From positions 12,705 to 76,704 of the forward strand of contig JBNGDF010000011.1 of the NCBI GenBank assembly GCA_049975265.1: DNA of 64,000 nt, read 5' to 3'. The first letter of the stretch is position 1. Each line of letters starts with the position of its first letter. This stretch comes from Fidelibacterota bacterium. Lineage in GTDB: Bacteria > Fidelibacterota > UBA2242. The translations under genes were made by a program, and so were the position numbers. The notes under the pieces were generated by a model. It saw only the letters and a program-made list of their open reading frames with translations. It did not search any database and was not told the origin of the DNA. Of this stretch, positions 1-64,000 are shown in pieces.

Positions 1-1262
1 CATATCAGGTGGAAGGCGGCAGCTACAATGCCGATTGGGCGGAATGGGAGAAAACCTATGATTCTTATGGCAATCCCCATATTAAAAACGGTGATCGCTG
101 CGGAGATGCAGCCGACCACTGGTATCGCTATCGCGAAGATTTACGGCTTCTGAAGGACCTTGGCTGCAACTCCTACCGCTTTTCCGTGGAATGGAGCAAG
201 CTGGTTCCGCGACCCGGAAAGTGGGACCCGGCAGCCGCTGATCACTACGTGAAAATGTGTCAGTATATGCGCGACCTGGAAATTGAGCCGAATCTGACAC
301 TGCACCATTTTACACTGCCCCGCTGGCTGGCGGAGAAAGGCGGATTTGAACATCCCGACTCGATCAACTATTTTGCGGATTTTACTCATAAAACCGCCGA
401 AACCTTAGGTCCCTTTGTAGATTACTGGGCGACCTTTAACGAACCCGTTGCCCTGGCGCTGATGGGCTGGATTCGTGGGGTCTGGCCCCCAGGGAAGCAG
501 GACATCTGTCTCGCCGCCCGGGTGCTGGGCAATATTCTGGAGGCGCACCAGCAGGCGTACCGGATTCTCCACGCCACCGTCCGGCAGGATTCCGACGGCG
601 ATGGCGTTCCCTGCCAGGTGGGTATCGTAAAAAATCTTACCATTTTCGATCCGGCGCGGAAGTGGCATCTGCTGGACTGGTTCTGTGCCCTGCAGATCAA
701 TAAACTCTACAACGATGCCGTCCTGGATGCCTTTCAAAGTGATCGTTTCCGTTTCAATTTATTGAACCGCGTCCGCTATGAAAAAGATCTGCTAGGTTTG
801 AGTGATATGCTGGACTGGATCGGGGTCAATTACTATACTCAATTTCTGACGAAATTCGATCCGTCATCCGATCAGAAAATAGCGGTATTTCCGGCGAAGA
901 GACTCCCCAAAACAGATACGCACTGGGCGGTGTATCCCGCCGGATTGTATCAGGTGTTGCAGCGGGTGAACAGTTTTGGGATACCGGTTTTTATTACCGA
1001 GAACGGTGTTGCTACGGAAGACGATCAGCTGCGGGAAGATTTCATTCTGAAACACATTGATGCCATGTACGAAGCGATTCTGGATAAAGTCGATGTCCGT
1101 GGGTACTATTACTGGTCGCTGATGGATAATTTTGAATGGGCGGAGGGCTTTGAAAAGCGTTTTGGATTGTATTATGTGGATTATCAGAGCCGGGAACGGA
1201 CCCTGAAAAACGGAGTAGATATTTACCGCAAGATCATTGACCGTAATCGTTCTGAAGGATAA
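1..1262 (+). CDS. Glycoside hydrolase family 1 beta-glucosidase (5-prime end cut by window edge)
   Basis: Frame is open to position 1. GH1 acid/base motif TFNEP, nucleophile motif ITENG and C-terminal SLMDNFEWAEGFEKRFGL signature are present. Confidence 0.9.
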   Translation, partial: YQVEGGSYNADWAEWEKTYDSYGNPHIKNGDRCGDAADHWYRYREDLRLLKDLGCNSYRFSVEWSKLVPRPGKWDPAAADHYVKMCQYMRDLEIEPNLTLHHFTLPRWLAEKGGFEHPDSINYFADFTHKTAETLGPFVDYWATFNEPVALALMGWIRGVWPPGKQDICLAARVLGNILEAHQQAYRILHATVRQDSDGDGVPCQVGIVKNLTIFDPARKWHLLDWFCALQINKLYNDAVLDAFQSDRFRFNLLNRVRYEKDLLGLSDMLDWIGVNYYTQFLTKFDPSSDQKIAVFPAKRLPKTDTHWAVYPAGLYQVLQRVNSFGIPVFITENGVATEDDQLREDFILKHIDAMYEAILDKVDVRGYYYWSLMDNFEWAEGFEKRFGLYYVDYQSRERTLKNGVDIYRKIIDRNRSEG

Positions 1263-1286
1263 AAATCACTTTATCGGAGAGAAAAA

Positions 1287-3326
1287 ATGCACAGACGGAT
1301 GATTTTATTGATGACAATCTTTATTGTGGTAAGCGGAGCCGGATTTGCCGGTGAGAAGCGGGCGTTGACCTTTGATGACTTGATCGCCTGCCAGCGCCTG
1401 AAAGACCCGCAGATATCGCCTGACGGAAAGCAGATCGCCTTTACGGTCCAGACGATGAACGAAGCCGACAACAGCAGCCTGACGGATATCTATCTGGTTT
1501 CGGCGAATGGGCAGGATCTGCGTCTCTTCAGCGATGGTGAAACGTCGGCATCCTCACCGCGCTGGTCCCCTGACGGACGATTGAGCTTTTTATCCGACGG
1601 ACAAATCTGGATTCAGGGACTCACGGATGATAAACCAGTGCAGCTCACGAAGCATTACAGCGGCGTCGCTGAATTTGTCTGGTCCCCCGACGGTCAGAAG
1701 ATTGCCTTTGCCTCACGGGTCTATCCGGACTGCGCCGATCAGGCATGCACCGAAAAGCGAGACAATCAAAAAGCCGACAGTGCCGTGCAAGCCCGTGTTT
1801 ATGATGAGCTGCTTTATCGTCACTGGGACAGCTGGTGTGACCATAAACGGTCGCATATTTTTATCCTGGATGTACAGACCGGCGATTTCCAGGATGTGAC
1901 ACCCGGCGACTACGATGCGCCGCCGATCGCCCTTGCCCACGGATTCACCTTTTCCCAGGATTCAAAATATCTGGTCTACACCAGCAATCATGCAAAAATG
2001 GTGGCGATCAGTACCGATAACGATATCTGGAGAGTGCCGGTGACGGGGGGTGCGCCGGAGCTGGTAACCACAAAATGCAAAGATCGCGATTTTTCCGGGA
2101 ATGACAGCGATCCGCAGTTTTCACCCGATGGACGCTACCTCGCTTTTTTATCAATGAAGCGAGCCGGATTCGAATCGGACAAACCGGACCTGTTGATCAA
2201 GGATTTGAAACGCGGCAAGTTTAAAAACCTGACGGATGATCAGGATATCCGGATCAATGCCTACCGCTGGCTGCCGGATGGAAAAGCGCTGTTGCTGGTG
2301 GTAGATGAGACGGCGCGGCTGAAAATCAAGCGGTTGGAGCTCAAATCCGGGCGTCTGGTTGATCTCGTATCGACGGGCTGTAACCGTTCAATCAGCGTGA
2401 GCGGCGATGGGCAGCAGTTTGCTTATCTGCATGAGCAGTCAACACAGCCGGCAGAAATCTATTGTGCCTCCACCGTAGACGGCAAAGCCCGGCAACTGAC
2501 CCATTTCAATACCGAATTGCTGGCTGAGGTGGAGATGAATGAACCGGAAGAGTTCTGGTTCAAGGGTGCCGATCAGGATGATGTTCACGGATTCATTGTG
2601 AAGCCGCCTTTTTTCGATTCCCGGAAAAAATACCCGGCGGTGTTTTTCGTACATGGCGGACCCCAGGGTGCCTGGCAGGATGAATGGCATTACCGCTGGA
2701 ATATCCAGATGTGGGCGGCGCAGGGGTATGTAATGGTGATGATCAATCCCCGGGGCAGCACCGGTTACGGTCAGAAATTCACCGATGAAATCTCCAAAGA
2801 CTGGGGCGGGAAGGTGTTTGAAGACCTGGTTGCCGGTCAGAAATATGTACTGGACCGGTTTGCCTTTATTGATAAAAACAGGCTGGCGGCTGCCGGGGCG
2901 TCTTATGGTGGCTATATGATGAACTGGATCGAAGGTCACATGGACGCCTTTGCCGTGCCGTTTCAAACCCTGGTCAATCACGATGGCACCTTCAATCTGT
3001 ACACCAATTTTCTGACCACGGAGGAGCTCTGGTTTCCCGAATGGGAATTTAACGGACCCTATTGGGAGGATGAACAATATTACCGGAAATGGTCACCGCA
3101 CAACTATGTAGACAATTTCAATACTCCGATGCTGATCATTCATGGTGAGCGGGATTACCGGCTGGCGTATACCGAAGGTCTGATGCCGTTTACAGCACTG
3201 CGGCGCAAGGGAATTCCGGCGAAGCTGGTCATTTTTCCCGATGAGACCCATTTTGTGACCAAGCCCCAGAACAGCCGCTTCTGGCATGCCACCATCTTTG
3301 ACTGGCTGGACTCTTATATTAAGTAG
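1287..3326 (+). CDS. S9 family serine peptidase (prolyl oligopeptidase / acylaminoacyl-peptidase type), probably exported
   Basis: Hydrophobic N-terminus and a propeller-like N-half with repeated SPDG motifs. The C-terminal alpha/beta-hydrolase has nucleophile elbow GASYGGYM, then GERDYR and DETHF. Confidence 0.85.
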   Translation: MHRRMILLMTIFIVVSGAGFAGEKRALTFDDLIACQRLKDPQISPDGKQIAFTVQTMNEADNSSLTDIYLVSANGQDLRLFSDGETSASSPRWSPDGRLSFLSDGQIWIQGLTDDKPVQLTKHYSGVAEFVWSPDGQKIAFASRVYPDCADQACTEKRDNQKADSAVQARVYDELLYRHWDSWCDHKRSHIFILDVQTGDFQDVTPGDYDAPPIALAHGFTFSQDSKYLVYTSNHAKMVAISTDNDIWRVPVTGGAPELVTTKCKDRDFSGNDSDPQFSPDGRYLAFLSMKRAGFESDKPDLLIKDLKRGKFKNLTDDQDIRINAYRWLPDGKALLLVVDETARLKIKRLELKSGRLVDLVSTGCNRSISVSGDGQQFAYLHEQSTQPAEIYCASTVDGKARQLTHFNTELLAEVEMNEPEEFWFKGADQDDVHGFIVKPPFFDSRKKYPAVFFVHGGPQGAWQDEWHYRWNIQMWAAQGYVMVMINPRGSTGYGQKFTDEISKDWGGKVFEDLVAGQKYVLDRFAFIDKNRLAAAGASYGGYMMNWIEGHMDAFAVPFQTLVNHDGTFNLYTNFLTTEELWFPEWEFNGPYWEDEQYYRKWSPHNYVDNFNTPMLIIHGERDYRLAYTEGLMPFTALRRKGIPAKLVIFPDETHFVTKPQNSRFWHATIFDWLDSYIK

Positions 3327-3408
3327 ACGTTCGTGAAGCCGGTGATTGCTAATATCCTGCTTTGTTAAAAGGCGGATATTATCTATTTTATGATGGATTT
3401 ACATGTGA

Positions 3409-3438
3409 TTGAAAAGCCAGTTGTTGTTTTAGTATAAT
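3409..3438 (+). promoter_or_regulatory. Sigma70-like promoter candidate upstream of murQ operon
   Basis: TTGAAA (3409-3414), 18-nt spacer, TATAAT (3433-3438), 23 nt before the murQ ATG. Confidence 0.45.
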
Positions 3439-3461
3439 TTTAAAAAAGAGATGTCGGAGCG

Positions 3462-4382
3462 ATGGAGAAAATTCTGAACAGAAGCAACATTTTAACGGAA
3501 AAGATCAACCCGAAGAGTGCCCGGATCGACACCATGTCCACCGAGGAGATTATTCGACTGATCAATGAAGAGGATGGAACCGTTCATAAAGCCGTCGCGA
3601 AGGCAATCCCGGACATCGTCCGGGCGACTGATATAGTCGTAAATGCCTTCAAACATGGTGGTCGGCTGCGCTATATCGGCGCCGGCACCAGCGGACGGTT
3701 GGGAGTTCTGGATGCCAGTGAAATCCCGCCCACCTTTTCAGTTTCCACCGACCTGGTTCAGGGGATGATTGCCGGTGGCTGGCGGGCGCTACGGGAGGCG
3801 ATTGAAGGTGCCGAAGACTTCGAAGAGAGCGGTGCGGAGAATTGCAAAGCCATCAGATTGACCTCCAAAGATGTTCTCATGGGGATCGCCACCGGCGGGA
3901 CAACTCCCTACGTTCACGGCGGCTTGAAATATGCCAAGTCCATTGGGTGTAAGACGATCTTTTTTACCTGTACGCCGCATGAGGAGCTGGGCATTGATGA
4001 GGTCGTCGATGTCTTTATTGATGTGCTGGTGGGACCGGAACTAATCACCGGCTCGACCCGTATGAAAGCCGGCACCGCCACCAAAATGGTTCTGAATATG
4101 ATCACCACTACTGCCATGATCAAAATGGGCAAAGTCTATGGCAATTACATGATTGATCATCAGGCGATCAATTCCAAGCTGGTGGACCGCGGCACACGCA
4201 TCATCGCCACGCTGACAGGACTGTCTTATGAGGATGCCTATCAGGCTTTGCTGGCTGCCGATAAACATGTCAAAGAGGCGGTGGTGATGGTCAAGCGGAA
4301 TGTCTCACTGGAAAAAGCGCGCCGGCTCATTGCCGAACATGACGGTTTCGTCCGTTTTGCTTTTGAAGAATCCGACCAATAG
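3462..4382 (+). CDS. murQ: N-acetylmuramic acid 6-phosphate etherase
   Basis: SIS-domain protein with the characteristic GAGTSGRLGVLDASEIPPTF and TGSTRMKAGTATKMVLN motifs. Confidence 0.9.
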   Translation: MEKILNRSNILTEKINPKSARIDTMSTEEIIRLINEEDGTVHKAVAKAIPDIVRATDIVVNAFKHGGRLRYIGAGTSGRLGVLDASEIPPTFSVSTDLVQGMIAGGWRALREAIEGAEDFEESGAENCKAIRLTSKDVLMGIATGGTTPYVHGGLKYAKSIGCKTIFFTCTPHEELGIDEVVDVFIDVLVGPELITGSTRMKAGTATKMVLNMITTTAMIKMGKVYGNYMIDHQAINSKLVDRGTRIIATLTGLSYEDAYQALLAADKHVKEAVVMVKRNVSLEKARRLIAEHDGFVRFAFEESDQ

Positions 4383-4414
4383 GTCCGCACAATCAAACAG
4401 ACACTTTTCGGCTC

Positions 4415-5572
4415 ATGACCTCAATTTGGAATCTGCATCAAAAAACCGATCTGAACGTTCTGGGACTGATGTCCGGCACGTCCATGGACGGTCTGGATAT
4501 CTGCCTTGCAAAAATTGCAAAAGATGGCAACACCATGACGGTAAACGAGTACCGCTTTTCTGAATACGCCTATCCCGGTGATGTTAAAGCGTGGCTGAGT
4601 CGCCTGCCGGAAGCGAATGCCGAGACGCTCTGCCGGGCAAATTTCACGATTTCGGAAACCTACCTGCCGTTGATTCACCGGTTTTTAAAAGACAATGAGA
4701 TTTCCGGTAAGGAGATTGATCTGATCGGCAGTCACGGGCAGACAATCTGGCATGTTCATCGTCATTCTACCCTGCAGCTCGGCGAAGCCGCGGTTCTGGC
4801 GGAGGCGTTTACAGTTCCGGTGGTTTCGGATTTTCGGGTTCGGGACATCGCTGCCGGTGGTTCGGGTGCGCCGCTGGTACCCTTTGTGGACTTTTTACTT
4901 TTCCAAAAACTTCAAAAAAACCTCATGGTGCTGAATATCGGCGGGATCGCCAATTTCACCCTGATTCCCGTCCGGGCTGAAAGTGCTGCGGATATCTATG
5001 CACTGGACACCGGTCCGGGGAATTCGTTGATTGATCTGGCGGTGAGAATGTACACCGACGGGCGGGAGACGTTTGACCGGGATGGAAAAATCGCCCGCAC
5101 GGGGCGCATTCGCCGGGATATCCTGGCTCACCTGATGGAGCACCCCTACATTCGCGCGGAGATGCCGAAATCCACCGGACGTGAGGTCTTCGGGCAAAAA
5201 ATGCTGACGGAAATTGTGCAAAGATTTATGCTGGAAAGGTCGGATTTTCCTGACCTTATTATGACCCTGACACGTTTTACTGCCGACTCAATTTATTCAA
5301 ATTATCAACAGTTCTTTGCAAATAAATATCCGATCGACGAAATTATTGTCAGTGGCGGGGGTGTTGAAAATCCGGTGTTAACGGAGCATTTGAAAGCAGA
5401 TTTTGCTGGAGTATCGATGAAACTTTCGGATGATTATGGTGTCGGGAGTGCTGCCAAGGAGGCGTTGACCTTTGCCCTGTTGGCGGCAGCGGCGATCTGG
5501 GGCATTCCGGGAAATGTCCCGAATGTTACAGGAGCGGCGCATGCTGTAGTGTTAGGTAAAATTAGTTTGTAA
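4415..5572 (+). CDS. anmK: Anhydro-N-acetylmuramic acid kinase
   Basis: N-terminal GLMSGTSMDGLD motif and 385 aa length are typical of AnmK. It lies directly downstream of murQ. Confidence 0.9.
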   Translation: MTSIWNLHQKTDLNVLGLMSGTSMDGLDICLAKIAKDGNTMTVNEYRFSEYAYPGDVKAWLSRLPEANAETLCRANFTISETYLPLIHRFLKDNEISGKEIDLIGSHGQTIWHVHRHSTLQLGEAAVLAEAFTVPVVSDFRVRDIAAGGSGAPLVPFVDFLLFQKLQKNLMVLNIGGIANFTLIPVRAESAADIYALDTGPGNSLIDLAVRMYTDGRETFDRDGKIARTGRIRRDILAHLMEHPYIRAEMPKSTGREVFGQKMLTEIVQRFMLERSDFPDLIMTLTRFTADSIYSNYQQFFANKYPIDEIIVSGGGVENPVLTEHLKADFAGVSMKLSDDYGVGSAAKEALTFALLAAAAIWGIPGNVPNVTGAAHAVVLGKISL

Positions 5573-5585
5573 AAGGAGATTGATA

Positions 5586-6947
5586 ATGAATCCGTACATT
5601 TTTCGTGAATATGATATCCGGGGAGTCGTTGCCGAAGATTTTCCGGAAGAGGTTGTGGTGCAATTGGGGAAAGCCTTCGGGACCTATGTCCGGGAGAAGG
5701 GCGGTAAGACCATTGCGTTGAGCGGTGATGTACGGCTTTCCACGCCGGCTCTGAAAAAGGCGTTTGCTGAGGGTTTGATGGCAACCGGAGTGGATGTTAT
5801 CGATGTAGGTATTGTCCCGACGCCGGTGAATTACTACAGCATGGTGATTCTCGATGTAGATGGGGCGGTGCAGATTACCGGTAGTCACAATCCGTCAGAC
5901 ATGAATGGATTTAAGTTGTCCTATGAGGGCAAAGCGGTGTACGGCTCCGATATTCAGTATCTGAAATCACTGATCGACGCTGGTAAATTTGCCGCCGGAG
6001 CAGGTCGTTTTTCGGAAAAGGAAATTCTGGAAGATTACAAGCAAATGGTCATCTCGAAAATTACCCTGGAACGCCCGGTAAAGCTGGTAATGGATTGTGG
6101 CAATGCCGCCGCCTGTCTGGCTGCGCCGGAGATTTATAAAGCCGTGGGTTGCGAAGTGACGGAACTGTTGTGCGAGGTGGACGGCACATTCCCCAATCAT
6201 CATCCCGATCCGACAGTGAAAAAGAATCTGAAGGATTTAATTACGCAGGTGAAAAAGGGTGGCTACGATTTTGGGATTGCTTTTGACGGCGATGCCGACC
6301 GGGTCGGAATCGTAGATGATCAGGGCGAAATCATCTGGGCGGATTATATTATCATTCTGATGCTGGATGAGATTTTTGCGAAATATCCCGGTACCGGCGT
6401 GGTGTTTGACGTCAAATGCTCCCAGGCGCTGGAGGAGGCGATCGTGGAAAAAGGGGGACGTCCGATTATGTGGAAGACCGGGCATTCGCTGATCAAGCAG
6501 AAAATGAAAGAGGAAAATGTGCCCTTTTCCGGGGAAATGAGCGGACATATCTTTTTCAAGGACGACTATTACGGTTTTGACGACGCCATCTATGTGGGTC
6601 TGCGGTTTGCCCGGATGGTATCGCAGCTGAAAGAGCCGTTATCCCGGCGGATGGCGAAACTGCCCCGTTACTATTCCACACCGGAGATGCGTCTGGAATG
6701 CGAAAGCGATAAAGTGAAGTTTGAGATTGCGCAGAAGGCAGCCGAGTATTTTAAAGCCAACTATGACTGTATTGATGTGGACGGCGTCCGGATTAAATTC
6801 GGTGACGGCTGGGGTCTGGTGCGGAAATCCAATACGCAGCCGGTGATCGTGACCCGTTTTGAAGCCAAAACCGAGCAGCGGCTGGCAGAGATCAAAGATT
6901 TGGTGTTGACGAAGCTACAGGAGTTTGGGAAACTGCAAATAAATTAG
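5586..6947 (+). CDS. Phosphomannomutase/phosphoglucomutase family phosphohexomutase
   Basis: Active-site loop TGSHNPSDMNGFK, metal loop FDGDADR and sugar loop GEMSGH. The ATG at 5586 is preferred over the TTG at 5580 because AAGGAG lies 7 nt upstream. Confidence 0.85.
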   Translation: MNPYIFREYDIRGVVAEDFPEEVVVQLGKAFGTYVREKGGKTIALSGDVRLSTPALKKAFAEGLMATGVDVIDVGIVPTPVNYYSMVILDVDGAVQITGSHNPSDMNGFKLSYEGKAVYGSDIQYLKSLIDAGKFAAGAGRFSEKEILEDYKQMVISKITLERPVKLVMDCGNAAACLAAPEIYKAVGCEVTELLCEVDGTFPNHHPDPTVKKNLKDLITQVKKGGYDFGIAFDGDADRVGIVDDQGEIIWADYIIILMLDEIFAKYPGTGVVFDVKCSQALEEAIVEKGGRPIMWKTGHSLIKQKMKEENVPFSGEMSGHIFFKDDYYGFDDAIYVGLRFARMVSQLKEPLSRRMAKLPRYYSTPEMRLECESDKVKFEIAQKAAEYFKANYDCIDVDGVRIKFGDGWGLVRKSNTQPVIVTRFEAKTEQRLAEIKDLVLTKLQEFGKLQIN

Positions 6948-6953
6948 CCCGAG

Positions 6954-7925
6954 ATGACAACCGATTTCGAAAGCAAAATAACTGCATATCGGCGTGAAAT
7001 CGACCACGATCTGGCGCAATTGAATCTGCCGACATACCCGAGAGGTCTGTATGAGCCGATGCAGTACAGTGTTACTGCCCCGGGCAAACGAATTCGCCCG
7101 CTCTTAACCTTTTTGACGGGAGAAGGTCTTGGAGTGGCGCATCAGCGGCTGCGTCCGGCGGCAATGGCGGTGGAGATATTGCACGCATTTACCCTGGTTC
7201 ATGACGATATCATGGACAATGACACCAAACGGCGGGGACGGGATACCGTCCACGTTAAGTGGGATGTCAACACCGCTATCCTGAGCGGTGATGGACTGAT
7301 GGCGCTGGCGTTTCGGCAATTGATGGACACCAAAACGACCCGGATACAGCGGATGGGTTGGGAGTTCAGTCAGGCAATGCTGGAAATCTGTGAGGGGCAA
7401 TCTCTGGATATGGCGTTTGAAAGGCGTCTGGATGTCACCACGAGAGAATATCTGGAAATGGTGGGCAAAAAGACCGGTCGTTTGCTGGGTCTGGCATGTC
7501 AGCTGGCGGTACTTATCTCCGCTGCCGATCAGGCGATGGTGGAGGGTGCAAATCGTTTCGGCATCGAGCTGGGACAGGCGTTTCAGATTCAGGATGATCT
7601 TTTGGAGATCAGTTCCGATGCGGAAAAAATGGGGAAGAGTCTCGACAGCGATATACAATCGGGTAAAAAGACATACCCGCTGCTGCTGATGCTGGCAGAC
7701 ATGGATGCCACCGAAAGGATATCCTTTATCGACTTTATGAAGGAAAATCTGAACAATCGCGGGGCGATTCTGACGGCATTTAAAAGAAAAGATGTCCTGG
7801 ATCGTACCCGGCAGGACATCTCTCAGATTCTGAATAGTGCGCTGAAGCGTCTGGAGCAATTTCCGGCGGCGGCGGCTGAAAATTTGGCATTTCTGGTAGA
7901 TCAAATTTCAAAGAGGCAGCAATAA
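6954..7925 (+). CDS. Short-chain (E)-polyprenyl diphosphate synthase (FPP/GGPP synthase type)
   Basis: First Asp-rich motif LVHDDIMDND and second FQIQDDLLE. Phe sits 5 residues before the first motif. Product chain length cannot be fixed from sequence. Confidence 0.85.
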   Translation: MTTDFESKITAYRREIDHDLAQLNLPTYPRGLYEPMQYSVTAPGKRIRPLLTFLTGEGLGVAHQRLRPAAMAVEILHAFTLVHDDIMDNDTKRRGRDTVHVKWDVNTAILSGDGLMALAFRQLMDTKTTRIQRMGWEFSQAMLEICEGQSLDMAFERRLDVTTREYLEMVGKKTGRLLGLACQLAVLISAADQAMVEGANRFGIELGQAFQIQDDLLEISSDAEKMGKSLDSDIQSGKKTYPLLLMLADMDATERISFIDFMKENLNNRGAILTAFKRKDVLDRTRQDISQILNSALKRLEQFPAAAAENLAFLVDQISKRQQ

Positions 7926-7928
7926 TCC

Positions 7929-8195
7929 ATGAAAAGCCGTGAGGTTTCGATTCTGAATAAATACGGATTGCACACCCGCCCGGCGACGGCTTTTGTGACG
8001 GAGGCTTCACGGTTTCGATCGGAAATTTTCCTGGAGTATAAAGGGGTACGGGTCAATGCCAAGAGTATCCTGGGACTGCTGGTATTGGCGGTGGAGCCGG
8101 GGGCAACACTGACCCTGGTTGCCGATGGTCCCGATGAAGATGAAGCCATCGAAGCACTCAGCAGTTTGACCCAAAACAAATTTAACCTGGAATAG
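7929..8195 (+). CDS. ptsH: Phosphocarrier protein HPr
   Basis: 88 aa with the GLHTRPA His15 motif and an NAKSILG Ser46-type motif. Confidence 0.9.
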   Translation: MKSREVSILNKYGLHTRPATAFVTEASRFRSEIFLEYKGVRVNAKSILGLLVLAVEPGATLTLVADGPDEDEAIEALSSLTQNKFNLE

Positions 8196-8197
8196 CC

Positions 8198-9928
8198 GTG
8201 AAAAAGATCAAAGGCATACGAATATCTCCCGGTATCGTTTGTGGACCGATCTATTATTTTGAGAGAGGGCGATTAAATGTTCCCCGGCACTTTATTCAGG
8301 AAAATGACTTCGACAGCGAAATGCAGCGTTTTAAACAGGCGATTCGCTCATCGGTGAAGGAGCTGAAGCAGGTCAGAGATTTGGTCCTGGATCACCTGGA
8401 TGAGGAGCATGCCCGGATCATAGATGCACAGCTGCTTGCCGTGCAGGACGAAGAGATGATCAAGGCGGTCAAAAACCTTATGCAGCGGGAGCGAAAAAAT
8501 GTGACCTGGGCATATTATGATGTCATGAACGAGTACGAAGTTCTGCTGCTGAATACCTATAGCCGGTTTTTCAAAGAGCGAACCGCAGATCTGAAAGATA
8601 TTAAGAAGCGGGTCCTGGATCATCTGATTGGCGAGGGAAGAGCCATTTTGCCGGATATCAGCCAGCCGTCAATTATCGTAGCGGAAAAAATTTCGCCGGG
8701 GGATTTGATTCACCTTGAACACAGCCTGGCGCTTGGGCTGATTACCCGTGAAGGGGGATTTGACTCACACGCCGGCATTTTGGCACGGGCTTTCCGGGTA
8801 CCCTATCTTTCCAGTGTGGAGCCGATTGAAGAGCTGGTCTCCTATTCCGAAATAATCCTGGATGCCGACAATGAGGAGATTCTACTGGATGTCAGCAGCT
8901 CCCAGAGGCAGCAGTACCGCGAGCGAATCGAGGAATTCTGCAAATTTCGGAAGAAGATCATTTCGGCGAAGGTTGCGAATTCCACCAAAGATAAGGTGCC
9001 GTTTCATATCTATCTGAATGTCGGCTTTGTGGATGAAGTAGAAGCGATTGATCCGCGGCTGGTCCAGGGAATCGGGCTCTATCGGACAGAATTTCTCTGC
9101 ATTGAGAAAAATATTATTCCCGATGAAGAGGTCCAGTTTCAGGCATATCAGACCGTATTGAAGAAAATGGGTCGTCTACCGGTTATTTTCAGGGTTTTTG
9201 ATTTTGGACGGGATAAATTGCTGGCAATGCTGGATCTGGAGGTGATTCAGGAGGATCATATTTTTGACGAGTGGGGTGGCATCGGCTTTTTGCTGGAAAA
9301 CAGGGAAATCCTCAAGGCGCAATTGCGGGCTCTCTTGCGAGCTAGTGTCTCGGGCAATGTCAAAATCATGCTGCCGCTGGTAATGTTTACCGGTGAAGTG
9401 AGACAGACGATCGCACTGCTGGATGAGGTCAAAGCGGAGTTACGGCAGCACGGAATTCCCTTCAGCAACAACATCGAGCTGGGCGCCATGATTGAGACCA
9501 GCAGTATCCTTGAACAGCTGGATGAACTGGCGGACCTGGTGGATTTTTTCAGCATTGGAACCAACGATCTGGCACTGTATCTCATCGGTTCGGGACGGAC
9601 GGAGGATTTGACCCGCAACTATTACCATCCGAAAATATTTCAGGCAATCGGTAAAATCGTTACCGCCGCCGGACGGGCGGATATCCCCGTGACCGTCTGC
9701 GGCGAAATGGCGTCCGATCCGTATGCCTTGATCGGACTGACCGCCATCGGTATCCGTTCGATCAGCGTCAGTACCAGCGCTCTGGGTGACATTTCGAAAG
9801 AGGTCATTATGCTGGATACGAGATTGCTGCAAAATCTGTCGGATTTGATATTAAACACCGACAGTGCCGCCACCATCCATTCCATTCTGGTACAATATTA
9901 TCGTGATTGTCTCGGAGGTCGGGAATAA
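8198..9928 (+). CDS. ptsI: Phosphoenolpyruvate-protein phosphotransferase (PTS enzyme I)
   Basis: GGFDSHAGILARA phospho-His motif, plus GLYRTEFL, FFSIGTNDL and CGEMASDP motifs. GTG start lies 2 nt after ptsH. Confidence 0.9.
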   Translation: MKKIKGIRISPGIVCGPIYYFERGRLNVPRHFIQENDFDSEMQRFKQAIRSSVKELKQVRDLVLDHLDEEHARIIDAQLLAVQDEEMIKAVKNLMQRERKNVTWAYYDVMNEYEVLLLNTYSRFFKERTADLKDIKKRVLDHLIGEGRAILPDISQPSIIVAEKISPGDLIHLEHSLALGLITREGGFDSHAGILARAFRVPYLSSVEPIEELVSYSEIILDADNEEILLDVSSSQRQQYRERIEEFCKFRKKIISAKVANSTKDKVPFHIYLNVGFVDEVEAIDPRLVQGIGLYRTEFLCIEKNIIPDEEVQFQAYQTVLKKMGRLPVIFRVFDFGRDKLLAMLDLEVIQEDHIFDEWGGIGFLLENREILKAQLRALLRASVSGNVKIMLPLVMFTGEVRQTIALLDEVKAELRQHGIPFSNNIELGAMIETSSILEQLDELADLVDFFSIGTNDLALYLIGSGRTEDLTRNYYHPKIFQAIGKIVTAAGRADIPVTVCGEMASDPYALIGLTAIGIRSISVSTSALGDISKEVIMLDTRLLQNLSDLILNTDSAATIHSILVQYYRDCLGGRE

Positions 9929-9979
9929 TTGCGACTTTATTCTTGCGAATCCTGAATTCCACGAATATATTTAAGAAGT

Positions 9980-10564
9980 ATGATCAATGTAGAACTCGAT
10001 AAAATAATTTTTTATCCGCCCAGCAAGGGGTATGCAGTTATTTTGAAAGAGGTTGGCGGTGTTCGTCAGCTGCCGATAATTGTCGGCGTGTTTGAAGCCC
10101 AGTCGATCGCCCTGGCAATCGAACAGGTGAAAATGCTGCGTCCCATGACCCACGATCTGTTTATCCGGGTGCTGTCCCGCATGGGTATTGCCATCAAGGA
10201 GGTGGTTATCAACGATTTGATCGAGGGTACCTTTTACGCTCAGATTGCACTTAAAGCGAAGAGTGCGAAATCCATTACGAAAATTGACAGCCGACCCAGC
10301 GATGCCATTGCCCTGGCGCTGAGAGTGGATGCCGATATTTTGGTGAGCGATGCTGTGATGGATTCAGCCGGTCAGGTACTGAATGTAACCGATACCACGG
10401 AAAAAGAGGCGCCGACGCAGAATTCCTTTGAGGACCAGTTACTGGACCGTCTGGTGGAGTTGAAGACCAAACTGCAGATCGCTATCGATGAGGAAAATTA
10501 CGAGCTGGCGGCGCAGCTGCGGGATCAGATATCGACATTGGAAAAAGAATTAAAGAATAACTGA
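9980..10564 (+). CDS. Bifunctional nuclease family protein (DUF151/BFN) with C-terminal UVR motif
   Basis: RPSDAIALALR core motif of BFN domain proteins. The C-terminal EENYELAAQLRDQI resembles a UvrB/UvrC interaction motif. Confidence 0.75.
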   Translation: MINVELDKIIFYPPSKGYAVILKEVGGVRQLPIIVGVFEAQSIALAIEQVKMLRPMTHDLFIRVLSRMGIAIKEVVINDLIEGTFYAQIALKAKSAKSITKIDSRPSDAIALALRVDADILVSDAVMDSAGQVLNVTDTTEKEAPTQNSFEDQLLDRLVELKTKLQIAIDEENYELAAQLRDQISTLEKELKNN

Positions 10565-11281
10565 TCAGGCTGGATTGACCAGCATTTTATAGGTTTTTTC
10601 GGCGGCTTGTTGCTCGGCTGTCCGTTTGGTGGTGCCGGTCCCTGATCCGTATAGTCTATTGTTGATATAGACGGCGACGGTATATTGACGGGCGTGATCG
10701 GGTCCCTGAACCTTGACCATTCTGAAATCCGGCAGAGTGAGACCCTTTTTCTGACAGAGTTCGAGCAGCTGTCCTTTGTAATTGTATTCCGAGGGAATCG
10801 CCTCCGGCTCCTTGCTGGAAATAATGAACCTGTGGATGAACCGGGCGACTTTTTCCAGACCTGCATCGAGGTAAATCGCACCGATGATCGCCTCCAGGGC
10901 ACAGGAGAACAGATTACGTTGTGTCGGAGAGTAGTTCAAATTAATACTTTTATCCACCCGCAGCACCTCCTGCAACTGCAGGCTTACGGCGATTTCGTGC
11001 AGTGTTTTTGCATTGACCAGCATTGAGCGCATCTGAGTCAGTTCGCCCTCGGAAAGTGTGGGATATTTTTTAATAAGGTACTCAGAAACGACCGTATCGA
11101 GTACCGCATCGCCCAGAAATTCGAGTCGCTCGTAGGATTCAATCTGAGAAACGGCGGCTGAGCGGTGGGTCAGGGCACGTTTTAAAAGGCTTGGGTCTTT
11201 AAAAACGTGTCCGATTTTTATTTCGATATGAGAAGGTTTTTTATTTAAAAACAGAGATTTGGTCTTGCGCAGAATGTTCAT
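10565..11281 (-). CDS. rnc: Ribonuclease III
   Basis: RNase III signature ERLEFLGDAVL and a C-terminal dsRBD (GSGTGTTKRTAEQQAAEK). The ATGA overlaps the fabF stop. Confidence 0.92.
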   Translation of the reverse strand: MNILRKTKSLFLNKKPSHIEIKIGHVFKDPSLLKRALTHRSAAVSQIESYERLEFLGDAVLDTVVSEYLIKKYPTLSEGELTQMRSMLVNAKTLHEIAVSLQLQEVLRVDKSINLNYSPTQRNLFSCALEAIIGAIYLDAGLEKVARFIHRFIISSKEPEAIPSEYNYKGQLLELCQKKGLTLPDFRMVKVQGPDHARQYTVAVYINNRLYGSGTGTTKRTAEQQAAEKTYKMLVNPA

Positions 11282-12519
11282 GACTCAAATTTTTTGGCAG
11301 CCAGAACGGCGTTGTGTCCACCAAAACCGAAATTGCTGCTGATGCCGTTGGTAATGGCTTTTTCAACGGCGGTGCGAGGTGTGTAATTCAGATCGCATTC
11401 CGGGTCGGGATGTTCCAGGTTGATCGTTGGCGGAATGATTTGATCGCGTAGTGACAGACAGAGGGCGATGAACTCAACGGCGCCGGTGGCACCCAGGAGG
11501 TGACCGGTCATGGATTTTGTGGAGCTGATGCTAAGGTTGTAGGCATGCTTACCGAAAACCGACTTAATGGCAACGGTCTCATATTTGTCGTTTAAAGGGG
11601 TGGCGGTACCGTGGGCATTGATATAATCACAATCTTCGGGATTCAACTGGGCCATATTGAGGGCGGTTTGAATTGCCAGCGCCTGCCCTTTTCCTTCGGG
11701 ATGTGGGGCGGTAATATGGTAGGCATCTTCAGAGAAGCCGTAGCCGGTGATTTCGGCATAGATCGGTGCCGCACGACGCATGGCGTGTTCCAGCTCCTCC
11801 AGAACGATAATTCCCGCACCCTCACCGATCACGAAGCCATCCCGCTCGATGTCAAAGGGACGGCTGGCTGCCGGAGGATTGTCGTTCCGGCGCGAGAGCG
11901 CTTTCATATTTGTAAAACCCGCCAGAGAGATTGGTGAAATACTGGCTTCGGAGCCACCGGTTATGATGATATCGGCATCTCCGCAGAGAATGTGGCGCAT
12001 GGCAATGCCGATGGTGTGTGACGATGTGGCGCAGGCGGAGGTTACCGAATAATTTGGTCCCATAAAGCCGTGGTTAATGGCAATATGTCCCGGAATGATA
12101 TCAGGGATCATCATGGGAATGAAAAGCGGGCTGACGAAACGGTGACTTTTCGTGATCAGAATGGAGTGTTGCTGCTCGAGAGTTTGGATTCCGCCGATAC
12201 CGGACCCGACGATGACGCCGACCCGTTCGGGGTTAACGGAGCGCTCTTTCAGTCCCGATTCCGAAATTGCCTGTTCAGCGGCAGCAATACCGAAGTGAGT
12301 AACCCGGTCCATGCGTCTGGCTTCTTTCGTATCGATCCAGTCGGTGGGATTGAAATTTTTCACCTCGGCGGCAATTTTTACCGGGAGTTCGTCGACATTG
12401 AAGTGGTGGATGATATCGACGCCGCTGACGCCGTTGATACAATTGGACCAAAAGGTGGGAACATCATTTCCGATGGGGGAAATGACGCCCGCACCCGTCA
12501 CAACGACTCTTTTACGCAT
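11278..12519 (-). CDS. fabF: Beta-ketoacyl-ACP synthase II
   Basis: 413 aa KAS II with active-site region SVTSACATSSH, later HGTATP and GHLLGATG motifs. Confidence 0.93.
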   Translation of the reverse strand: MRKRVVVTGAGVISPIGNDVPTFWSNCINGVSGVDIIHHFNVDELPVKIAAEVKNFNPTDWIDTKEARRMDRVTHFGIAAAEQAISESGLKERSVNPERVGVIVGSGIGGIQTLEQQHSILITKSHRFVSPLFIPMMIPDIIPGHIAINHGFMGPNYSVTSACATSSHTIGIAMRHILCGDADIIITGGSEASISPISLAGFTNMKALSRRNDNPPAASRPFDIERDGFVIGEGAGIIVLEELEHAMRRAAPIYAEITGYGFSEDAYHITAPHPEGKGQALAIQTALNMAQLNPEDCDYINAHGTATPLNDKYETVAIKSVFGKHAYNLSISSTKSMTGHLLGATGAVEFIALCLSLRDQIIPPTINLEHPDPECDLNYTPRTAVEKAITNGISSNFGFGGHNAVLAAKKFES

Positions 12520-12533
12520 ACATTGGTTTGTTT

Positions 12534-12761
12534 TTATAGATTGTCCAGATAATTGACGACGTCGCCGACAGTTTTCAGTTTTTCCGCCTCTTCGTCGGGT
12601 ATTTCGATATCGAACTCTTCTTCCATCTTCATTATCAGTTCGACGGTATCCAGACTGTCGGCACCCAGATCATCAATAAAGGATGCTTCTTTGGTAATTT
12701 TTGATTTTTCAACGCCGAGTTTTTCGGCGACGATTTCCTGAACTTTTTCGAAACTGCTCAT
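12534..12761 (-). CDS. acpP: Acyl carrier protein
   Basis: 75 aa with the [12 protein letters not shown] phosphopantetheine attachment motif. Confidence 0.95.
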
Positions 12762-12780
12762 AGAATCCTCCTAATTAAGT

Positions 12781-13527
12781 TTACATAACCATGCCACCGT
12801 CGACCTTGATTACCTGTCCGGTAATATAGTCCGCCAGCGGTGATGCTAGAAAGAGAGCCGCATTGGCTACATCTTGACTGTTTCCTGCTCGTTTCAGCGG
12901 TATCGCTGATAGCATTGTTTCTTTGGATTTTTCATCGAGAATCCGGGTCATTTCGGTCTCGATATAACCGGGAGCAATGGCGTTTACTGTGATGTTGCGG
13001 CTGGCTAGTTCCCGGGCTACGGATTTCGTAAAACCGATCACACCGGCTTTGCTGGCGGCGTAATTACCCTGTCCGGCATTGCCGATCAGACCGATAACGG
13101 AGCTGATATTGATTATTTTTCCGAAACGCTGTTTTATTAATTGTTTAGTGACGGCTTTGGTGACCAGGAAAACCCCTTTCAGATTGGTATTGATGACGGC
13201 ATCCCACTGTTCTGTTTTCATTCGCATCAGCAAGGTATCCCGGGTGATGCCGGCATTATTGACGATAATGTCGATTCGGTTGTAGGTATTTACAATCTGT
13301 TCGATCAGTTCGTTGACCTGGTCTTCCCGGGTAACATCGCAGGGGAGAGCCAGTGAGGGATATTTTTTCCCCAGAAATTCCTGCTTGGCGTCGGTCAGGG
13401 CTTCGGCATTGTAATCCGAAAGTACAATGGTGGCGCCCTGTCTGGCGAAAGTTTCGGCGATGGTGCGACCGATGCCGCGCCCGGAACCTGTGACCAGAAC
13501 GACTTTTTCGGTAAAATTTAGTTCCAT
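12781..13527 (-). CDS. fabG: 3-oxoacyl-ACP reductase
   Basis: SDR with TGSGRGIG cofactor motif, NNAG and YAASKAG catalytic motif. Located inside the fab cluster. Confidence 0.92.
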   Translation of the reverse strand: MELNFTEKVVLVTGSGRGIGRTIAETFARQGATIVLSDYNAEALTDAKQEFLGKKYPSLALPCDVTREDQVNELIEQIVNTYNRIDIIVNNAGITRDTLLMRMKTEQWDAVINTNLKGVFLVTKAVTKQLIKQRFGKIINISSVIGLIGNAGQGNYAASKAGVIGFTKSVARELASRNITVNAIAPGYIETEMTRILDEKSKETMLSAIPLKRAGNSQDVANAALFLASPLADYITGQVIKVDGGMVM

Positions 13528-14441
13528 TCGGGTTTCTCCAAATCTTCGGCTCGGGAGACGCCACGGACGATTACGTTGCCATTGATTCGCTTGATCAGCC
13601 CCTGCAGAACATTTCCGGGACCGACTTCGACAAATGTCTCAACACCGTCTTTGATCATATTTTCCACAGATTGGACCCACAGCATCGGTGATGTCAATTG
13701 CTGGTACAGCCGATTGCGGATTTCCTTGATATCGGTTGTGGCAGTGCCGGTTACGTTTGAATAGATTGGGCAGCGGGGTTGCTGAAACGTGGTGCTGTCG
13801 AGAGCCTTTTTCAATGTTTCACCGGCACTTTTCATCAGACTGGAGTGGAAAGCCCCACCGACGGAGAGCTCGATGACCCGTTTAGCCCCGGCTTCTTTCA
13901 GCGTCAGCATGGTAGATTGAACACTTTGAACATCACCGCTGATGACGATCTGAGTTGGTGAATTGTAGTTGGCAATGCTGCAAATGCCGCCGATTACGGA
14001 TTTCTCAATCACCTTCTGGACCGTTTTGTAGTCCAGACCGACGATGGCTGCCATGGTACCGGAATTGTTTTCAGTGGCGCGTTGCATCTCTTCGGCGCGA
14101 ATCTTAACGAGTCCCAGTCCCTGCCGGAAGTCCAGCACTCCGGCGGCGACCAGCGCAGAGTATTCACCCAGGCTATGTCCGGCGACCACCTCCGGTAGTT
14201 TGCCCCGGTTTTTTAACTCTTCAAAGAGAATCATCGAATGAACGTAAATCGCCGGCTGGGTGACCCGGGTCTGGGTTAATTTTACCAGCGGACCGTAAAA
14301 CGAGAGGTCCTTGATTGAGAAATCGAACAGCTCATCGGCGAGATCGTAATATTTTTGGGCAATTGGTTTGGAATTGTACAGATCCAGACCCATGCCGACA
14401 AACTGTGAGGCTTGTCCTGGAAATACAAAGGCTGTTTTCAT
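13518..14441 (-). CDS. fabD: Malonyl CoA-ACP transacylase
   Basis: AFVFPGQASQ and GHSLGEYSAL motifs. The internal ATG (MKTAFVFPGQ) is chosen because it overlaps the fabH stop as TAATG. The ORF-track start at 14456 is possible. Confidence 0.9.
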   Translation of the reverse strand: MKTAFVFPGQASQFVGMGLDLYNSKPIAQKYYDLADELFDFSIKDLSFYGPLVKLTQTRVTQPAIYVHSMILFEELKNRGKLPEVVAGHSLGEYSALVAAGVLDFRQGLGLVKIRAEEMQRATENNSGTMAAIVGLDYKTVQKVIEKSVIGGICSIANYNSPTQIVISGDVQSVQSTMLTLKEAGAKRVIELSVGGAFHSSLMKSAGETLKKALDSTTFQQPRCPIYSNVTGTATTDIKEIRNRLYQQLTSPMLWVQSVENMIKDGVETFVEVGPGNVLQGLIKRINGNVIVRGVSRAEDLEKPEWN

Positions 14442-15439
14442 TATTCCATACTCCATCGCATGAGCATACTGCCCCAGGTGAAGCCGCCCCCGAAAGCGGA
14501 TATGAGCAGCAGATCGCCCGGCTTCAGCCGACCCTGATCGTATCCGTCAACGATCCCCAGTGGAATGGTAGCGGCTGTCGTGTTGGCATATTTATCGATA
14601 TTGATCAATACCTGCTCCTCTTTTAGTTTCAGCCGGTTGACGCAAGCATCGATAATACGTTTATTCGCCTGGTGTGGAATGAAGAGTCCGACATCGGCAT
14701 TGTTAAATGAATTGCGTTCAAGCAGTTCAATCGATACATCCGCCATTTTACTGACAGCCAGTTTGAAGACGCTTTTTCCTTCTTGGTAGATATAATGCAT
14801 CTTTTTGTCAATGGTCTCGTGGCTGGCTGGATTCCGACTGCCGCCGGCTGCCATGTAGAGTAAATCTTTGCCGCCGCCGTCCATTCTGGCGATATAGTCA
14901 ATAATGCCGAAGTCCTCTCTGTCGGTGGGTTCGACCAGCACAGCACTGGCGGCGTCACCGAAGAGGACGCAGGTGTCCCGGTTGGTATAGTCTGTAATGG
15001 TGCTCATCGTGTCAGTTCCGACTACAAGCACTTTTTGACAGGTACCGTTTTCCACAAACTGGGTAGCAACGATCATGGCATATACAAACCCCGAACAGGC
15101 GGCGGAGATATCGAAGCCCCAGGCGCCTTTCGCGCCGATATTTTCCTGAATCAGCGCGGCGGTGGAAGGAAAGAACATATCCGGGGTAATGGTGGCGACA
15201 ATAATGGCGTCGATATCGGCAGGGTTCACGTCAAACCGTTTTTGCATATCCCAAAAAGCGGCGGTTGCCATGTCGGAGCTGGCTTCGCCTTTGGCGGCGA
15301 TGTGCCGTTCGGAAATCCCGGTTCTGGTGCGAATCCATTCGTCGGAGGTATCGACCATTTTTTCAAGGTCGTGATTGGTCAGGATTTTTTCCGGTACATA
15401 TTTGCCGATGGCGGTTATAGTGGCTTTGCGTTTCATCAT
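14441..15439 (-). CDS. fabH: Beta-ketoacyl-ACP synthase III
   Basis: 332 aa with DISAACSGFVYA active-site Cys motif and the IPHQAN and GGGFTWGS motifs. Confidence 0.93.
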   Translation of the reverse strand: MMKRKATITAIGKYVPEKILTNHDLEKMVDTSDEWIRTRTGISERHIAAKGEASSDMATAAFWDMQKRFDVNPADIDAIIVATITPDMFFPSTAALIQENIGAKGAWGFDISAACSGFVYAMIVATQFVENGTCQKVLVVGTDTMSTITDYTNRDTCVLFGDAASAVLVEPTDREDFGIIDYIARMDGGGKDLLYMAAGGSRNPASHETIDKKMHYIYQEGKSVFKLAVSKMADVSIELLERNSFNNADVGLFIPHQANKRIIDACVNRLKLKEEQVLINIDKYANTTAATIPLGIVDGYDQGRLKPGDLLLISAFGGGFTWGSMLMRWSME

Positions 15440-15560
15440 TATTCTTCCTGAATTCCAAAATATATCATATTGTGGGAAATAGTGGTAGAAAAATCTCGCC
15501 TATATCAAATTTTACGATTTGGGATGGATAAATTTGACCACAGAGAGATGATTGGGCGGC

Positions 15561-15743
15561 TTACTTTTCTTTTGCTGAAATGACCGGTCGTCCCCGGTAA
15601 TAACCACAATTCGGACAGACGCGGTGGGGCATTTTCGGTTCATTGCACTGGGGACAAATGACAATCGTAGCCGCGCGTAGTTTTTGATGGGTTCGGCGTT
15701 TATCTCTTCTTGATTTTGATAATTTACGTTTGGGTAGAGCCAA
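15561..15743 (-). CDS. rpmF: 50S ribosomal protein L32
   Basis: 60 aa with [17 protein letters not shown] at the N-terminus and a CxxC...CxxC zinc-ribbon. Confidence 0.95.
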
Positions 15744-15747
15744 GGGT

Positions 15748-16269
15748 TCACTCCTCTGATGTGTTGGTTAATAAATTTTCCAGCGGTTTCCATCTTTCGT
15801 CGAGGGGTGCTGTCTTGCAGCGGCATTTCTCGATGTTCAGATTGGCACCGCAGCCGGGACAGATCCCGGCACAGGCTTCGGAACAGATATTTTTCATTGG
15901 TATCTCAATAAGCAGAGCATCATGGGCAAAGGAGGTCAGATCGACCTCGTTGGTTTTGGAGGTAACCGGGATGATATTTTCATCCGACACGGCGCTGGTC
16001 GGTTCCATGATATTCAGAACAGCCAGGAACCCGGCTTCCAGATCACGGTTGAAGGATTCCAGGCAGCGGTCACATTCCAGTGTAATGCTGGTGGAGAGGT
16101 GACCTTTGACGGTGATCTGGTGCGATTCTTTGTCGATACGCAGGACGGTCTCAATAGGATTGGTAAAATATTTGTCCGAAATTCCCACCTCGCCTTTCAT
16201 CACCGTCATTGTAATTGTTTGAGTACCTTCTTTTAAAGAATTGATTCGTAACTTCATAGCAAGTGGCAA
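15748..16269 (-). CDS. yceD: DUF177 / YceD-family protein (large-subunit rRNA accumulation protein)
   Basis: 173 aa with C-terminal CxxxCxGxCxxCG motif ([13 protein letters not shown]). Sits in the conserved position immediately upstream of rpmF. Confidence 0.8.
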
Positions 16270-16363
16270 ATTTATTAGTTGAGAGTGCCAGAATCAAGTT
16301 ATTTCATACTATGCAAATGGCGTCCAGCCCTGGACGCCATTCAATTAATATGAAACAACCATT

Positions 16364-17587
16364 TTATTTATCGTCTGTTTTTTCGTCAGTGCTTTCAGCA
16401 GACGATTCCGTATCGGTATCGTCTGTGGCTTTTTCATCCTCCGCGGGTTCCGGGCTATCGAGTTTTTCATCCTCTTCCTTTTCCTCTTCTCCGAGTTCAT
16501 CCTCGTCTTTACGGGCAACGAGGTCCTCGTCGTCCTTTTTCTTACGCAGGATGACATAGATCAGAGACTGCCCGACACTGAAATTTGTCAACAGATAGGC
16601 AACGGCACTGCCGCCAATGACAAACAGTGCAATGGCAATAAAGACAGTTGTGATGATATCGGTAGTGGTCAAATAGAGTGGACGAACCATGCCGAGCGAA
16701 GCGGGGGTATAGAGATTGAACACCTTCCTCAGGAAAGGGGTCAGCGGTGAGTTCACGCCGAAAATATAGGAGGAAGCCTGCTCCATAATGCGGCTGAGTT
16801 TGCCGCCCATCAGCCAGGATTGACCAAAAACAAAATTAAAAAACTGGTAGCCGATGATTATGGCATAGGAGTAGATATAAACGGCAACGGAGGTCAGACC
16901 CACTACAACCCCTTCATAAATCACCAGTCGCCAGGGTTGAGCCCATAGCGTCGAATAGCTCTGAAAAACGGTCTCCATAGTATCCTCTTCGGCAGTGCCG
17001 ACAATCCCGGCACCCAGAATCAGAGATACCACAAATACGACGGCTGTATAAACGACAAAAACCGCCACGACAAAGTAGAGTAGATAGGGAATGCCGAGGA
17101 ACAGAATATCCAGGACCGGCCATTTGGCGATCCAGGCGGCAATAATTGCCATAATGATAAAAAACAGCATAATCAGCAGGATAGAAACGGGTCCCATGAT
17201 CACCGCGGTGCCATGCTTTTTAATGTATTTCAGACTGTCGCCAGAGGAATAGAACTCGTCGCCCTTTAGCTGTTTATAGGTAATCCGGGATACCGCCAGC
17301 GATGCCAGCAGGAAAATGATCACCCAGAGCAGGATTCCCAGACCGTAAATCAGCCAGGCGTACCAGGCAATCGGGAGACCGACGGAAAAGAGACATGGGA
17401 AGAGAAAATGGGTATTCCAGATCTCCACAATACTCTGACCATTGACAATCAGGGCTACATAAGAAAGGATTAAATAGACTGCCCAGCCCAGCCCGAGACC
17501 GAGCAGATGAACCCAGATTTTCTTTCCGCTGAGTGCCAAGCGGGGAGTTCTAAAAATGTCGCGAACGTCAAAATACAAAGGCTTCAT
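16364..17587 (-). CDS. Polytopic membrane protein of unknown function with highly acidic C-terminal tail
   Basis: Multiple long hydrophobic segments. The last ~60 aa are almost entirely D/E/K/S/T (…EDELGEEEKEEDEKLDSPEPAEDEKATDDTDTESSAESTDEKTDDK). I recognise no family. Confidence 0.6.
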   Translation of the reverse strand: MKPLYFDVRDIFRTPRLALSGKKIWVHLLGLGLGWAVYLILSYVALIVNGQSIVEIWNTHFLFPCLFSVGLPIAWYAWLIYGLGILLWVIIFLLASLAVSRITYKQLKGDEFYSSGDSLKYIKKHGTAVIMGPVSILLIMLFFIIMAIIAAWIAKWPVLDILFLGIPYLLYFVVAVFVVYTAVVFVVSLILGAGIVGTAEEDTMETVFQSYSTLWAQPWRLVIYEGVVVGLTSVAVYIYSYAIIIGYQFFNFVFGQSWLMGGKLSRIMEQASSYIFGVNSPLTPFLRKVFNLYTPASLGMVRPLYLTTTDIITTVFIAIALFVIGGSAVAYLLTNFSVGQSLIYVILRKKKDDEDLVARKDEDELGEEEKEEDEKLDSPEPAEDEKATDDTDTESSAESTDEKTDDK

Positions 17588-17604
17588 TATTTCCTCCAGA
17601 ATTT

Positions 17605-18381
17605 TTAATCTTGTCTAACCAGGTCTATCCAAAGCTGCTCGCGTGGCAGTTTTGTCTTCAATTCATTCAACGCCGCTTTGGCGTCGCTCAGATCGTCAAA
17701 ATTACCCGTTCGTACCCGGTACCAGGTTTCGCCGGTTTCCGGGAATGTGGCTTTCTGGATATACAGGTCGAGATTGAGATGGTCTAGCAGCCGGACGGCG
17801 CGTTCGGCACCGGCGTAGGTCTTCCAGGAAGAAATCTGGATTGTGTATTTTCCGGGAATAGCGGGAAGATTTTGTCCTGCCGGTTTTTGGGGGCGCGGCT
17901 TTTTGCTGCCGGGAGCGGTCGGCGTCGTACGCTCATAAGCCGGCTCTGGCGGTGTCTCTTTGTCTTCATAGACCGGTTCGGGTGCCTGCATGGCTTCTTC
18001 GCTAAGCGCATAGCCCTTTTCCTGCGGCGCTGGTGCGGCACTAGTATCTTCAATAACCTGGCACAGAAGTTCCTTTTCGCTTTTTACTTTTCCGTCAGGT
18101 CCAACGATGGTGTAAGCTACCAGATAGTCTCCGGGAACATCGGGTACGAAAGATATATGAAAGCTGCGGCTGTTGGGTTGGAACGAGAGAATATCCATAT
18201 TGCTTTCCGCCGGTTTTTCCACAAAACTCCAGCCGTAAGTGCAGGCGAGGGTATCTTCCTTCGATTCGATCAGTGGCGCTAGATGAATCCGTTTTCCAAC
18301 GACACCGGGAATCGGTTCCGGTTTATCACAGGAAAACACGATCAACAGCAACCCAACGAGTAAGGAAATTGATTTTTTCAT
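17605..18381 (-). CDS. SPOR-domain lipoprotein
   Basis: Lipobox LIVFSC at the N-terminus and a Pro-rich linker. The C-terminal SPOR-like segment reads YTIQISSWKTYAGAERAVRLL…WYRVRTGNFDDLSDA. Confidence 0.75.
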   Translation of the reverse strand: MKKSISLLVGLLLIVFSCDKPEPIPGVVGKRIHLAPLIESKEDTLACTYGWSFVEKPAESNMDILSFQPNSRSFHISFVPDVPGDYLVAYTIVGPDGKVKSEKELLCQVIEDTSAAPAPQEKGYALSEEAMQAPEPVYEDKETPPEPAYERTTPTAPGSKKPRPQKPAGQNLPAIPGKYTIQISSWKTYAGAERAVRLLDHLNLDLYIQKATFPETGETWYRVRTGNFDDLSDAKAALNELKTKLPREQLWIDLVRQD

Positions 18382-18400
18382 TCTGTTTCTCCTTTTCGGA

Positions 18401-18826
18401 TCAATGACATGTTATAATTTCCTTTAAGGGAAAGAAAAATGCAATTTCTTTCTGAGCATTTTCTTCTGAGTCCGATCCGTGGATAGTATTACGTTTTGTA
18501 TTTTCGGCATATAACCGGCGGAAGGTGTTTTCCTTCGCTTTTTGCGGGTCTGTTGCGCCGATCGCTGCGCGGAAAGATAGGACGGCATTGTTCCTTTCCA
18601 GCACCATGGTAATGCAGGGTCCCGAAGTCATATACCGCACCAAGTCTTTGAAAAAGGGTTTGTCCTTATGAACGGCATAAAATTCCTCGGCTTCGCGGCG
18701 GGAGAGTCTCAGCATGCGCAGCGCCTTGATGGAAAAGCCCTTGTTTAGGATAAAGTCAATCGCCTTGCCCGTCAGTTTGCGTTCGAGGCAGTCAGGTTTC
18801 AGAATTGCCAGAGTCCGGTTCTGCAT
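18401..18826 (-). CDS. ndk: Nucleoside diphosphate kinase
   Basis: TLAILKPD N-terminal motif and NTIHGSDS active-site His motif. 141 aa. Confidence 0.92.
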   Translation of the reverse strand: MQNRTLAILKPDCLERKLTGKAIDFILNKGFSIKALRMLRLSRREAEEFYAVHKDKPFFKDLVRYMTSGPCITMVLERNNAVLSFRAAIGATDPQKAKENTFRRLYAENTKRNTIHGSDSEENAQKEIAFFFPLKEIITCH

Positions 18827-18840
18827 ACAAAATTCCCTCT

Positions 18841-19788
18841 CTAGGGTAAAATACGGGTAAATTTGTTATTATCAAGTCCTTTTTGAGCCGTTTCAAGGGA
18901 GGTGATAATGACCGATTCTCCGCCATTCTGTAAAAAGTGGATGGCGGCGTCGATTTTCGGGCCCATGCTGCCCGGCGGGAAATGACCTTCGCTGGAAAGT
19001 TGCTTCAGATCGCGGACGTGAATCTCGTCAAGAAACTCCTGATTGGGCTTACCATAGTGAATGGCAATCCGGTCTACATCGGTCAAGATAAACAGCTCCC
19101 GGGCACCGATGTCCTTTGCCAGTACGGCTGATGCCAGGTCCTTGTCAATGACGGCATCGAAGCCTTCATATAATCCGTTTTCCATCACGTAAACCGGAAT
19201 ACCGCCGCCACCGGCGGCAATGACAATGATTCCCAAATCGACTAAATGTTTAATCGCCTTTTTGTTGATAATCCGGCGGGGAAGCGGAGAGGGGACGACC
19301 CGTCGCCAGCCCTTGCCGGGTACTTCTCTGATTTGCCAACCGAATTTTTTCGCCAGCGGCAGGATCTCTTCCTTTGTATACCAGCTTCCGATGTATTTGC
19401 TGGGAGTTTGACTTGCCGGATCGTTGATGTCGACGATGATCTGGGTGATAATCGTAACCACATTGCGATGGATATCCGCTTTTATCAGGGCATTCTGGAG
19501 GGACTGTTCAATCATATATCCCATGCCACCTTCGGTATCGGCATCACAGATTCCCAGGGGCAGGTAAGGTGCTTTGTAATTGGTCAGTTCAACCCGCAGG
19601 AGTGCATTTCCAACCTGGGGACCGTTGCCGTGCGTAATCGCCAGATGATAACCCTGTTTGACGAAATTCATAATGGCGACGCAGCTCTTGCGGGTATTGC
19701 GGAACTGATTGGCGATGGTGTCCTCTTCACCCTTCGGCGAGATGGCATTTCCTCCCAGGGCAATAACGGCGGTTTTATGGGATGGCAT
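18841..19788 (-). CDS. arcC: Carbamate kinase
   Basis: VIALGGNA, ITHGNGPQVG and AAGGGGIPV motifs. 315 aa. Confidence 0.9.
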   Translation of the reverse strand: MPSHKTAVIALGGNAISPKGEEDTIANQFRNTRKSCVAIMNFVKQGYHLAITHGNGPQVGNALLRVELTNYKAPYLPLGICDADTEGGMGYMIEQSLQNALIKADIHRNVVTIITQIIVDINDPASQTPSKYIGSWYTKEEILPLAKKFGWQIREVPGKGWRRVVPSPLPRRIINKKAIKHLVDLGIIVIAAGGGGIPVYVMENGLYEGFDAVIDKDLASAVLAKDIGARELFILTDVDRIAIHYGKPNQEFLDEIHVRDLKQLSSEGHFPPGSMGPKIDAAIHFLQNGGESVIITSLETAQKGLDNNKFTRILP

Positions 19789-19796
19789 CTCAGTAC

Positions 19797-21140
19797 CTAT
19801 CGGATTAAATGATGGTTGTTCAGAAAATCATCCAGAATTTCAGTCAGATTGGGATGTCCGATCTCCTGCAGATCGTAATACACCCGGGTATTGGGTTTGT
19901 TTATATTCAGAATGCGGTTCAGATCAATCGGTGTACCGATAATAACGGAATCGCAATCCGTATTTGCGATTGTTGCTTCTAGGTCGCGAATCTGCTGCTC
20001 GCCATACCCCATGGCAGGTAAAAGTCGCCCAATATCCGGGTAAATCTGAAACGTTTCCGTTAGTTTTCCGACGGTATAGGGGCGTGGATCGACGATCTCG
20101 GCGGCGTTGTACTTGCGGGCTGCGACGGTGCCGGCGCCGATTTTCATTTCGCCGTGCGTCAGGGTAGGACCATCTTCTATCACCAGAACGCGTTTACCCC
20201 GGATCAACTCGGGCTTTTCAACCCTGATGGGCGAAGCCCCGTCGATCACCACCGCTCTGGGATTGACCTGGTTGATACTTTCCCGAACAATCTGGATTCC
20301 TTCCGGGGCAGCACTCTCGATTTTGTTGATTACCACCACGTCGGCGAGCCGGAGGTTCACTTCGCCGGGATAGTAACTCCGTTCGTTACCCGGTCGATGG
20401 GGATCTGCGACGGTGATTGTCAGGTCCGGTTGGTAAAAGGCAAAATCGTTGTTGCCGCCGTCCCAGAGAATGACATCACAGCCGTTGGGGTCCTCTTCCG
20501 CCGCCCGGATGATCGCTTCATAATCCACACCGGCATAAATGACATTACCCCGGATAATATGGGGTTCGTATTCTTCCATCTCCTCGATGGTGCATTTATG
20601 TTTTGTCAGATCCTCCAGGGTGGCGAAACGCTGGACCTTTTGATCGATCAGTTTGCCATAGGGCATGGGGTGTCGGATGGCTACCACTTTCAGCCCCTTC
20701 TGCATCAGAATCTCGATTACTTTGCGCGACGTCTGGCTCTTTCCACAGCCGGTCCGGGTGGCACAGACGGCGATTACCGGCTTCGTGCTTTTAATCATGG
20801 TATGCGCCGGACCCAGCAATGTAAAGTTGGCACCACAGGCATTCACCAGCGCGCTGATACCCATTACCTTTTGATAGCTGATATCGCTGTAGGAGAAGAT
20901 ACATTCATCCACGTTGTATTGTCGGATGAGTTCCGGCAGATTATCTTCGGCGTAGATCGGAATTCCTTCGGGATATAGTCTGCCGGCTAATTCTGCCGGA
21001 TATTTGCGGTCATCGATATCCGGGATCTGGGCGGCGGTAAATGCCACCACATGATAATTATCATTATCCCGGAAATAGGTATTAAAATTATGGAAATCGC
21101 GACCGGCGGCGCCAATAATCAGAACATTCTTTTTTTTCAT
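19797..21140 (-). CDS. COG2403-type protein (cyclic 2,3-diphosphoglycerate synthetase-like, annotated elsewhere as predicted GTPase)
   Basis: N-terminus IIGAAGRDFHNFNTYFRDN…VVAFTAAQIP and P-loop-like ATRTGCGKSQTS match my recollection of this family. 447 aa. Confidence 0.65.
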   Translation of the reverse strand: MKKKNVLIIGAAGRDFHNFNTYFRDNDNYHVVAFTAAQIPDIDDRKYPAELAGRLYPEGIPIYAEDNLPELIRQYNVDECIFSYSDISYQKVMGISALVNACGANFTLLGPAHTMIKSTKPVIAVCATRTGCGKSQTSRKVIEILMQKGLKVVAIRHPMPYGKLIDQKVQRFATLEDLTKHKCTIEEMEEYEPHIIRGNVIYAGVDYEAIIRAAEEDPNGCDVILWDGGNNDFAFYQPDLTITVADPHRPGNERSYYPGEVNLRLADVVVINKIESAAPEGIQIVRESINQVNPRAVVIDGASPIRVEKPELIRGKRVLVIEDGPTLTHGEMKIGAGTVAARKYNAAEIVDPRPYTVGKLTETFQIYPDIGRLLPAMGYGEQQIRDLEATIANTDCDSVIIGTPIDLNRILNINKPNTRVYYDLQEIGHPNLTEILDDFLNNHHLIR

Positions 21141-21357
21141 TTTATCACCTCATATTGAAATTGATAGCAACCTGTAATTTATCGGAACGGACTGTTGCTG
21201 TCAGGCCTATTTAAATCCGAAGTGATATGTCCAGAGAATCAAAGAATGTGTATATTGTGAGTTCATCGCTTCATACAATCAAATAATCCACCCGCAAAAT
21301 TATACAATCGTCCCTCGAAAAACAAGGGAAACTAGCGCCAGAAATGAAAGATGGAGA

Positions 21358-22332
21358 TCAGATTTTCAGATGGAGCCCTTCCCGGGCAATGGATATCCGG
21401 ATCTCTTTTTCCGGGTAATGTTTCTCCCGGTACTTCATGGCATCCCGGAGTATGCCCTCCAGCTTTTGATCGGAGTAGGAGGGATCGTGGTGAAAAAACA
21501 GAAGGTGTTTGACATTGGCTTCCGCCGCAAAATCGACGCCCTGCAGGGAGGTGCTGTGACCCCAGTTTTCCTTTTCAATACTCTCCTCGATGGTATACTG
21601 GGCGTCGAAAATCAGAATATCCGCCCCTCTAAAAAATTCGACATAGGAGGAATAGCGATCCTTATCGATGTTCTTATACTCGGAATCGGTGGCATATACG
21701 ATGGCTTTATGCTGATAGTCGATGCGGTAACCAAAAGAGCCGCCGGGATGATTCAACATCTTGTTGGTGATCCAGATTCCGTCCAGGTCGAACGTCTCCT
21801 CCTTACGCAGCTGAAAAAAGTCAATCACCGCTCCCATTGCAGACAGCGATACCGGGTAGTATTCATCTTCCTGCTGATTACTGATGCGCTGTTCGAGACC
21901 GTTGTGGACACCGTAGATGGTGATGTTATTACCCGATTTATAGGCGGGCGCAAAGAAAGGAAATCCCATAATATGATCCCAATGAGTATGGGTCAGAAAG
22001 ATATGGGCTTCTCCATTGCCACTTCCAAACTCCCGGGTCATCAGCAACTCGCCCAGTGGACGAATCCCTGAACCGGCATCCAGAATAATATGTTTGCCTT
22101 CAATGTTAACATAGATACATGCCGTGTTGCTTCCGACGAAACGCTTCATTTCAAATGGCAGCTTTGCGATGTATTTCTCGATATCCTCATCGTTATCGAG
22201 TTTTTTCCCGCGGCAGTCTTTGAGAATCTTGCTGAGTTTACATTCGAATTCCGCAGGATCGGGCGAGGTGGGCAAAGACCCGCGGACACCCCAGAAGGTC
22301 AGATGAATTGTGTCTGTATTTTCGTTAAGCAT
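21358..22332 (-). CDS. MBL-fold metallo-hydrolase
   Basis: HTHWDH metal-binding motif in FLTHTHWDHIMGFPFF and later FFHHDP. Substrate unknown. Confidence 0.8.
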   Translation of the reverse strand: MLNENTDTIHLTFWGVRGSLPTSPDPAEFECKLSKILKDCRGKKLDNDEDIEKYIAKLPFEMKRFVGSNTACIYVNIEGKHIILDAGSGIRPLGELLMTREFGSGNGEAHIFLTHTHWDHIMGFPFFAPAYKSGNNITIYGVHNGLEQRISNQQEDEYYPVSLSAMGAVIDFFQLRKEETFDLDGIWITNKMLNHPGGSFGYRIDYQHKAIVYATDSEYKNIDKDRYSSYVEFFRGADILIFDAQYTIEESIEKENWGHSTSLQGVDFAAEANVKHLLFFHHDPSYSDQKLEGILRDAMKYREKHYPEKEIRISIAREGLHLKI

Positions 22333-22561
22333 TATCCCCCCTTTTGCCGTGAAATACTAATCGAACCATATTTCTGATGCCCCAACTACCCTCCAATATG
22401 ACAGAATATTATAAAAAAATCAACCCTTTTTTCCACCGTTTTATGTAAGCGTATTTTTAAACAGTCAATTGTCATTAAATATGTGATCTGGAACAATTAT
22501 CATGTTGGTGTGTTTAACCTTTCCGGGATTATGGGTGTCTTAAAAAAGTAAGACCGGTCAC

Positions 22562-22590
22562 TTGAAAGTCATGTAGATTTTGTGTATATT
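22562..22590 (+). promoter_or_regulatory. Sigma70-like promoter candidate for the LysM lipoprotein gene
   Basis: TTGAAA (22562-22567), 17-nt spacer, TATATT (22585-22590). AAAGGAG RBS lies 10 nt before the ATG at 22620. Confidence 0.45.
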
Positions 22591-22619
22591 ATAGCAACGT
22601 TGAAAGGAGTACAAGTGCA

Positions 22620-23282
22620 ATGAAAAAGAAGCTGTCGGTGAATCAAATTTTTCCAATTTTCATGGTTGTTATCGGACTTCTCGTCGGCTGCTCGAAAGAG
22701 GTTGTTGAAGAAGAACCCGTTGCGGAACAACCGACACCGGTTCAGGAGATGCCGGTCAGTGAACCAGAAGCTCAAGAACCCGCACCTGTTCCGCAAGAGA
22801 CAATTGCTCCTACTGAGTCGGCGACTGCCGGTACCGGGAGTGAGACACTGCAGGAACGTGAGGGCAAGCTGGAAGAGGTTCTGGAGGTCATCAGCGAAAC
22901 CGACAGCGTTAATATTTTCTACATGGTAAAACCGGGTGACTACCTTTCATTGATTGCGAAAAACGAGTATGGCAATATTGGCATGTGGCGGATGATTTAT
23001 AAATGGAATCGCCGGAAAATCGGGAATGATCCGAACGTAATTTTTCCGTTTCATGAGTTCCTGCTGAAAAAGCCAAAAGATGCCGCCAACGATCTGGAAT
23101 ATGATTACTACGAATATATGGTCAAAGCCAACGAGACACTCTGGTCAATTGCCGGTAAGGAATACAATAACCACTACGCCTGGATTGTGATTCTGCGTGA
23201 TAACGCCGATATCTTGGGACCGAATATTGACGATGTATCTCCGGGAACTGTTTTAAAATTGCGATCGAATCTGTTTAATTAA
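22620..23282 (+). CDS. Lipoprotein with two LysM-like peptidoglycan-binding repeats
   Basis: Lipobox LLVGC and an E/P-rich linker. Two LysM-like units follow (YMVKPGDYLSLIAKNEYG… and YMVKANETLWSIAGKEYNN…). Confidence 0.75.
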   Translation: MKKKLSVNQIFPIFMVVIGLLVGCSKEVVEEEPVAEQPTPVQEMPVSEPEAQEPAPVPQETIAPTESATAGTGSETLQEREGKLEEVLEVISETDSVNIFYMVKPGDYLSLIAKNEYGNIGMWRMIYKWNRRKIGNDPNVIFPFHEFLLKKPKDAANDLEYDYYEYMVKANETLWSIAGKEYNNHYAWIVILRDNADILGPNIDDVSPGTVLKLRSNLFN

Positions 23283-23305
23283 ACGGCATCTCGCTAATGC
23301 ATTGG

Positions 23306-23337
23306 AAAAGCGGAGTTTAAACTCCGCTTTTTTTTTT
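23306..23337 (+). terminator. Rho-independent terminator
   Basis: AAAAGCGGAGT-TTAA-ACTCCGCTTTT hairpin followed by a T-run, 24 nt after the LysM gene stop. Confidence 0.85.
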
Positions 23338-23435
23338 ACCCTTCGCCTGAAATTTCAGAAAGGGCTTACCATTCTGAAATTTCCTTTTAAATTAAAGGAA
23401 GTCTGATATCATTTAACACGGGAGAACAGGGGATT

Positions 23436-25343
23436 ATGGCAAATGCAATCAATCTTTTGGACTGGCTGATTATTCTGGTCTATTTTGTCTTTGTTTTTGG
23501 AATCGCCCTCTATTTTTCCAGACGCGCCGGCAAGGACACCAGCCAATTTTTCCTATCGGGTCGGAACCTGCCCTGGTGGCTGGCGGGTACCGCGATGGTG
23601 GCGACCACCTTTGCGGCGGATACGCCCCTGGCGGTGACGGAGCTGGTTGCCCGCAATGGAATTGCCGGCAACTGGCTCTGGTGGAACCTGGCAATCGGGG
23701 CGATGCTGACCGTTTTCTTTTTTGCCAAGTTGTGGCGCCGGTCGGGGATTATGACCGATGTGGAGTTTACTGAATTCCGCTATTCCGGGAAAGCCGCGGC
23801 TGTTTTGCGGGGATTCCGGGCGATTTATCTGGGTATTTTTATGAACGCCATTGTGATGGGCTGGGTTCACAAGGCTATGGAGAAAATTTTTCACGTCACG
23901 CTACCGATGATCAACCCTTTTCTGCTGGTTGCCGGCGCATCGATCGTAATTGCTCTCTACGCTTCCGCTTCGGGTCTGTTGGGAACCGCCCGGACGGACA
24001 GCTTCCAGTTTTTATTTGCCATGACCGGCTGTATTATTCTGGCGGTGATTGTAGTGCGTTTGCCTCAGATCGGCGGGGCGGTTGCACTCAGTGGTCGGCT
24101 GGCGCCCCAGGTATTGAGCTTTTTTCCGAAGGTTGGGAAGGTTGACATACAGGGTATAACCGGCGGAGTCCTGGCACTTTCGGTGGGTGCGTTTTTTGCT
24201 CACATTGGTCTGCAATGGTGGTCCAGCTGGTATCCCGGTGCCGATCCTGGGGGCGGCGGATACATCGCCCAGCGGATGATGTCGGCGAAAGATGAGAAAC
24301 ACAGCCTGTTAGCAACGTTGTGGTTTACGATCGCACATTATACATTGCGTCCCTGGCCCTGGATTCTGGTGGCGCTGAGTGCCCTGATAATATTACCACG
24401 GTCGGAAAGTCCGGCGGCGTTACAGGCAGAGAATCCGGCACTTTACGAACAGGTTGTAGCAGTTTATAACGGTGATATCAAACCCGCTGACGATCCTGAA
24501 TATCAGACCGCCGAATTCCGGGCATTTTATGAAAAGTATGAAAACACCGTTGACCCGGGTGTCATGTATCCAAAAATCATGATGCGGTTTTTACCGCCCG
24601 GCTTACTGGGACTGCTGATCGCCACCTTTTTAGCGGCATATATGTCCACGATTGCTTCGCAGCTGAACTGGGGCACCTCTTACATTATCAACGATTTTTA
24701 TCGACGATTCATTCAATCCGGTGCCGATGAGAGGCACTACGTTTTTGTCTCCAGGATCGCAATGTACCTGATGATTGTATTCTCCCTGCTGATTGCCCGT
24801 TATCTTTTGACGACAGTTTCAGGTGCCTGGGAGTTTATTATCAATGCCAGCGCCGGGATGGGCGCCGTGCTGATTTTGCGCTGGTTCTGGTGGCGAATCA
24901 ACGCCTGGTCGGAGATCTCAGCTATGATTGCACCACTGATTATTTATCCGATCGCCCGATTCGGTTTTGGAATGCAATCTCCCATTACGCTTTACCCGGT
25001 GGTTTTCGGAACGACGATCATCTGGCTCGCGATCACCTTTTTAACTCAGCCCACCGACAGAGAAACCCTGAAAAAATTTTACCGCAAGGTTCATCCGGGC
25101 GGGCGCGGCTGGAAGCCCGTTTCCGACGAATTGCCGGATGTTGTCAGCGACAGTGGATTCGGAAAGATCTTTATTGACTGGATTTGCGGGGTTATTTTGG
25201 TTTATGCCAGTCTGTTTGGAATTGGGAAAATTATTCTGGGTTACTATTTTTCCGGCGTTTTCTATCTTGTTATTGCCACCGCTGCGGCGCTGATTATCTA
25301 TTTACACCTGTCGAAAATCGGTTGGGAGACCGTTACCGAATAG
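23436..25343 (+). CDS. Sodium:solute symporter (SSF) family transporter
   Basis: 635 aa polytopic protein with an N-terminal SSF-type segment FFLSGRNLPWWLAGTAMVATTFAADTPLAVTE. Substrate not inferable. Confidence 0.8.
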   Translation: MANAINLLDWLIILVYFVFVFGIALYFSRRAGKDTSQFFLSGRNLPWWLAGTAMVATTFAADTPLAVTELVARNGIAGNWLWWNLAIGAMLTVFFFAKLWRRSGIMTDVEFTEFRYSGKAAAVLRGFRAIYLGIFMNAIVMGWVHKAMEKIFHVTLPMINPFLLVAGASIVIALYASASGLLGTARTDSFQFLFAMTGCIILAVIVVRLPQIGGAVALSGRLAPQVLSFFPKVGKVDIQGITGGVLALSVGAFFAHIGLQWWSSWYPGADPGGGGYIAQRMMSAKDEKHSLLATLWFTIAHYTLRPWPWILVALSALIILPRSESPAALQAENPALYEQVVAVYNGDIKPADDPEYQTAEFRAFYEKYENTVDPGVMYPKIMMRFLPPGLLGLLIATFLAAYMSTIASQLNWGTSYIINDFYRRFIQSGADERHYVFVSRIAMYLMIVFSLLIARYLLTTVSGAWEFIINASAGMGAVLILRWFWWRINAWSEISAMIAPLIIYPIARFGFGMQSPITLYPVVFGTTIIWLAITFLTQPTDRETLKKFYRKVHPGGRGWKPVSDELPDVVSDSGFGKIFIDWICGVILVYASLFGIGKIILGYYFSGVFYLVIATAAALIIYLHLSKIGWETVTE

Positions 25344-25356
25344 GGCGGGCACATCG

Positions 25357-26700
25357 ATGGGATTAAAGCGGGAACTAAATATCTGGCATGTGATTGCGCT
25401 GATTCTCGGCTCGGTCATTGGTTCCGGTGTTTTCATTAACCTGCCGATCGTCGCGCGGGAAGCCGGTAGTCCCGGTCTGGCGGTGATCGCCTGGTTTATC
25501 GGTGGCATACTCTGGTTACCGCAGCTGTTCATTCTGGCGGAAATGGCGACCGCCTACCCGGAGGAGGGATTCGGTTACCTGTATCTGAAAAAAGCGGGCA
25601 GTCAGGCGCTTGGATTTCTATATGTCTGGACGGTTTTCTGGACCAGTGATACACCGAGCATCACCATCATTGCCCTCAGTGCTGTATCGGCTTTGAGTGT
25701 ATTCTGGGCACCTCTGGAGGGGACGCTGTATACAAAGCTCTTTGCCATGCTGCTCATCGTCGTACTGACCTATATTCATTATCGCAGTGTACGAAGGGGG
25801 GGCGGATTCCAGGTTTTCCTGACCATTGCCAAACTCTCGCCGCTGATTTTGCTGTGCATAATGGGTGTCAGTCTGTTCAGTAGCGAACACCTTTTTTTAT
25901 TACCCGATAAAGCGGTCACGGGCGATAAGTCTCTATTCACGCTGCTGGTTGGTGGAATCGCCGGGACGATCTGGTCCTATGCCGGCTTTACTAATGTCCT
26001 CTACATGGCGGGCGAGATGAAGAATCCGGCGAAAATCATTCCGCGCAGTCTGCTAATCTCCGTTGGAATTGTTACAATTGTCTACAGTCTGATCGCCTTA
26101 TCCACGAGCGTATTTATTCCTTATAAGGATTTGATTGCTACGAGTGGACAGTTTGCGAACCCCTTTCTTTATCTGCCGGCTTTTGCCAAAATCGCGGGAG
26201 CGTTTCTGGCGATCGCGGCATTTACCAGTATGATCGGCTGTGTGAATGCTCTGATAATGGTTCAGCCCCGCATCGAATATGCGATCGCCCGGGATGGACT
26301 CTTTTTCAAGACGTTTGCCCACGTCCATCCGAAATACCAGACCCCTGATTATTCGATTCTGTTGCAATCGGGTTTGGCGATCGTTCTGCTGTTTATCGGT
26401 GGTATTGAAGCACTGCTTGGATATTTTACATTGTCCTATCTGTTGCAGAATGGAATGATTTACGGGGCAATTTTTTTTCTGCGGAAGCGCGAAGATTACC
26501 AACCCACCTTTCGTTCGCCGGCTTGGTTGCTGATGGCGATGATTGCGATCGGGTCGCAGCTTTATCTGATTTACGGTACCTTTGTCGCCTTCCCCGTAGG
26601 GGGTGTGCTCTCAGCGATGGTGTTAATTGCCACCGGATTGCCGATGTACTATTATTTCAAATCCCGGCAGTCCCGGGCGGAAAAACCTTTCAGGGAGTGA
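25357..26700 (+). CDS. APC superfamily amino acid permease
   Basis: 447 aa with about 12 hydrophobic segments. The N-terminal LILGSVIGSGVFI and AEMATAYPEEGFGY motifs are typical of APC permeases. Confidence 0.8.
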   Translation: MGLKRELNIWHVIALILGSVIGSGVFINLPIVAREAGSPGLAVIAWFIGGILWLPQLFILAEMATAYPEEGFGYLYLKKAGSQALGFLYVWTVFWTSDTPSITIIALSAVSALSVFWAPLEGTLYTKLFAMLLIVVLTYIHYRSVRRGGGFQVFLTIAKLSPLILLCIMGVSLFSSEHLFLLPDKAVTGDKSLFTLLVGGIAGTIWSYAGFTNVLYMAGEMKNPAKIIPRSLLISVGIVTIVYSLIALSTSVFIPYKDLIATSGQFANPFLYLPAFAKIAGAFLAIAAFTSMIGCVNALIMVQPRIEYAIARDGLFFKTFAHVHPKYQTPDYSILLQSGLAIVLLFIGGIEALLGYFTLSYLLQNGMIYGAIFFLRKREDYQPTFRSPAWLLMAMIAIGSQLYLIYGTFVAFPVGGVLSAMVLIATGLPMYYYFKSRQSRAEKPFRE

Positions 26701-26706
26701 GGTTGT

Positions 26707-27072
26707 ATGCCGATTCGTAAGACATTTGTTGTAACATTCATCCCGGCGATTCTGCTACTAAGTGTCTGTCTTCCCGTCAGACTGGAGGCTCATCCCGCGC
26801 GGGAGATTTCGGTGACCTACGATAAGGCTACCAGTCTGCTGAAGATCGTGATTGTTCACGAATCAGAAGACTTTGACCGCCATTATATTGAAAAAGTCTG
26901 GGTATCGGTGAATCAAAAAGAGCGTATCCGTCAGAGTTTCAGCAGTCAGGATGATTTGCAAGGATTGCAATTGCAGTACAAGATGTTTCATTTGAAAAAA
27001 GGGGACATCATCACGGTGGAATGTCGATGCAATATTTTCGGCAGGCAGGCAACCTCTGTTGAAATCGAGTAA
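26707..27072 (+). CDS. Small exported protein with superoxide-reductase (desulfoferrodoxin centre II)-like sequence pattern
   Basis: Signal-like N-terminus. AHPAREI…VHESEDFDRHYIEKVWV…KKGDIITVECRCNIFG…VEIE parallels the neelaredoxin pattern KHVPVIE…PHP…HHIRYIEL…KKGKLYALSYCNIHG…VTLE, recalled from memory. Confidence 0.5.
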   Translation: MPIRKTFVVTFIPAILLLSVCLPVRLEAHPAREISVTYDKATSLLKIVIVHESEDFDRHYIEKVWVSVNQKERIRQSFSSQDDLQGLQLQYKMFHLKKGDIITVECRCNIFGRQATSVEIE

Positions 27073-27787
27073 AACCGTCCACAGAGATTATCCCGGTATC
27101 GGCACGGTTGAGTTTGTGCGGAGCCACCGTGCGCGTCGTCTGAATATTCGGATCAAGAACAGCCGTGCGGTGCGGGTGGCGGTTCCGCCGGGCATTCCGT
27201 TTCCGGTGGCGTATCTGTTCTTTGACGACCACCGGGAATGGGTGCGGCAGTCCCAGCAGCGCCTGCGCAATGCAGAGGCAGCGGAGCAACCGCTATTTGA
27301 TGAATCTTTTCGAACCCACCTACACCGTCTGCGTATCGAACAAACTGATGAAACTCTCTTCAGGTCCTGGATAACAGCCACTGAAATCCGGATATTTCTG
27401 CCTGCCGGAGTAAAGGTTAATGACGAAAACGCCCGTCGCTGGATTTTGCAGTCCGTGATTGAAACTTACCGCCAGGAAGCAAAAGATCTGTTACCGAACC
27501 GGACTGCCGAACTGGCAAAACAGTTTCAATTTAATTACAATCGATTGTTTATTAAAAATTTAAAAAGCCGTTGGGGCAGCTGTTCTGCCCGCAATAATAT
27601 TAACCTGAATCTGCAATTAATGCGCTTTGAGGAATGGGTGATCGATTATATTATTCTGCATGAATTGTTGCACACCCGGATAAGGAATCACAGCCCGCTG
27701 TTCTGGAAAAAGCTGACAGCGATATATCCGGCTACACCATCAGCCCGCAACCTTTTGAGAAGCGTTAAACCGTACATTCTTTACTGA
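27059..27787 (+). CDS. YgjP-like (DUF45/M48-related) metallopeptidase
   Basis: SRWGSCS and HELLHTR (HExxH) motifs. There is no in-frame ATG before the conserved N-terminal region, so the TTG at 27059 is the likely start, overlapping the previous gene. Confidence 0.75.
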   Translation: MKSSKTVHRDYPGIGTVEFVRSHRARRLNIRIKNSRAVRVAVPPGIPFPVAYLFFDDHREWVRQSQQRLRNAEAAEQPLFDESFRTHLHRLRIEQTDETLFRSWITATEIRIFLPAGVKVNDENARRWILQSVIETYRQEAKDLLPNRTAELAKQFQFNYNRLFIKNLKSRWGSCSARNNINLNLQLMRFEEWVIDYIILHELLHTRIRNHSPLFWKKLTAIYPATPSARNLLRSVKPYILY

Positions 27788-27962
27788 TCTCTTTAAGTAA
27801 TTAGACTCACCAAGCGAACTAAAATTAAATATATACCGGATTAGAAACTGTCAAATCCGGTTGAACTACTTAAATAATTTAAGAATCCTGTTTCAACTTC
27901 AGTGGAGATATATTAAATTTTATTCATGGGACTCGGCAGTGGCGGAGTTTAAGCAGGAGTTG

Positions 27963-29852
27963 ATGATGACAGACAGCCTACGTGGATTGCTTACCGATGG
28001 GGATTTTCAAAAAATAATCGCCTTGGAAAATCGGTATGTCGTTGATATTCTGGAAGATACTATCCGGGTTTGCCGACCGGCAAAAGTCACGGTGTTGGAT
28101 GACAGCGCGGCAGATATTGAATATGTGCGACGGCTCGCCATCCAAACGGGAGAAGAACGACCCCTGAAAATTGAGGGGCATACGATTCATTTTGACAGTT
28201 ATCGGGATCAGGCTCGGGATAAAAAAAATACCCGGGTCTTGCGGGGAGCCGATACGGAACTGGGGAGGCATATCAACTGGATCGATCGGGATGAGGGTCT
28301 GCGGGAGATCTATGGACTGATGGACGGAATCATGCGGGGCAAGGAGATGCTGGTCCGGTTTTTCTGCCTCGGTCCACAGGAATCGCGCTTCTCGATCCCG
28401 GCTCTGCAGATTACCGATTCCGCCTATGTTGCCCATTCGGAAGATATCCTGTATCGGCAGGGTTATCGGGAGTTTAAGCGGCTGAACGGAAGCGGGGACT
28501 TTTTCCGTTTTATTCATTCCGCTGGTGAACTCGATGAACGGGGCAAGACGAAGAACGATCATTTGCGACGGATTTATATTGATCTGAAAAAAAACCGGGT
28601 GCTCAGCATCAACAATCAGTACGCCGGTAACAGTCTGGGATTGAAAAAACTGGCGTTGCGATTGGCGATTCATAAATCCAATCACGAAGATTGGTTGACG
28701 GAACATATGTTTATTATGGGTGTCCACGCGCCGGATAAGAACCGGACGAGCTATTTTACCGGCGCCTTCCCCAGCGCCTGCGGAAAAACGAGTACCGCCA
28801 TGATTCCGGGACAGACCATCGTTGGAGACGATATCGCCTACTTGCGGATTTGGGAAGATGGGAGTTGTCATGCGGTCAATATTGAATCAGGGATTTTTGG
28901 CATTATCACTGACGTAAATCCGGTTGATGATCCGCTGATATATCAATGCCTGACCACGCCGCGGGAATTGATTTTTTCCAATTTGCTGATTCATAACGGG
29001 ACACCTTACTGGCTCGGTATGGGACAGGAGCTGCCCGACCGTGGCGAGAATCATTACGGGCTTTATGAAAAGGGACAAACGGACTGTCAGGGCAATCTCG
29101 TTCCACCGGCTCATAAAAATGCCCGCTACACCATTCGTATCAGCGAGTTGGACAATGTCGATCCGGAAGTGGAGAATCCCGATGGTGTTCGGATAGACGG
29201 AATCATTTACGGCGGTCGGGATTCCGATACGAATGTACCTGTTTGCCAGTCGCTGAGCTGGGAGCATGGCGTCTTTCTGGGGGCTTGTCTGGAATCGGAG
29301 ACCACGGCGGCGACCATCGGCCAGGAGGGAGTGCGCATGCATTCACCCATGGCTAATCTCGATTTTGTGGTGGTGCCCCTTTACCGTTATATTCGGAATC
29401 ATCTGGAATTTGGACGCCATCTGAAAAGACAGCCGCTGATTTTTTCCACCAACTATTTTCTAAAGGACCCGTCGGGCAGCTATTATTTGGACAAGCTGGC
29501 AAAAAAGGTCTGGATTCTCTGGGCGGAAGGGCGGGTACACAACGAATACGACGCCATCGCATCACCGGTGGGCTATCTTCCGGTCTATGACGATCTCAAG
29601 TCTCTTTTTGAAACCGTTTTGTCCAGACCATTTCATTACGATCTGTACCGGGAAGTATTTGCTATTCGGATTGAGCGGCTTTTTCAGAAGCTGGATCGAA
29701 TGGAAAAGATATACGATGACCCCCGGCTGCCGAAAGAGTTCACGGCTATGTTTCAGGATCAGAGAAACCGGCTGGAGGCTGCCCGGCAACGGTTTAATAC
29801 GGATATTGTTTATCCCGATATGTTGACTGTAGGCGGAAGTGACCAGAGGTAA
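27963..29852 (+). CDS. pckG: Phosphoenolpyruvate carboxykinase (GTP)
   Basis: Kinase-1a loop FPSACGKTS and IVGDDIAYL. The ATG pair at 27963/27966 is preceded by AGGAG. The ORF-track TTG at 27861 lies inside a hairpin. Confidence 0.88.
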   Translation: MMTDSLRGLLTDGDFQKIIALENRYVVDILEDTIRVCRPAKVTVLDDSAADIEYVRRLAIQTGEERPLKIEGHTIHFDSYRDQARDKKNTRVLRGADTELGRHINWIDRDEGLREIYGLMDGIMRGKEMLVRFFCLGPQESRFSIPALQITDSAYVAHSEDILYRQGYREFKRLNGSGDFFRFIHSAGELDERGKTKNDHLRRIYIDLKKNRVLSINNQYAGNSLGLKKLALRLAIHKSNHEDWLTEHMFIMGVHAPDKNRTSYFTGAFPSACGKTSTAMIPGQTIVGDDIAYLRIWEDGSCHAVNIESGIFGIITDVNPVDDPLIYQCLTTPRELIFSNLLIHNGTPYWLGMGQELPDRGENHYGLYEKGQTDCQGNLVPPAHKNARYTIRISELDNVDPEVENPDGVRIDGIIYGGRDSDTNVPVCQSLSWEHGVFLGACLESETTAATIGQEGVRMHSPMANLDFVVVPLYRYIRNHLEFGRHLKRQPLIFSTNYFLKDPSGSYYLDKLAKKVWILWAEGRVHNEYDAIASPVGYLPVYDDLKSLFETVLSRPFHYDLYREVFAIRIERLFQKLDRMEKIYDDPRLPKEFTAMFQDQRNRLEAARQRFNTDIVYPDMLTVGGSDQR

Positions 29853-29879
29853 AGCAACCGGTGGTTTTTATACAAGAAA

Positions 29880-30260
29880 TCAGCGCTCTTTAGCGTATTT
29901 TTTATCTAACTCCCGCAGGCGGTCTAAACTTTCCGGCGAATTCATATTGGAGCCTTTCCCGAAAGGGTGATAGGCGATGCCGGTGGCAAGGCTGTACCCG
30001 TCACTGGATTCTCTTTGCCAGCAGACCTTTGCCAGCAGCTCCAGCGGGTCCTCTTTCGGAATGAACAGTTTCACGATGACAGTCTTACCTTTGCGCAATT
30101 CGTCGTCACAGGCAAAGGAGAGTCCGCCTTTGCTGATATTATAGAGTCGAATAGTGTTTAGATACTTTTTAGACCGGAAAAATCCGATGGTTTTATACTG
30201 CAGCGATGCATTCGGAATTTCGAAGCGGTGACATGTTCGTTTCTCAAAACCCTGTACCAA
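29880..30260 (-). CDS. PilZ domain protein (putative c-di-GMP receptor)
   Basis: RxxxR (RTCHR) and NxSxxG (NISKGG) PilZ motifs. 126 aa. Confidence 0.75.
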   Translation of the reverse strand: MVQGFEKRTCHRFEIPNASLQYKTIGFFRSKKYLNTIRLYNISKGGLSFACDDELRKGKTVIVKLFIPKEDPLELLAKVCWQRESSDGYSLATGIAYHPFGKGSNMNSPESLDRLRELDKKYAKER

Positions 30261-30287
30261 GTTTCTTTTCTCTTTCTATTTGCCGGG

Positions 30288-30986
30288 TTAGTCAAACTCT
30301 TCCCATTTAATCTCTTTGATATAGTAGCTCACCTTGGCGTCTTCGGGAACCTCTACTGCGCATTCAAAATCGAACGATCGACCCGGTTCGATGGTGGCGT
30401 CGGTTTGCACGCCGCTTTTGTACATGTGATAATTACCGGCAATCAGAGTTGAATCGGCGGCAAGCAGACGCGTCCCTTCGTCGTAAAGTTTGAAAATGAT
30501 CCGGACGAAGTCTGCCCTCCGGATGCCTTCGTTTTTGATTTTGCCCTTGAAAATGCGTCTGTTTTCATAGACCTTTTCGGTAATGGGACCTTCGACGACG
30601 CATTTGGCTTTGGGCAGATCGGCTTTGCGGGTCTGCTTGATGCTGTTTTTCGAAAGAGTTAACTGCCCGATCTGGGTCTGGACGACGATGCGGTCCATAT
30701 CTTCATGGATGATTTTCCCTTTCACGATGGTGCCGTTATTCAGGATAATCTCATGGGTCATTTCGGGCAGTTGGATCAGTTTGTTGATTTCGCTGCGAAT
30801 TTCCGGAATCGAGACGCGGATTTCCATCTCCCGCATCTGTCTGCGGATTTCCGCCAACTCTTTGCGCAGACTTTCGATGTCCTGATCGACCTTAAAAAAC
30901 TTTTCGGTGACGGTTGTTTTCTTTTGAGCCAACGCTGTCAGGCTGAATATCAAAGCCAGGAAGAGGATCGCAATCGTCTTTTTCAT
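30288..30986 (-). CDS. Exported hypothetical protein with N-terminal coiled-coil
   Basis: Signal peptide MKKTIAILFLALIFSLTALA. No recognised domain. Overlaps the upstream HEAT gene by 4 nt. Confidence 0.6.
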   Translation of the reverse strand: MKKTIAILFLALIFSLTALAQKKTTVTEKFFKVDQDIESLRKELAEIRRQMREMEIRVSIPEIRSEINKLIQLPEMTHEIILNNGTIVKGKIIHEDMDRIVVQTQIGQLTLSKNSIKQTRKADLPKAKCVVEGPITEKVYENRRIFKGKIKNEGIRRADFVRIIFKLYDEGTRLLAADSTLIAGNYHMYKSGVQTDATIEPGRSFDFECAVEVPEDAKVSYYIKEIKWEEFD

Positions 30987-32074
30987 GGTGTCACCATCGC
31001 TTTTTGTTGCGCCAGAAATGCCTTGCGGCGCAATTTTTCGAAAGCCACCGGATCCCCGAGCGCCGTCGCCATCGCAGTCATTTCATCGAAGAGAACATAG
31101 TTTTTCGGGTCTTCCATCATGGGCAATAGCTGCTCGAATATTTCCGGATCATTGAATTTAATCAGAGCGGTCAGGGCATCTTTGCGGGTTTTCAGGGGGA
31201 AATCCTGGTTTTGGGTAATTTCTGCCAGGGTCGGGATAACCGCCGGATCGGAGAAGTCTCCCAATGCGCGTGTCAGAATTTCCGTTAATTTGAAGTAATC
31301 TTCCTTGCCGGCGTTGAAGGTTTCCAGCAGCGCCAGAATGACGTCTGCCTGTTTGACATCCGCGACGGCTTGCAGGGCGAAATCGCGGATTTGCTGCTGC
31401 GATTCCGGGTCGCCGAGCATCTCGATGAAGGTCTGCGTGATCAGGGGATGCTGGCGTTTTCCCAGAATTTCCAGAGCCAGCGACCGTACCGAAAGGCTGA
31501 CGGTTTTATCCTTGGCAATGTTGATCAATATGGGGATCACCTTATCGTCTTCGGCGGATCCGAGTACCCGGGCGAGCGACTCCTGCACCAGGGCATAATT
31601 TTCTTTTTCCGTTTGGTATAAATTCAGCAGCTGTTCAACCTGGGCGGTGATGTCGGCAGTTTCGAGTTTTGCCATGGCGGCGGTGCGGAATTCAATATAT
31701 TTCTGCTGGGCGGAGACCAATCCTTTGACAATCGCATCGACATTTTCCGGGGTGGGATTCTTGATCAGTTCGGTGGCGGATGCAGTCAGCAGTGCGTAAT
31801 TGAGACCGACTCCCTGTGCCATAAAATCGTGGATCAGTTTGATAGCATCGGGGTGCATTGTCTGAGCCATAGCCTGCAGAACCGCGATTCGGGTTTCGAT
31901 CGGCTGCGAGGGGTCCTTATAGATCGCCATCATCTCTTCGATGGTATTCAGATCGCCCTTGTTGTAATCGACCCGCAGCTGCTCGACATCCTCTTCACTA
32001 ATGGTGGCCACTTTGGTGGCACACGTTGCCAGCAGCAGAGACAGAATGATAGTCAACGGTACTATTCTTTTCAT
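30983..32074 (-). CDS. HEAT-repeat protein, exported or lipoprotein
   Basis: N-terminal LLLATC lipobox-like signal. Repeated helical units each end in …ALG/…DP.A(I/V)..L (for example ALGDFSDPAVIPTLAEI, ALGDPVAFEKL). Confidence 0.65.
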   Translation of the reverse strand: MKRIVPLTIILSLLLATCATKVATISEEDVEQLRVDYNKGDLNTIEEMMAIYKDPSQPIETRIAVLQAMAQTMHPDAIKLIHDFMAQGVGLNYALLTASATELIKNPTPENVDAIVKGLVSAQQKYIEFRTAAMAKLETADITAQVEQLLNLYQTEKENYALVQESLARVLGSAEDDKVIPILINIAKDKTVSLSVRSLALEILGKRQHPLITQTFIEMLGDPESQQQIRDFALQAVADVKQADVILALLETFNAGKEDYFKLTEILTRALGDFSDPAVIPTLAEITQNQDFPLKTRKDALTALIKFNDPEIFEQLLPMMEDPKNYVLFDEMTAMATALGDPVAFEKLRRKAFLAQQKAMVTP

Positions 32075-32151
32075 AATGATGTCACTCTTCTTTTAATTAT
32101 TTTGATTTTAGAATTTTTAAGCCTTTATGTCAAGCAAAAATTAGGTTTCAC

Positions 32152-32910
32152 TTAAAGTGATTTTTGAAGGGTTTCGGGCTTCCAGTAGCACAGATGCAGA
32201 TCATGACCGTCGAAATAGGCGAAGGTGAAATAGCGAATCCAGTCACCCAGATTGACGAATTTTCCGGTTCTGAAACGATGTTCTGTCGGAAGATGAAAAT
32301 GCCCGGTGATGACATAGTCATATCCCTGAGAGAGAGTTTTTTCTCCGTATTGAATCAGTTCTTGGCGCTCCTGTTCCAGCAATTCGGGATTGCGTAGTGT
32401 CAGATGCCGGCTTTTTCCGGAAATATATTTGGCGATTCCGAAAGCAACGCCCGGATGAATCAGTCGGAATAGTGCGATAAAAAAACGGTTGCGCAAAATC
32501 TTTTTCATCAGCCGGTAGCCGCGGTCGCGCTTGAGAATACCGTCCCCGTGATAGATAAAGAACCTTTTACCGTCAATCGTGATGTCCACGGAATCGGGAT
32601 GAAACGGGATACCGAGTTCGTCGGGAAAAAAGGAGCCGACCCAGTAATCGTGATTCCCGGCAAGCATGTGTATTTCGCAACCTGCATCAACCATCTCCTG
32701 CAGCTGGCGCAGGACCCGGAAGAAGTGGCGCGGGATAACATATCGGTATTCAAACCAGAAATCGAACATATCTCCGACAATGTACAGAGTTGCTTTATGT
32801 TCTTTAACCTCATCAAGGAAATCGAGCAGATAGCCCCTTTTCCGATTTTCCGATTCGGAATGGTAACAGTTAAGATGAATATCGGAAATAAAGTAAACCT
32901 GCCTTGCCAT
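32152..32910 (-). CDS. lpxH: UDP-2,3-diacylglucosamine diphosphatase
   Basis: Calcineurin-like motifs YFISDIHL, VGDMFDFWFEY and AGNHD. 252 aa. Confidence 0.8.
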   Translation of the reverse strand: MARQVYFISDIHLNCYHSESENRKRGYLLDFLDEVKEHKATLYIVGDMFDFWFEYRYVIPRHFFRVLRQLQEMVDAGCEIHMLAGNHDYWVGSFFPDELGIPFHPDSVDITIDGKRFFIYHGDGILKRDRGYRLMKKILRNRFFIALFRLIHPGVAFGIAKYISGKSRHLTLRNPELLEQERQELIQYGEKTLSQGYDYVITGHFHLPTEHRFRTGKFVNLGDWIRYFTFAYFDGHDLHLCYWKPETLQKSL

Positions 32911-33108
32911 CTGCAGAGCAATTTAATATTTTGTCTGTTAAGGGCAAAGTACAAATTCAGTTTCAAATTTGCTGAAAATGGGAATCGGTTACTTTATCTT
33001 GGAAAAGAGCCGCTGCTTTCCACAGAGATCCGCGGTCGTTTTCGAGGGTGATTGCCATGGCATTACTTTTGTAAAGCAGGCTCCATGAACAACCACAGGA
33101 AATAGCGA

Positions 33109-34194
33109 ATGGATAATGAAGTCGTCCTTGCCATCAATCCCGGTTCAACCTCGACCAAACTGGCACTGTACAATCGCCAGGGTCCGGTCAGGATCGAGAA
33201 AATCGATCATTCAGGAACGGAAATCTGTAATATGTATTCCATTTCCGAGCAGTTACCCCTGCGGCTCGATATTATCAAAAAAACCTTTAAACCCTGGCTT
33301 GAAGGTCAACGGCTGGTAGCGGTCGTCGGGCGCGGCGGACTGGTCAAGCCGTTGAAAGGCGGGATTTATGCGGTCAATGACGACCTTATGGATGATACCA
33401 TCAACTGCAAGTATGCCACGCATGCCAGTAACCTGGGAGCATCGATCGCGCACGGCATTGCCAGGGAGTATGATGTACCCGCTTTCGTGGTGGACCCCGT
33501 TACTGTAGATGAAATGATCCCCGAAGCACGGATCTCCGGCGTACCGGAGATTGAACGCAAAAGCCGGCTGCATGCCCTGAATGTAAACGCCTGTGTGCGC
33601 AGGGAGGCGGCGCGGCTGGGGAAATCGATTGAGGAGACCCGGTTTGTTGTGGCGCATCTCGGCGGCGGAATCACCGTCGCAGTTGTTGATCGGGGCAAGA
33701 TCATTGACTGCAACGATGCCCTGATGGGGATGGGTCCATTTTCCCCAGAACGAGCCGGCGCCCTGCCTCTGGAACCGCTGATTAAAATGGCGATGAGCGG
33801 TTCCTATTCGTTCAAGGATTTATACCGGAAACTGACCAAAAACAGCGGGTTGAAAGGCTATCTGGGGACCGGTGATGTGCGGGAAGTGTTGGAGCGCATC
33901 GACCAGGGCGATGAAGAGGCGGCACTGATCTACCGGGCGATGATTTATCAGGTTGCCAAGGAGATTGGTGCAATGGCGACAACGTTGAGCGGAAATCTGG
34001 ATGCCATTATCCTGACTGGCGGTATTGCCCACTCCCAACGGGTGATTCAGGATATCAGTGCGCGGGTGAAATTTATTGCCGATATTCGCCTTTATCCCGG
34101 TGAAAATGAATTGGAGTCACTGGCAGCCGGTGGCTTCCGGGCGGTTGATGGGGAACAGGAGATTCAGACCTATGTCAGTGAACCTGAAGAATGA
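33109..34194 (+). CDS. buk: Butyrate kinase
   Basis: LAINPGSTSTKLA N-terminal ASKHA motif and VAHLGGGITV. 361 aa. Adjacent to a phosphotransbutyrylase-type gene. Confidence 0.88.
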   Translation: MDNEVVLAINPGSTSTKLALYNRQGPVRIEKIDHSGTEICNMYSISEQLPLRLDIIKKTFKPWLEGQRLVAVVGRGGLVKPLKGGIYAVNDDLMDDTINCKYATHASNLGASIAHGIAREYDVPAFVVDPVTVDEMIPEARISGVPEIERKSRLHALNVNACVRREAARLGKSIEETRFVVAHLGGGITVAVVDRGKIIDCNDALMGMGPFSPERAGALPLEPLIKMAMSGSYSFKDLYRKLTKNSGLKGYLGTGDVREVLERIDQGDEEAALIYRAMIYQVAKEIGAMATTLSGNLDAIILTGGIAHSQRVIQDISARVKFIADIRLYPGENELESLAAGGFRAVDGEQEIQTYVSEPEE

Positions 34195-34206
34195 CGGAGA
34201 GATGCA

Positions 34207-35109
34207 ATGATTACGAGCTATGCTGAGATTTTGGCGGCGGTCCAGGCAAATAAACGTCGCAAGACCATTTCGATTGCCATGGCTGACGATCCCAGTGTGT
34301 TACACGCGATTAAAGCCGTTGCCGAAAAGGGACTGGCAAAGGCTGTTCTTGTCGGAGATAGCCGGCGAATCAAAACCATTGCCGAAAAGGTCGGCTATTC
34401 CATCAGTGATGAGATGATCGTCCATGCCGTTGAAGAGCGGGAAATTGCCTTTCGGGCGGTGGAACAGATTCGCAACGGAAAAGCCGAAATTCTGATGAAA
34501 GGGCATATCTCAACACCGATTCTGATGAAAGCCGTTCTCGACCGTGACACCGGCTTGCGGACCGGCAGTATCCTGAGTCACGTGGCGGTCGCAGAGGTCC
34601 CGACATATCCCAAAATGCTGATCACCGGCGACGGCGGTATCACCATCACTCCCGATCTCGCAGCCAAGCAGGCGATCCTGGACAACATGATTGCGGTTTG
34701 CCGTAAGCTAGCAATTGAGCAACCGAAAATCTGTGCCCTCTGTCCGATCGAGAAGATAAATCCCAAAATTCAGGAAACAGTTGATGCGGCGGAATTGCGA
34801 AAAATTGCCGAAAGCGGTGAGTTTGGTGATATCATTCTGGAAGGACCGATGGCAATGGATGTAGCCCTGTCTGCCGACGCCGCCCGCAAAAAGGGGATTG
34901 CGAGCCGGATTGCCGGAGACACCGATGTCATTCTGGTCCCCAATATCACCAGCGGGAATGCCATTATCAAGCTGCTCATGTACCTTGCCAATGCCAAAGT
35001 TGGGGGCTTGGTGGTGGGTGCCAAAGTGCCGATTATCCTGCTTTCCCGCTCCGATAAACCGGAAGAAAAATTCAACTCCATGATTCTGGCACTATTGGTT
35101 GCGGATTAA
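34207..35109 (+). CDS. ptb: Phosphate butyryltransferase / phosphate acyltransferase family
   Basis: 300 aa PTA_PTB family pattern (GHISTPILMKAVL…, DVILVPNITSGNAIIK), coupled to buk. Confidence 0.85.
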   Translation: MITSYAEILAAVQANKRRKTISIAMADDPSVLHAIKAVAEKGLAKAVLVGDSRRIKTIAEKVGYSISDEMIVHAVEEREIAFRAVEQIRNGKAEILMKGHISTPILMKAVLDRDTGLRTGSILSHVAVAEVPTYPKMLITGDGGITITPDLAAKQAILDNMIAVCRKLAIEQPKICALCPIEKINPKIQETVDAAELRKIAESGEFGDIILEGPMAMDVALSADAARKKGIASRIAGDTDVILVPNITSGNAIIKLLMYLANAKVGGLVVGAKVPIILLSRSDKPEEKFNSMILALLVAD

Positions 35110-35338
35110 TGATAATTGCCGACCCTATAACTGCTGTAGTAAGTGGGTCGTTCCGAAATGTGTGAGCTGCCCTGATAGTTTGCCTCATCATTGACCACTT
35201 TCAGACAGTGTGATAACAAACAAACCGGATGCTGGCTGTTTCATCGCACCATTTTCAATGCTTTTCAAATTGAAATTTGGTCACCGATTGATTAACTTCC
35301 GGGCGCACAATGAAAGACAGTGAATAAAAGGAGAAAAC

Positions 35339-36565
35339 ATGTCAGTTGCAATACTCTGTGGTGGAGGACCGGCGCCGGGTATCAATACAGTCGTCGCCTC
35401 AATCACCAAATCCTTTATCCGGAACGGCATGAACGTTATCGGGCTGCATCACGGCTATACCGGTCTGTTTCGCAAGAACGCCAAAATTGAGGAGTTGGAT
35501 TTTTTCAAAGCCGACAGCATTTTCAATCGCGGTGGATCCTATCTTAAAATGAGCCGTTTCAAACCGACGGATAATGACTTTATGGAAAACTTTAACCTGG
35601 CACTATTCAAAAAGCACAATATTGAATTGCTGGTCACAATCGGTGGTGATGATACTGCTTCCACAGCCAACCGGGTGGCGAAATTTCTCCGGGAAAAGGG
35701 CTATCCCATCGCCAATATCCACGTGCCCAAGACGATTGATAACGATCTGCCGCTGCCCAACCACTCCCCGACATTCGGCTATACCACGGCGGAAGATACC
35801 GGGTCAAAGATTGCTGCGACTATTTACGAAGACGCCCGCACCAGCGAAAACTGGTTCGTGATTGCCGCCATGGGACGTTCAGCCGGGCACCTGGCATTCG
35901 GTGTCGGTTCTGCCTGTCATCTGCCGATGATCGTCATTCCGGAGATGTTTAACAAGACCGAAATAACCATAGAGCGCATTGTCAATCTGGTGATTTCCGC
36001 GATGATAAAGCGCAAAATCATAGGTGTCAATTACGGTGTGGCAATCATTTCAGAGGGCGTTTTTCATGCCCTCAGTGACGATGAAATCAAGCGATCGGGG
36101 CTCCGCTTTAGTTACGACGATCATGGACACCCGGAGCTGGGAAAAATTTCCAAAGCGCAGCTCTTTAACGATCTGTTGAATGTAAAATATAAAGAGATCG
36201 GACTGAAAATAAAATCCCGACCGATCGAGTTGGGCTATGAGGTACGGTGTGTGACGCCGGTAGGTTACGATCTGGTGTACTGTACCCTGCTGGGCAACGG
36301 CGTTTATCAGCTGTACAAAGAGGGCGCCAGCGGCTGCATGGTGTATGTGAACAGCGCCGGTGACGCCAGCCCCCTTTTCCTGAAAGACCTGGAGGGGGTG
36401 GATGGCAAAATCCCGCCACGCCTGGTGGATATCGAGAGCCAAAAAGCCCGGTCTGTCGTTCAAAATATTTTACAATATGTAACGGAGAAAGATTACGAAG
36501 CCGCCAGAGCTTATGTACCGGATCCTGAAAATTACGATTTTCATAAGATATTAAACTGGATTTGA
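35339..36565 (+). CDS. pfp: 6-phosphofructokinase, pyrophosphate-dependent type
   Basis: GGGPAPGIN, TIGGDDT and PKTIDNDL motifs. The Asp in GGDD and the Lys in PKTIDND are the residues that distinguish PPi- from ATP-dependent enzymes. Confidence 0.8.
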   Translation: MSVAILCGGGPAPGINTVVASITKSFIRNGMNVIGLHHGYTGLFRKNAKIEELDFFKADSIFNRGGSYLKMSRFKPTDNDFMENFNLALFKKHNIELLVTIGGDDTASTANRVAKFLREKGYPIANIHVPKTIDNDLPLPNHSPTFGYTTAEDTGSKIAATIYEDARTSENWFVIAAMGRSAGHLAFGVGSACHLPMIVIPEMFNKTEITIERIVNLVISAMIKRKIIGVNYGVAIISEGVFHALSDDEIKRSGLRFSYDDHGHPELGKISKAQLFNDLLNVKYKEIGLKIKSRPIELGYEVRCVTPVGYDLVYCTLLGNGVYQLYKEGASGCMVYVNSAGDASPLFLKDLEGVDGKIPPRLVDIESQKARSVVQNILQYVTEKDYEAARAYVPDPENYDFHKILNWI

Positions 36566-36779
36566 ACGGCATTTATATCAGCATACGGCTATTTTGTACC
36601 GCGAATTGCGGCGGCGGGATTTGTTTTTCCCCTGTGAAAATTGTAAGTTTTAAGTCGAAATGTGGCTGTTTCTCAAATCAAGTTATGCGGAATTAAGCGA
36701 GATTTCAGATTTTGGTAATGAATTTTTGGCACTCTGAAGCAGAAAAGCGAAGTAAATAGTTATATACATGGAGAATATC

Positions 36780-39700
36780 ATGGCTCAAAAAATGAAAAGT
36801 ATGGACGGGAACACTGCGGCGACTCATGTCGCTTATGCGTTTAGTGAAGTTGCTGCAATTTACCCGATTACCCCTTCATCGGGGATGGGTGAGATGGCTG
36901 ATGCCTGGGCGGCTAAAGGTCTGAAGAATATTTTTGGTCAGACGGTGGATGTAGTGGAGTTGCAATCCGAAGGCGGTGCCTCGGGAGCTGTCCACGGCGC
37001 CCTCTCGGCGGGGGCGATGACCACCACCTTTACCGCATCGCAGGGATTGATGCTGATGCTGCCGAATATGCATAAGATTGCGGGTGAGATGCTGCCGACC
37101 GTATTTCATGTTTCGGCGCGCTCCCTGGCGTGTCAATCGCTCTCGATTTTCGGCGACCATTCCGATGTGATGTCGGCGCGCAATACCGGCTGGGCATTGA
37201 TGGCGCTGAGTTCGATTCAGGAAATCATGGACCTGGGCGTGGTTTCCCACCTCGCTACTCTGAAGTCCAAGATTCCCTTTCTGAATTTTTTCGACGGATT
37301 TCGGAATTCCCACGAAATCCAGAAAATCTATGAGATTGACTATGCCACAATGCGTGAGATGCTGGATATGCAGTACGTCGAAGACTTTCGCTCTCGCGCA
37401 ATGAATCCGGAAAAACCGCTGCTAAAGGTCGGACAGGAGGGTCCGGATACCTATTTTCAGGGACGCGAGACGGTGAACCGGTACTATCTGGAGGCTCCGG
37501 CGATCGTGCAGGAATATATGGATGCGCTGGCAAAGAAGATCGGTCGTCAGTACCATCTGTTCGATTATTTCGGCGCTCCCGATGCAGAGAAGATTATCGT
37601 CATTATGGGCAGTGGCGCCGACACGGTGGAAGAGACCGTTGATTATTTGAACAAGAAAGGTGAGAAGGTAGGGCTGATTAAAGCCCGGCTGTATCGTCCT
37701 TTCTCCGTTGAGCATTTTATCAAAGCGATTCCCGCCAGTGTAAAGAAAATTGCCGTTCTGGACCGTACCAAAGAGCCCGGCTCTATCGGTGAGCCGCTCT
37801 ACCTGGATGTGGTTGTAGCCTTAGCCGGAAAAGACCTGAAAATCGTTGGCGGACGCTACGGATTGTCCTCGAAGGAGTTTACCCCTTCCATGGTGAAGGC
37901 GGTGTACGATCATCTCGATGGGGCAGCCACTAACGGTTTTACCGTCGGTATTAACGATGACGTCACGCACACTTCCCTGGAAGTCAGGGAAAAGATCAAC
38001 ACCATTCCAGAAGGAACGATTTCCTGCAAATTCTGGGGACTTGGTTCTGACGGTACGGTGGGTGCCAATAAGAACTCCATCAAGATCATCGGTGACAACA
38101 CCGACATGTACGCTCAGGGCTATTTTCAGTATGATTCCAAAAAGTCCGGCGGGATTACCCGCAGCCACTTACGCTTTGGAAAACACCCAATCAAATCCGA
38201 GTATCTGGTAACCGACAACGTCGATTTCATCGCCTGTCACAATCAGGCGTTTATCCACCGCTACGATATTCTCGAGGGTATCAAGGAAAACAGTGTTTTT
38301 CTGCTGAATTCGGTCTGGAGCAAAGAAGAGGTATTTGAAAATCTGCCGCAGGCAATGCAGCAGACGATCATCGATAAGAAAATTCGCTTTTACAATATCA
38401 ATGCCCTGGAGATTGCCAATAATGTCGGCTTGGGAAACCGTATCAATACGGTCATGATGGCGGCATTTTTTATCATCTCGGGCGTCCTGGAAAAGGATTT
38501 TGCCATAAAACTGATTAAGGATGCCATTGAAAAAACCTACGGCGCCAAAGGTCGTGAAATCGTCGAGATGAACTGGAAAGCGGTTGATGCTGCGGAAGAG
38601 GCTCTCGTTGAGGTGCAGGTCCCGGATACACTTCCGAAAAAACATGCACCGGTGAAGCCACTGGTTCCTGAGGATGCCGATGATTTTGTGAAAAATGTCA
38701 TTGAGAAAACCATGCGTGAAAAGGGTGACGAAATTCCGGTTTCAGCGATGCCCCTGGACGGATTTGTCCCCACCGGAACGGCGAAACTGGAGAAGCGCGG
38801 TGTGGCACCTTTTGTACCGCACTGGATTAAGGAGAACTGCATTCAGTGTAACCAGTGCTCCTTTGTCTGTCCCCACGCCGCAATTCGGGCGAAGCTGATC
38901 GATCCCAACAGCCTGAAAGATGCACCGGAAGGTTTTGAAACGCTGGATGCCATCGGCAAAGACGCTGGGATGAAGTATAAAATTCAGGTCTATGTGGAAG
39001 ATTGCCAGGGTTGCATGAATTGCGTCAATGAGTGCCCGAAAGGAGCCCTCGTTGCCAAACCGATTCAGGAAGAGCGCGATGCCGGCGAATCCGATTTTGC
39101 GCTCTATTTTGATGCCCTGCCGTCGGATGTACTCAGTAAAGCCGTAAGACTTGAATCGCTGAAAGGCAGCCAGTTCAAGCAGCCACTGCTGGAGTTCTCG
39201 GGCGCCTGTGCCGGTTGTGGCGAAACGCCCTATGTCAAGCTGATTACACAGCTCTACGGCGACCGGATGATCATCGCCAATGCAACCGGTTGTTCCTCCA
39301 TCTGGGGTGGAACTTTTCCGACCATTCCTTATGCCAAAAATAAAGACGGTCACGGTCCAACCTGGGCAAACTCACTCTTTGAGGATAATGCCGAATACGG
39401 TTTCGGCATGCGACTGGCAGTGGATTCCAATCGCAGACAGCTGCGCACGGCGATGGAAAAAGCCCGGGAAATGGACCTGGATGCCGGTTTCAACGAGCTG
39501 ATCAAAGAGGCTTTTGAACTCTGGAATACCAAAGAGGACGAGATCAAAGCAGTATCCAAAAAGATTCAGGCGGCGCTGCCGGACCTGGTCAAAAAAGCCA
39601 CTGGCGAAGGGCAGACGGTTCTGAAAAAGATCATGGAACTCCAGAGCTATATTGTGCCGAAGAGTGTCTGGGCTTTCGGTGGCGATGGCTGGGCATACGA

Positions 39701-40301
39701 CATCGGTTACGGTGGTTTGGATCATGTCATGGCATCCAACCGGAACGTCAATATTTTAGTCCTGGACACGGAGGTCTATTCCAACACCGGTGGGCAGGCG
39801 TCCAAAGCAACGCCGCTGGGCTCGGTGGCTCGGTTTGCCGAAGCCGGGAAAACCACCAAGAAAAAAGACCTGGGCATGATGCTGATGAGTTATGGGTATG
39901 TATACGTCGCTTCCGTTGCTATGGGTGCCAACAAGAATCAGTTAATCAAAGCAATCAAAGAGGCGGAAGATTACGATGGACCGGCAATTATTATTGCCTA
40001 TGCGCCCTGCATCAACCATGGCTGCGATATGCAGATGACCCAGCAGGAAGAGAAGAAAGCGGTCGATACCGGGTACTGGTTGCTCTATCGCTACAATCCG
40101 ACATTGAAAGCGGAAGGCAAGAATCCCTTGATGCTGGACTCGAAGAAACCGTCACTGCCGGTTGAAGAGTTTCTGAAAAGCGAGAAGCGTTACACATCGC
40201 TGAAGCTCAGTTTTCCGGAGAATGCTGAAAAGTACTGGAAAGAACAGCAGATAATCGTTGATGAACGCTACGAACAGTATCGTAAGATGGCAGAGCAGTA
40301 A
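36780..40301 (+). CDS. nifJ: Pyruvate:ferredoxin (flavodoxin) oxidoreductase, single-polypeptide type
   Basis: About 1170 aa. N-terminal MDGNTAATHVAYAFSEVAAIYPITPSS, two 4Fe-4S motifs (CIQCNQCSFVCP, CQGCMNCVNECP) and a TPP motif GGDGWAYDIGYGGLDH. The ATG at 36780 has GGAG 6 nt upstream; the ATG at 36768 is an alternative. Confidence 0.93.
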   Translation: MAQKMKSMDGNTAATHVAYAFSEVAAIYPITPSSGMGEMADAWAAKGLKNIFGQTVDVVELQSEGGASGAVHGALSAGAMTTTFTASQGLMLMLPNMHKIAGEMLPTVFHVSARSLACQSLSIFGDHSDVMSARNTGWALMALSSIQEIMDLGVVSHLATLKSKIPFLNFFDGFRNSHEIQKIYEIDYATMREMLDMQYVEDFRSRAMNPEKPLLKVGQEGPDTYFQGRETVNRYYLEAPAIVQEYMDALAKKIGRQYHLFDYFGAPDAEKIIVIMGSGADTVEETVDYLNKKGEKVGLIKARLYRPFSVEHFIKAIPASVKKIAVLDRTKEPGSIGEPLYLDVVVALAGKDLKIVGGRYGLSSKEFTPSMVKAVYDHLDGAATNGFTVGINDDVTHTSLEVREKINTIPEGTISCKFWGLGSDGTVGANKNSIKIIGDNTDMYAQGYFQYDSKKSGGITRSHLRFGKHPIKSEYLVTDNVDFIACHNQAFIHRYDILEGIKENSVFLLNSVWSKEEVFENLPQAMQQTIIDKKIRFYNINALEIANNVGLGNRINTVMMAAFFIISGVLEKDFAIKLIKDAIEKTYGAKGREIVEMNWKAVDAAEEALVEVQVPDTLPKKHAPVKPLVPEDADDFVKNVIEKTMREKGDEIPVSAMPLDGFVPTGTAKLEKRGVAPFVPHWIKENCIQCNQCSFVCPHAAIRAKLIDPNSLKDAPEGFETLDAIGKDAGMKYKIQVYVEDCQGCMNCVNECPKGALVAKPIQEERDAGESDFALYFDALPSDVLSKAVRLESLKGSQFKQPLLEFSGACAGCGETPYVKLITQLYGDRMIIANATGCSSIWGGTFPTIPYAKNKDGHGPTWANSLFEDNAEYGFGMRLAVDSNRRQLRTAMEKAREMDLDAGFNELIKEAFELWNTKEDEIKAVSKKIQAALPDLVKKATGEGQTVLKKIMELQSYIVPKSVWAFGGDGWAYDIGYGGLDHVMASNRNVNILVLDTEVYSNTGGQASKATPLGSVARFAEAGKTTKKKDLGMMLMSYGYVYVASVAMGANKNQLIKAIKEAEDYDGPAIIIAYAPCINHGCDMQMTQQEEKKAVDTGYWLLYRYNPTLKAEGKNPLMLDSKKPSLPVEEFLKSEKRYTSLKLSFPENAEKYWKEQQIIVDERYEQYRKMAEQ

Positions 40302-40348
40302 AAAAGAAAACGATGTTCCGGCGAGCATCCGATTAGTATGAACCATAA

Positions 40349-40380
40349 GGGGCGTGAGATATTGCGCCCCCTCTTTTTTT
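40349..40380 (+). terminator. Rho-independent terminator of PFOR gene
   Basis: GGGGCG…CGCCCC stem (40349-40354 pairs with 40365-40370) followed by CTCTTTTTTT. Confidence 0.75.
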
Positions 40381-40393
40381 GGAGGATCAAGAT

Positions 40394-40460
40394 AACCTTC
40401 CGAAGGTTTTTCATCAGCTTAACTCCCGGCAAAATTATTTAGAAAAACCTTCGGAAGGTT
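40394..40460. repeat. Perfect 19-nt inverted repeat; each arm is a small hairpin plus T-run
   Basis: AACCTTCCGAAGGTTTTTC lies at 40394-40412 on the + strand, and the identical sequence lies on the - strand at 40442-40460. Each arm contains the palindrome AACCTTC-N-GAAGGTT. Confidence 0.8.
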
Positions 40461-40467
40461 AAGGAAA

Positions 40468-41104
40468 TCACCCACCGATTTTGCCGTAGAGTTTTTCGTA
40501 GCGCTGAGGATAGAGTTTTTTCATACAATCCCGGCAGATACCGTGACTGAATTCGGCATTGCTATGCTTGCTCAGGTAGGTTTCCAGGTTGTTCCAATAA
40601 CCTTCATCATCGCGGATTTTCTTACATGAGGGGCAGATGGGTAGCAGTTTTTTCAGCTGTTTTATCCGGGTCAGGGCTTCGGTCAATTCCACGATCAGGC
40701 GTTCACGCTCTTCTTCAATCCGCCTTCTGGCGAGGATTTCGATCTGCAGTTTGTGGTTGGATTTGACGATTTCACCGCGGCGTTCGCGGATCCGGTCTTC
40801 GATATGATTGCGCTCTTTTTGCAGAGCGGCGGCGACGTTCTCTTTTTTCTGCAATTCCTCCTGTAAGCGGGTATGGACATTTTCCAGCTCGCCGATCGTC
40901 TGCAATAGGCGTAATTCCCGGGCTTCGATCTTGATGATCATCATGCCGAAAGACTCTGCCAGGTCCGCAATTGAAGGGGGGGTATTTGTCCGTTTTCGTC
41001 AATTCAAATACCTGAGCATCGTGCTGAAAGTGATTCGCACCGGCATCTTTAACGGTTCGAATCAGTATATCAAGTATTTCCTGATAGCTGCTGTCATTAT
41101 CCAT
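40468..41104 (-). pseudogene. Coiled-coil protein with C-terminal CxxCKKIRDD…FSHxxCxDC module, interrupted by a frameshift in a C7 run (pseudogene, phase-variable gene or assembly error)
   Basis: ORFs 40772-41104 and 40468-40944 are colinear with the N- and C-terminal parts of the upstream paralogue. Removing one C from the C7 run (G7 on + at 40976-40982) joins them into one 211-codon frame. Confidence 0.8.
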
Positions 41105-41111
41105 ATTCGTC

Positions 41112-41882
41112 TCATATCTCCGACGGTAAATCCGTCAATTTGCCCTTTTCGAGCATCCGCTCATACTCTTCCGGATAGTGTTTTTTCAGGCAATCGGGAC
41201 AGAGGCTGTGACTGAATTCGATATCGGCATTCTTGCTGATGTAGATTTCCAGTTCGTTCCAATAGCCCTGATCATCGCGGATTTTTTTGCATGAGGCACA
41301 AATGGGAATCAAGCCCTTCAGGGTTTTGATATTGTTCAACGCCTCCTGGAGATCATCAACCAGTTTTTTGCGCTCTTCATCAATGGCTTTGCGTTCGAGA
41401 ATCTCGGTTTTTAACATTTCATTGGTTTTCATCAATTCGGAGGTGCGGTTTTGAATGAGCGCTTCCAGATTGTTCCGGTAGTTCATCAGCTCCTGCTCGA
41501 TTTTTGTGCGGGCTTCGTACTCCGCCTCCAGCTGACCGTTTAGTTTTTTCAACTTCTCAATTGTCTGTTCGAGACGCAGTTCCCGGGCTTCGACTTTGAC
41601 GATCATCATGCCGAAGGACTCCGCCAGCTCGCTGATCTTCGCCGGGTAGACGCCGGTTTTTGCCAGCTCGAAAATTTCGTCCGGATCGCTATACCGCTGC
41701 CGGGATATATCGCGGGCGATATCGGAAAGGTAATCCAGCAGTTCATCAATCTTCTGGTTATAACTTTCCGCTCCTTTTTGTCTGGCGTGTTCGAGAGAGT
41801 CTTGCTGCTCCTGGGTGATTTTTTGGCGCAGGGACTCCAGCCGCTTCAACAGTTTGGAATCGGGCATCAACTCCTTGCTCAT
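41112..41882 (-). CDS. Coiled-coil signalling-helix protein with C-terminal Cys/His module (IPICASCKKIRDDQGYWNELEIYISKNADIEFSHSLCPDC), function unknown
   Basis: 256 aa with long heptad regions including RTSELMKTNEMLKTEILERK. Four Cys plus His lie in the last ~50 aa. GGAGGG RBS. 19 nt after the PHP gene. Confidence 0.8.
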   Translation of the reverse strand: MSKELMPDSKLLKRLESLRQKITQEQQDSLEHARQKGAESYNQKIDELLDYLSDIARDISRQRYSDPDEIFELAKTGVYPAKISELAESFGMMIVKVEARELRLEQTIEKLKKLNGQLEAEYEARTKIEQELMNYRNNLEALIQNRTSELMKTNEMLKTEILERKAIDEERKKLVDDLQEALNNIKTLKGLIPICASCKKIRDDQGYWNELEIYISKNADIEFSHSLCPDCLKKHYPEEYERMLEKGKLTDLPSEI

Positions 41883-41901
41883 TAAATATTCCCTCCGATC
41901 T

Positions 41902-43524
41902 TTATTTTTGCCATATAGGATTTGTTAAAGCGAAATGACCGTTTAAGGTTGTTAATTCTGCCCGAAGGTAAGCTTTTTCCGGCATATTTTCCACGGTTAA
42001 ATCAAACCTGGACTGCAGCTCCCCGGCGTGATACGTTTCCTGGCGAAAAACTGTTTCCCTGACGGCTTTGACGTTACCGATAAAAACGGTCAACTGATCC
42101 AGGGTGCCGAAATAGGGTGTTGAACGGGCATTGATTGTAACGATATTGTCTGCGGCTGATTCAAGAGAGAGGAAAGGACCGTCCGAGATTATGACGTTTT
42201 CTCCCTTTAGAGCATCGATGATGCCCTGTACGCCGTTATCGAGGTCGGCTTTGATCCCGGTCAGGTTCTGTCCGAAAATCTGGTGCTGGTGTTCATGCAT
42301 CAGGAGCAGCGGGATTAAAACCTGCCGAAAGCGGTTGAAATTGCCGTGAGAATCGTTACCGGCGTAGATCAGTTGCCGTCGACCTTTCAGGAGCTGACTG
42401 ATCCAGAAAGCTTTGCCGGTTTCGAAATCTCCGGCAGGTTTACCGTTCAGAATCTGAAAGCCTGCCAGACGGGGGTGATAATCCCGGCGGTTCCAGATAC
42501 CCCGATGGATCAGGAGGTGATGCCAGAAAGGCGGCTTTTCAAAAGGGTGCGCGGCAAACGCCAGCGACTGGTCGGGAATCGTATCCAGGACGGTCGCATA
42601 GTGTGATTCCGTTACTTGTCCCAGCGATTTTTCCATGCCGTCGCCACTGCCGCAGTGAAAATGGGGGTCGTTGAGAACGTTCATATGCACTGTGCGCCCA
42701 AAACCATTATCAACCGACACCTCTTCACCGGGTATGAGGATAAAATCCCGGTTGCTGCGGTTTAGATCATGGATATCATTCAGGAGCCGTTGCCATTTAC
42801 GCAAATCGGGGTCCTGGACGGTCCAGGAATCTGGAGAATCGTCGAGATCGTACGAATGATCCGTAACGGCGCAGAAAGAGAGCCCCATGGTTCGACCCAG
42901 CGGGCGGTAACAGTCCGGCGGAACGCCGAATTCGACCTGATCCTCGGTATAGGATGAATGGACATGCAAATCGCCCCAGAGCCAGCCGTCCTCTTTGGGG
43001 AGTGGATCCCGGTCCATAAAGATTTCAAAGGATTTTTGGGAAAGCGTTGGGTAGTTGTCATTGCGTACGATAAACGCTTTCCCACCACCTACCAGATAGG
43101 CAAAACAGTCGAGATGAACCCATTGATTCTGAAAATTCGCGGCATCAATGGTGATGATTTTGGTAAACCACTTGGTATGGACCCCTGTACCGACAGGTAC
43201 GGTAACATCGCCGGCAATCGGTTTATGTTCGTGATCCATCAGCCGGATGACGATCTTTTCCAGGGTAACGGGAAACCAGTGAGCGTCCTTGATCAGCAGC
43301 AGAACCGGAATGTGACCCGTCTCGCTGCGCCGGGGCAGGTCAAAGATGATTTCGGGCTGTTTTTTATAGAGGAGTCCTTTGAAAAAAGGCAGACGATAGT
43401 GCATTTCTGCATAGAGAATAAAGGGCGCTACCAGCAAAGCGGCGGAGATGATGAAATCCGCGTAAAAAGTGAAATCCACAGTTAACATAGACCAAAGATA
43501 AAATAAAAAAGCAGATATCGCCAA
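41902..43524 (-). CDS. Membrane-anchored PHP / CehA-McbA-type metal-dependent phosphoesterase
   Basis: Hydrophobic N-terminus with about 2 TM segments. PHP-like motifs GDLHVHSSYT, CAVTDHSYD, AAHPF and GNDSHGNF. TTG start at 43524 in the ORF track; the ATG at 43488 is an alternative. Confidence 0.7.
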   Translation of the reverse strand: MAISAFLFYLWSMLTVDFTFYADFIISAALLVAPFILYAEMHYRLPFFKGLLYKKQPEIIFDLPRRSETGHIPVLLLIKDAHWFPVTLEKIVIRLMDHEHKPIAGDVTVPVGTGVHTKWFTKIITIDAANFQNQWVHLDCFAYLVGGGKAFIVRNDNYPTLSQKSFEIFMDRDPLPKEDGWLWGDLHVHSSYTEDQVEFGVPPDCYRPLGRTMGLSFCAVTDHSYDLDDSPDSWTVQDPDLRKWQRLLNDIHDLNRSNRDFILIPGEEVSVDNGFGRTVHMNVLNDPHFHCGSGDGMEKSLGQVTESHYATVLDTIPDQSLAFAAHPFEKPPFWHHLLIHRGIWNRRDYHPRLAGFQILNGKPAGDFETGKAFWISQLLKGRRQLIYAGNDSHGNFNRFRQVLIPLLLMHEHQHQIFGQNLTGIKADLDNGVQGIIDALKGENVIISDGPFLSLESAADNIVTINARSTPYFGTLDQLTVFIGNVKAVRETVFRQETYHAGELQSRFDLTVENMPEKAYLRAELTTLNGHFALTNPIWQK

Positions 43525-43570
43525 CGTTTTTCACACTACGGTGGCAGTACCGGGATCGCGGAAAAATTGG

Positions 43571-43599
43571 TTGACACTAAAGACAGCAGGCGGTAAATT
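43571..43599 (+). promoter_or_regulatory. Sigma70-like promoter candidate for efp-accBC operon
   Basis: TTGACA (43571-43576), 17-nt spacer, TAAATT (43594-43599), about 35 nt before the efp start. Confidence 0.5.
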
Positions 43600-43633
43600 C
43601 TACGTCACGATTGGTAAATTAGAAGGGGTACTT

Positions 43634-44197
43634 TTGGCATCAACAGCAGATATTCGAAACGGTTTAATAATCAATTTAGACGGCGATTTATTCAGGGTAA
43701 TTGAATTTCAGCATGTGAAAATGGCGCGGGGCGGTGCCCGTATCCGGACCAGGTTGAGAAATGTCCGCACCGGTCAGGTCGTTGACAATACTTTCCGATC
43801 GGGCGAAAAAATCGATGTCGCCCGCCTCGAAGCGGTGGAGATGCAATATCTCTATTTTGATGGAAACCATCATATTTTTATGAATACCGGGACATTCGAA
43901 CAGACTCCCCTGAATGCGGATACTTTCAAAGAGGCGTCCCAATACATCAAAGAAAACGATATTATCAAGGTCCTTTTCTACGGGAAGGAGGCGGTAGATA
44001 TCGAAATCCCGCCTCACGTCAATCTGGAGATTGTGGAAACCGAACCGGGCATGAAGGGTGACACGGTGACCGGCGCCTCGAAACCGGCGGTTCTGGAAAC
44101 CGGTTTGACGGTCCAGGTACCTCTCTTTCTGAATGTCGGTGACGTCGTGCGGATCGATACCCGCAGCGGTAGTTATGTGGAGCGGATTAAAGAGTAA
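43634..44197 (+). CDS. efp: Elongation factor P
   Basis: Full-length colinearity with EF-P (MASTADIRNGL…, KGDT…KPA.LETG…VP.F…G…IDTRSG.YV.R). The TTG at 43634 is preceded by GAAGGGG. The ORF-track start at 43541 would add a non-conserved 31-aa extension. Confidence 0.9.
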   Translation: MASTADIRNGLIINLDGDLFRVIEFQHVKMARGGARIRTRLRNVRTGQVVDNTFRSGEKIDVARLEAVEMQYLYFDGNHHIFMNTGTFEQTPLNADTFKEASQYIKENDIIKVLFYGKEAVDIEIPPHVNLEIVETEPGMKGDTVTGASKPAVLETGLTVQVPLFLNVGDVVRIDTRSGSYVERIKE

Positions 44198-44209
44198 GCG
44201 GGGAGAATT

Positions 44210-44683
44210 ATGAATAAGCGTCAACTTCTGGATTTGGTGAAAATTCTGGAATCACACGACATCAGCGAGATTGAAGTATCCCGTTGGGGCAGTAAGATCC
44301 GGGTTGCCAAGCAGCCGTCCGGAGCGGTTCGTAATGTCATCATGTCAGAAAACCAGCCCGGCGGAGCAGCACCGCAATTCGTCGAGATAGCCGGCATTGC
44401 CGAAGAGCATAAAGTCGTCAAGAACGAGAACAATGGGCGTGGCATCGAAATCAAGTCGCCGATTGTTGGTACCTTTTATCAGGCACCGGCGCCCGATGCC
44501 GAACCCTATGTGAAAATCGGGGATCATGTCTCCGTCGGACAGCCGCTCTGTATCATTGAAGCCATGAAAATCATGAACGTGATTGAATCCGAAGTATCCG
44601 GGAAACTGGTAAAGATTTTAGCAAACAATGCCCAACCGGTGGAATACAACGAGACCCTTTTTATTATCGATCCCGAGGGTTGA
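44210..44683 (+). CDS. accB: Acetyl-CoA carboxylase biotin carboxyl carrier protein
   Basis: C-terminal biotinyl domain with [10 protein letters not shown] motif. 157 aa. Confidence 0.92.
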
Positions 44684-44719
44684 ATCAAAGCTATTGTCAA
44701 CTAACCGATCGGTACGATT

Positions 44720-46063
44720 TTGATTGAAAAAATACTGATTGCCAATCGCGGCGAAATTGCACTGAGAATTATCCGGGCTTGCAAGGAGATGGGAATCGCT
44801 ACGGTGGCTGTCTATTCGACCGCCGATTCACTTGCGCTGCATGTCCGTTTTGCCGATGAAGCGGTCTGTATCGGTCCCGCGAATAGTCAGAACAGCTACT
44901 TGAAAATGGCGAATATTATCAGTGCCGCCGAAGTGACCAACGCCGACGCCATTCACCCCGGCTATGGTTTTCTGGCGGAAAACCCTGATTTTGCCCAGAT
45001 GTGCATGGATAACGAAATTACGTTTATCGGTCCTTCGCCCGAAGTGATCCGGCGGATGGGCGACAAGGCGGAAGCAAGGGCGACCATGATCAAAGCCGGC
45101 GTACCGGTCATCCCCGGCAGCGAGGATGTAATTACCGACCTGAAACAGGCGCGCAGGATCGCCGCCGAGATTGGATACCCCGTCATTTTAAAAGCAGTTG
45201 CCGGTGGCGGTGGACGCGGGATGCGGATTGTTGCCGAAGAGAGTAAACTGGAAGAGGCTCTGGCAACCGCCCGCGAAGAGGCACGCTCTGCGTTCGGCAA
45301 TCCCGCCATGTATCTGGAAAAATTAATCGAAGATGGTCGCCACATCGAAATTCAGATACTCGGCGATAACCATGGCAATGTATGTTATTTAGGGGAGCGG
45401 GAGTGTTCCATTCAGCGTCGTCATCAGAAGCTGATCGAAGAATCACCTTCGCCGGCGGTGAATGAAGATCTGCGGGAGAAATTCGGAAAAATTGCGATTC
45501 GCGCTGCCAAAGCCGTCAATTATACCAGTGCCGGGACGGTGGAATTTCTGATGGACCGGCACCGCAATCTCTATTTTATGGAGATGAATACCCGAATTCA
45601 GGTGGAACACCCGGTTACGGAGATGGTTACGGGAATCGATTTGCTGAAGGAGCAGATTAATCTGGCGAACGGTCATAAATTGCCGCGCTGGTTGAAAAAA
45701 TTCCGGCTGCGCGGTCATGCCATCGAATGCCGCATAAACGCCGAAGACCCGTATAAAAACTTTCGACCGTCACCGGGTAGAATCACCGCCTTTCACGCCC
45801 CCGGCGGTCCCGGCACACGCATGGATACCCATGTCTATTCCGGCTATGAAATCCCATCTAATTACGACTCGCTGCTGGGCAAACTGATTACCCATGGTAC
45901 GGACCGGGACGAAGCCATAGCCCGTATGGAACGGGCGCTGGAAGAGACCATTATCGAAGGAGTTTCGACCTCAATCCCGTTTCATCGGGCGATTATCAAT
46001 GATCCGGACTTTCGCGCCGGCGATTTTCATATCAACTTCCTTAAAAATTTTAAATTCCAGTAA
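44720..46063 (+). CDS. accC: Acetyl-CoA carboxylase biotin carboxylase subunit
   Basis: [29 protein letters not shown] and [15 protein letters not shown] motifs. TTG start. Confidence 0.93.
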
Positions 46064-46087
46064 ATTCTATGACAAGGAGGAGAGTCA

Positions 46088-46462
46088 ATGAATGTACCCG
46101 AAACATTAAAGTACACCAACGATCACGAATGGGCTTTGATTGAAGGCGATATCGCCACCCTGGGGATTACAGAATATGCTGCCGGAGAACTCGGGGACGT
46201 GGTCTATGTGGAATTGCCCGAAGTGGGCAGTCAGGCGGGCAAAGGTGATTCCATCGGGACGATTGAAGCCGTTAAAACCGTTGCAGATCTCTATAGTCCG
46301 CTGTCCGGTAAAATTATTGAGGTGAATGAATCACTGAATGACAGCGCCGAGCTGATCAATCAGGACCCTTACGGCAAGGGCTGGATCGCCAAACTGAAAA
46401 TCGCCAATCCTGCTGAAATTGAGCAACTGCTCAGCGCTGACGATTATCAAAAATTGATTTGA
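46088..46462 (+). CDS. gcvH: Glycine cleavage system H protein
   Basis: 124 aa with lipoyl-lysine motif GTIEAVKTVADLYSPLSG. Confidence 0.92.
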   Translation: MNVPETLKYTNDHEWALIEGDIATLGITEYAAGELGDVVYVELPEVGSQAGKGDSIGTIEAVKTVADLYSPLSGKIIEVNESLNDSAELINQDPYGKGWIAKLKIANPAEIEQLLSADDYQKLI

Positions 46463-46467
46463 ACATT

Positions 46468-47808
46468 ATGCATTATATTCCAAACACCCGGGAAACTGAA
46501 CAGGAAATTCTACAAGCGATCGGTGTCGAAACATTTGAGGATTTACTGGTCAATATTCCGCCAAAATTTCTGAAAAAATGCCGCATCCGGTTGCCTGAAC
46601 CTCTCTCCGAAATAGAGGCGACCAGCAAGATCAGCGCCATGGCAGCAAGAAACCGCAATACTGCTGAAACGATCTCTTTTCTGGGGGGCGGTAGTTATGA
46701 TCATTTTATCCCGGCGGCGGTGGATTTTTTAATCAGCCGCTCGGAATTTTATACGGCTTATACGCCTTATCAGCCGGAGGTGGCACAGGGTACACTGCAG
46801 TCCGTTTATGAATATCAATCGATGGTCTGTCATCTTCTGGATATGGAGGTGGCGAATGCCTCGATGTATGACGGTGCGACGGCGCTGGCAGAAGCCGCTA
46901 TTCTGGCGACGGGGAAAACGGGACGTAATAAGGTTTTGGTATCGGAGCTGATCAATGCCAATTCGCTGAAAGTGCTGGAAACCTACCTGCGTACCCGGGA
47001 GATCGAAATTCAGTATCTGCCGGAATCCACTGGTCGGACGATGCTGGAGAATCTGGAGAGTCGTTTGGATGAGGATGTGGCAGCGCTGCTGGTTCAGACA
47101 CCAAATTTTCTCGGCAATATTGAAGATTTGAACGGAATTGCCGACATCCTTCACGCCAACAATTCACTGCTGATTATGTCAGTCAATCCATTGGCAGCGG
47201 TGCTGCTGCAGACGCCTGGCGAGCTGGATGCCGATATTGCCGTAGCGGAAGGGCAGCCTCTGGGATTGCATCAATCCTTTGGCGGTCCCTATCTGGGCAT
47301 TTTTGCCGCAAAAAAAGACCTCATACGAAGCATGCCTGGACGGATTGTGGGTGAGACCGTGGATGTAGATGGGAAGCGCGGTTATGTGCTGGTCCTGCAG
47401 ACCCGGGAGCAGCATATCCGGCGGGAAAAAGCCACATCCAATATCTGCACCAATCAGGGCTTAATGGCACTGACGGCGGCGATCTATATGGCTCTCATGG
47501 GGAAAAATGGTCTCAGGCAGGTCGCCGGATTGTGTCTCAAAAATGCGCATTATCTGGCGGAAAAAATCGCCGCTTTACCGAATTATTCACTGGTTTACGA
47601 ATCGCTGCCGTTTTTTAATGAGTTCGTAATTCAGACACCGGTGCCGGCAAAGCAGATTGTAGCGGCTGGTCTGGAAAATCGCTTTTTTGCCGGCATCAGC
47701 CTGGGTAAATTCCGGGAGGATTGGGAAAACCGTCTTTTGATTGCCGTCACAGAAAAACGCAGCTTGCAAGAAATGGATGATTTTATCAAATTTTTAACTA
47801 AATTTTGA
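46468..47808 (+). CDS. gcvPA: Glycine dehydrogenase (aminomethyl-transferring) subunit 1
   Basis: MHYIPNT start, then TAYTPYQPEVAQGTLQ and REQHIRREKATSNICTNQ motifs. About 446 aa. Confidence 0.9.
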   Translation: MHYIPNTRETEQEILQAIGVETFEDLLVNIPPKFLKKCRIRLPEPLSEIEATSKISAMAARNRNTAETISFLGGGSYDHFIPAAVDFLISRSEFYTAYTPYQPEVAQGTLQSVYEYQSMVCHLLDMEVANASMYDGATALAEAAILATGKTGRNKVLVSELINANSLKVLETYLRTREIEIQYLPESTGRTMLENLESRLDEDVAALLVQTPNFLGNIEDLNGIADILHANNSLLIMSVNPLAAVLLQTPGELDADIAVAEGQPLGLHQSFGGPYLGIFAAKKDLIRSMPGRIVGETVDVDGKRGYVLVLQTREQHIRREKATSNICTNQGLMALTAAIYMALMGKNGLRQVAGLCLKNAHYLAEKIAALPNYSLVYESLPFFNEFVIQTPVPAKQIVAAGLENRFFAGISLGKFREDWENRLLIAVTEKRSLQEMDDFIKFLTKF

Positions 47809-47813
47809 CCGGT

Positions 47814-48566
47814 ATGAAAGTATTCGAAAATCTAAAGGCTGCAGCGGCAAAAAGGGGCGGAGCATATTTTGTGCTCATTGATCCCGATACCCGCAAGGGA
47901 GCCGATCTGCAGGATTTTGTCAAAGAGGTTTGTGACCAGGGCGCCGATGCAATCTTAGTGGGTGGCAGTTTGATTCTCGATGCCGGTTTTCAGAGCGCCA
48001 TAGAACAGGTTTGTGAGCAGAGCAGTCTGCCGGTAATCATTTTTCCGGGGTCAGTGCAGCAGCTCTCTCCCCGTGCCGATGCGGTGTTATATCTGTCATT
48101 GATCAGCGGCAGGAATCCCTATTATCTGTTCGGGGAGCACATCATTGCGGCGCCGATGATCCGAAAACTGGGCATTGAACCGATCTCCACCGGTTATATG
48201 CTATTTGAATCGGGACGGACGACGACGGCGGAATTCATGAGCAATACTCGTCCGCTGCCGGTGGGAAAACCCGAAATCGCCATGGCGCATGCTCTGGCAG
48301 CCCAGTATATGGGGATGCAGACCGTTTATCTGGAAGCCGGCAGTGGTGCCGACCGCTCTGTTCCGGCTGATCTGGTACAGGCGATCAGTCACTACATTGA
48401 TATTCCGGTGATCGTTGGGGGCGGGATTCGTACACCCGATGATGCCCGTTCGAAAATCGAAGCCGGGGCAACCTTTATTGTCACCGGAAATATTTACGAC
48501 AATTCCGATAATATTAAACGTATCAATGAGTTTGCCCGGGCTGTTCATATTAAGGAAAATCCCTAG
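47814..48566 (+). CDS. Geranylgeranylglyceryl phosphate synthase family protein (GGGPS/PcrB)
   Basis: FVLIDPD, VGGS, IFPGS, SGRNPYYL, YLEAGSGA and VGGGIR motifs characteristic of the (hepta/geranylgeranyl)prenylglyceryl phosphate synthase TIM-barrel family. Confidence 0.8.
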   Translation: MKVFENLKAAAAKRGGAYFVLIDPDTRKGADLQDFVKEVCDQGADAILVGGSLILDAGFQSAIEQVCEQSSLPVIIFPGSVQQLSPRADAVLYLSLISGRNPYYLFGEHIIAAPMIRKLGIEPISTGYMLFESGRTTTAEFMSNTRPLPVGKPEIAMAHALAAQYMGMQTVYLEAGSGADRSVPADLVQAISHYIDIPVIVGGGIRTPDDARSKIEAGATFIVTGNIYDNSDNIKRINEFARAVHIKENP

Positions 48567-49168
48567 TGTCAATACCCATTTCCCGGGACTCGATTCGATC
48601 CGTTATTGATAATCAACTCCTCGAAAGCGCTCAAATAAAAGAGAAATTGCGCGTGGAATGTTCGGAGAACATAGCCGCTGTAATTGAACTATTGATTGAA
48701 ACCGTCGCCCGGGGTGGTAAAATTTTACTGTGCGGGAATGGCGGCAGTGCGGCGGACGCCCAGCATATCGAAGCCGAACTGGTTGCCCGATTGAAAAAAG
48801 AGCGCCGGGCGATTCCGGCAATCGCCCTGACAACGAACAGCTCGACACTGACGGCTCTGGCGAACGACTACGATTTTTCCAGAATCTTTGTCCGGCAGGT
48901 GGAAGCCTTCGGTGCCACTGATGATGTCCTGATCGGCATCAGCACCAGCGGGAACTCTCAAAATATCATAGCCGCGCTGAAATATGCCGCCCAAAAAGGG
49001 CTGAAAACCATCGCACTGACCGGCGGTGACGGCGGTGCAATGACGGCAATTGCTGACCTCAGTGTGGTGGTACCATCGAAGAATACCCAGCGGATTCAGG
49101 AATGTCACATCGCCATTGCGCATATTATCTGCGACATGCTGGAGGAATCGGTCACTCAAAGCGAATGA
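48566..49168 (+). CDS. gmhA: D-sedoheptulose 7-phosphate isomerase (SIS domain)
   Basis: LLCGNGGSAADAQHIEAELV and ISTSGNSQNI motifs. The GTG start overlaps the upstream stop by 1 nt. Confidence 0.85.
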   Translation: MSIPISRDSIRSVIDNQLLESAQIKEKLRVECSENIAAVIELLIETVARGGKILLCGNGGSAADAQHIEAELVARLKKERRAIPAIALTTNSSTLTALANDYDFSRIFVRQVEAFGATDDVLIGISTSGNSQNIIAALKYAAQKGLKTIALTGGDGGAMTAIADLSVVVPSKNTQRIQECHIAIAHIICDMLEESVTQSE

Positions 49169-49183
49169 TAAGCAATTCTGTGA

Positions 49184-50077
49184 ATGCAATATTTAATTCA
49201 AGATTTTATCAATTATCTTACCATAGAACGGCATCTGTCCGGCAATACTCTCGACGCTTACCGGAATGACCTGGAGCGGTATTGTCAATATCTCCAGGAT
49301 GAAAATATTCATCAGCCGAATCAGATCGATATCGCTGTTATTCAGAAATTTATCAGCACCCTGGCGGAAATCGGGCTGGCAGCCAGCAGCCTCGCCCGGA
49401 ACTTTTCCTCGATTCGGTCTTTTCATAGATTCCTGATGGGCGAGAATATTGTCCAGACGAATCCCACCGATCTGCTGCAATCACCGCGTCTGCCGGCGAA
49501 ATTACCCAAAGTCCTGGACCTGAGTGAAATCGAAGCAATTCTGGCTGCGATTGATATTAACACCAACAAAGGTATCCGTGACCGGGCGATTATTGAGACC
49601 CTGTATTCCACCGGTGTGCGGGTTTCGGAATTGATTACCCTGGAAATGAGTAATATTTTTTTTCAGCATAATGTCATTCGTGTTTTCGGAAAAGGTTCCA
49701 AGGAACGGATTGTCCCTTTCGGCGACCGGGCGAAACGGTATCTCAAACAATATATTACGGCGGTTCGTTCATTGCTGCTGCGTCATTTCCGCAGCGGTGA
49801 TGTGCTTTTTCTGAATATGCGCGGTGCGCCGCTGTCACGCATGGGAGTCTGGAAAATTATCCAGGAATATGTCAAAGCCGCCGGTATCAAAAAACATATC
49901 AGCCCGCATGTTTTCCGGCACTCCTTTGCAACGCACCTGCTGGAGGGTGGCGCCAATCTGCGGGCGGTTCAGGAAATGCTGGGTCACTCCGATATTTCGA
50001 CGACGCAAATTTATACGCATCTGGACCGGGAATACCTACTTGAACAACACCGAACCTTTCACCCGAGGTGGCAATGA
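49184..50077 (+). CDS. xerD: Tyrosine recombinase XerC/XerD
   Basis: N-terminal SAM-like core-binding domain. C-terminal catalytic RHSFATHLLEGGANLRAVQEMLGHSDISTTQIYTH. Confidence 0.88.
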   Translation: MQYLIQDFINYLTIERHLSGNTLDAYRNDLERYCQYLQDENIHQPNQIDIAVIQKFISTLAEIGLAASSLARNFSSIRSFHRFLMGENIVQTNPTDLLQSPRLPAKLPKVLDLSEIEAILAAIDINTNKGIRDRAIIETLYSTGVRVSELITLEMSNIFFQHNVIRVFGKGSKERIVPFGDRAKRYLKQYITAVRSLLLRHFRSGDVLFLNMRGAPLSRMGVWKIIQEYVKAAGIKKHISPHVFRHSFATHLLEGGANLRAVQEMLGHSDISTTQIYTHLDREYLLEQHRTFHPRWQ

Positions 50078-50709
50078 ACCTGCAATACATCATCCTGCTC
50101 GCTCCGCCGATCTTACTGGCGCTGAGTTTTCACGAATTTTCCCACGGCTGGATGGCAAATAAACTGGGCGACCCGACGGCGAAATTAGCTGGCAGGCTTT
50201 CCATGAATCCGCTGGTGCACCTCGATCCCATCGGGACCCTGATGATTTTTCTGGTACGTTTCGGGTGGGCTCGACCGGTGCCGGTGGATCCCCGCTATTT
50301 CAGTCAGCCGAAACGGGATATGCTGCTGGTTTCGGTTGCCGGACCGGGGGCGAACATGATATTGGCACTCCTCAGCGGTCTGTTATTGCGCCTGTTTCAC
50401 GGCGGTGTTTTTGATTTTTTCCCCGATAATGTCCTGCAACCGCTCTATTTGATGGTCAAATTCAGTCTTCAGATCAATCTGGCGCTGGCGATTTTTAATC
50501 TGCTGCCGATTCCGCCGCTGGACGGGTCGAAGATTCTCTATGGGATTCTGCCGCCGCAATATGACCACGTTTTCTATAGTCTGGAACGCTACGGCGGTTT
50601 TATCCTGATGGGCTTGATTCTGTTCGGGATGTTGTCTGGAATTTCGATTCTGGGGGCCTTTATCTACCCCTTTGTAAATTTCTTTTCCGGGATCTTCGGA
50701 GGTGTGTGA
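50074..50709 (+). CDS. Site-2 protease family (M50) membrane metalloprotease
   Basis: HEFSHG (HExxH) inside a TM segment and a later NLLPIPPLDG motif. The ATG at 50074 overlaps the xerD stop (ATGA). Confidence 0.85.
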   Translation: MNLQYIILLAPPILLALSFHEFSHGWMANKLGDPTAKLAGRLSMNPLVHLDPIGTLMIFLVRFGWARPVPVDPRYFSQPKRDMLLVSVAGPGANMILALLSGLLLRLFHGGVFDFFPDNVLQPLYLMVKFSLQINLALAIFNLLPIPPLDGSKILYGILPPQYDHVFYSLERYGGFILMGLILFGMLSGISILGAFIYPFVNFFSGIFGGV

Positions 50710-50894
50710 TGAGACAGCATCAAAGACGTCCGTTCTCTGTTCGTCGGGATGAGCGGGAAGGCGATGAAAGGCGCATCCATTTTCAGCGGATCAGCCATAA
50801 TCCCAGGAAAATGGTACGCCGACCCTTCTGGTGGTTGTTGGTCCTGTTGCTGGTTGTCATTGTGGTTTTGTTGTATTTAAATAATATTCGATAA
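50709..50894 (+). CDS. Small hypothetical protein with basic N-terminus and single C-terminal TM helix
   Basis: The ATG overlaps the upstream stop (TGATG). FWWLLVLLLVVIVVLLYL is a hydrophobic segment. No recognisable family. Confidence 0.45.
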   Translation: MRQHQRRPFSVRRDEREGDERRIHFQRISHNPRKMVRRPFWWLLVLLLVVIVVLLYLNNIR

Positions 50895-50910
50895 AGGAAG
50901 AGGTTTGGCA

Positions 50911-52590
50911 ATGCCGGAAATTATTGAATGTGTTCCGAATTTCAGTGAAGGTCGTGATCTGAATGTGATCAACGCCATTACCGCAGCGATTCAAGCGGAA
51001 GCTGAGGTCAAATTGTTGGATGTGGACCCCGGCGCCGACACGAACCGGACGGTGGTGACATTCATCGGCACCAACGCGGGTATCCTGAACGGTGCCTTTG
51101 CCGGAATTGCCAAAGCGGCGGAGCTGATTGATATGCGCAGCCACAGCGGTGCCCATCCCCGTCTGGGCGCGACCGATGTCTGTCCGCTGGTACCCATTTC
51201 CGGAATCAGCGAAGAGGAATGTATTCAGCTCTCCCATGCATTGGCAAAAAAGGTAGGCGAAGAGTTGCATATCCCGGTCTATCTTTATGAAAAATCGGCA
51301 CAGGCGGAAAATCGTCGCAACCTGGCGGACATCCGTGCCGGAGAATATGAGGGGCTCGCCGAGAAGTTGCAGCATCCCGACTGGCAGCCCGATTACGGAG
51401 ATGCCAAATTTAATGCCAAATCCGGTGCAACGGTGATCGGCGTACGTGAATTTTTAATTGCTTATAATGTTAATCTGAACACCACCGACCGCCGAACTGC
51501 CAGCGATATTGCCCTGACGATTCGTGAAAAGGGGCGGCTTAAACGGGATCGGAACGGCACGATTCTGAGAGATGAAAATGGTATCGCACTGCGGCAACCC
51601 GGTTTGCTGAAAGAGGTCAAGGCGGTAGGCTGGTATATCGATGAATACAAAATGGCGCAGGTTTCGATTAATCTGACAAATTATAAAATTACACCGCCTC
51701 ATGTCGTCTTCGAGACAATCCGGAAATTGGCGGGTGAGAAAGGCTTGCGCGTGACCGGTTCGGAACTGGTGGGTTTGATTCCGTTGGAAGCGATGCTGAT
51801 GGCGGGACGATATTACCTTGAGGCTCAGGGCAAATGTCAGGGTGTCCCCGAGGAATCGCTGATTCGGACGGCGGTTCAATCGCTGGGGCTGAACGATGTC
51901 TCTGAATTTGATCCCCGGAAAAAGATTATCGAATATCAAATTAAGGAGTTTGAAAAGTCGCTGGTGGAGCTGAATCTGCGTGGATTTGCCGATGAGCTCT
52001 CCGCCGATTCCCCGGCACCCGGAGGCGGCAGCGTGGCGGCTCTGAGTGGTGCTCTGGCTGCCGGTTTGACGGCAATGGTCGCCAATCTGACCCATGGCAA
52101 AAAGGGTTATGAGCGTCACAACCGAAAGATGAATGATACTGCAATTCAGGCACAGCGGCTGAAGGATGAACTGCTCCGTCTGGTAGACCTTGATACGGCG
52201 GCGTTTAACAAGGTCATGGACTGTTTTCGGTTGCCCAAAAAAACCGACGAGGAAAAGCAAAAGCGGGAAGCCGCTATTCAGGCAGCGACGAAAAACGCCG
52301 CCGATGTGCCCCTGCAGGTGATGCAAACTGCTTTGAAAATACTCGAATTAACCGAGATCGTTGTGAAGTTCGGGAATAAGAACTCCATCAGTGATGCCGG
52401 GGTGGCTGCCCTGGCTGCCGATACGGCGATCAGGGGCGCCGGGCTGAATGTGTTGATCAATCTGGCTGCTCTCGAAGACCGCTGGTATGTGGAGCATACA
52501 AAAGAGCAGGTTGCCCGAATAAAAGCGAAATGTCAACAATCTGTTCGGCGGATTATTAACCGGGTCGAAAAGACCATTTTCGGTATGTAG
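50911..52590 (+). CDS. Bifunctional glutamate formimidoyltransferase / formimidoyltetrahydrofolate cyclodeaminase (FTCD-like fusion)
   Basis: N-terminal IECVPNFSEGR formiminotransferase signature. The C-terminal ~200 aa carry the cyclodeaminase motif PAPGGGSVAALSGALAAGL. Confidence 0.85.
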   Translation: MPEIIECVPNFSEGRDLNVINAITAAIQAEAEVKLLDVDPGADTNRTVVTFIGTNAGILNGAFAGIAKAAELIDMRSHSGAHPRLGATDVCPLVPISGISEEECIQLSHALAKKVGEELHIPVYLYEKSAQAENRRNLADIRAGEYEGLAEKLQHPDWQPDYGDAKFNAKSGATVIGVREFLIAYNVNLNTTDRRTASDIALTIREKGRLKRDRNGTILRDENGIALRQPGLLKEVKAVGWYIDEYKMAQVSINLTNYKITPPHVVFETIRKLAGEKGLRVTGSELVGLIPLEAMLMAGRYYLEAQGKCQGVPEESLIRTAVQSLGLNDVSEFDPRKKIIEYQIKEFEKSLVELNLRGFADELSADSPAPGGGSVAALSGALAAGLTAMVANLTHGKKGYERHNRKMNDTAIQAQRLKDELLRLVDLDTAAFNKVMDCFRLPKKTDEEKQKREAAIQAATKNAADVPLQVMQTALKILELTEIVVKFGNKNSISDAGVAALAADTAIRGAGLNVLINLAALEDRWYVEHTKEQVARIKAKCQQSVRRIINRVEKTIFGM

Positions 52591-52593
52591 TCC

Positions 52594-54435
52594 ATGTCCA
52601 AAATTAAAATTCTGTCTGACCAACTCACGAATAAAATTGCTGCAGGAGAGGTGGTACAGCGACCGGCGTCGCTGGTTAAAGAGCTGGTGGAAAACAGCCT
52701 CGATGCCGATGCTAGTGAGATTACAGTGGTGATCAAAAACGGTGGCAGAACACTCTGTCAGGTCGTGGATAACGGCGAGGGAATGAGTAAGGATGATCTG
52801 CTGCTGGCTTTTGAGCGCTATGCCACCAGCAAGATTGCCACGGCGGAAGATTTGATGGGAATCCGTACTCTGGGGTTCCGGGGCGAGGCGCTGGCAAGTA
52901 TTGCGGCAGTCTCCATTGTGAAAGCGGTCAGTGCCGAAAAAGGAGCGGACAGCGGCTACGAGCTGCGGATTGAAGGTGGTAGTTTCCGGGAAATTAAGCC
53001 GGTCGCTGCTCTGCCCGGGACGAATATATCCGTAAAAAACCTATTTTACAATGTCCCGGCACGGCGCAAATTTCTGAAGAGCCGGGAGGTGGAGTTCCGC
53101 CACATTATCGACATTATCCGGAAATTCTCCATGATTCACCCGCAGGTTCAGTTTATTCTGGTTCATAATGATAGGGAGGTTCTCCGGTTACGTCCGGAAA
53201 CACTGTTGGATCGGATCGTTAATCTCTATTCCAGGGAATATCGGGAAAATTTGATTAAAATCAACGAATCCCGGAATGGCGTGAAACTGTCGGGATATAT
53301 TGGCAATCTGAATCTGGTCCGTGCCCGACGCGGCGATCAGTATCTTTTTGTCAATCAACGTTTCATCAGCGACCGTCTGATGAATTATGCCATCAGCTCC
53401 GCCTATTCGAGTCTGATCAGCCGCAGCGAGTACCCCTTTTACTGCCTGCATCTGGAGTTGGAGCCGACAATGGTGGATGTGAATGTGCATCCAACCAAGA
53501 TGGAGGTCAAATTTCGGGAGCAAAACCGGATATACCGGTTTCTGGAGGAGAGTGTCAGAGCGGGTCTGCAGGAGATTATGCACGTGATTCCGGACCTGAC
53601 CCGTTTTGCGCCGGAGCATTACTACTCATCGGGACCGGTGGTAAAGCAGGCGGATCGTCCTGAACGTGAACCGGTATCCGGTCAGGACAGTGAGAAACGG
53701 CAGCTGACACAGTCCGAGGATGAATTCTCCGCTGTGTCCGGGATTCAGACAGATCGGCAAACCGAGATTCGACTTCCGTCCGTCCGCCGGAATACCGACG
53801 AGCAGTGGTCTGACAGAGCAAAGAGGTTTATCGAGCAGGGCTTGCCGGAATCGCAGACCGACTATCGCCCCGATGTTCCACTGTATCAATTGCATCATAA
53901 ATATATCATTACTCAGGTGAAATCGGGATTGGTGATCATTGACCAGCATGTGGCGCATGAACGAATTTTGTATGAGAATGCCATCCGGGCTATGTCGGAA
54001 CACCCCTGGAGGGCACAGCAGCTGCTTTTTCCCGAAATCATCGAACTGTCGGTTACCGATTTTTCCCTGCTGCTGGAGGTCCTGCCTTTTCTTGAGAAAA
54101 TCGGTTTCAGTTTGCGGGAATTCGGGAAGAACACGGTTGCTCTCGAAGCGGTTCCAGCCGGTATGACCTGGGGTCATGAATCCACGATTATTAAAGATAT
54201 CCTGGACCATTATCAGGAGTACGGCACCAAGGATGCCAGCATTCAGCACAAAGTAGCGGCTTCCTATTCCTGCAAGGCGGCGATCAAATCCGGCGATAAA
54301 CTGACTCAGGAAGAGATGCGCAACCTGGTTGACAATCTATTCGCCACCGAAAATCCCTATTTCTGTCCGCACGGACGCCCGATCATCGTCAATTTGACTC
54401 TGAAAGAGCTGGATAAACGGTTTGAAAGGATTTAA
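52594..54435 (+). CDS. mutL: DNA mismatch repair protein MutL (endonuclease-type)
   Basis: GHKL N-terminus IAAGEVVQRPASLVKELVENSLDA. C-terminal DQHVAHERILYE endonuclease motif and FCPHGRP. Confidence 0.93.
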   Translation: MSKIKILSDQLTNKIAAGEVVQRPASLVKELVENSLDADASEITVVIKNGGRTLCQVVDNGEGMSKDDLLLAFERYATSKIATAEDLMGIRTLGFRGEALASIAAVSIVKAVSAEKGADSGYELRIEGGSFREIKPVAALPGTNISVKNLFYNVPARRKFLKSREVEFRHIIDIIRKFSMIHPQVQFILVHNDREVLRLRPETLLDRIVNLYSREYRENLIKINESRNGVKLSGYIGNLNLVRARRGDQYLFVNQRFISDRLMNYAISSAYSSLISRSEYPFYCLHLELEPTMVDVNVHPTKMEVKFREQNRIYRFLEESVRAGLQEIMHVIPDLTRFAPEHYYSSGPVVKQADRPEREPVSGQDSEKRQLTQSEDEFSAVSGIQTDRQTEIRLPSVRRNTDEQWSDRAKRFIEQGLPESQTDYRPDVPLYQLHHKYIITQVKSGLVIIDQHVAHERILYENAIRAMSEHPWRAQQLLFPEIIELSVTDFSLLLEVLPFLEKIGFSLREFGKNTVALEAVPAGMTWGHESTIIKDILDHYQEYGTKDASIQHKVAASYSCKAAIKSGDKLTQEEMRNLVDNLFATENPYFCPHGRPIIVNLTLKELDKRFERI

Positions 54436-54438
54436 CTA

Positions 54439-55395
54439 TTGGTCGGAGAGGAGAGGTCTGCAAACTGCTTTCCGGTAATCCCCTTTATCGTCGGTCCGAC
54501 GGCGGTCGGGAAAACAGCCACGGCGATTGAATTGGCGAAGCGGCTGGAGGGTGAAATTATCTCCATCGATTCCCGCCAGGTCTACCGGGGGTTGAGTGTC
54601 GGGACCGCCAAGCCGACTCTGCGCCAGCAGAGAGAAGTTCCCCATCATCTGATCAATATTCTTGAGCCCACCGAACAGATCAGCGCCGGCGCCTACCGGG
54701 AAATGGCATTAGAAAGAGTCGCGGAGATAAAGTCCCGGGGGAAATTGCCGATTTTTGTCGGCGGCAGCGGCATGTATATTAAAGCGGTGGTCCAGGGTAT
54801 CTTCGCAGAAAGCGTTACCGATAATCGTATTCGGAACAGATTAAAAAGAGAACTCAGGGAAAAGGGAGCTACGGCACTCTATAACCGCCTGCTGGATATC
54901 GATCCCGATCTGGCGATCAAAACCCATATCAACGATGTCAAACGCATTACCCGGGCGCTGGAAATCTATGAAATTACCGGTAAGGCTCCCAGTGCACACT
55001 ATACGGAGCAGACAACCGATCCGCCGTTTCCTTACCGGATATTTGTGCTGACCATGGAGCGTAAACTGCTTTATCGGCGGATTGATGAGCGGGTGGATCG
55101 GATGATTGCCGAGGGACTGGTTGAGGAGGTTGTCAGCCTGCTGGATGCCGGTTTTCGGAAAAATCTGGATGCACTGCTGACTCTGGGCTATCGCGAGGTG
55201 ATCAATTATCTGGATGGTGAGTGTATTTTTTGCGATATGGTGGAGAATATCAAGCGCAACACCCGCCGCTATGCCAAGCGCCAGCTGACCTGGTTTCGGA
55301 ACCAGCTGGAGGCGGAGTGGATCAAGGTGACGCCGGATCAGGAAATTACAGAGATTTCCCGACAGATTATCGAGATTCTAAACGGTGGTTGCTAA
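54439..55395 (+). CDS. miaA: tRNA dimethylallyltransferase
   Basis: P-loop GPTAVGKT, plus SIDSRQVYRGL and HHLI motifs. TTG start as in the ORF track. Confidence 0.9.
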   Translation: MVGEERSANCFPVIPFIVGPTAVGKTATAIELAKRLEGEIISIDSRQVYRGLSVGTAKPTLRQQREVPHHLINILEPTEQISAGAYREMALERVAEIKSRGKLPIFVGGSGMYIKAVVQGIFAESVTDNRIRNRLKRELREKGATALYNRLLDIDPDLAIKTHINDVKRITRALEIYEITGKAPSAHYTEQTTDPPFPYRIFVLTMERKLLYRRIDERVDRMIAEGLVEEVVSLLDAGFRKNLDALLTLGYREVINYLDGECIFCDMVENIKRNTRRYAKRQLTWFRNQLEAEWIKVTPDQEITEISRQIIEILNGGC

Positions 55396-55404
55396 GCGGG
55401 TATT

Positions 55405-56853
55405 ATGCTGTTTAATTCCTTCCAGTTTCTGATATTCTTTCCGCTTGTCGTCTGCTTTTACTTTGCCATTCCTCATAAATATCGCTGGATATTGCTGCTT
55501 GTTGCCAGTTACTATTTTTATATGTGCTGGAAGGCGGAATATCTGCTGCTGATCGTATGTTCGACGCTGATCGATTATTTTGCTGGTTTGCGGATGGGCA
55601 GAGTTGCCGAAAAGGAGAAACGGCGCATTTACCTGATCCTGAGTCTTGTTGTTAATCTGGGGCTGTTGTTTTCGTTTAAATATTTTAATTTTATCAACGA
55701 ATCGCTGCGCCAGGTATTTCAGCACTTCAACGTACTCTACAATGTTCCGTCGCTGAAAGTACTGCTCCCGGTGGGAATCAGCTTCTATACTTTTCAGACC
55801 CTGAGTTATACGATTGATGTGTATCGTGGTGAACGGGAACCGGAACGGCATCTCGGGATTTTTGCCCTGTATGTGTCCTTTTTCCCGCAGCTGGTCGCCG
55901 GACCGATTGAGCGTTCTACACGTTTGCTGCCCCAGTTTTTTGAGAAAGTAGCGTTTGATTACCGGCGCGTAAAAGACGGCTTGATCCTGATGGCATGGGG
56001 TTTTTTCAAGAAGGTTGTGATCGCCGACTGGGTGGCGATTTTTGTGAATCAGGTGTACAACCATCCGGAAATGTACCCCGGTCTGCCGGGCATTGTGGCG
56101 ACCTATTTTTTTGCCTTTCAGATCTACTGCGATTTTTCAGGGTACTCCGACATTGCTATAGGTGCCGCCCAGGTAATGGGGTATCGTCTGATGCTGAATT
56201 TCCGGCGCCCCTATTTTTCGAAATCCATCTCGGAATTCTGGAAGCGCTGGCATATCTCGCTGTCCAGCTGGTTTCGGGATTATCTCTACATTCCACTAGG
56301 CGGCAATCGCGTAAAAAGGGCACGAATGTATCTGAACATCTTCATCGTTTTCCTGGTCAGCGGCTTCTGGCACGGTGCCAACTGGACCTTCATTGTCTGG
56401 GGTGGTTTGCACGGTGTATTTTTACTGATCTCCCGCTGGACCACAGAATGGCGCCACCGGTTGCATCGCTTTGTCGGCTTGACAAAATACCCGGATCTGC
56501 ACCGTTTTCTTAAGGTGCTGGTTACCTTTCATCTGGTGTGGTTCTCGTGGATATTTTTCCGGGCGAACAGTATTTCGGATGCCTTTCTGATCATTCGGAA
56601 TCTGTTCACCGCCTTTGAGCCCGCGACCCTGTTGACCGTCAGTGGATTCACCTCTCAGCATTTTATTTTATCCGTTCTCTCGATTGTTATTTTGCTGGGA
56701 GTGGCGCTGTTCCAGCGCAATCACGATATTCGGGGATGGTTAAGTCAAAGACCGGTGGTGCTGCGCTGGGCGTTCTACTACGGCTTGATCATGTTCATTC
56801 TGTTGTTCGGTGCCTATGATAATGCCAATGAATTTATCTATTTTCAATTTTAA
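55405..56853 (+). CDS. MBOAT family membrane-bound O-acyltransferase (AlgI/DltB/PatA-like)
   Basis: 482 aa polytopic protein with the conserved [24 protein letters not shown] and [10 protein letters not shown] (catalytic His) blocks. Confidence 0.88.
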   Translation: [482 protein letters not shown]

Positions 56854-56857
56854 TGAA

Positions 56858-57775
56858 ATGAGACGACTCCTTACCAGAATATCCCTGCTGATTGTATTGG
56901 TATTTGCGACGTTGCTGGCGGTGGTCCTGATTCCCGTGGATGCATCAGACCATTTTCTCCTGGCTCTGATTGACAAAGAAAACCGCCTGCAGCAGCTTGA
57001 CTCACCGAAAATGATTGTAATAGGAGGGTCCAATACGGTATTCAATATCGACAGCCGCAGAATCGCCGACACCACGGGTTACTCTATCGTCAACATGGGT
57101 TCGCATGCGGGGCTAGGACTCATGCTGCATTTGAATCAGGTCAGATCTTATATCAGGGCGGGGGATATGGTAGTCATTATGCCGGAGTATGCCCAGTTTT
57201 ACCGGCAACTGTTTTTCGGTGGGCGCACCGTTACGCGGCTGGTAATGTTTTGCCCGCAATTTTTTCGGTATATTACCAATTGGCGGCAGTACCTGGAACT
57301 TTTGAAAGGGCTTGGACTCGAGACCCGCAGCAAACTGGTCTATCTGCTCGGACGCAGCGCTTATGAGGAAACCTATCGCCGGTCGGCTTTTAATGAATTC
57401 GGTGATTTGAATTCCGCTCTGATTGGCGATCGACCGATGGAAAAATTAAAATACGAGCACTATGAGATTCGCAATCTGACGGACATCAACCCTGCGGCTA
57501 TTTGGGAGTTGAATAAATTTTATGATTATGCCGGGAAAAGCGGTGTGCGGGTTTGCCTGGCGTTCCCGCCGGTTCCGCTTGAGAAATATGCCGCCAACCG
57601 GCAGGAAATTGAGGACATGGAAGTGTATTTAAATGATAACCTGGAGATTCCGGTTTTATACCGACCAGTAGAGGTATTGTTGCCGGCGAAGGAGTTTTAC
57701 GATACTTTTTATCATTTGAACACCGTTGGCAGAGGACATTACACTCACATTTTCCTGAACTATTTCAAGCGCTGA
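56858..57775 (+). CDS. Membrane-anchored hypothetical protein, probable extracytoplasmic partner of the MBOAT
   Basis: The ATG lies 4 nt after the MBOAT stop. N-terminal TM anchor. IVIGGSNTVF loosely resembles SGNH/DltD block I. The functional call rests on position only. Confidence 0.45.
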   Translation: MRRLLTRISLLIVLVFATLLAVVLIPVDASDHFLLALIDKENRLQQLDSPKMIVIGGSNTVFNIDSRRIADTTGYSIVNMGSHAGLGLMLHLNQVRSYIRAGDMVVIMPEYAQFYRQLFFGGRTVTRLVMFCPQFFRYITNWRQYLELLKGLGLETRSKLVYLLGRSAYEETYRRSAFNEFGDLNSALIGDRPMEKLKYEHYEIRNLTDINPAAIWELNKFYDYAGKSGVRVCLAFPPVPLEKYAANRQEIEDMEVYLNDNLEIPVLYRPVEVLLPAKEFYDTFYHLNTVGRGHYTHIFLNYFKR

Positions 57776-57873
57776 AATTGAACCGGGATATTCAGCGGCG
57801 ATCCGATACTATTAGCCATTATCAATTATTTTAAATATCTTTAACGACAAATTACAGCAACTCGGGAGAAAAA

Positions 57874-59274
57874 ATGGGACGTGTACATTATAGAAATGTG
57901 GTGATCATCGCGGTTTTACTGGGTGCGGGTCGCTTTTTTGCCTGTTCCGGTACGAGTGGACCGGAGGACCCCGGTGGATTGCGGAGGCGGATTGCCGAGT
58001 TGGAGGGTGTCAATGTCGTTGAACTGGTGCCCTATTACGATTTCAGCAGAGAATTTTTGCTGGAGATTGAGCAGCCGGTTGATCACGGCGACAGTGCCGG
58101 CGCGACCTTTATTCAGCGGGCGTATCTGCTGCACCGTGATGAAAACAGTCCGATGGTACTTGCCTGTGGCGGTTATGCTGCCTATTCCGATGATCTGCAC
58201 GAGATGTCGGTTGCACTGGACGCCAACCAGATCGCGGTTACTCACCGCTATTTTAGCGGAGCGGTTCCGGGTTCCCGGAATTATGACTATCTTACGACGG
58301 AGCAGGCGGCTGCCGATCTGCATCGGATTGTGGAGCTCTTTGCTGAAATTTACGATGCAAGCTGGCTCAGCAGCGGTTTTGGCAAAGGTGGTATCATGGC
58401 GCTGTCGCACCGCCGTTTTTATCCGGACGATGTGGCGGCGACAGTGGTGTACGCGACGCCCTTTCTCAAGAGTCAAACCGATGTGCGACCCCTGGATTAT
58501 ATCAGAGAATTGGGTTCTGACAATACTCACACAAGAATCCGGATGTTTCAAGAGGCGCTCTTGCGCCGCCGCTCGGAAATCATGCCGTATATCCTGAATT
58601 TCATTAATTATACGGCATATCATTACTATTACGGCTGGTCCCTGAATGCGGATGCGGTTCTGGAGCTGGCGGTGTTGGAATATCCCTTTAATTACTGGTC
58701 AAATTACAATCAGATCGACAGCGAGCTGCCCGATACGTCGGAATCGGCGGAAATGCTCTTCGGGCATCTTTACGACACCGTCTGGCTGGAGTATTTCAGC
58801 GATGACTATATCGCCTATCTGATGCCCTACTATTATCAGAGTCTGACGGAATTGGGTGCAGTCGCCCACGATTGTGAGCATCTGCGCGACCTCTTTGATA
58901 TAATTGAGCCGGACAGCTTTGTAAATGTCAGCTACGAATTATTTGCGCCCTCCGGTGTCGATATCAGCTACCGGGAGTCGGTCATGACGGACCTGTTGAA
59001 CTGGTTAAAACAGAGCGGCAGCAATATCATTTACCTGTACGGAGAGAACGACCCGATTACCCCCACCGCTACCGAATTGTTGGAGACCGCCACCAATGCC
59101 ATTATGCTGGTCCAGGCTGATCAGGATCATTACCTCAGCCTAGCGGAATTCAGCGAGGCGCAACAGGTCTACGATGCCCTTGAAGAGTGGCTGGCAACCG
59201 ATGTTGTGGAACCACTGTCAAAAACTGGTGTCACGGCTGAAACCGGGCGATTATTGAAAATTCCATTGAAGTAA
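57874..59274 (+). CDS. Lipoprotein of the S28/S37-like alpha/beta-hydrolase peptidase clan, nucleophile position not Ser
   Basis: Lipobox FFAC. THRYFSGAVP…LTTEQAAADLH…WLSSGFGKGGIMALSHRRFYPDDV parallels the S37 pattern …EHRFFG.S.P…QAA.D.H…W..G.SKGGM…HRRFYP.DV, recalled from memory. Confidence 0.55.
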   Translation: MGRVHYRNVVIIAVLLGAGRFFACSGTSGPEDPGGLRRRIAELEGVNVVELVPYYDFSREFLLEIEQPVDHGDSAGATFIQRAYLLHRDENSPMVLACGGYAAYSDDLHEMSVALDANQIAVTHRYFSGAVPGSRNYDYLTTEQAAADLHRIVELFAEIYDASWLSSGFGKGGIMALSHRRFYPDDVAATVVYATPFLKSQTDVRPLDYIRELGSDNTHTRIRMFQEALLRRRSEIMPYILNFINYTAYHYYYGWSLNADAVLELAVLEYPFNYWSNYNQIDSELPDTSESAEMLFGHLYDTVWLEYFSDDYIAYLMPYYYQSLTELGAVAHDCEHLRDLFDIIEPDSFVNVSYELFAPSGVDISYRESVMTDLLNWLKQSGSNIIYLYGENDPITPTATELLETATNAIMLVQADQDHYLSLAEFSEAQQVYDALEEWLATDVVEPLSKTGVTAETGRLLKIPLK

Positions 59275-59302
59275 TCGGTTCCACGGATTCTATCACCGAA
59301 GT

Positions 59303-60388
59303 ATGATATCTTCATCCACCAGAGCGTTTACGATGCGGCGGTTCGTAATCCGAAGGCAACCGCTGATCTGTCTGGTGATTGTGCTGTTTGGAGTTGTAAA
59401 TTTCCGGTTGACGGCAGCAATGAAATTTGATATCCACGAATTCATCGCCGATTCACTCATCGTACCGCTGCCGGTGGACTCGTTGCATTGTGATCAAAAA
59501 CTGCATATAAAAATATCTGATGACCGGGACATAGCGGGGCGGATAATCGGCATCCAGACCAGTAAAAAATGGAAATACATCCCCGTGGATCAATATATTC
59601 TCCTGCAGAGTGATCTGGCGGCGGTAATGCGGACCTATTTTCGGCGGGATTCAGTGGATTTTCCAGGGACATTGTATATTAAAAATTTGCATCACTGGTA
59701 TGACGACAAACCCCTTTTCGGTAAAGGGCGCAAACTGAACGCTTATACCGTTTTGGGAGACAGCGCCGGAAAAGTGTTGGGCGACTGGATTTGGGAATAT
59801 ACCCTGAAGCCGGAGAAGAAACAAAAAGCGGAAAATGTCATCGGCGCGCTGATGGATCGTTGGTTGACGGAGCAGGTCACGGCGGTTCAAAACCGGAATT
59901 ATCATCGCAGCCTCTATCCCTATCTGTTTCGGCGCCAGTTAATGAGCTGGTGGGATTTTGTCATTTTGAAAGACGGCTTTATTGTGAATGCTCACCTGAC
60001 GCTGGATTTTCCGGCGGATCAGCAGGCGAGCTGGGTGCGTGGCTCGCCGGGCATTTTTTACCGCAAAGCCCGCTATCATCAGTCCATCGCCATCGGCGGC
60101 AAGGATCAGCAGTGGTATGCCCGTTTGAATAAGCATTTTGTTCGCCGCCTGAATATCAGCGGGCGCTTCGGATTCAATAATTTTGACACTGAAAAGTACG
60201 ATCATCTGGATTTCTGGAATATTTTTCTGGTCAATTTCAGTGTCAATGCCGCCATCGAATATCGTCCGGTTTATCTAAAAGGACTGTTTTTCGGGGTCGG
60301 CTTACACGGCTCGGTCAATCTCCTGCCGGAGGTGATCGACCGGGTAGAGCCGGGTTTGTTGTTAACCGCGGGGATTATTATTCCATGA
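59303..60388 (+). CDS. Hypothetical protein (N-terminal hydrophobic segment), first gene of a 3-gene outer-membrane cluster
   Basis: 361 aa ORF with no recognised motif. Overlaps the downstream barrel gene by 4 nt. The start could be the internal ATG at 59333. Confidence 0.5.
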   Translation: MISSSTRAFTMRRFVIRRQPLICLVIVLFGVVNFRLTAAMKFDIHEFIADSLIVPLPVDSLHCDQKLHIKISDDRDIAGRIIGIQTSKKWKYIPVDQYILLQSDLAAVMRTYFRRDSVDFPGTLYIKNLHHWYDDKPLFGKGRKLNAYTVLGDSAGKVLGDWIWEYTLKPEKKQKAENVIGALMDRWLTEQVTAVQNRNYHRSLYPYLFRRQLMSWWDFVILKDGFIVNAHLTLDFPADQQASWVRGSPGIFYRKARYHQSIAIGGKDQQWYARLNKHFVRRLNISGRFGFNNFDTEKYDHLDFWNIFLVNFSVNAAIEYRPVYLKGLFFGVGLHGSVNLLPEVIDRVEPGLLLTAGIIIP

Positions 60389-62706
60389 ACGGTTTTCGCC
60401 TGGTGATGATTGCCTCATTGTTGATTATCCCCCTTGCGGCGGGAAATATTTCCGGTTTTGTGACGGATGCCGAGACCGGCGAGACCATCATCGGTGTGAA
60501 TGTCATCGTCGTCGGGACCGGGCAGGGCGCCGCCACGGATGTAAAAGGGTTTTTCATCATCCGTAATCTCGACGATGGTCTGCATCGATTGCGCTTTTCC
60601 CATATTGCTTATGAAGAATTAACCAAAGAGACTGTTCTCAAAGGTAAGGACCTCTATTTGCCGCAGGTATCACTAAAGCCGCGGATGATCCGGGGTGAAG
60701 CGGTGGAGGTTCTCGGACGGCGGGGTACGATTATTCAGAAGGATATGGATATTTCCAGCTTCAGTGTGGATCCGATTGTGCTGACCGAAATTCCCCAGAT
60801 GAGCAAGGATGTCTTCAAATTGGTAAAGCTGTCACCCAGTGTGACCATTTCCGATCCCTATTCGCCGCAATATTATGTGCGCGGCAGCGATCCCGGTGAG
60901 AACCTGGTGCAACTGGATGGCATGACGATTTACAATCCCCAGCATTTTATGGGCTCCAACGCCATTTTCAATCCCTATGCGATTAAAAACATCGAGATGC
61001 TGGTAGGTGGCTTCGATGCCGAATATGGCGGACGTAATTCATCGATCCTGAATATCAGTTCCCGGGAAGGGCATCAGAGTGAAGTCCACGGTGAATTCAA
61101 ACCGTCCATATCGGGCGTCACCGGTGCGATAGAATTTCCGGCGGGAGAAAATGCCTCCGCCATGGTATCCGGTCGTTTGCTGACCGATTTCACCCTGCGG
61201 GTGTTGATGGGCTCACCCAATATCATGATGGATTTCAATGGTGCCTATCAGCGCTCATTCAGAAAGACGAAGCTGCGCTTGTCGGCATTTTATGCCCGGG
61301 ACTATATGGATTATACGGTTGACGACCTCTTTATCTATTTTCCGCAGGATATATTTAATGATTTTAGTGAAGGCTATACCACCAACACCGACAATCGGGC
61401 GCTGGGTATTCAGACCAGTACGGTCCTGGCGCCGAACCTGCTGCTGGAATCCCATCTTTACTATTCCGGTTCCGAGGTGGACAACATCACCTATCTGAGC
61501 TATTCTTTTGAGGATACCACTTATGAAATGGACGCCGCCCTGGATTACCGCACCCGAATCGAAAATTCCATCGATGATCTGACACTGAAATCCCATCTCT
61601 CCTGGTTTCTTTTACGCCATCAGAATCTTAAACTGGGGTTTGAAATCAACCGGTTGCGCTTCATGAACCGATTGGGCAGTTTTGATGCGAAATTAAGCCG
61701 CCGGCTCGATTCCTCCACCTTTCAGGCATTTTACCTGCAGGATAAAATCGAACTCGGTCGGCTGCGGTTTAAAATCGGGCTGCGTAATTCGCGGGATGTT
61801 GCCAGCGGCGGTTGGCGCAATGAACCCCGGATTTCAGCAACCCTGACATTGTCCTCTCTGACCTTCAAGTTGGCTTACGGGCACTATTTCCAGTATCTGA
61901 CGACCATGGATTCCAGGAATAACGAATTCGTCCAGTTTCTGGAATATTACAATACCCTCGAAAATTATAAACCCTTGCATTCGGTGCATTATATTTTCGG
62001 AATTGAAGGGAAAATCAATGAACGTCTGGATTATTCCCTGACCGCCTACTATAAAGATTTGCGCCGCCTCTATCGCTATTCCTATGAATCCCAGTCGCTC
62101 TCCGGCTACCGGACGAGCAGTGTGGAAGCGGGCAGCGGTGAATCCTGCGGATTCGAAATTCTCTTGCGCGGTGAAATCGGCAAACTGTCCGGCTGGATCG
62201 GCTATACCTACAGCCGCGGAACCCGTAATTATCCATCGATCCTGAACGGAAAAACGGTTCTGTTTGACGGCGATCAGCCGCACAATTTCAAGTCGGTTCT
62301 GCTTTATAAATTAACCGAAGACATTACCGCCAGCTCCACCTTCCAGATCGCCTCGGGGTTTCCGCGCACCTGGGAAACCGGCATGCTGATGCACTATTAC
62401 TACGATCCGTTGTGGAACAGTTTGGGTGCGTCACCTTCCAATATAACCCCGGTTAAAAATAATGTCCGTTACCCGCCGCGCCTGACCTGGGATATCGGCT
62501 GGAAGAAAAAACTGCGCGAGGGATTCGGCTATCACCTGGCGGAATATCTGCAGGCTGAAGACGCCGTATTTACCATGACGATTCGCAATGTCCTGTTTTT
62601 GCACCGAAATCCGCAATACTATTTCTATCTGCCCGGTTATGGCTATTACGCTCTGGATTTACAATTTTTGCCCAGCATTTCGGCGGGCTACAGCATCAGG
62701 TTTTAA
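60385..62706 (+). CDS. TonB-dependent receptor-like outer-membrane protein with N-terminal CarboxypepD_reg domain
   Basis: ISGFVTDAETGETIIGVNVIVVGTGQGAATDVKGFFIIRNL is a carboxypeptidase-regulatory-like fold. A plug-like region follows (VRGS…ENLVQLDGMTIYNP), then long beta-rich sequence ending in an aromatic residue (…SIRF). Confidence 0.8.
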   Translation: MNGFRLVMIASLLIIPLAAGNISGFVTDAETGETIIGVNVIVVGTGQGAATDVKGFFIIRNLDDGLHRLRFSHIAYEELTKETVLKGKDLYLPQVSLKPRMIRGEAVEVLGRRGTIIQKDMDISSFSVDPIVLTEIPQMSKDVFKLVKLSPSVTISDPYSPQYYVRGSDPGENLVQLDGMTIYNPQHFMGSNAIFNPYAIKNIEMLVGGFDAEYGGRNSSILNISSREGHQSEVHGEFKPSISGVTGAIEFPAGENASAMVSGRLLTDFTLRVLMGSPNIMMDFNGAYQRSFRKTKLRLSAFYARDYMDYTVDDLFIYFPQDIFNDFSEGYTTNTDNRALGIQTSTVLAPNLLLESHLYYSGSEVDNITYLSYSFEDTTYEMDAALDYRTRIENSIDDLTLKSHLSWFLLRHQNLKLGFEINRLRFMNRLGSFDAKLSRRLDSSTFQAFYLQDKIELGRLRFKIGLRNSRDVASGGWRNEPRISATLTLSSLTFKLAYGHYFQYLTTMDSRNNEFVQFLEYYNTLENYKPLHSVHYIFGIEGKINERLDYSLTAYYKDLRRLYRYSYESQSLSGYRTSSVEAGSGESCGFEILLRGEIGKLSGWIGYTYSRGTRNYPSILNGKTVLFDGDQPHNFKSVLLYKLTEDITASSTFQIASGFPRTWETGMLMHYYYDPLWNSLGASPSNITPVKNNVRYPPRLTWDIGWKKKLREGFGYHLAEYLQAEDAVFTMTIRNVLFLHRNPQYYFYLPGYGYYALDLQFLPSISAGYSIRF

Positions 62707-62708
62707 AT

Positions 62709-63512
62709 ATGATCTGCAATAAAATGAACTATCGGTCAGTTTTAATTTTTTTGTTTCTTATCAGTGTTTACGGGTGTTTGTCGGTCCTGAACTCCTGCGA
62801 CCTGCCCACCGATCCGGGTCCCCTGCCCAGGACATTAATCGAAACGGAATATCAGCCGAGGTTGAATGTGTTCGGCGTATTGCGGGCAGACGGTGTCAAA
62901 GGCAGCTCCTTTATTCATGTACAAAAGACCTTAGCGACGGAGGAGATGTATGAAGGCGGGGAGATTTTCGATACCACTGCCGTCGTGCGGGTAACCGATA
63001 CTCAGACGGGTAATGTCTTTCAATTTGAAATGATCGCAGACACGACCCATCGAGGGTATTATTACAATTTCGAATTTATACCGGAGTGCGGACACCGCTA
63101 TCACCTTGAAGTCTGTTCGGACATTTTGCCAACGCTGACCGCTGAGACGGTTGTGCCGGTCCAGCCGGAAATCGTTCCGCAATCCCTGACGGTAACCACT
63201 GCGGAGCTGCGGTTTCGCCTGCGGACGACAATGGATACTGATCAGTACTGTTGTGTACTTTTTTCCGGTGAGGCGTATGCCGAAAAAGAGATTGTCAATG
63301 AGAACGGTGGGGAAATACCGGTCGCTTTTGATCTGTCGGGCATGGGCGCCGCGCCGACCCGTCTGATCATTTTTGGCTTTGACCACAATCTGACGGCGTA
63401 TCGCAATTCCACCCCGCTGTTTATTCCCCAAACCTATCACGAAATGGTTCTCAGCGTGGAAAACGGTTTCGGCTGCTTCGGGTCGCTGGCGGTCACGGAA
63501 ATAGGGTTATAG
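62709..63512 (+). CDS. DUF4249-like lipoprotein
   Basis: N-terminal signal with Cys (VYGC / NSC). The size and the position directly after a CarboxypepD_reg-TonB barrel match the common FCB-group gene pair. Family call is from context and memory. Confidence 0.5.
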   Translation: MICNKMNYRSVLIFLFLISVYGCLSVLNSCDLPTDPGPLPRTLIETEYQPRLNVFGVLRADGVKGSSFIHVQKTLATEEMYEGGEIFDTTAVVRVTDTQTGNVFQFEMIADTTHRGYYYNFEFIPECGHRYHLEVCSDILPTLTAETVVPVQPEIVPQSLTVTTAELRFRLRTTMDTDQYCCVLFSGEAYAEKEIVNENGGEIPVAFDLSGMGAAPTRLIIFGFDHNLTAYRNSTPLFIPQTYHEMVLSVENGFGCFGSLAVTEIGL

Positions 63513-63560
63513 ATACTGTTTTATCTTCTCTGCAATTTCAACCAGCCGGGCGGTCAAATA

Positions 63561-64000
63561 TTACCAGCGGTTCAGCACTTTCTCGGCGAAACCGGGAAAA
63601 TTCCGGATGATGATTTCGTCTCCATTATCAAGAATCGCCTTGCCGGAGAAGCGTCCGAAAACCTGATGCTGGTTGGACCGGATAACAAGCAGATTGGCAT
63701 CGGAATGGCGGTCGAGAATCGGCTGAAAATCCATTTCGAAGCGTCCGTTGTTGCTGCTGATGCGCCAGGGTCTCAGGTAACTATCGGCAGGAATGTGAAA
63801 TTGCACCTTATCGAGTTTGTGAACTTTGCCGTTAAAGAAGATCAGATTTTCCGTGGCGTGTGAGGTATCGCCGAAGCCGTAGCCGATATTGAAACCAAAC
63901 AGGTCAGCGCCGATTTTCCCCGACGCCGAGCCCCAGTACCAGGTATTGTTATAGGTCCAGACGCCCCGTCCCCAGTCGAGCACGCCGAAGGAGTCGTTTG
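63561..64000 (-). CDS. DUF2804-like protein (N-terminal part lies beyond window end)
   Basis: The minus-strand frame stays open to position 64000. The NNTWYWGSASG motif is as I recall for DUF2804. Confidence 0.5.
   Translation of the reverse strand, partial: NDSFGVLDWGRGVWTYNNTWYWGSASGKIGADLFGFNIGYGFGDTSHATENLIFFNGKVHKLDKVQFHIPADSYLRPWRISSNNGRFEMDFQPILDRHSDANLLVIRSNQHQVFGRFSGKAILDNGDEIIIRNFPGFAEKVLNRW

Follow-up and report, generated by a model that had tools for sequence, protein, structure and literature searches.

The window, a stretch of 64,000 nucleotides from a genome of the Fidelibacterota, here called Neomarinimicrobiota (Marinimicrobia), carries three co-directional genes on its minus strand (43524..41902, 41882..41112 and 41104..40468), which are packed as the initial annotation described them, with gaps of 19 nt between genes 1 and 2, and 7 nt between genes 2 and 3. 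The first gap, AGATCGGAGGGAATATTTA, contains a GGAGG-like ribosome-binding site. All three genes are probably transcribed together. Domain-model searches detected no kinase, REC, GGDEF, EAL or HTH domain in the products of genes 1-3, in agreement with the reported lack of such domains in the operon. For the kinase this statement applies to the operon described here, whereas relatives hold a histidine kinase gene in the same slot. A known anti-phage defence system was considered and rejected, as PADLOC models returned no match for gene 1, and only coiled-coil-level matches to LmuB, JetC and PbeC (E>=1.8e-4) for genes 2 and 3, none of which qualified.

Judged from its sequence, gene 1 (41902..43524, minus strand) is a metallohydrolase of the PHP superfamily (CehA/McbA-like), with intact predicted catalytic residues, tethered to the membrane by a helix. 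The length of 540 aa first given for the protein is that of the maximal ORF, which opens at a TTG (43524); the likely start is the ATG at 43488, giving 528 aa, because a database copy of the same protein has this length and the N-termini of homologues fit it. The NCBIfam model NF038032 (CehA/McbA) matches gene 1 with E=2.3e-16, in an alignment spanning aa 180-538 and model positions 1-313 of 315. A protein database search returned 1376 homologues, and in the PDB gene 1 weakly matches E. coli YcdX. The metal motifs HxH, DH, E, H, H and DxH, including those singled out in the initial annotation, are all present, and lie in invariant columns of a 22-sequence alignment (A1) that extends down to 37% identity; the invariant residues are H175, H177, D183, E186, H211, D214, E256, H268, H314, D379 and H381 (528-aa numbering). 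Gene 1 resembles the CehA/McbA and YcdX-type PHP proteins, in aligning over the full length of the model and in keeping the metal-ligand motifs of the predicted catalytic domain (41911..42987, minus strand). It departs from the CehA/McbA family in its score of 60.1 bits against a family cut-off of 80 bits, and in the lack of any match to Pfam PHP models at E<=1; and from both groups in possessing its own membrane helix and an N-terminal domain of ~135 aa. The helix (aa 18-42 in the 540-aa numbering; 43399..43473, minus strand) is the sole stretch with a 19-residue Kyte-Doolittle mean above 1.6, such that hydropathy, the model match and the invariant motifs agree with the original description of a PHP/CehA-like enzyme with a hydrophobic N-terminus. 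Basic residues (R, K, KK, RR) follow on the C-terminal side of the helix, so by the positive-inside rule the catalytic domain would be cytoplasmic. The conserved N-terminal domain (aa ~43-179; 42988..43398, minus strand) contains the motifs YAE.HY, PEI.xD.P.R, KDA and NDN in alignment A1, with E46, D50, P52, R54, K67, D68, N143 and N145 invariant, and has no match in Pfam.

Gene 2 (41112..41882, minus strand), delimited from the ORF list and its orthologues, encodes a 256-aa, putatively cytoplasmic coiled-coil protein that ends in a four-cysteine (Cys4) tail, and has orthologues of 95-40% identity in Neomarinimicrobiota metagenome-assembled genomes. Gene 3 (40468..41104, minus strand) is a paralogue, as had been proposed: after repair it shares 98 of 200 residues (49%) with gene 2. 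The initial annotation took gene 3 to be intact, and overlooked a +1 frameshift in a run of seven C: the span of 637 nt is not a multiple of three, and the ORF list splits it into ORFs of 110 aa and 158 aa in different frames. Comparison with the orthologue in locus L001, which reads AAA TAT CCT CCA TCA, lacks the C7 run and keeps its frame, places one extra base in CCCCCCCTT (40974..40982, minus strand). Dropping one base from AAATACCCCCCCTTCA (C7 at 40976-40982) restores a protein of 211 aa that is 84% identical to an intact 211-aa database protein (P0040), and the gene 3 orthologues are intact at 211-212 aa. Either a sequencing error in the homopolymer or a recent inactivation would account for the frameshift.

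Both paralogues have the three-part layout originally ascribed to them, namely a helical module, a coiled coil and a Cys tail. The N-terminal module of gene 2 (LLDYL..IARDISR.RY.DP.EIFEL.KT..YP..I.ELAESFGMMIVKVEARELRLEQ; 41574..41750, minus strand) contains a LAE.(F/L)GMM..K.E.R block that is invariant among orthologues (alignment A4), and AF2 predicts a topology of helix, short helix, loop and helix. The same type of module precedes HisKA and HATPase domains in protein P0084 and in a kinase of locus L077 (8903..10312). A resemblance of its short helix to HAMP had been suggested; the isolated module has no match in Pfam, and none to the HAMP model at E<=10. That model does recognize the HAMP domains of the tail proteins P0077 and P0051, and the hhalign alignment of A4 with P0077 begins only past the HAMP domain of the latter, hence neither approach detects the resemblance. 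Going by the predicted topology, the module may nevertheless be distantly related to HAMP.

The module is followed in gene 2 by a continuous helix (aa 81-189, ~109 residues; 41316..41642, minus strand), which AF2 models with pLDDT >90 for aa 100-180. The helix keeps one heptad frame throughout, its core positions rich in Leu, and L104, L111, L118, L132 and L139, spaced by sevens, are invariant in the orthologue alignment; the coiled coil is predicted to be parallel and ~16 nm long. The S-helix is known as the linker from HAMP or PAS to HisKA in TorS, FixL and NahK, and carries an 'ERT' signature in its central heptad (Anantharaman, Balaji & Aravind 2006, PMC1592074). An S-helix-like segment of gene 2 (~aa 129-170; 41373-41498, minus strand) is indicated by a local match of the coiled coil to the TorS linker model (E=2.8e-5) and by this signature, which occurs in the orthologue consensus IRERTxEL. 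These observations support the signalling-helix motif noted in the initial annotation. S-helices are parallel coiled coils of ~5 heptads that connect two signalling modules. As in S-helix sensors, genes 2 and 3 present a parallel heptad coiled coil that joins a preceding module to an effector at the C-terminus, here the N-terminal module and the tail, and carry the pattern R-T..EL...N..L..EI.ER. They differ from those sensors in that the signature itself reads NRT (gene 2) or ERR (gene 3), in a plain leucine zipper of ~45 further residues ahead of the S-helix, and in an effector of ~55 aa with four Cys, rather than a kinase, cyclase, GGDEF or PAS domain. We regard the products of genes 2 and 3 as soluble signalling proteins, which very probably dimerize.

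The tail lies at 41145..41336 in gene 2 (Cys core 41190-41300) and at 40495..40680 in gene 3 (Cys core 40525-40635), both on the minus strand and both delimited from the tail alignment, and the motif quoted for it previously is found in both genes. Its four cysteines are spaced CxxC-x29-CxxC; C13, C16, C46 and C49, together with P11, D22, G24, W26 and F41, are invariant across 37 tails of ~55 aa, and the cysteines are also invariant in 104 further representatives. The tail His is less strictly kept than the four Cys, with Q or Y in its place in some members. Conserved basic residues are K17, K18, R20 and a KK pair that follows the last Cys, and the tails have a median net charge of -2 and a median pI of 5.7. 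AF2 folds the isolated tail with a pLDDT of 82 in a beta-alpha-alpha-beta-alpha-alpha layout, in which both CxxC pairs sit at strand-to-helix junctions, and within the full-length model the tail is of low confidence (pLDDT 43-66). The two CxxC pairs probably hold one zinc ion. Assignment of the tail to a catalogued zinc-finger or zinc-ribbon family was rejected, as the best Pfam models of these kinds reached E 0.005-0.1, all under their gathering scores, and solved structures provided no match (PDB profile search, best E 0.05 over 20 residues; Foldseek against the PDB, best E 0.96). NCBIfam likewise returned no match to the tail, and PADLOC no qualifying match to the tail-bearing genes. No description was found in the open-access literature, an incomplete corpus, such that a name may exist in InterPro or in subscription journals; within these sources, the result agrees with the earlier remark that no experimentally assigned function is known for the tail. 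Small Cys4 zinc modules are carried by other helical or coiled-coil regulators, among them the C4 zinc finger of DksA/TraR, zinc ribbons, and zinc-binding anti-sigma factors with their HxxxCxxC motif. With this group the tail shares two CxxC pairs in a small domain beside a long coiled coil, and a partner-binding role is plausible; its Cys spacing, predicted layout, lack of a Pfam match above threshold and lack of a PDB neighbour set it apart. Unlike the zinc-binding anti-sigma HxxxCxxC, the tail has the spacing HxxCxxC and a His that is not invariant.

Among public proteins reduced to 50% identity representatives, the tail profile identifies 23,967 clusters at E<=1e-3, and 19,645 representatives at E<=1e-10. 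These similarities lie far beyond chance; E-values to tails of unrelated architectures reach 1e-30 or better. The tail is always C-terminal, with a median of 15 aa between the last Cys and the C-terminus. In the 104 representatives it co-occurs with PAS (52), REC (12) and HAMP (6), which confirms its earlier portrayal as a recurrent C-terminal appendage of PAS and receiver proteins. Its further partners in this set are GAF, Cache, MASE6, 7TMR-DISM, Y_Y_Y and SBP, input modules only, and GGDEF, EAL, HATPase or HTH accompany it in 0 of the 104. Genes encoding REC-tail proteins directly follow hybrid histidine kinase genes, and some tail proteins are membrane-anchored by 2-7 TM helices directly before the tail. 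In this respect the family parallels response regulators and one-component sensors, with REC-, PAS-, HAMP- and TM-sensor-tail members, and differs in that the putative output is uncatalogued, and that the gene 2 and 3 proteins have no recognized input domain. Tail carriers occur in Neomarinimicrobiota, Cloacimonadota, Nitrospirota, Verrucomicrobiota, Desulfobacterota-type lineages and others; by their source names, they are largely anaerobes or sediment dwellers. No conserved partner gene for the tail was found in the inspected neighbourhoods. On the strength of its position and partners, the tail is a very large unannotated family at the predicted output position of PAS, REC, HAMP, GAF, Cache and 7TM sensors, and is best read as an output domain without prior description.

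The initial annotation coupled the tail proteins to the membrane PHP phosphoesterase. In a dedicated unit of this kind, made up of all three genes, they would sense or control the enzyme, or respond to its product. This reading draws on the shared strand, the 19-nt and 7-nt gaps, and the ribosome-binding site in the first of these; on relatives whose PHP gene is separated by 7-15 nt from the first tail gene, or overlaps it; and on 8 of 23 syntenic Neomarinimicrobiota species in which the PHP gene is followed by one or more tail genes, with four architectures between them (coiled-coil-tail, PAS-tail, 7TM-PAS-tail and duplicated coiled-coil-tail). In ~1.2 Mb of PHP-flanking DNA, moreover, the only tail genes are those directly downstream of the PHP gene, which share its strand and either lie close to it or overlap it. 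Such placement is explained by common descent, and a real functional link would look alike. Against a dedicated unit, the PHP tree confines the association to one Neomarinimicrobiota crown clade, where it is conserved with the whole neighbourhood, and within which tail genes have been lost at least five times with the PHP gene kept (L014/15, L018, L020, L023 and L027). In L026 and L030, on a branch sister to one positive subclade, the PHP gene directly abuts a pyruvate:ferredoxin oxidoreductase gene, and there are no tail genes. Tail genes are also missing near the PHP gene in basal Neomarinimicrobiota, and from all 40 loci of other phyla (KSB1, Calditrichia, Ignavibacteria and Bacteroidota), where a GT2 / LPG_synthase_TM / deacetylase operon ends with the PHP gene. 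The N-terminal module, further, occurs in a kinase without a PHP gene nearby, as well as in the kinase of L077 that occupies the tail slot, and the tail family, at ~24,000 clusters, is much larger than the PHP family and more widespread across phyla. The adjacency of PHP and coiled-coil genes thus proved to be conserved in the crown clade, but neither throughout it nor beyond it, which weakens the case for functional coupling. The PHP gene is followed by a variable 'signalling island' of zero to three tail proteins, and sometimes a histidine kinase. We consider the linkage to be a lineage-specific arrangement with probably weak coupling, rather than a general enzyme-regulator pair, and a dedicated unit to be unlikely.

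Two other readings concern the tail itself. It might serve as an input, sensing redox state or metal through a zinc-thiolate site and modulating the remainder of the protein, much as zinc-binding anti-sigma factors or Hsp33 do; the four invariant Cys in two CxxC pairs, the source names of the carriers, and the lack of another recognizable sensor domain in the gene 2 and 3 proteins would all be compatible with this. Many tail proteins would then be inputs without an output, among them those of periplasmic propeller-TM-tail, PBP-PAS-tail and REC-tail form. The tail also sits consistently C-terminal to the signalling helix, in the place of kinase or cyclase outputs, and appears interchangeable with a kinase output, because one and the same N-terminal module is joined to the tail in some proteins and to HisKA-HATPase in others. 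Alternatively, the tail may be a dimeric nucleic-acid-binding zinc module, and its carriers one-component regulators of transcription or RNA. Coiled-coil dimers that present a pair of small zinc modules are common among DNA-binding proteins, a design to which genes 2 and 3 would conform, and the conserved K17, K18, R20 and terminal KK pair, together with the sub-threshold zinc-finger and zinc-ribbon similarities, point the same way. The acidic average of the tail, the lack of a Foldseek match to any nucleic-acid-binding zinc domain, and the several members with TM helices directly before the tail, however, speak against such a role. Nucleic-acid binding strikes us as improbable, and a sensory tail as slightly more so.

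We therefore lean, with little more than even confidence, towards an account in which gene 1 is a membrane PHP hydrolase, and genes 2 and 3 are minimal stand-alone dimeric signalling proteins with a widespread zinc-tail output, joined to it by a loose and lineage-specific linkage. On this account the upstream module would receive a signal, which would pass along the coiled coil as a rotation or change of register, and reposition the two zinc tails relative to each other where the dimer ends. This repositioning would in turn switch the interaction with a conserved cellular partner, which is more likely to be a protein than a nucleic acid, as the tail domain is slightly acidic. Extreme conservation in so small a metal-binding fold may be largely structural, and need not imply a universal partner. 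The broader proposition, which we advance tentatively and at somewhat less than even confidence, is that the Cys4 tail constitutes an undescribed class of output domain in tens of thousands of PAS, REC, HAMP, GAF, Cache and 7TM sensors from many bacterial phyla, with a conserved cellular target, and a route other than phosphotransfer, cyclic-nucleotide turnover or classical helix-turn-helix DNA binding. Stand-alone coiled-coil-tail proteins would be its minimal form.

For gene 1, the neighbourhoods suggest that its PHP family is part of a pathway for envelope glycolipids or polysaccharides in the FCB group (Fibrobacterota-Chlorobiota-Bacteroidota and allies). The tail has wider bearing. Many bacterial sensors and response regulators are annotated by their input domains alone, as 'PAS domain S-box protein' or 'response regulator', and seemingly lack an output. 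A large share of these apparently output-less proteins end in one extremely conserved four-cysteine domain of ~55 residues, at the position of a kinase or cyclase. If the tail is an output, it defines a signalling route that extends across Neomarinimicrobiota, Cloacimonadota, Nitrospirota, Verrucomicrobiota, Desulfobacterota-type lineages and others. Genes 2 and 3, comprising module, coiled coil and tail, are among the simplest carriers of the domain, and are for that reason good candidates for structural and interaction work; should the tail prove to be an output class, stand-alone coiled-coil-tail proteins of this kind would offer a convenient handle for finding its target.

The PHP gene (gene 1, 43524..41902) and the two coiled-coil-tail paralogues behind it (gene 2, 41882..41112; gene 3, 41104..40468) all lie on the minus strand of the window, and both the ORF listing and direct translation bear out the initial annotation of three co-directional genes separated by 19 nt and 7 nt. 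The listing places them between divergent efp-accB-accC-gcvH-gcvP genes on the high-coordinate flank and a pyruvate:ferredoxin oxidoreductase (PFOR) gene that converges on the trio from the low-coordinate flank (36768..40301, plus strand). Given this spacing, and a GGAGG-like ribosome-binding site within the first gap (AGATCGGAGGGAATATTTA), co-transcription of the three genes in the window genome is likely. An inverted repeat on the minus strand just past the gene 3 stop (AACCTTC-CGA-AGGTT then TTTTT, 40441-40460), unflagged by the consensus scan, is possibly a weak terminator; another copy of the CCTTCGGAAGG motif occurs about 50 nt beyond it. The convergent PFOR gene has a strong terminator of its own (40349-40370), and no RNA family reached its gathering score in an Rfam scan of the whole window (1-64000).

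Gene 3, previously taken as complete, has no intact ORF: its 637-nt span is split in the ORF listing into pieces of 110 aa and 158 aa in two frames. The disruption is caused by a single extra base within a C7/TT run (40974-40982), and taking one base out of AAATACCCCCCCTTCA (C7 at 40976-40982) yields a 211-aa protein with 84% identity to an intact database protein, P0040 (211 aa), and 49% identity to gene 2 (98/200 residues). Because the orthologue at L001, the locus of a relative, reads AAA TAT CCT CCA TCA at this spot, with the homopolymer run absent and the frame intact, the frameshift reflects either an error in sequencing the homopolymer or a mutation of recent date (pseudogenisation), and the site is not one of conserved recoding. 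Programmed frameshifting and phase variation are unsupported, as the C-run is not kept in orthologues.

Aligning 25 orthologues of genes 2 and 3 recovers the three-part layout originally described for the paralogues, consisting of an N-terminal module, a long heptad region and the tail. The module ends with an invariant LAE.(F/L)GMM..K.E.R block, and the heptad region contains invariant leucines at 104, 111, 118, 132 and 139, in sevenfold spacing. From the orthologue alignment, AF2 predicts helices at 9-63 and 67-75 followed by an unbroken helix at 81-189, with pLDDT >90 at aa 100-180 and one heptad frame along the full length of the last helix. The distal consensus of this helix, IRERTxELxKxNxxLKxEILER, has the 'ERT' signature which defines the signalling helix (S-helix), described in a paper that makes no mention of zinc or cysteine (PMC1592074). 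The signature, together with a local match to the TorS linker (E=2.8e-5), supports the proposed motif as signalling-helix-like, although the window copies themselves deviate to NRT in gene 2 and to ERR in gene 3. In architecture, both genes resemble standard S-helix sensor proteins. A resemblance of the N-terminal helix to HAMP, as initially suggested, found no backing: the Pfam HAMP model gave no match to the isolated module even at E<=10, although it does detect HAMP in two genuine HAMP-tail proteins, and in an hhalign profile comparison with one HAMP-tail protein the S-helix and tail aligned, and nothing else. No family in Pfam, NCBIfam or PADLOC qualified for the isolated module. The same module is joined to HisKA and HATPase domains, instead of a tail, in the database kinase P0084 and in a kinase at the relatives' locus L077 (8903..10312).

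This exchange with HisKA and HATPase, the C-terminal placement of the tail, its input-only partners and its occurrence beside kinases all place the tail where modular sensor proteins carry their output. A tail HMM searched against 1.84 billion cluster representatives matched 23,967 proteins under a threshold of E<=1e-3, of which 19,645 also pass E<=1e-10. The tail is essentially always C-terminal, with a median of 15 residues beyond the last Cys. Among 104 tail representatives the Pfam partners are input modules only, namely PAS (52), REC (12) and HAMP (6), as well as GAF, Cache, MASE6, 7TMR-DISM, Y_Y_Y and SBP, which accords with the earlier description of a recurrent C-terminal appendage on PAS and receiver proteins; GGDEF, EAL, HATPase and HTH were detected in 0/104. 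Some tail proteins comprise a periplasmic sensor, transmembrane helices and the tail, and nothing more, and REC-tail genes occur directly downstream of hybrid histidine kinases; the neighbourhoods of three REC-tail proteins contained no recurrent non-kinase neighbour. Four metagenomic proteins from outside the window (P0241, P0242, P0244 and P0250) carry two complete membrane sensor-plus-tail units per ORF, exemplified by the two beta-propeller-TM-tail units of P0244 (1405 aa), and are either tandem fusions or neighbouring genes merged by the gene caller. A plasmid collection yielded one tail, on a Dongshaea marina plasmid (L101, NZ_CP028898.1), where a GAF-domain gene (831-4141) is apparently split by IS21 and the downstream tail-coding part (4001-4141) is unannotated.

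Across phyla the tail retains 55-70% identity, and in 37 non-redundant tails L6, P11, C13, C16, D22, G24, W26, F41, C46 and C49 are invariant. As the four cysteines are thus fixed, while some members have Q or Y in place of the 'FSH' histidine, the metal site of the tail is likely to be Cys4. AF2 predicts a beta-alpha-alpha-beta-alpha-alpha layout for the isolated tail (pLDDT 82), with both CxxC pairs at strand-to-helix junctions. A Foldseek search with this model against the PDB returned nothing significant (best E=0.96), and the tail sequence profile found nothing meaningful among PDB chains. No Pfam or NCBIfam model reached threshold on the tail, and in scans of the three proteins and of the isolated tail and module with Pfam, NCBIfam and PADLOC, the sole matches for the tail or the module were coiled-coil or generic Cys-motif noise. 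Identity with ComFB, a zinc-binding cyclic-dinucleotide receptor, was rejected, as no tail has a Pfam ComFB match. The searchable, open-access literature contains no description of the tail, even by its literal motif CKKIRDD. The new part is the tail, very abundant and extremely conserved, with no entry in Pfam (2025 copy), NCBIfam release 20, PADLOC or the PDB and no mention in the papers searched, other InterPro member databases being outside the scope of these searches. The initial annotation had offered nucleic-acid binding as one plausible role; the tail is slightly acidic (median net charge -2, median pI 5.7), which argues mildly against generic binding of this kind.

The initial label of membrane PHP phosphoesterase holds for gene 1 as far as the superfamily goes, of which it is an ordinary, if unassigned, member. 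Its maximal ORF encodes 540 aa from a TTG, the database copy of the same protein has 528 aa, and the N-termini of homologues correspond to ATG 43488. A Pfam scan gave no match; nearly the full length of the NCBIfam model NF038032 (CehA/McbA family metallohydrolase) aligns to aa 180-538 (E=2.3e-16), at a score of 60 bits that lies under the 80-bit cut-off. The PHP-type metal-ligand positions (HxH, DH, E, H, H, DxH) are all invariant in a 22-sequence alignment extending down to 37% identity, and the uncharacterised N-terminal domain of about 135 aa also contains invariant residues. A single segment, aa 18-42, is hydrophobic enough for a membrane helix, and since basic residues follow it we infer that the catalytic domain is cytoplasmic. 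All three products match, weakly, different parts of the TrlF PHP-ATPase model, but a defence-system reading was rejected, as gene 1 matches by PHP-motif similarity only (E=0.05) and genes 2 and 3 by coiled-coil similarity, and PADLOC found nothing real in any of them.

The coupling of the tail proteins to this phosphoesterase fares worst among the initial proposals. In close and moderately distant relatives the gene order is efp, divergent PHP gene, tail gene(s) and convergent PFOR gene, and the content of the PHP-PFOR slot varies widely. It holds two coiled-coil-tail paralogues in the window and L001; a PAS-tail gene and two coiled-coil-tail genes in L002; one coiled-coil-tail gene with a HAD hydrolase (L005) or a 7TM-PAS-tail gene (L007, L009); a 7TM-PAS-tail gene alone (L021, L025); or a histidine kinase followed by two paralogues (L077, L033). 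In L026 and L030 it is empty, and the PHP gene abuts PFOR. The kinases, which separate the PHP gene from the orthologue of gene 2, are an N-module-PAS-HisKA-HATPase protein (L077 8903-10312) and a PAS histidine kinase (L033 11746-12927); the cluster contains no receiver gene. The tail HMM was scanned over the 79 best PHP loci in species-representative genomes, and among loci with at least 2 kb downstream the adjacency is kept in 8 of 23 efp-syntenic Neomarinimicrobiota loci (tail gene within the 3 kb that follow the PHP gene), but in 0 of 40 from other phyla, anywhere within 10 kb. Tail-positive loci form one crown clade of the PHP neighbour-joining tree, inside which at least five tail-negative lineages are scattered (L014/15, L018, L020, L023, L027), and basal Neomarinimicrobiota are tail-negative. 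There is no PHP gene near P0084, the database kinase with the N-terminal module. From the variable slot, these counts, the tree and P0084, it follows that the adjacency behaves as a 'signalling island' attached downstream of the PHP gene, both inherited and dispensable, and that this enzyme cannot be the general partner of the tail.

Outside Neomarinimicrobiota the PHP gene keeps other company. In KSB1, Calditrichia, Ignavibacteria and Bacteroidota it is last in a conserved operon, preceded in order by GT2, LPG_synthase_TM (PF03706), GT2, Polysacc_deac_1 (polysaccharide deacetylase) and GT2 genes (L090 599-7602; L091 994-7638; also L040, L042, L045, L049, L051, L055, L062, L069, L070, L074, L075, L081, L085 and L089), a context which suggests that the family has a part in an envelope glycolipid or polysaccharide pathway. 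A Peptidase_M50 gene is often next after this operon, and in L090 a small TIR-domain gene (5522-5935) lies immediately upstream of the PHP gene.

The domain order, residue conservation, predicted continuous helix with its constant heptad frame, output-position statistics and exchange of tail for kinase behind the same module are observations, beyond which we propose the following mechanism. The coiled-coil-tail proteins would form parallel dimers, each tail holding one Zn by its four cysteines. A signal taken in by the upstream module, which in genes 2 and 3 would be the conserved N-terminal one, possibly via a partner protein, may rotate the coiled coil or change its register, and in this way shift the two tails relative to each other, changing how they bind a conserved target, for which we favour a protein rather than a nucleic acid. 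We would put this picture as a whole, of dimeric sensors that signal via a coiled coil to zinc tails that switch target binding, only slightly above an even chance. What has been found is a modular type of sensor protein of known architecture, the terminal output domain of which is undescribed in the sources searched.
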